Shown here in pieces: positions 1-11,644 of a DNA stretch of 11,644 bases (positions within the stretch are counted from its first letter, which is position 1; every line of letters begins with the position of its first letter). The position numbers and the translations under genes were made by a program. The stretch is taken from the NCBI GenBank assembly GCA_965233585.1, contig CBDDTI010000187.1, forward strand, positions 1-11,644, written 5' to 3'. Below the pieces are notes generated by a model. The model was not told the DNA's origin. It saw nothing but the letters and a program-made list of their open reading frames with translations, and made no database searches. The DNA comes from a bacterium (GTDB taxonomy: Bacteria; SAR324; NAC60-12).

Positions 1-130
1 CTATTGCCTGGCAAGGTGAACACAACTTTGCTCTTGGCAAATGTAACGGACAAAGACGAGGGTAGGTACACCTGTAAAGCACAAAATGCTGGTGGCGATT
101 ATAAAGCCAGGATAAACATAACAGTTAAAA
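1..130 (+). CDS. Exon (5' part outside window) encoding the C-terminal half of an Ig I-set-like domain of a multi-Ig host protein
   Basis: Frame 1 reads LLPGKVNTTLLLANVTDKDEGRYTCKAQNAGGDYKARINITVK, with the Ig motif L-x-x-V-x-x-x-D-x-G-x-Y-x-C-x-A-x-N. It ends AAA A|GTAAGT, a consensus donor at 131, phase 1. Confidence 0.9.
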
Positions 131-267
131 GTAAGTGAATGACAATTACCATGTACAGTGTATCAACCATCAAGGGCATTAGAAATTATTTTGCTTGCTT
201 TTCTCAGCAGCATACTGCTTAATAAAAAAAGGTAAAGATGGCTGCATTTTAGTTAATTTCTAAGGAG

Positions 268-582
268 GGGTTGAGTCAGGGAAAGAAAAAGAAAAGACTC
301 AAGTTCCGAAACCTAATGTAAGACCCCAGTGGACTCGAAAACTAATACCAATGACCCTCACCAAATCTCAAAAACAGAGACCCAAGACCCCCACTGAAAC
401 CCAAAAGCTAAGACTTCAAACTCCCACACCTAGTCTCAAAAACAGAGACCTTAAAGACCCCCTCCAAATCTCAAAAGGCAAGACTTAGGACCCTATCAGG
501 TCTGACGTTTTTGAGATTCAGAGTGGGCAGATTAGACTTAAAGTCCTATTCTTAGGTATTAATGGTCTTAAGTGTTGAGACA
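268..582. repeat. Degenerate short-period repeat element (TCTCAAAAACAGAGACC / AAGACCCC units), partly inverted at the right end; probably a decayed non-autonomous DNA element
   Basis: TCTCAAAAACAGAGACC at about 366 and 434; CCAAATCTCAAAA at 361 and about 464; reverse-complement TTTTGAGATT at about 509; GGTCTTAAGTGTTGAGACAC near 564-582. Boundaries are approximate. Confidence 0.5.
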
Positions 583-803
583 CATCAAAATTTAATCGTG
601 TGGAGAGATAATATGCTTATTTTCTGTAACAAAACTTAAAGTAGTCGTCGTCAACTTTGGGTCTACCTAGCTCTAAGGGTTTTTTTATTTATTCCACCTC
701 TGTTTTAACCAGCAATGATTTCATACGTGTGGTTTGGCCTTGGTTTGAAAAAGATGACAACCTTTTCATTTCTTAAGGGAGGCTGCTTGTGCATGTTTGA
801 CTG

Positions 804-2687
804 TATTGTACTAGACTACGATTAGTCGCGCTTTCACTCAGTCCATCCTGCATGACACAAAGGAAAACTGTAAGAAAAAAATGGCCATGCAAACTCCTGG
901 GGGTGAGAAGCACATGAAAAGAGGGACTACCTGCTAAGCCAGAGAGTTTGACCTGTCACGGCCAAGTGATTTTTCAGTGTAAATTTTCAATCACATTACA
1001 TGTATCCGATAGGATTCCTTATCTTGACCTCCTCGCACTATCATCTATTTTCACCGACCTCGAGAGATGTTTTGAATAAAATCGCCCCTATCTGCAATTC
1101 AAGTAGCGAGACAAAACCAATATGTGTGTTAGGGTAAGCCAATATCTTTGTTACAAAACTGCTTTCGAAAATAAGACGGCAAAAGAAGCATCTTGTAACG
1201 GTTTTTTGCCATGTCTGCCGGTTTAAATTTAAAAGTTACAGGAAAATCATATATTTCAACCTAGAATTTACATTATGTGCTTGTCATAGGAGATCATCAG
1301 GGTCCTCCAACTGCTGGGACATGTTTACCGATAGAAGCAGAAAGTTTCAAGTGAAAATTGGGCTCAATCTTTTAAAGTGTATATGACATGAAAAATATTT
1401 TCTGCTTCTTTGAAAGGCCTTTCAAAATACAGAAGAATGGCGTTTTTCTTTTTGAAATATCTTTTTTCGTTTTAGAGATATTGACGTTTTTCTATTATGC
1501 AAATTAGATCATTTTGTTTGCAACTAAAAAATGGTAAAATACTGAATAAAAGATATCTCTGGAAATATTGAAGCAGTGTTCTTGAGACTTGGCACCATAA
1601 ATGTGCATCACAAAAGAAACAAAATTACACCCTGAATGGTGTTGCCATAGCAACTCTTTCGGCTCCAGTCTCTTTCTGTCCAAAAAACAAATATCCCCAT
1701 TTGCAACCCCTAAAATGAGACAAAGGGTGCTACTTGGCACAGACATCGTTCCCATAAATTATTGTCTTAACTCCCATCAATAGGTTGTGTGGGGTAGATG
1801 GTTCTTGGTTTAAGACAAAAACTGGGAATTTTAGTTTTTATTAAGACAATACCAGTGGCCAAACTGTTGCCATGGCAATGGCATTAAGGGTGTCATTGTG
1901 TTTCTTTTGTGATGCACATTTATGGTGCCAAGTTTCAAGAACACTGCTTCAATACATGTATTTCCAGAGATATCGTTTGTTCAGTATTTTACCATTTTTA
2001 GTTACAAACAATATGACATCATCACTGATCTAATTTGCATAATAGAAAAACGTCACTATCTCTAAAATGAAAAAAGATATTTCAAAAAGAAAAACGCCAT
2101 TCTTCTGTATTTTGAAAGGCCTGTCAAATAAGCAGAAAATATTTTTCATGTCATATGCACTTTAAATGGAGAGCAGAAAGGCCAAGCTTAGTCAATTCAT
2201 ATTTATGCAATAATTGTTCTTTGACAATGTTGTTAACCTGGTGCTGAGCACATAGAAATTACTATCACGCTTGCATTCAGGTTCGAGATAAAAATCTTTG
2301 CCAGACAAAATGCTAATTTTAAATTTAACTCTTTACTTACATGTACATGTAGCTTGTTGGCAAAATTGCAAAAACATCACGGCTCGTGAGACAATTACAA
2401 TGCTTTGATTTAATTGTGTTCCTATCTTCAGAGAGCGAGATAAAACATTCCTGCAAGAAGTCACACATATTTCAAATGTTGACAACGCTTCTAACATAAG
2501 TCAATCATATTTTTGCGTTGTGAGAGCAACGCATAATTCAAACTTTTGGGCTTGGACTGTGGTCCCTCCTTTTGTGCGTGTCTAGCCTCAGGATTTCACA
2601 CGGCCATTTTTTTTTTTGCTCATGATTTTCTTTCACATCATGCATAACTGGCTAAGCAAAAGAGGGACTACTCATAGAAGTACAATA
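804..2687. mobile_element. Old non-autonomous DNA transposon (MITE-like) with about 130-bp imperfect TIRs; hosts a nested MITE
   Basis: The left end TATTGTACTAGACTACGATTAGTC...AAAAAAATGGCC...CCTG...AAAAGAGGGACTAC (804-930) aligns with the reverse complement of about 2555-2687 (TATTGTACTTCTATGAGTAGTCCC...AAAAAAATGGCC...CCTG...AAAAGGAGGGACCAC). No coding capacity. Confidence 0.7.
1376..2161. mobile_element. Palindromic MITE with about 280-bp inverted arms and TTAA target duplication; Kolobok-like (AG...CT termini)
   Basis: TTAA(1372-1375)|AGTGTATATGACATGAAAAATATTTTCTGC ... GCAGAAAATATTTTTCATGTCATATGCACT|TTAA(2162-2165). Arms 1376-1654 and 1866-2161 are near-perfect reverse complements. TTAA TSD with purine-purine ends fits Kolobok better than piggyBac (CC ends). 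Confidence 0.88.
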
Positions 2688-2925
2688 ATTTATTGCCATG
2701 CATGCGCAATACTTGAACCCAATGCACATATATGTGTCAACCATGATAAGTGTGTGCATACAATTTTTATTCATGAATTGTAATAAGTGGAAAACAATTT
2801 CATGGCTATGTTGTTTTGAATTTAACCAAGTTAGCATGTTTGTTTGGTCTTTAAAGGAACATAAAGAATTGCAAAATTTATGTACGTGTAAATAACAAAT
2901 TCACTTAATTCTCTTGCTTATCAAG

Positions 2926-3177
2926 CTCCACCCGAACTGGATCCTGAACTCAGGAATCTTTCTGTTGCATTGAACTCTAAGTTTGATAAAAAATGCATTG
3001 TGAGGGGTGATCTTCCACTACAGATCAACTGGACTAAGAATGGTGTGGATCTTGGTAACCGAAACAAGAACACATACTTTTTTGTTAATATGACTTTAAA
3101 CGACACTGGCTTGTATGGATGTACAGCCACAAACTGGGCAGGACAGGCACAAACTTCTTTTTGGATTGATGTAACAG
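2926..3177 (+). CDS. Internal exon (252 nt, phase 1-1) encoding one complete Ig I-set-like domain of the same host gene
   Basis: Acceptor TTCTCTTGCTTATCAAG|; reads (T)PPELDPELRNLSVALNSKFDKKCIVRGDLPLQINWTKNG...MTLNDTGLYGCTATNWAGQAQTSFWIDVT with the C...W...DxGxYxC signature; donor ACAG|GTAAGG at 3178. Splices in frame to exon 1..130. Confidence 0.92.
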
Positions 3178-3460
3178 GTAAGGCATATATGACTTCTGAT
3201 TCTATCAGTTACTGAACTGAGTGAATGGCAATTTTATTCAGTTGTGCAGACCTGGCAATTGTTCCAATCAAGTGATGGCCTCACTTGTTTTCTCACATTT
3301 ATACCTTAAGTTGGAAATTTAACATCATTGCCTAATTTCATACCACATGGGAGACTGGCGCTACCAGATTTTTTTGTTTTTTTCCGAATTTAGTATGGAG
3401 GAAAACTGTACAACAAGTTAACGATCATCAATGGTCTTGTGCTAATAAATACTCCAAAAA

Positions 3461-3631
3461 CATACATACATACATACATACATACATACATACATACATA
3501 CATACATACATACATACATACATACATACATACATACATACATACATACATACATACATACATACATACATACATACATACATACATACATACATACATA
3601 CATACATACATACATACATGCATACATACAT
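3461..3631. repeat. (CATA)n / (TATG)n tetranucleotide microsatellite, about 42 units
   Basis: Directly visible; one interruption (CATG at 3617-3620). Confidence 0.99.
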
Positions 3632-4690
3632 TAAGTCCTAAACTGTTTGAGTTTGTGTTTGAGTTTGTGTTTAAACATAGATAGGGTGTGAGCCTTCCTA
3701 GTAGCCTCCGGTAATTTGTTCCATGTATTAGGGGCCACATGACGAAAAGAGTGAAGACCAAATCTTGTTGTTCTAACAGCTGATGGTTTCAGTTTGGCAT
3801 AACCTCTCAGATCATAGAAACCAGCAACACGCGCCTGTAGATAAGTTCATAAGTACGACGGTGCAGCACCCTGCAAGCATTTATACACAGTAACTAACAT
3901 ATTCTGTATTCTCCTTTGTTCCAATGTGACCGTATGTAGTTTGCGTAGTAACTATTCATAGGTACTAGACTGATCGTCTAAAACTTGTCGGAGTGCCTGC
4001 TTATTAAGCTGTTCGAGCTTATCTTTACTATGTGCGCTGCAGTGGTGCCACATATCGCTACAATATTGGAACGCCGGTTGTATGAAAGCGTTATATAGTC
4101 TTTGCCTCGTCTTCCTACTTACTAGCCGCTTGATGACTTGGAGCTGCTTATTCACTTTACTACAGACAACCGAGACATGCTTATCCAAAGTAAGTTTAGA
4201 GTCAATATTTACACTTAACAGATCAATATCATCGCTTTTCTTAATATGTGTTCCATTAACTACAAACGAAAAGTCTTGATCTGTACTACCAAGAGTGATC
4301 GATTGAAATTTTTCAGGCCATAAGTCCATTATGTTTAAACCAATCCACTGCAATACAAAGTTCGTCAATCAACTTATTATAAAGAGCTACATGATCACTA
4401 TCTGAACTGTAAAGTTGCTGATCATCAGCATAGGCATTAAGCTTAACTCTAGTTATAAAATATGACAGATCGTTAAGAAATACATTAAATAATAGAGGTC
4501 CAAGGACACTTCCTTGTGGTACACCTCTCCGATTGAAATCCCACGAAGACACTGCATCGCCAACTTTGACCCGTTGAAGCCTGCCCTGTAGGTAATTCTG
4601 CAGCAGCAAACAGCTCTGTTCATCCACACCATATGCCTGCAACTTCCTAACTAGTAACGAGTGGGGGAGGCTGTCAAAAGCCTTCAGAGA
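3631..4690 (-). mobile_element. 5'-truncated CR1-group (L2/Crack/CR1-like) LINE; decayed RT and ORF2 C-terminus
   Basis: The minus strand reads KAFDSLPH...GVPQGSVLGPLLFNVFLNDL...YADD (4421-4432)...WFKHNGLM, a frameshift at about 4316, then PEKFQ...IDSKLTLDKHV...YCSDMWHHC. After in-frame stops (3952-3954, 3847-3849) it continues RTTRFGLHSFRHVAPNTWNKLP...LSMFKHKL to a final TAA at 3631-3633. The 3' UTR may extend through the microsatellite to about 3368. Confidence 0.9.
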
Positions 4691-4945
4691 GAAATACATA
4701 TGTAACTGTGCCGGGAGGGCTAATGGAAGAAATAACTTTAAGAAGCAAGTCATTTGCTGAAAGTGTTGGATATCTGGGAAAAGGAGAGATTTGGAGGATT
4801 TGTCAACTATTAAATTTACAGTTAGCCAGCAGCCTTCCACTCCCAAGCAAGAACGTTTGCATTGTGCTGCAGTACTCTGTGCAAATTCCTGGCAAACAGC
4901 TGAAAAAGGGCCAAAACTGGTTTTCGACAAAACATTGACCCTGCC

Positions 4946-5076
4946 TGTAAGAACAAACATCCAAAGATGGCTGACAACTTCAAGTGTGTTTATTCCATGT
5001 GCTTAGTCAACTGACATGCATCATGACTGACTAGGGAGTGGAAAGTAAACTTGTCACATTTTATACATGTTTCACA
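4946..5076 (-). repeat. Probable 3' LTR (131 bp, TGT...ACA) of the Gypsy element, preceded by a polypurine tract at 5077-5088
   Basis: Minus strand: AGAAGGGTAGGA|TGTGAAAC...GGAATAAACAC...TTCTTACA, i.e. PPT, TG start, AATAAA and CA end, downstream of the integrase remnant. The partner LTR is not in the window, so this is unconfirmed. Confidence 0.6.
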
Positions 5077-6605
5077 TCCTACCCTTCTGGAAAAGAAGCA
5101 CAATTTGAACCTAAATAAATGTCACTGTCTTTGGTTAAAAAAAAGTCAGTTCCAATCTTCTGCCAAGGAAGCAATGGTGGTACAGAGGGCTTCAGTGGCT
5201 CAGAGGGTTGCCACTTGGCATAGTCTGCACACACACTACAATTGGTGACCATTTGCTCAATTTCCACTGACATGACAGGCCAAAATAATACCTCTCTGGC
5301 TCTTTGTCTGCATTTGACTATTCCTAAATGACTGTTGTCGATCTGACGGAGCATTTCAGGCCTAAGAGACTTTAAGAAAATTAGGGTTGTTCGTTTGAAA
5401 AGGAGCCCATCCGCTGTGGCAACTTCATCTCAAAATTTCCAGTACAGTCTTGCCTCTACAGGAACTTGTACTTTTGTGTCTGGCCATCCATTTTTCACTA
5501 CTGAGAGAACTGCTTGCAGCTCAGGATCTATCTTTGTTTCCTTCTGGAATTCTTCATAGCGTTCATCTGAGACTGACAGGACTAGATTAATCGCATTGAA
5601 TTCTTTGTCAGCTCCACTGCCATCATTGTGCACAGGTGCTTCGCTTAAGGTGTCTATACCAGGACTTAATTGCTTGCTTCCAGGAATGTAGCATATCTTG
5701 ACATCAGACCCACATACATTGATAATCATTTTCTGAAGTCTCAGTGGTAATTATGATAAAGGCTTGGTACTGATGGCTTGGAGAGGCTTATGATCTGTCT
5801 TCATCATGACACTTCTGCCATAGATGTCCGGATGAAACTTGCGACTAGCGAAAACAACTGCTAAGCATTTCGGTTTCAATTGGGGCATTAACCTTGTTTC
5901 AATGTCAGTAAGCACTTGCAAGGCGTAACACATGGGTTTGTTGTCTTGTTACAGCACTGCTCCCAGCCCCTTTCCACTGGCATCACATTGAATAGTTACT
6001 GGCTTATTCACATTGTAGTATTGAAGTACTGGAGCTTGTGACACAAGCTGCTAAATCTTCCTGAAGCTCTCCATCTGTGGATATAGTCCCAGTGGAACAA
6101 TTAATAAATCTGATTTCTCTAGCTCTAGCAACTACAGTGGACAGTCTAGGCAGATACGTGCTCAGAAACTGTACCAAGCTAAGGAGCCATTTCACATCTT
6201 CCTTTGTCTTTGGTTCTGGCATCTCATGAATGGCTTTAAGCTTCTGGGGATCAGTCTACAGGCCCTCTGTGCATGGTGAGCAGATGTCCTATGTAAGGCA
6301 CTTTCCTCTGGCAGATTTTGCATTGCTCTTTGTCTAGTTTTAAGCCCTTTTTTGATGCTCTTTCCAGAAATTTCTTCAATTATTCATCTTGTGTTGCTTC
6401 ATCTCCTGCAACGATTAGATCATCCATTATGACCTTAACACCATGCAGGTCTTGAACCATATGGTCCTTGGCTTTTTGCATGGAAGATTTCTGGGGCACA
6501 TTTGTGAACCTGTAACAACCAATTGGAGTTTTGAAGGTGCATAGAAGCGAGGACTCTTCATCTAACTTTAGCTGCCAGAAGCAGCTTTTGGCATCGAGAC
6601 AGTAA
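4946..6605 (-). mobile_element. Degenerate Ty3/Gypsy LTR retrotransposon: RT - RNase H - integrase N-terminus, heavily frameshifted
   Basis: LDAKSCFWQLKLDEESSLLCTFKTP (about 6520-6598); VIMDDLIV (IMDD at 6419-6430); MPEPKTKEDVKWLL; IQCDASGKGLGAVL and TDHKPL (RNase H); SHLGIVKCRQRAREVLFWPVM...CSVC (integrase Zn finger); PWQKIGTDFF. The RT-RH-INT order is Gypsy-type. Confidence 0.92.
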
Positions 6606-7041
6606 GACGTGCCGTTCCGCGCTCTGCTCGAAAAGTATCTAAAATGGCCTCAAAGTTTTTAGTATGAGTATTCTGCGCTCAGGAAAGAAGTTTAAAGTTC
6701 AGTCTACTATGTTGGCGGAAAATGTTGTGGAGCTGAGTCGTCTGGTGAAAAGTCTTGCAGAAAAAATCGATAAGTTAGAAGCTTCGAGCCAAAGTCACCA
6801 TGATACTATCTTAACGAAGCTGGCAAAGCTTGAAACTGCAACGAGTGAATTATCCGCAGGTTTAGAAGGAATGAATGAAGAAATGGAAGCAGTAAAACAA
6901 ACCTTGCAGAAGAAAAATGGTGAAACAGAGAATTAACTCTGAAGTGTAAATTAAGTGCTATTTGAACCCATGAATAACCCACTGGGCGTTAGCCCTAGTA
7001 AAGGGAATCAGGAAACCACAAGAGGTAAAGAAAAAATCTTT

Positions 7042-7115
7042 TGACCTCGGTGGGAATCGAACCCACGACCTCCGGATTAGATCTACCGTTACTCTGCCGA
7101 CTGAGCTACGAGGTC
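7042..7115 (-). tRNA. tRNA-like gene (repeat-borne, non-canonical anticodon arm; probably pseudo/derived), copy 1
   Basis: Reverse complement of 7423-7496; followed on the minus strand by AAAGATTTTTT. Confidence 0.75.
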
Positions 7116-7422
7116 GGACAGAGAAAGTCGGGGACGATTTAGGTGGTGAATCGCGGCGAAGAGAAAGTAAGGGTACATATGAATGTTTTGCCGCGTAGCA
7201 CTATGAACACAAATGGTGAAACAGAGAATTAACTCTGAAGTGTAAATTTAAGTGCTATTTGAACCCATGAATAACCCACTGGGCGTTAGCCCTAGTAAAG
7301 GGAATCAGGGAACCACACGAGGTAAAGAAAAAATCTTTTGACCTCGGTGGGAATCGTGTGGTTCCCTGATTCCCTTCTTCGCCGCGATTCACCACCTAAA
7401 TCGTCCCCGACTTTCTCTGTCC

Positions 7423-7496
7423 GACCTCGTAGCTCAGTCGGCAGAGTAACGGTAGATCTAATCCGGAGGTCGTGGGTTCGATTCCCACCGAGGTCA
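7423..7496 (+). tRNA. tRNA-like gene (74 nt), copy 2; possibly Arg(TCT)-derived, anticodon not reliably assignable
   Basis: Acceptor GACCTCG/CGAGGTC plus A; D arm GCTC-AGTCGGCA-GAGT; T arm GTGGG-TTCGATT-CCCAC; A box TAGCTCAGTCGG and B box GGTTCGATTCC intact. The anticodon arm ACGGT-AGATCTAA-TCCGG has mismatches and no U33. Confidence 0.75.
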
Positions 7497-7501
7497 AAAG
7501 A

Positions 7502-7507
7502 TTTTTT
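7502..7507 (+). terminator. Pol III terminator (T6) 5 nt downstream of the tRNA-like gene
   Basis: GAGGTCA-AAAGA-TTTTTT; the same run is present for the minus-strand copy (A6 at about 7031-7036). Confidence 0.65.
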
Positions 7508-8606
7508 CTTTACCTCGTGTGGTTCCCTGATTCCCTTTACTAGGGCTAACGCCCAGTGGGTTATTCATGGTTTCAACTAGCACTTAAATTTACACTTCAG
7601 AGCTCTTGCAGAAGAAAGCTGATATAGTACAAGTGGAACTACTTGAGAAGAAATTAGAAGAAATGGAGAATCATTCTAAGAGAAATAATATTGTTATTTG
7701 GAATATTCCAGAAGGTGCCGAAAAAGACTCGTCATGCTTAGCGCTTGTAACTTCGATCTTGACGGCACATATGGGCCTAGAGGAGATAGAAGTAATGCGG
7801 GCCCACCGCACAAATATCAAACAAAGGCAAAGTCCTACAAGTGGTGCAACTCTACCTAGGCCAGTTCACGTATATTTACTAAGATATACCGCCAAGGAAT
7901 ACATCTTGCGTAATGCGGCCTCTAAGTTAAGAGAGAATCCATTCCATGAAGCAAAGCTATACATTTCAGATGACGTATCAAAATCTGTGAGGGAGCAGCG
8001 CAAAAAGCTTAAAGAGAGGCACCTGAATGAAATCCGTAGTCGAGAAGGGGTCCAATTCGCTTATATTCCTTGGAGCGTTCCAGCCAGGATCATTTTTAAA
8101 TTGAATGGTGAGTCAAAACTTAAGTCCTTCTACCTGCAAGCTGAAAATGCCAACGCCAGCTAAACCGACTACTGGACTTGATTGCGTATTGCTATACTAT
8201 CAAATATACTATCTTTGTTCCAGAACTGTCTGCGATATTTTAAAATGAATTATATAGCTCTTCATTTAATTTCATGAATTCGAAGCCCGCTCTTTGTTAA
8301 TCTTTTTTTTTAAAAAAAAAAATGATAAAACACATTTATAGGAAGCCATAATCACTGTCAATCACATTATTAAGTCAATATTTATCGGTTTGGAGCGAGT
8401 GCGGCTGAAGGGGAGAAAAAGGATGCTAAACTCCTTCAGGAGGGAAGATGAAAATTTGAAATTTGATATGATTTTCCAAGCTAAATTATTTACTACGTGT
8501 TTATATTTTTGTGTCAGTGTTTTCGTTTCTTTGTGTAGGGCGATGCAAATAATTATTCAAAGGCGTGTTATAAGGCAAATGGTCTTCCAGGTTTTTTCCG
8601 TACCAA

Positions 8607-11600
8607 ATGAGAAAAATTATAGCAGAAATGAGTGATTTTAGAATGCTTTCATTAAATGTTAGAGGCTTGAGCAATTTTAAGAAACGTCGCGCAATTTTTG
8701 TATGGTGCAGAAAACAAAATGCAAATATTATTTTTCTTCAAGAAACGCATTCAACTGGAAACAATGAGAAACAATGGAAAGCTGAATGGGGTGCCCCTTT
8801 GGAGCTTGCTCATGGGAATAGTAATTCAAGAGGTGTTGCAATACTTTTTCGAAAGGGCTTTGATTGCAAGACAATTAAAAAAGTCATTTATCCCAATGAA
8901 AGATATATTAGTTTTGAAGTTCAAATCAATGATGAAAACTATTTTTTAGTGAATGTTTACGGTCCAAACAATGATAATCAAGCTGTGCAATTCTATGATC
9001 ATTTAATTGACGTTTTAAGGAAAGAAGGTCTTGCTTATGAAGATAAAATAATAATAGGTGGTGACTTCAATTGTCTCATTAATCCGCTACTGGACAAAAA
9101 AGGTGGGATACTGGTATTAAGGAAAAAAGTTGTTGATCGCATTGAAGAAATACAAACAACATTTAATTTGCATGATGTATGGCGTGTTAAAAATCCCCAA
9201 GCAAAAAGCTTTACATGGTCCCAAAAATCTCCATTTATTTTTTGTAGATTAGATTATTGGCTCATCTCAAATTCACTTCAGGACTTGAGTAAAGATGTCA
9301 ACATCATTGCAGCAGTAGGGTCTGATCACTCAGCAATTTTCTTACATCTACAGGAAATCGAGGAATGTCAGCGAGGCTCGGGGTTTTGGAAAATGAATAC
9401 TTCCTTATTGACTGATGAAAATTTTGTTCAAAAGATGAAAGAAAAGCTAGACCAATGGAAAAAAGAGGGAGAGGAATTTTCAGATGTAAGAGTTGCTTGG
9501 GATTGGATTAAATATAATGTACGACTCTTTACGATACATTACTCAAAAGAAGTAAAAGGGAGAGAGAAGAAAAGCTGCAAAGAAAATTGCAAATTGCTCA
9601 AGCACAGTTCCAGCAGACCCCCTGTGAGGAGATTGAAAAAATTCTTGATGAATGCAAAGCGGACTTGGAAAATTTTTGTGAAGAAAAGGCTAATGAATTA
9701 ATTGTACGTGCCAGGGCGAGGTGGAATGAATATGGCGAAAAGAGTACAAAATATTTTTTGCGTTTAGAAAAGAGAAATTACACCAGGAAACACATAAGAA
9801 AGCTCTGTTTAAGTGGAGTCATCACTAAAAACTATAAAAAAATATTGGATTCCGCTTCGGAGTATTACAAGAATCTATATAGTAGCAAATTGAAGGTAGA
9901 CCAATCTGACTCATTACATCAATTTCTTGGAAATTCGAATATTCCACGACTATCGCAAGAGGAAAGATTAAGCTGTGAGGGTCAAATAACCATAGAGGAA
10001 TGTATCAAAGCACTTGATACATTTGACACGGTGAAGACGCCTGGAAATGACGGAATTCCTGCTGAATTTTATAAAATTTTCTGGAATTCTGTTGGTGAAT
10101 TAATGACTGAAGTTTTTAATTATTCTTTTGAGCTAGGGCAAATGTCAAATTCTCAAAAGTAGGCGATCATCACCTTGATCGACAAAAAAGGAAGGGACAG
10201 GATGTTTTTGGAAAATTGGAGACCAATCTCGTTGATTAATGTCGACTCAAAAATCGCAACTAAGGTCATCGCAAATAGAATGAAAAATGTTCTTCCCTCT
10301 GTAATCCATGCAAATCAATCCGGTTTTATGAAGGGTAGGTTTATCGGAGAAACAGCTCGTTCAATCTTAGACATTATCGCTCATACTGAATCATTACACT
10401 TACCAGGTGTTTTACTGTTTATTGATTTTGAAAAAGCTTTTGACTCCATAGAACATGAGTTTCTTTATAAAGCATTAGAATGTTTTAATTTCGGACCCTC
10501 CTTCATAAAGTGGATTCAAACGTTTTACAATAACCTCTCAAATTGTGTTCTTAACAGTGGTTTTTTCTCTTCTCCTTTTCAACTAGAAAGGGGTGTTAGG
10601 CAGGGAGACCCTCTGTCGCCTTATTTATTTCTAATTGCCATTGAAATTATGGCGATATCAATAAGAACAAATGAGAATATTGAAGGCATAAAAATTGGGG
10701 AAGATGAATCTAAGTCTTTGTTGTATGCCAACGACATGACAGCTACTCTAGCAAATATTTCATCAGTCGAAAAAGTAATAAAAATCCTTAATGACTTTGA
10801 AAAATGTTCTGGCTTAAAAATGAACCTCTCTAAAACCAAAGCTATGTGGGTTGGAAAAAACAAAAATTCTTTAGAAACACCTCTGGGCCTTGAGTGGTGT
10901 ATAGGTGTTAAGACCCTAGGTATTCACTTCTCTTGTGATCAAGAACAAGTTATGAAACAAAATTTCCAGGATAAATTAAATGAAGTTCAAAAGATGATTA
11001 ACTTATGGAAACTCAGAGGTCTCTCCCTATTTGGCAAAGTAACAATAATAAAATCTTTCCTAATCCCAAAATTATTATATGTGTCTTCAATAATAGAAAC
11101 TCCACCCGAAATTATTAAACAGATGGAGAAAATGATCTACAGTGGATTGTCTTGGATTCCGCGTCTCTTAGATGAGAAGGAAGGGCCCTGGATTTCTTAT
11201 CTCAAATACAACGTAAAAAAATACGGAGGATGTTTTCTTTTTAGATGTAACTATGATGTAAATGATCTTGACCTAAGTCTTAGTAAGTTTTACTTACAGC
11301 TTCTTAGATAGATTATGGTGGGCGGATTTTAGATGCTCCTTTTCCGATGTGAATTATTCTCAAAATGTAATTTGGAATAATAAGGATATACGAATAAATA
11401 ATAAACCCGTTTTTTATAAAACATACTTTGACAAGGGCATAACTTATTTAAATGATTTACAGTTCGATGTTGACAACGTGCGTTCTTATGAATCCTTTAA
11501 GCAAAAAGGACTTAACACTAATTTTCTGACTTGGACAGCCTTGAGATCTTCTATTATTAATATGAAATCAAAAAGCTCCTACTCCATCCCCACAGCGGGT

Positions 11601-11644
11601 AATCTTGATCCTATGAATTTTGATTATAAGTCTAAATCTTTTAA
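8607..11644 (+). pseudogene. LINE ORF2 (APE endonuclease plus reverse transcriptase), disrupted
   Basis: EN: SLNVRGL, FLQETH, NVYGPN, GGDFN, RLDY, SDH. RT: WRPISLINVDSKI, QSGF, DFEKAFD, GVRQGDPLSPYLF, YAND, SGLKMN. Lesions: frameshift at about 9560, TAG at 10160-10162, YADD to YAND (10724-10735), probable deletion at about 11140, frameshift at about 11310. Confidence 0.93.

Follow-up and report, generated by a model that had tools for sequence, protein, structure and literature searches.

The closest known relatives of the element that we describe here are the non-LTR retrozymes of metazoans and the Sm-alpha elements of schistosomes. The former have been proposed to be non-autonomous passengers of the Penelope-like elements, or PLEs (PMC7229834; bioRxiv 10.64898/2026.07.22.740005); the latter, which make up 2,342 of the 2,368 tRNA-Gln-TTG predictions, depend for their propagation on multimeric transcripts (PMC2770079; PMC6765202). 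The insertions of the PLEs themselves are characterized by 5' truncation, by partial tandems and by an adjacent inverted copy that is also 5'-truncated (PMC8557442, section 6 and legend of Fig. 2), and they bear a tail of 30-40 bp that is often found at one end only (PMC8557442). One PLE protein is reported to cleave and extend both DNA strands and to begin reverse transcription at two internal sites, the tail being the stretch between them (PMC11167929). Here, we analyze an insert in a degenerate LINE and suggest that it is a single copy of F1, a non-autonomous coral retroelement that is non-coding, abundant in its host genome and most likely mobilized by the PLE machinery; we put the probability of this reading at roughly three in four, because the layout fits the published PLE signature and recurs in a second family (F2), in other assemblies and in a canonical PLE.

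The window, by which we mean the whole stretch of 11,644 nt that was analyzed (contig CBDDTI010000187.1 of assembly GCA_965233585.1), is coral DNA that has been binned with a bacterial genome. It contains an insert of 689 bp (6916-7604) lying between two perfect 13-bp target-site duplications, CTTGCAGAAGAAA (table 1). Removal of the insert and of one copy of the repeat leaves an ORF1 that is open from 6643 to a stop at 8161-8163, a frame of 272 codons from stop to stop and of 265 codons counted from the first ATG; the discrete insertion that the initial annotation had deduced from this restored frame is well founded. A LINE paralogue with an empty site, present on an 834-nt contig of run X15, has 6902 joined straight to 7605, and the left junction of the insert is spanned with 0 differences by contigs of runs X1 and X2. 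Downstream of ORF1, the broken frames of ORF2 retain the domains of an apurinic-type endonuclease and of a reverse transcriptase (Pfam).

Table 1. Features of the insert and of its host LINE in the window (s, coordinate along the unit as read in the tRNA sense)
Feature	Position	Strand	Remarks
Host LINE ORF1, interrupted by the insert (6643-6915 to its left, 7618-8163 to its right)	6643..8163	+	Reading frames; X15 paralogue
Left target-site duplication, 13 bp	6903..6915	.	Identical to 7605-7617
Full 296-bp F1 unit, antisense	6916..7211	-	Sense 3' end (unit end, tailless) abuts the left duplication
T6 run shortly 3' of the tRNA-like module (minus-strand reading)	7031..7036	-	
tRNA-like module, called Arg-TCT	7042..7115	-	ARAGORN; Rfam tRNA 52.2 bits
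Second tandem unit, 5'-truncated, 145 nt (sense positions 153-296)	7212..7356	-	97.9% identical to unit 1
Sense patch at the inner junction, 20 nt (sense positions 192-211)	7357..7376	+	Read in the window contig
Inverted 5'-truncated sense arm, 227 nt (s50-275)	7376..7602	+	Ends 21 nt before the usual unit end
Sense-arm tRNA-like module, called Arg-TCT	7423..7496	+	ARAGORN; Rfam tRNA 52.2 bits
T6 run 3' of the sense-arm module	7502..7507	+	
CT, two bases matching neither unit nor duplication	7603..7604	.	
Right target-site duplication	7605..7617	.	Identical to the left copy
Host LINE ORF2 remnants, broken frames	8574..11308	+	Pfam Exo_endo_phos 2.4e-17, RVT_1 2.2e-36

The insert had been described as about one and a half head-to-tail units followed by an inverted copy, and this corresponds to 1.49 tandem antisense units, the second of which stops inside the T-arm of the tRNA, and then the 227-nt sense arm. 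The window insert has no A-tail or repeat tail, and its exact ends carry no terminal inverted repeat, both as annotated at the outset; its reading frames reach only 80-90 codons from stop to stop. The window copy is atypical of its family in having a tail at neither end.

In the 8.5 Mb of host contigs, the 296-bp F1 unit gave 116 HSPs on 44 contigs, which correspond to 46 loci. The dispersed copies that the initial annotation had anticipated are there, with 1 to about 7 tandem units per arm, variable inner breaks and duplications that vary in length from 10 to 16 bp. Among the 39 complete loci, 23 are composed of two arms in a head-to-head arrangement, the 3' end of each (in the tRNA sense) lying on the outside, and 16 are single-armed; the opposite arrangement was found in 0 of the 39. 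The partial-tandem and inverted layout, already likened to that of Penelope-like elements on the basis of the window, is a rule of the family and fits the published signature (PMC8557442; PMC11167929). The arms are 5'-truncated and their outer ends fall at two discrete sites, at sense positions 284-297 in 35 of the 62 ends and at 30-48 in 24 of the 62; these sites are 30-48 nt apart and the stretch between them constitutes the tail. Exactly one tailed end and one unit end were present in 21 of the 23 two-armed loci, and none of the 23 had two tails or two unit ends. Whereas the outer ends form two clusters, the inner ends are scattered across the whole unit, the arms are unequal and the inner junction is symmetric in a single two-armed locus (1/23). 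The element had initially been regarded as circularly permuted, and its inner ends do vary; its 3' ends, however, are fixed at two sites and only the 5' ends vary, so that the tRNA lies in the middle of the unit only in the phase that the earlier reader had chosen. A fixed 5' start at the tRNA head together with a tail, as a plain SINE would have, was not seen among the F1 loci: the 5' ends are variable, and the outer ends that were read abut the duplication with neither an A-run nor a microsatellite.

An exact flanking repeat of at least 10 bp was found at 20 of the 39 complete loci, two of these being repeats internal to the unit and not duplications, and such an exact duplication is missing from about half of the loci. 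The same search carried out at random places gave a repeat of at least 10 bp at 0 of 195 positions for F1 and at 1 of 260 for F2. The duplications of the two families are about 10-17 bp long with a mode of 13-15 bp; they are AT-rich and symmetric, the first base being G in 1 of 44 and the last base C in 0 of 44. They can enclose long arrays, for example an arm of 6.9 units inside a 16-bp duplication (locus C569) and an arm of more than 4 units inside a 14-bp duplication (C740), and they also flank single-armed copies (C409 and C25, 15 bp each). The identity of arms has a median of 0.970 within a locus versus 0.920 between loci.

Family F2, with a unit of 250 bp and a tRNA-like module unlike that of F1, displays the same organization. 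Of its 52 complete loci, 34 are head to head, one more is compound and 0 are reversed; exactly one tail, of 52-68 nt, is present in 29 of the 35 two-armed loci, inner junctions are symmetric in 5 of these 35, and duplications of at least 10 bp (mode 14) flank 24 of the 52. In other metagenome assemblies, where 51 of the 81 F1 loci fetched reach a contig end, there were 25 complete loci, 15 of them head to head and 0 reversed, with one tail in 13 of the 15 two-armed loci and duplications of at least 10 bp in 16 of the 25 (mode 13). PLE-like ORFs are common in the host contigs (45 GIY-YIG matches; 39 ORFs of at least 300 aa), and a canonical PLE in the same contigs has the same two-armed insertion anatomy as F1. 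Once its flanks had been read and the repeat search widened, its true end lying 56-59 nt past the query, exact flanking repeats of 11-17 bp were found in 7 of 13 two-armed loci (controls 5/130), and each of those 7 carries the 56-59-nt extension on one side only. The tails of F2 (52-68 nt) and the extension of the canonical PLE (56-59 nt) both exceed the published tail length of 30-40 bp (PMC8557442).

F1 thus possesses the PLE-type traits of 5' truncation with fixed 3' ends, partial tandems, an inverted copy and a tail at one end, and its duplications, like those of F2, have a modal size of 13-15 bp versus 11-17 bp in the canonical PLE of the same contigs. The footprint is that of a staggered break some 13-15 bp wide, each end of which bears an arm with its 3' end, in the tRNA sense, directed at the flanking DNA. 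Insertion could have proceeded as follows: both DNA 3' ends of the break would act as primers, and a multimeric (or circular) RNA of tRNA sense would be reverse-transcribed from them, with the cDNA beginning either at the unit end or 30-48 nt beyond it (the tail), so that a two-armed insert would receive one start of each kind. The two cDNAs would then be joined at variable points by template jumps, which may sometimes leave short patches such as that at 7357-7376.

The tRNA-like module appears to keep a full cloverleaf, with a T-run behind it. The modules score 52-61 bits against the Rfam tRNA model and have intact acceptor and T stems; the 7-bp acceptor stem and the T-arm are complete in F1, F2 and a third family, F3, with different base pairs in each. 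Immediately before the called anticodon, where functional tRNAs have U, F1 has A and F2 has C, and a joint fold of the module does not predict an anticodon stem. Sequences resembling the A- and B-boxes are presumably intact, as judged by eye against the consensus. A T-run follows the module in 27 of 31 copies of F1 (at least 4 T within 30 nt), 74 of 75 of F2 and 7 of 7 of F3; placed straight after the module, it should stop Pol III, and hence the module's own promoter could not make the template. In F1 and F2 about 54-59 nt separate the second start site from the module that follows it, a distance close to the 54 nt by which the start site (+118) of a studied PLE precedes the end of the minimal RNA (+172) (PMC11167929). 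A constant spacing between start site and module was not upheld, the single F3 locus giving 75 nt versus 54-59 nt in F1 and F2, and we retain it as a lead only. When the leader and junction were folded, no structure common to F1 and F2 emerged. We infer that the module may serve, in decreasing order of preference, as part of an RNA region to which the reverse transcriptase has to bind, as a processing signal for RNase P/RNase Z or as a Pol III unit that is simply carried along. It is conceivable, if rather doubtful, that F1-F3 are a ribozyme-free counterpart of the retrozymes, in which a tRNA mimic would direct the cutting of multimeric transcripts by RNase P/RNase Z near the start sites or would provide a docking handle for the PLE reverse transcriptase. 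RNase P is itself a ribozyme, and the PLE reverse transcriptase is related to telomerase. Were this idea true, a PLE passenger would have a tRNA shape among its working parts, a shape maintained by no fewer than three families whose stem sequences differ.

The partner PLE or LINE with shared terminal sequence that the initial annotation had proposed looking for did not emerge from the 8.5 Mb of host contigs, where blastn, nhmmer and local alignment found no autonomous PLE or LINE sharing sequence with F1 or F2; the test is a weak one, since these contigs are a small part of the host genome. A blastn comparison of the unit with the 1.2 kb to the left and right of 20 GIY-YIG ORFs yielded a single 13-mer, and no tRNA-like module stands in an element-like position next to any of the 39 PLE-like ORFs. 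In the whole genome, the nhmmer profiles of F1 and F2 picked up nothing beyond the tRNA-like region of the other family, further tRNA-like repeats and the tRNAs of bacteria. An 11-mer, situated in a GGGC-TAAC-GCCC hairpin, is common to F1 and to the hammerhead-like motif of one PLE family; it was rejected as a link, the local alignment being not significant (32 of 500 shuffles scored as high).

One rival explanation departs from ours only in what kind of template is copied and in what the tRNA does; the PLE machinery would still accomplish the integration. It supposes a unit-length circular RNA that is copied by rolling circle, with the module recruiting RNase P/RNase Z in place of a hammerhead. 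Multi-unit arms within single duplications (C569 and C740) and the close likeness of the units in one locus are what such a template would produce, and the units of F1-F3 (244-297 bp) fit the 170-400 nt of animal retrozymes (PMC7229834). Cutting at the tRNA would accord with the absence of a ribozyme: no hammerhead or other ribozyme was found by Rfam at E up to 10 in 6850-7680, nor at E up to 1 in the F1, F2 and F3 loci, the only matches in both searches being to tRNA and, weakly and miRNA-like, to the palindromic junctions. It would also accord with the maintenance of the acceptor stem and T-arm in three families with differing pairs, and hammerhead-less PLEs (Naiads) do exist (PMC8557442). 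However, 3-kb PLEs also normally form partial tandems, so circles are not required, and a PLE in vitro used unprocessed RNA, with no need of hammerhead cleavage (PMC11167929). Many arms, moreover, contain the whole module, which implies that their templates were uncut there. The products of RNase P/RNase Z have a 5'-phosphate and a 3'-OH and are not known to be a substrate of the RtcB ligase that is invoked for retrozymes. On balance we consider this variant unlikely.

Mobilization by a LINE, for example the surrounding L1/Tx1-type element, would make F1 an ordinary tRNA SINE whose inverted arms arose by twin priming or rearrangement. The tRNA-derived look of the module with its apparently intact A- and B-box-like sequences, the APE-type LINEs in the window and the size of the duplications (13-15 bp is also within the range of L1-type LINEs) are in its favor, but we judge it improbable: the outer ends that were read lack an A-tail or microsatellite tail, the 5' end is not fixed at the tRNA head, the presence of the same sequence in both arms is not a product of twin priming, the one-tail rule holds in 21/23, 29/35 and 13/15 two-armed loci, the 3' end is common to no LINE in the contigs and a true PLE of the same genome has the matching anatomy. 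Two-armed copies do resemble the long inverted repeats, made of subrepeats, of a foldback or MITE-type DNA transposon, yet their arms are unequal and their inner junctions variable (symmetric in only 1/23 for F1 and 5/35 for F2), the tail distinguishes the two outer ends, single-armed copies (C409 and C25) carry 15-bp duplications, and the length of the duplication is not fixed (10-17 bp), all of which makes a DNA-level origin very improbable. Finally, an assembly artefact, or else a tRNA gene array or satellite, might be suspected: the contig was binned from a metagenome, short-read assemblies are often broken or mis-joined at repeats, and 51 of the 81 fetched loci touch a contig end. Flanking duplications far above the controls, independent assemblies that obey the same rules, a left junction confirmed with 0 differences in two more runs together with the empty-site paralogue, and an A (F1) or C (F2) before the anticodon leave this scarcely credible.

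If F1 is a PLE passenger, as we favor, it has some practical value. How PLEs integrate is as yet understood only poorly, and assembling their 3-4-kb copies is difficult; passengers of 0.25-0.3 kb supply hundreds of insertions that are complete, bounded by duplications and readable over their entire footprint. This footprint, with its outward arms, two discrete starts and rule of one tail per insert, constitutes cheap data for models of two-strand target-primed reverse transcription. As read here, F1-F3 would also indicate that a hammerhead is dispensable for a PLE passenger. About 8.5 Mb of coral DNA are, in addition, flagged inside a genome that is recorded as that of a bacterium. In one coral species, long "tRNA" repeats amount to 23,498 copies and 5.2 Mb (PMC12005156), and families of the F1 type may, at a guess, account for them.

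The resemblance of F1 to the systems already described is partial in each case. Classical LINE-dependent tRNA SINEs are likewise short and non-coding, with Pol III box-like sequences and flanking duplications; they have, however, a fixed 5' tRNA head and a 3' tail that is LINE-derived or A-rich, whereas in F1 the 5' ends vary, the internal 3' ends are fixed at two sites, a tail of that kind is absent and the arms stand head to head. The Chlamys-type MRC1 of Chlamydomonas is, like F1 as interpreted here, a non-coding PLE passenger, with pseudo-LTRs and head-to-tail multicopy arrangements (PMC8557442, section 10); the non-autonomous Chlamys elements have 3' ends in common with autonomous families and no reported tRNA module (PMC8557442), whereas F1 carries such a module and showed similarity to no partner in the host contigs. 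The autonomous EN+ PLEs (Penelope/Poseidon, Neptune and Naiad) share with F1 the insertion anatomy and the two internal starts (PMC8557442; PMC11167929), but they are 3-4 kb long, and F1 is an ORF-less unit of about 0.3 kb that has no sequence in common with the PLEs in the contigs. Closer still are the schistosome Sm-alpha and Sj-alpha elements, which are short, high-copy and tandem and have a module that is called as a tRNA (PMC2770079; PMC6765202); a search confined to the published literature found no other tRNA-bearing PLE passenger. Sm-alpha possesses an active hammerhead and is reported to be transcribed by Pol III read-through, in contrast to F1-F3 with their lack of a hammerhead and their T-run after the module. 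The metazoan non-LTR retrozymes also consist of short non-coding units of 170-400 nt, both dispersed and tandem, are abundant in a coral (Acropora millepora was studied) and are flanked by duplications of more than 4 bp (PMC7229834; bioRxiv 10.64898/2026.07.22.740005). They are defined by a type I hammerhead, whereas F1-F3 bear, instead of the hammerhead, a tRNA-like cloverleaf followed by a T-run.

The frame split by the 689-bp insert (6916-7604) belongs to a decayed LINE, whose apurinic-type endonuclease and reverse transcriptase lie downstream of it. When the insert and one copy of CTTGCAGAAGAAA are removed, the frame is open from 6643 to a stop at 8161-8163 and counts 265 codons from its first ATG. 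The initial annotation had claimed a 13-bp target-site duplication whose removal with the insert restores a stop-free 265-aa ORF1, and both were reproduced; its description of the insert as about 1.5 head-to-tail units plus an inverted copy also holds, a full unit and 145 nt of a second being followed by a 227-nt sense arm. In an RNA-library contig of run X15, position 6902 is joined straight to 7605; this contig is a paralogous LINE copy without the insert. The left junction of the insert is spanned, with 0 differences, by contigs of runs X1 and X2.

Features of the insert and its flanking duplications (window coordinates)
Feature	Position	Orientation	Remark
Left target-site duplication copy, CTTGCAGAAGAAA	6903-6915		13-mer, same as right copy
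Full 296-bp F1 unit	6916-7211	antisense	
tRNA-like module, antisense arm	7042-7115	minus	ARAGORN Arg-TCT; Rfam tRNA 52.2 bits
Second F1 unit, 145 nt	7212-7356	antisense	in tandem with the first
Sense patch, 20 nt	7357-7376	sense	
Sense arm, 227 nt	7376-7602	sense	
tRNA-like module, sense arm	7423-7496	plus	ARAGORN Arg-TCT; Rfam tRNA 52.2 bits
CT at the close of the insert	7603-7604		two bases without match
Right target-site duplication copy, CTTGCAGAAGAAA	7605-7617		13-mer, same as left copy

Upstream of the LINE, LTR-type retroelement remnants occupy 3390-5750 on the minus strand (RVT_1, 4.5e-15; integrase zinc-binding domain, 3e-10). The inner palindromic junction (7300-7374) weakly matches miRNA-precursor models (mir-787 reaches 28 bits where its gathering score is 57), as is expected of any hairpin, and this is no evidence for a miRNA.

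The window makes up contig C187 in full, and the 12-Mb genome to which it is assigned (G000) is classed as prokaryotic. Its 15 contigs longer than 50 kb total 3.5 Mb and look like the bacterial part, and the remaining 8.5 Mb consist of short contigs rich in remnants of LINEs, LTR elements and Penelope-like elements (PLEs) and in tRNA-like repeats. The window stretch occurs in public runs whose labels read coral metagenome, coral reef metagenome or coded organisms; the summed word depth of the F1 unit in them is 10^5 to 10^6, and that of the LINE flanks in run X1 a few hundred. On these grounds we regard the window as host DNA from a coral inside a bacterial genome record; some 8.5 Mb of coral-like eukaryotic DNA sit in a 12-Mb genome recorded as a bacterium. 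Two clusters of apparently genuine host tRNA genes, each followed by a T-run, lie on contigs C4 (L044; 14 tRNA-Lys-CTT) and C418 (tRNA genes for Ser, Met and Ile).

The dispersal check proposed in the initial annotation, a BLASTN search with the unit, bore it out: there are 116 HSPs on 44 contigs of G000, forming 46 loci whose arms range in length between part of one unit and 6.9 units and whose duplications vary in length (16 bp around the locus on C569, 14 bp on C740). Positions (s) refer to the sense strand, defined by a forward-reading tRNA, the module of F1 being s97-170. Among 39 complete F1 loci, 23 are two-armed and head to head, with sense 3' ends toward the flanks, 16 have one arm, and none shows the opposite arrangement. 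Outer ends fall at s284-297 in 35 of 62 cases, at s30-48 of the next unit in 24 and elsewhere in three; inner ends are scattered across the unit. One tail of 30-48 nt is paired with one unit end at 21 of the 23 two-armed loci, and two tails or two unit ends occur at none of the 23; of the two loci that deviate, one is the window copy, with a unit end on the left and a right side stopping at s275. Exact flanking repeats of at least 10 bp enclose 20 of the 39 loci (mode 13-15 bp), against 0/195 for the same search at random places, although at C330 and C681, both among the 20, the repeat is where the following unit starts and no duplication. Median identity is 0.970 between arms within a locus versus 0.920 between loci, which fits a single event per locus.

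The same layout is found in a second and more abundant family of G000, F2, which has a 250-bp unit, a different tRNA-like module (ARAGORN Thr-GGT) and 76 loci (among them C182:2028-3494, L041). Its 52 complete loci include 34 head to head, one compound and none reversed; outer ends lie at the unit end in 40/87 and 52-68 nt beyond it in 37/87, exactly one tail is present at 29 of 35 two-armed loci, and duplications of at least 10 bp flank 24 of the 52 (mode 14; random places, 1/260). The third family, F3 (244-bp unit, 'Ala-GGC' module), has one complete locus (C380:7494-9400, L042), with seven tandem units, a short inverted arm, a 12-bp duplication, a 31-nt tail at one end and a rearranged right end. 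An exact F1 30-mer probe of other metagenome assemblies matched at least 120 stretches, and the 80 retrieved yielded 81 F1 loci: 51 touch a contig end, another five are short, and the 25 others are complete (L072 and L076 seem to be one locus present in two assemblies). Of these 25, 15 are head to head and none reversed; 13 of the 15 have one tail, and 16 of the 25 have duplications of at least 10 bp (mode 13). Given this replication, we reject an artefact of the assembly of the G000 bin.

These marks match those described for PLEs: pronounced 5' truncation, pseudo-LTRs made of partial tandems, an adjoining inverted 5'-truncated copy and a tail of 30-40 bp, often at one end only (PMC8557442). 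As a control we took one canonical PLE family from contigs of the same genome. Its 61 complete loci include 16 head to head and none reversed; 7 of 13 two-armed loci have exact flanking repeats of 11-17 bp (random controls, 5/130), and each of those seven carries an extension of 56-59 nt on a single side. As layout and duplication size agree, F1 and F2 share every readable insertion feature with a true PLE of G000. The 44 duplications are 70% AT against a background of 60%, with a symmetric base preference (first base G in one, last base C in none) that suggests the same nuclease cutting each strand. The control family also has many tiny palindromic copies made of two 100-nt arms. Head-to-tail arrays on C448 and C653, with a unit of about 3.7 kb and a 492-aa ORF only 24% identical to canonical PLE ORFs, may belong to a further clade of PLEs or to some other kind of element.

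Within the 8.5 Mb, searches by blastn, nhmmer and local alignment found no partner element that shares sequence with F1 or F2, a weak negative given how little of a coral genome these contigs represent. The control family (C562, C15, C85, C110 and others) carries a candidate hammerhead-like motif, GACGAA-GGGCTAACGCTC-GAAAC-GTC, about 30 nt before one alternative 3' end. The AGGGCTAACGC of F1 (s215-225; window 7541-7551, and 6987-6997 on the minus strand) forms part of a GGGC-TAAC-GCCC hairpin and matches helix II of this motif exactly, at 81 nt from a 3' end versus 86 nt in the PLE; as a sign of kinship it is not significant, 32 of 500 shuffles scoring as high.

A purified PLE protein cuts and extends both DNA strands, its reverse transcription begins at two internal RNA sites, the stretch between them being the genomic tail, and hammerhead cleavage is dispensable in vitro (PMC11167929). 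In the footprint seen here the 3' ends form a fixed pair and the 5' ends vary; the arms face outward and can hold several units, two-armed inserts carry one tail, and the duplications measure 13-15 bp. At a staggered break, both 3' ends would prime cDNA on a tRNA-sense RNA covering at least one unit junction, which could be a linear multimer or a circle. Of the two cDNAs, one would take the unit end as its start and the other the tail end, perhaps as the result of two protomers lying next to each other on one RNA, and template jumps would join the cDNAs at variable points, leaving patches such as 7357-7376.

The modules of F1, F2 and F3 keep the 7-bp acceptor stem and the T-arm with different base pairs, and score 52, 57.5 and 61 bits, respectively, against the Rfam tRNA model. 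Transfer RNAs carry U just before the anticodon; since A replaces it in F1 and C in F2, these two are probably not decoding tRNAs. A T-run of at least four follows within 30 nt in 27/31 copies of F1, 74/75 of F2 and 7/7 of F3, as it does at 15/15 apparently genuine tRNA-Lys genes, and the module therefore looks, from its sequence, like a self-contained Pol III unit. The start sites lie upstream of the module and would be absent from its own transcript, so that the template needs another source, for example read-through or transcription by Pol II. By eye, at F1 s163-190 (window 7489-7516) and at the equivalent place in F2 and F3, the 3' acceptor strand and trailer could pair with sequence just downstream, the T-run forming the loop; this would be either a second fold in place of the cloverleaf or a hairpin resembling a terminator. 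In F1 and F2 the second start site precedes the module by 54-59 nt, near the 54 nt from start site to minimal RNA end of PMC11167929; the one F3 locus gives 75 nt, and the spacing counts only as a lead.

An ordinary SINE is rejected, F1 having neither a fixed tRNA head nor a LINE-type tail, and so is a foldback element or MITE, the ends of F1 being unlike each other and its duplications variable in length. Rfam searches revealed no hammerhead or other ribozyme in 6850-7680 (E <= 10) or at the F1-F3 loci (E <= 1), and the families therefore lack the feature by which retrozymes are defined; Naiad PLEs, for their part, are described as having no canonical hammerheads (PMC8557442). PLE passengers as such are already known, and include, in these accounts, animal retrozymes (PMC7229834; bioRxiv 10.64898/2026.07.22.740005) and non-autonomous Chlamys elements (PMC8557442). 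Long 'tRNA' repeats already appear by the tens of thousands in a coral repeat table (PMC12005156). Our search, which covered the literature, brought up no PLE-style family described as having a tRNA-like module but no ribozyme. The schistosome elements Sm-alpha and Sj-alpha, also known PLE passengers, are described as having a tRNA-like module and a hammerhead together (PMC2770079, PMC6765202), whereas F1-F3 carry the tRNA-like module without a ribozyme.
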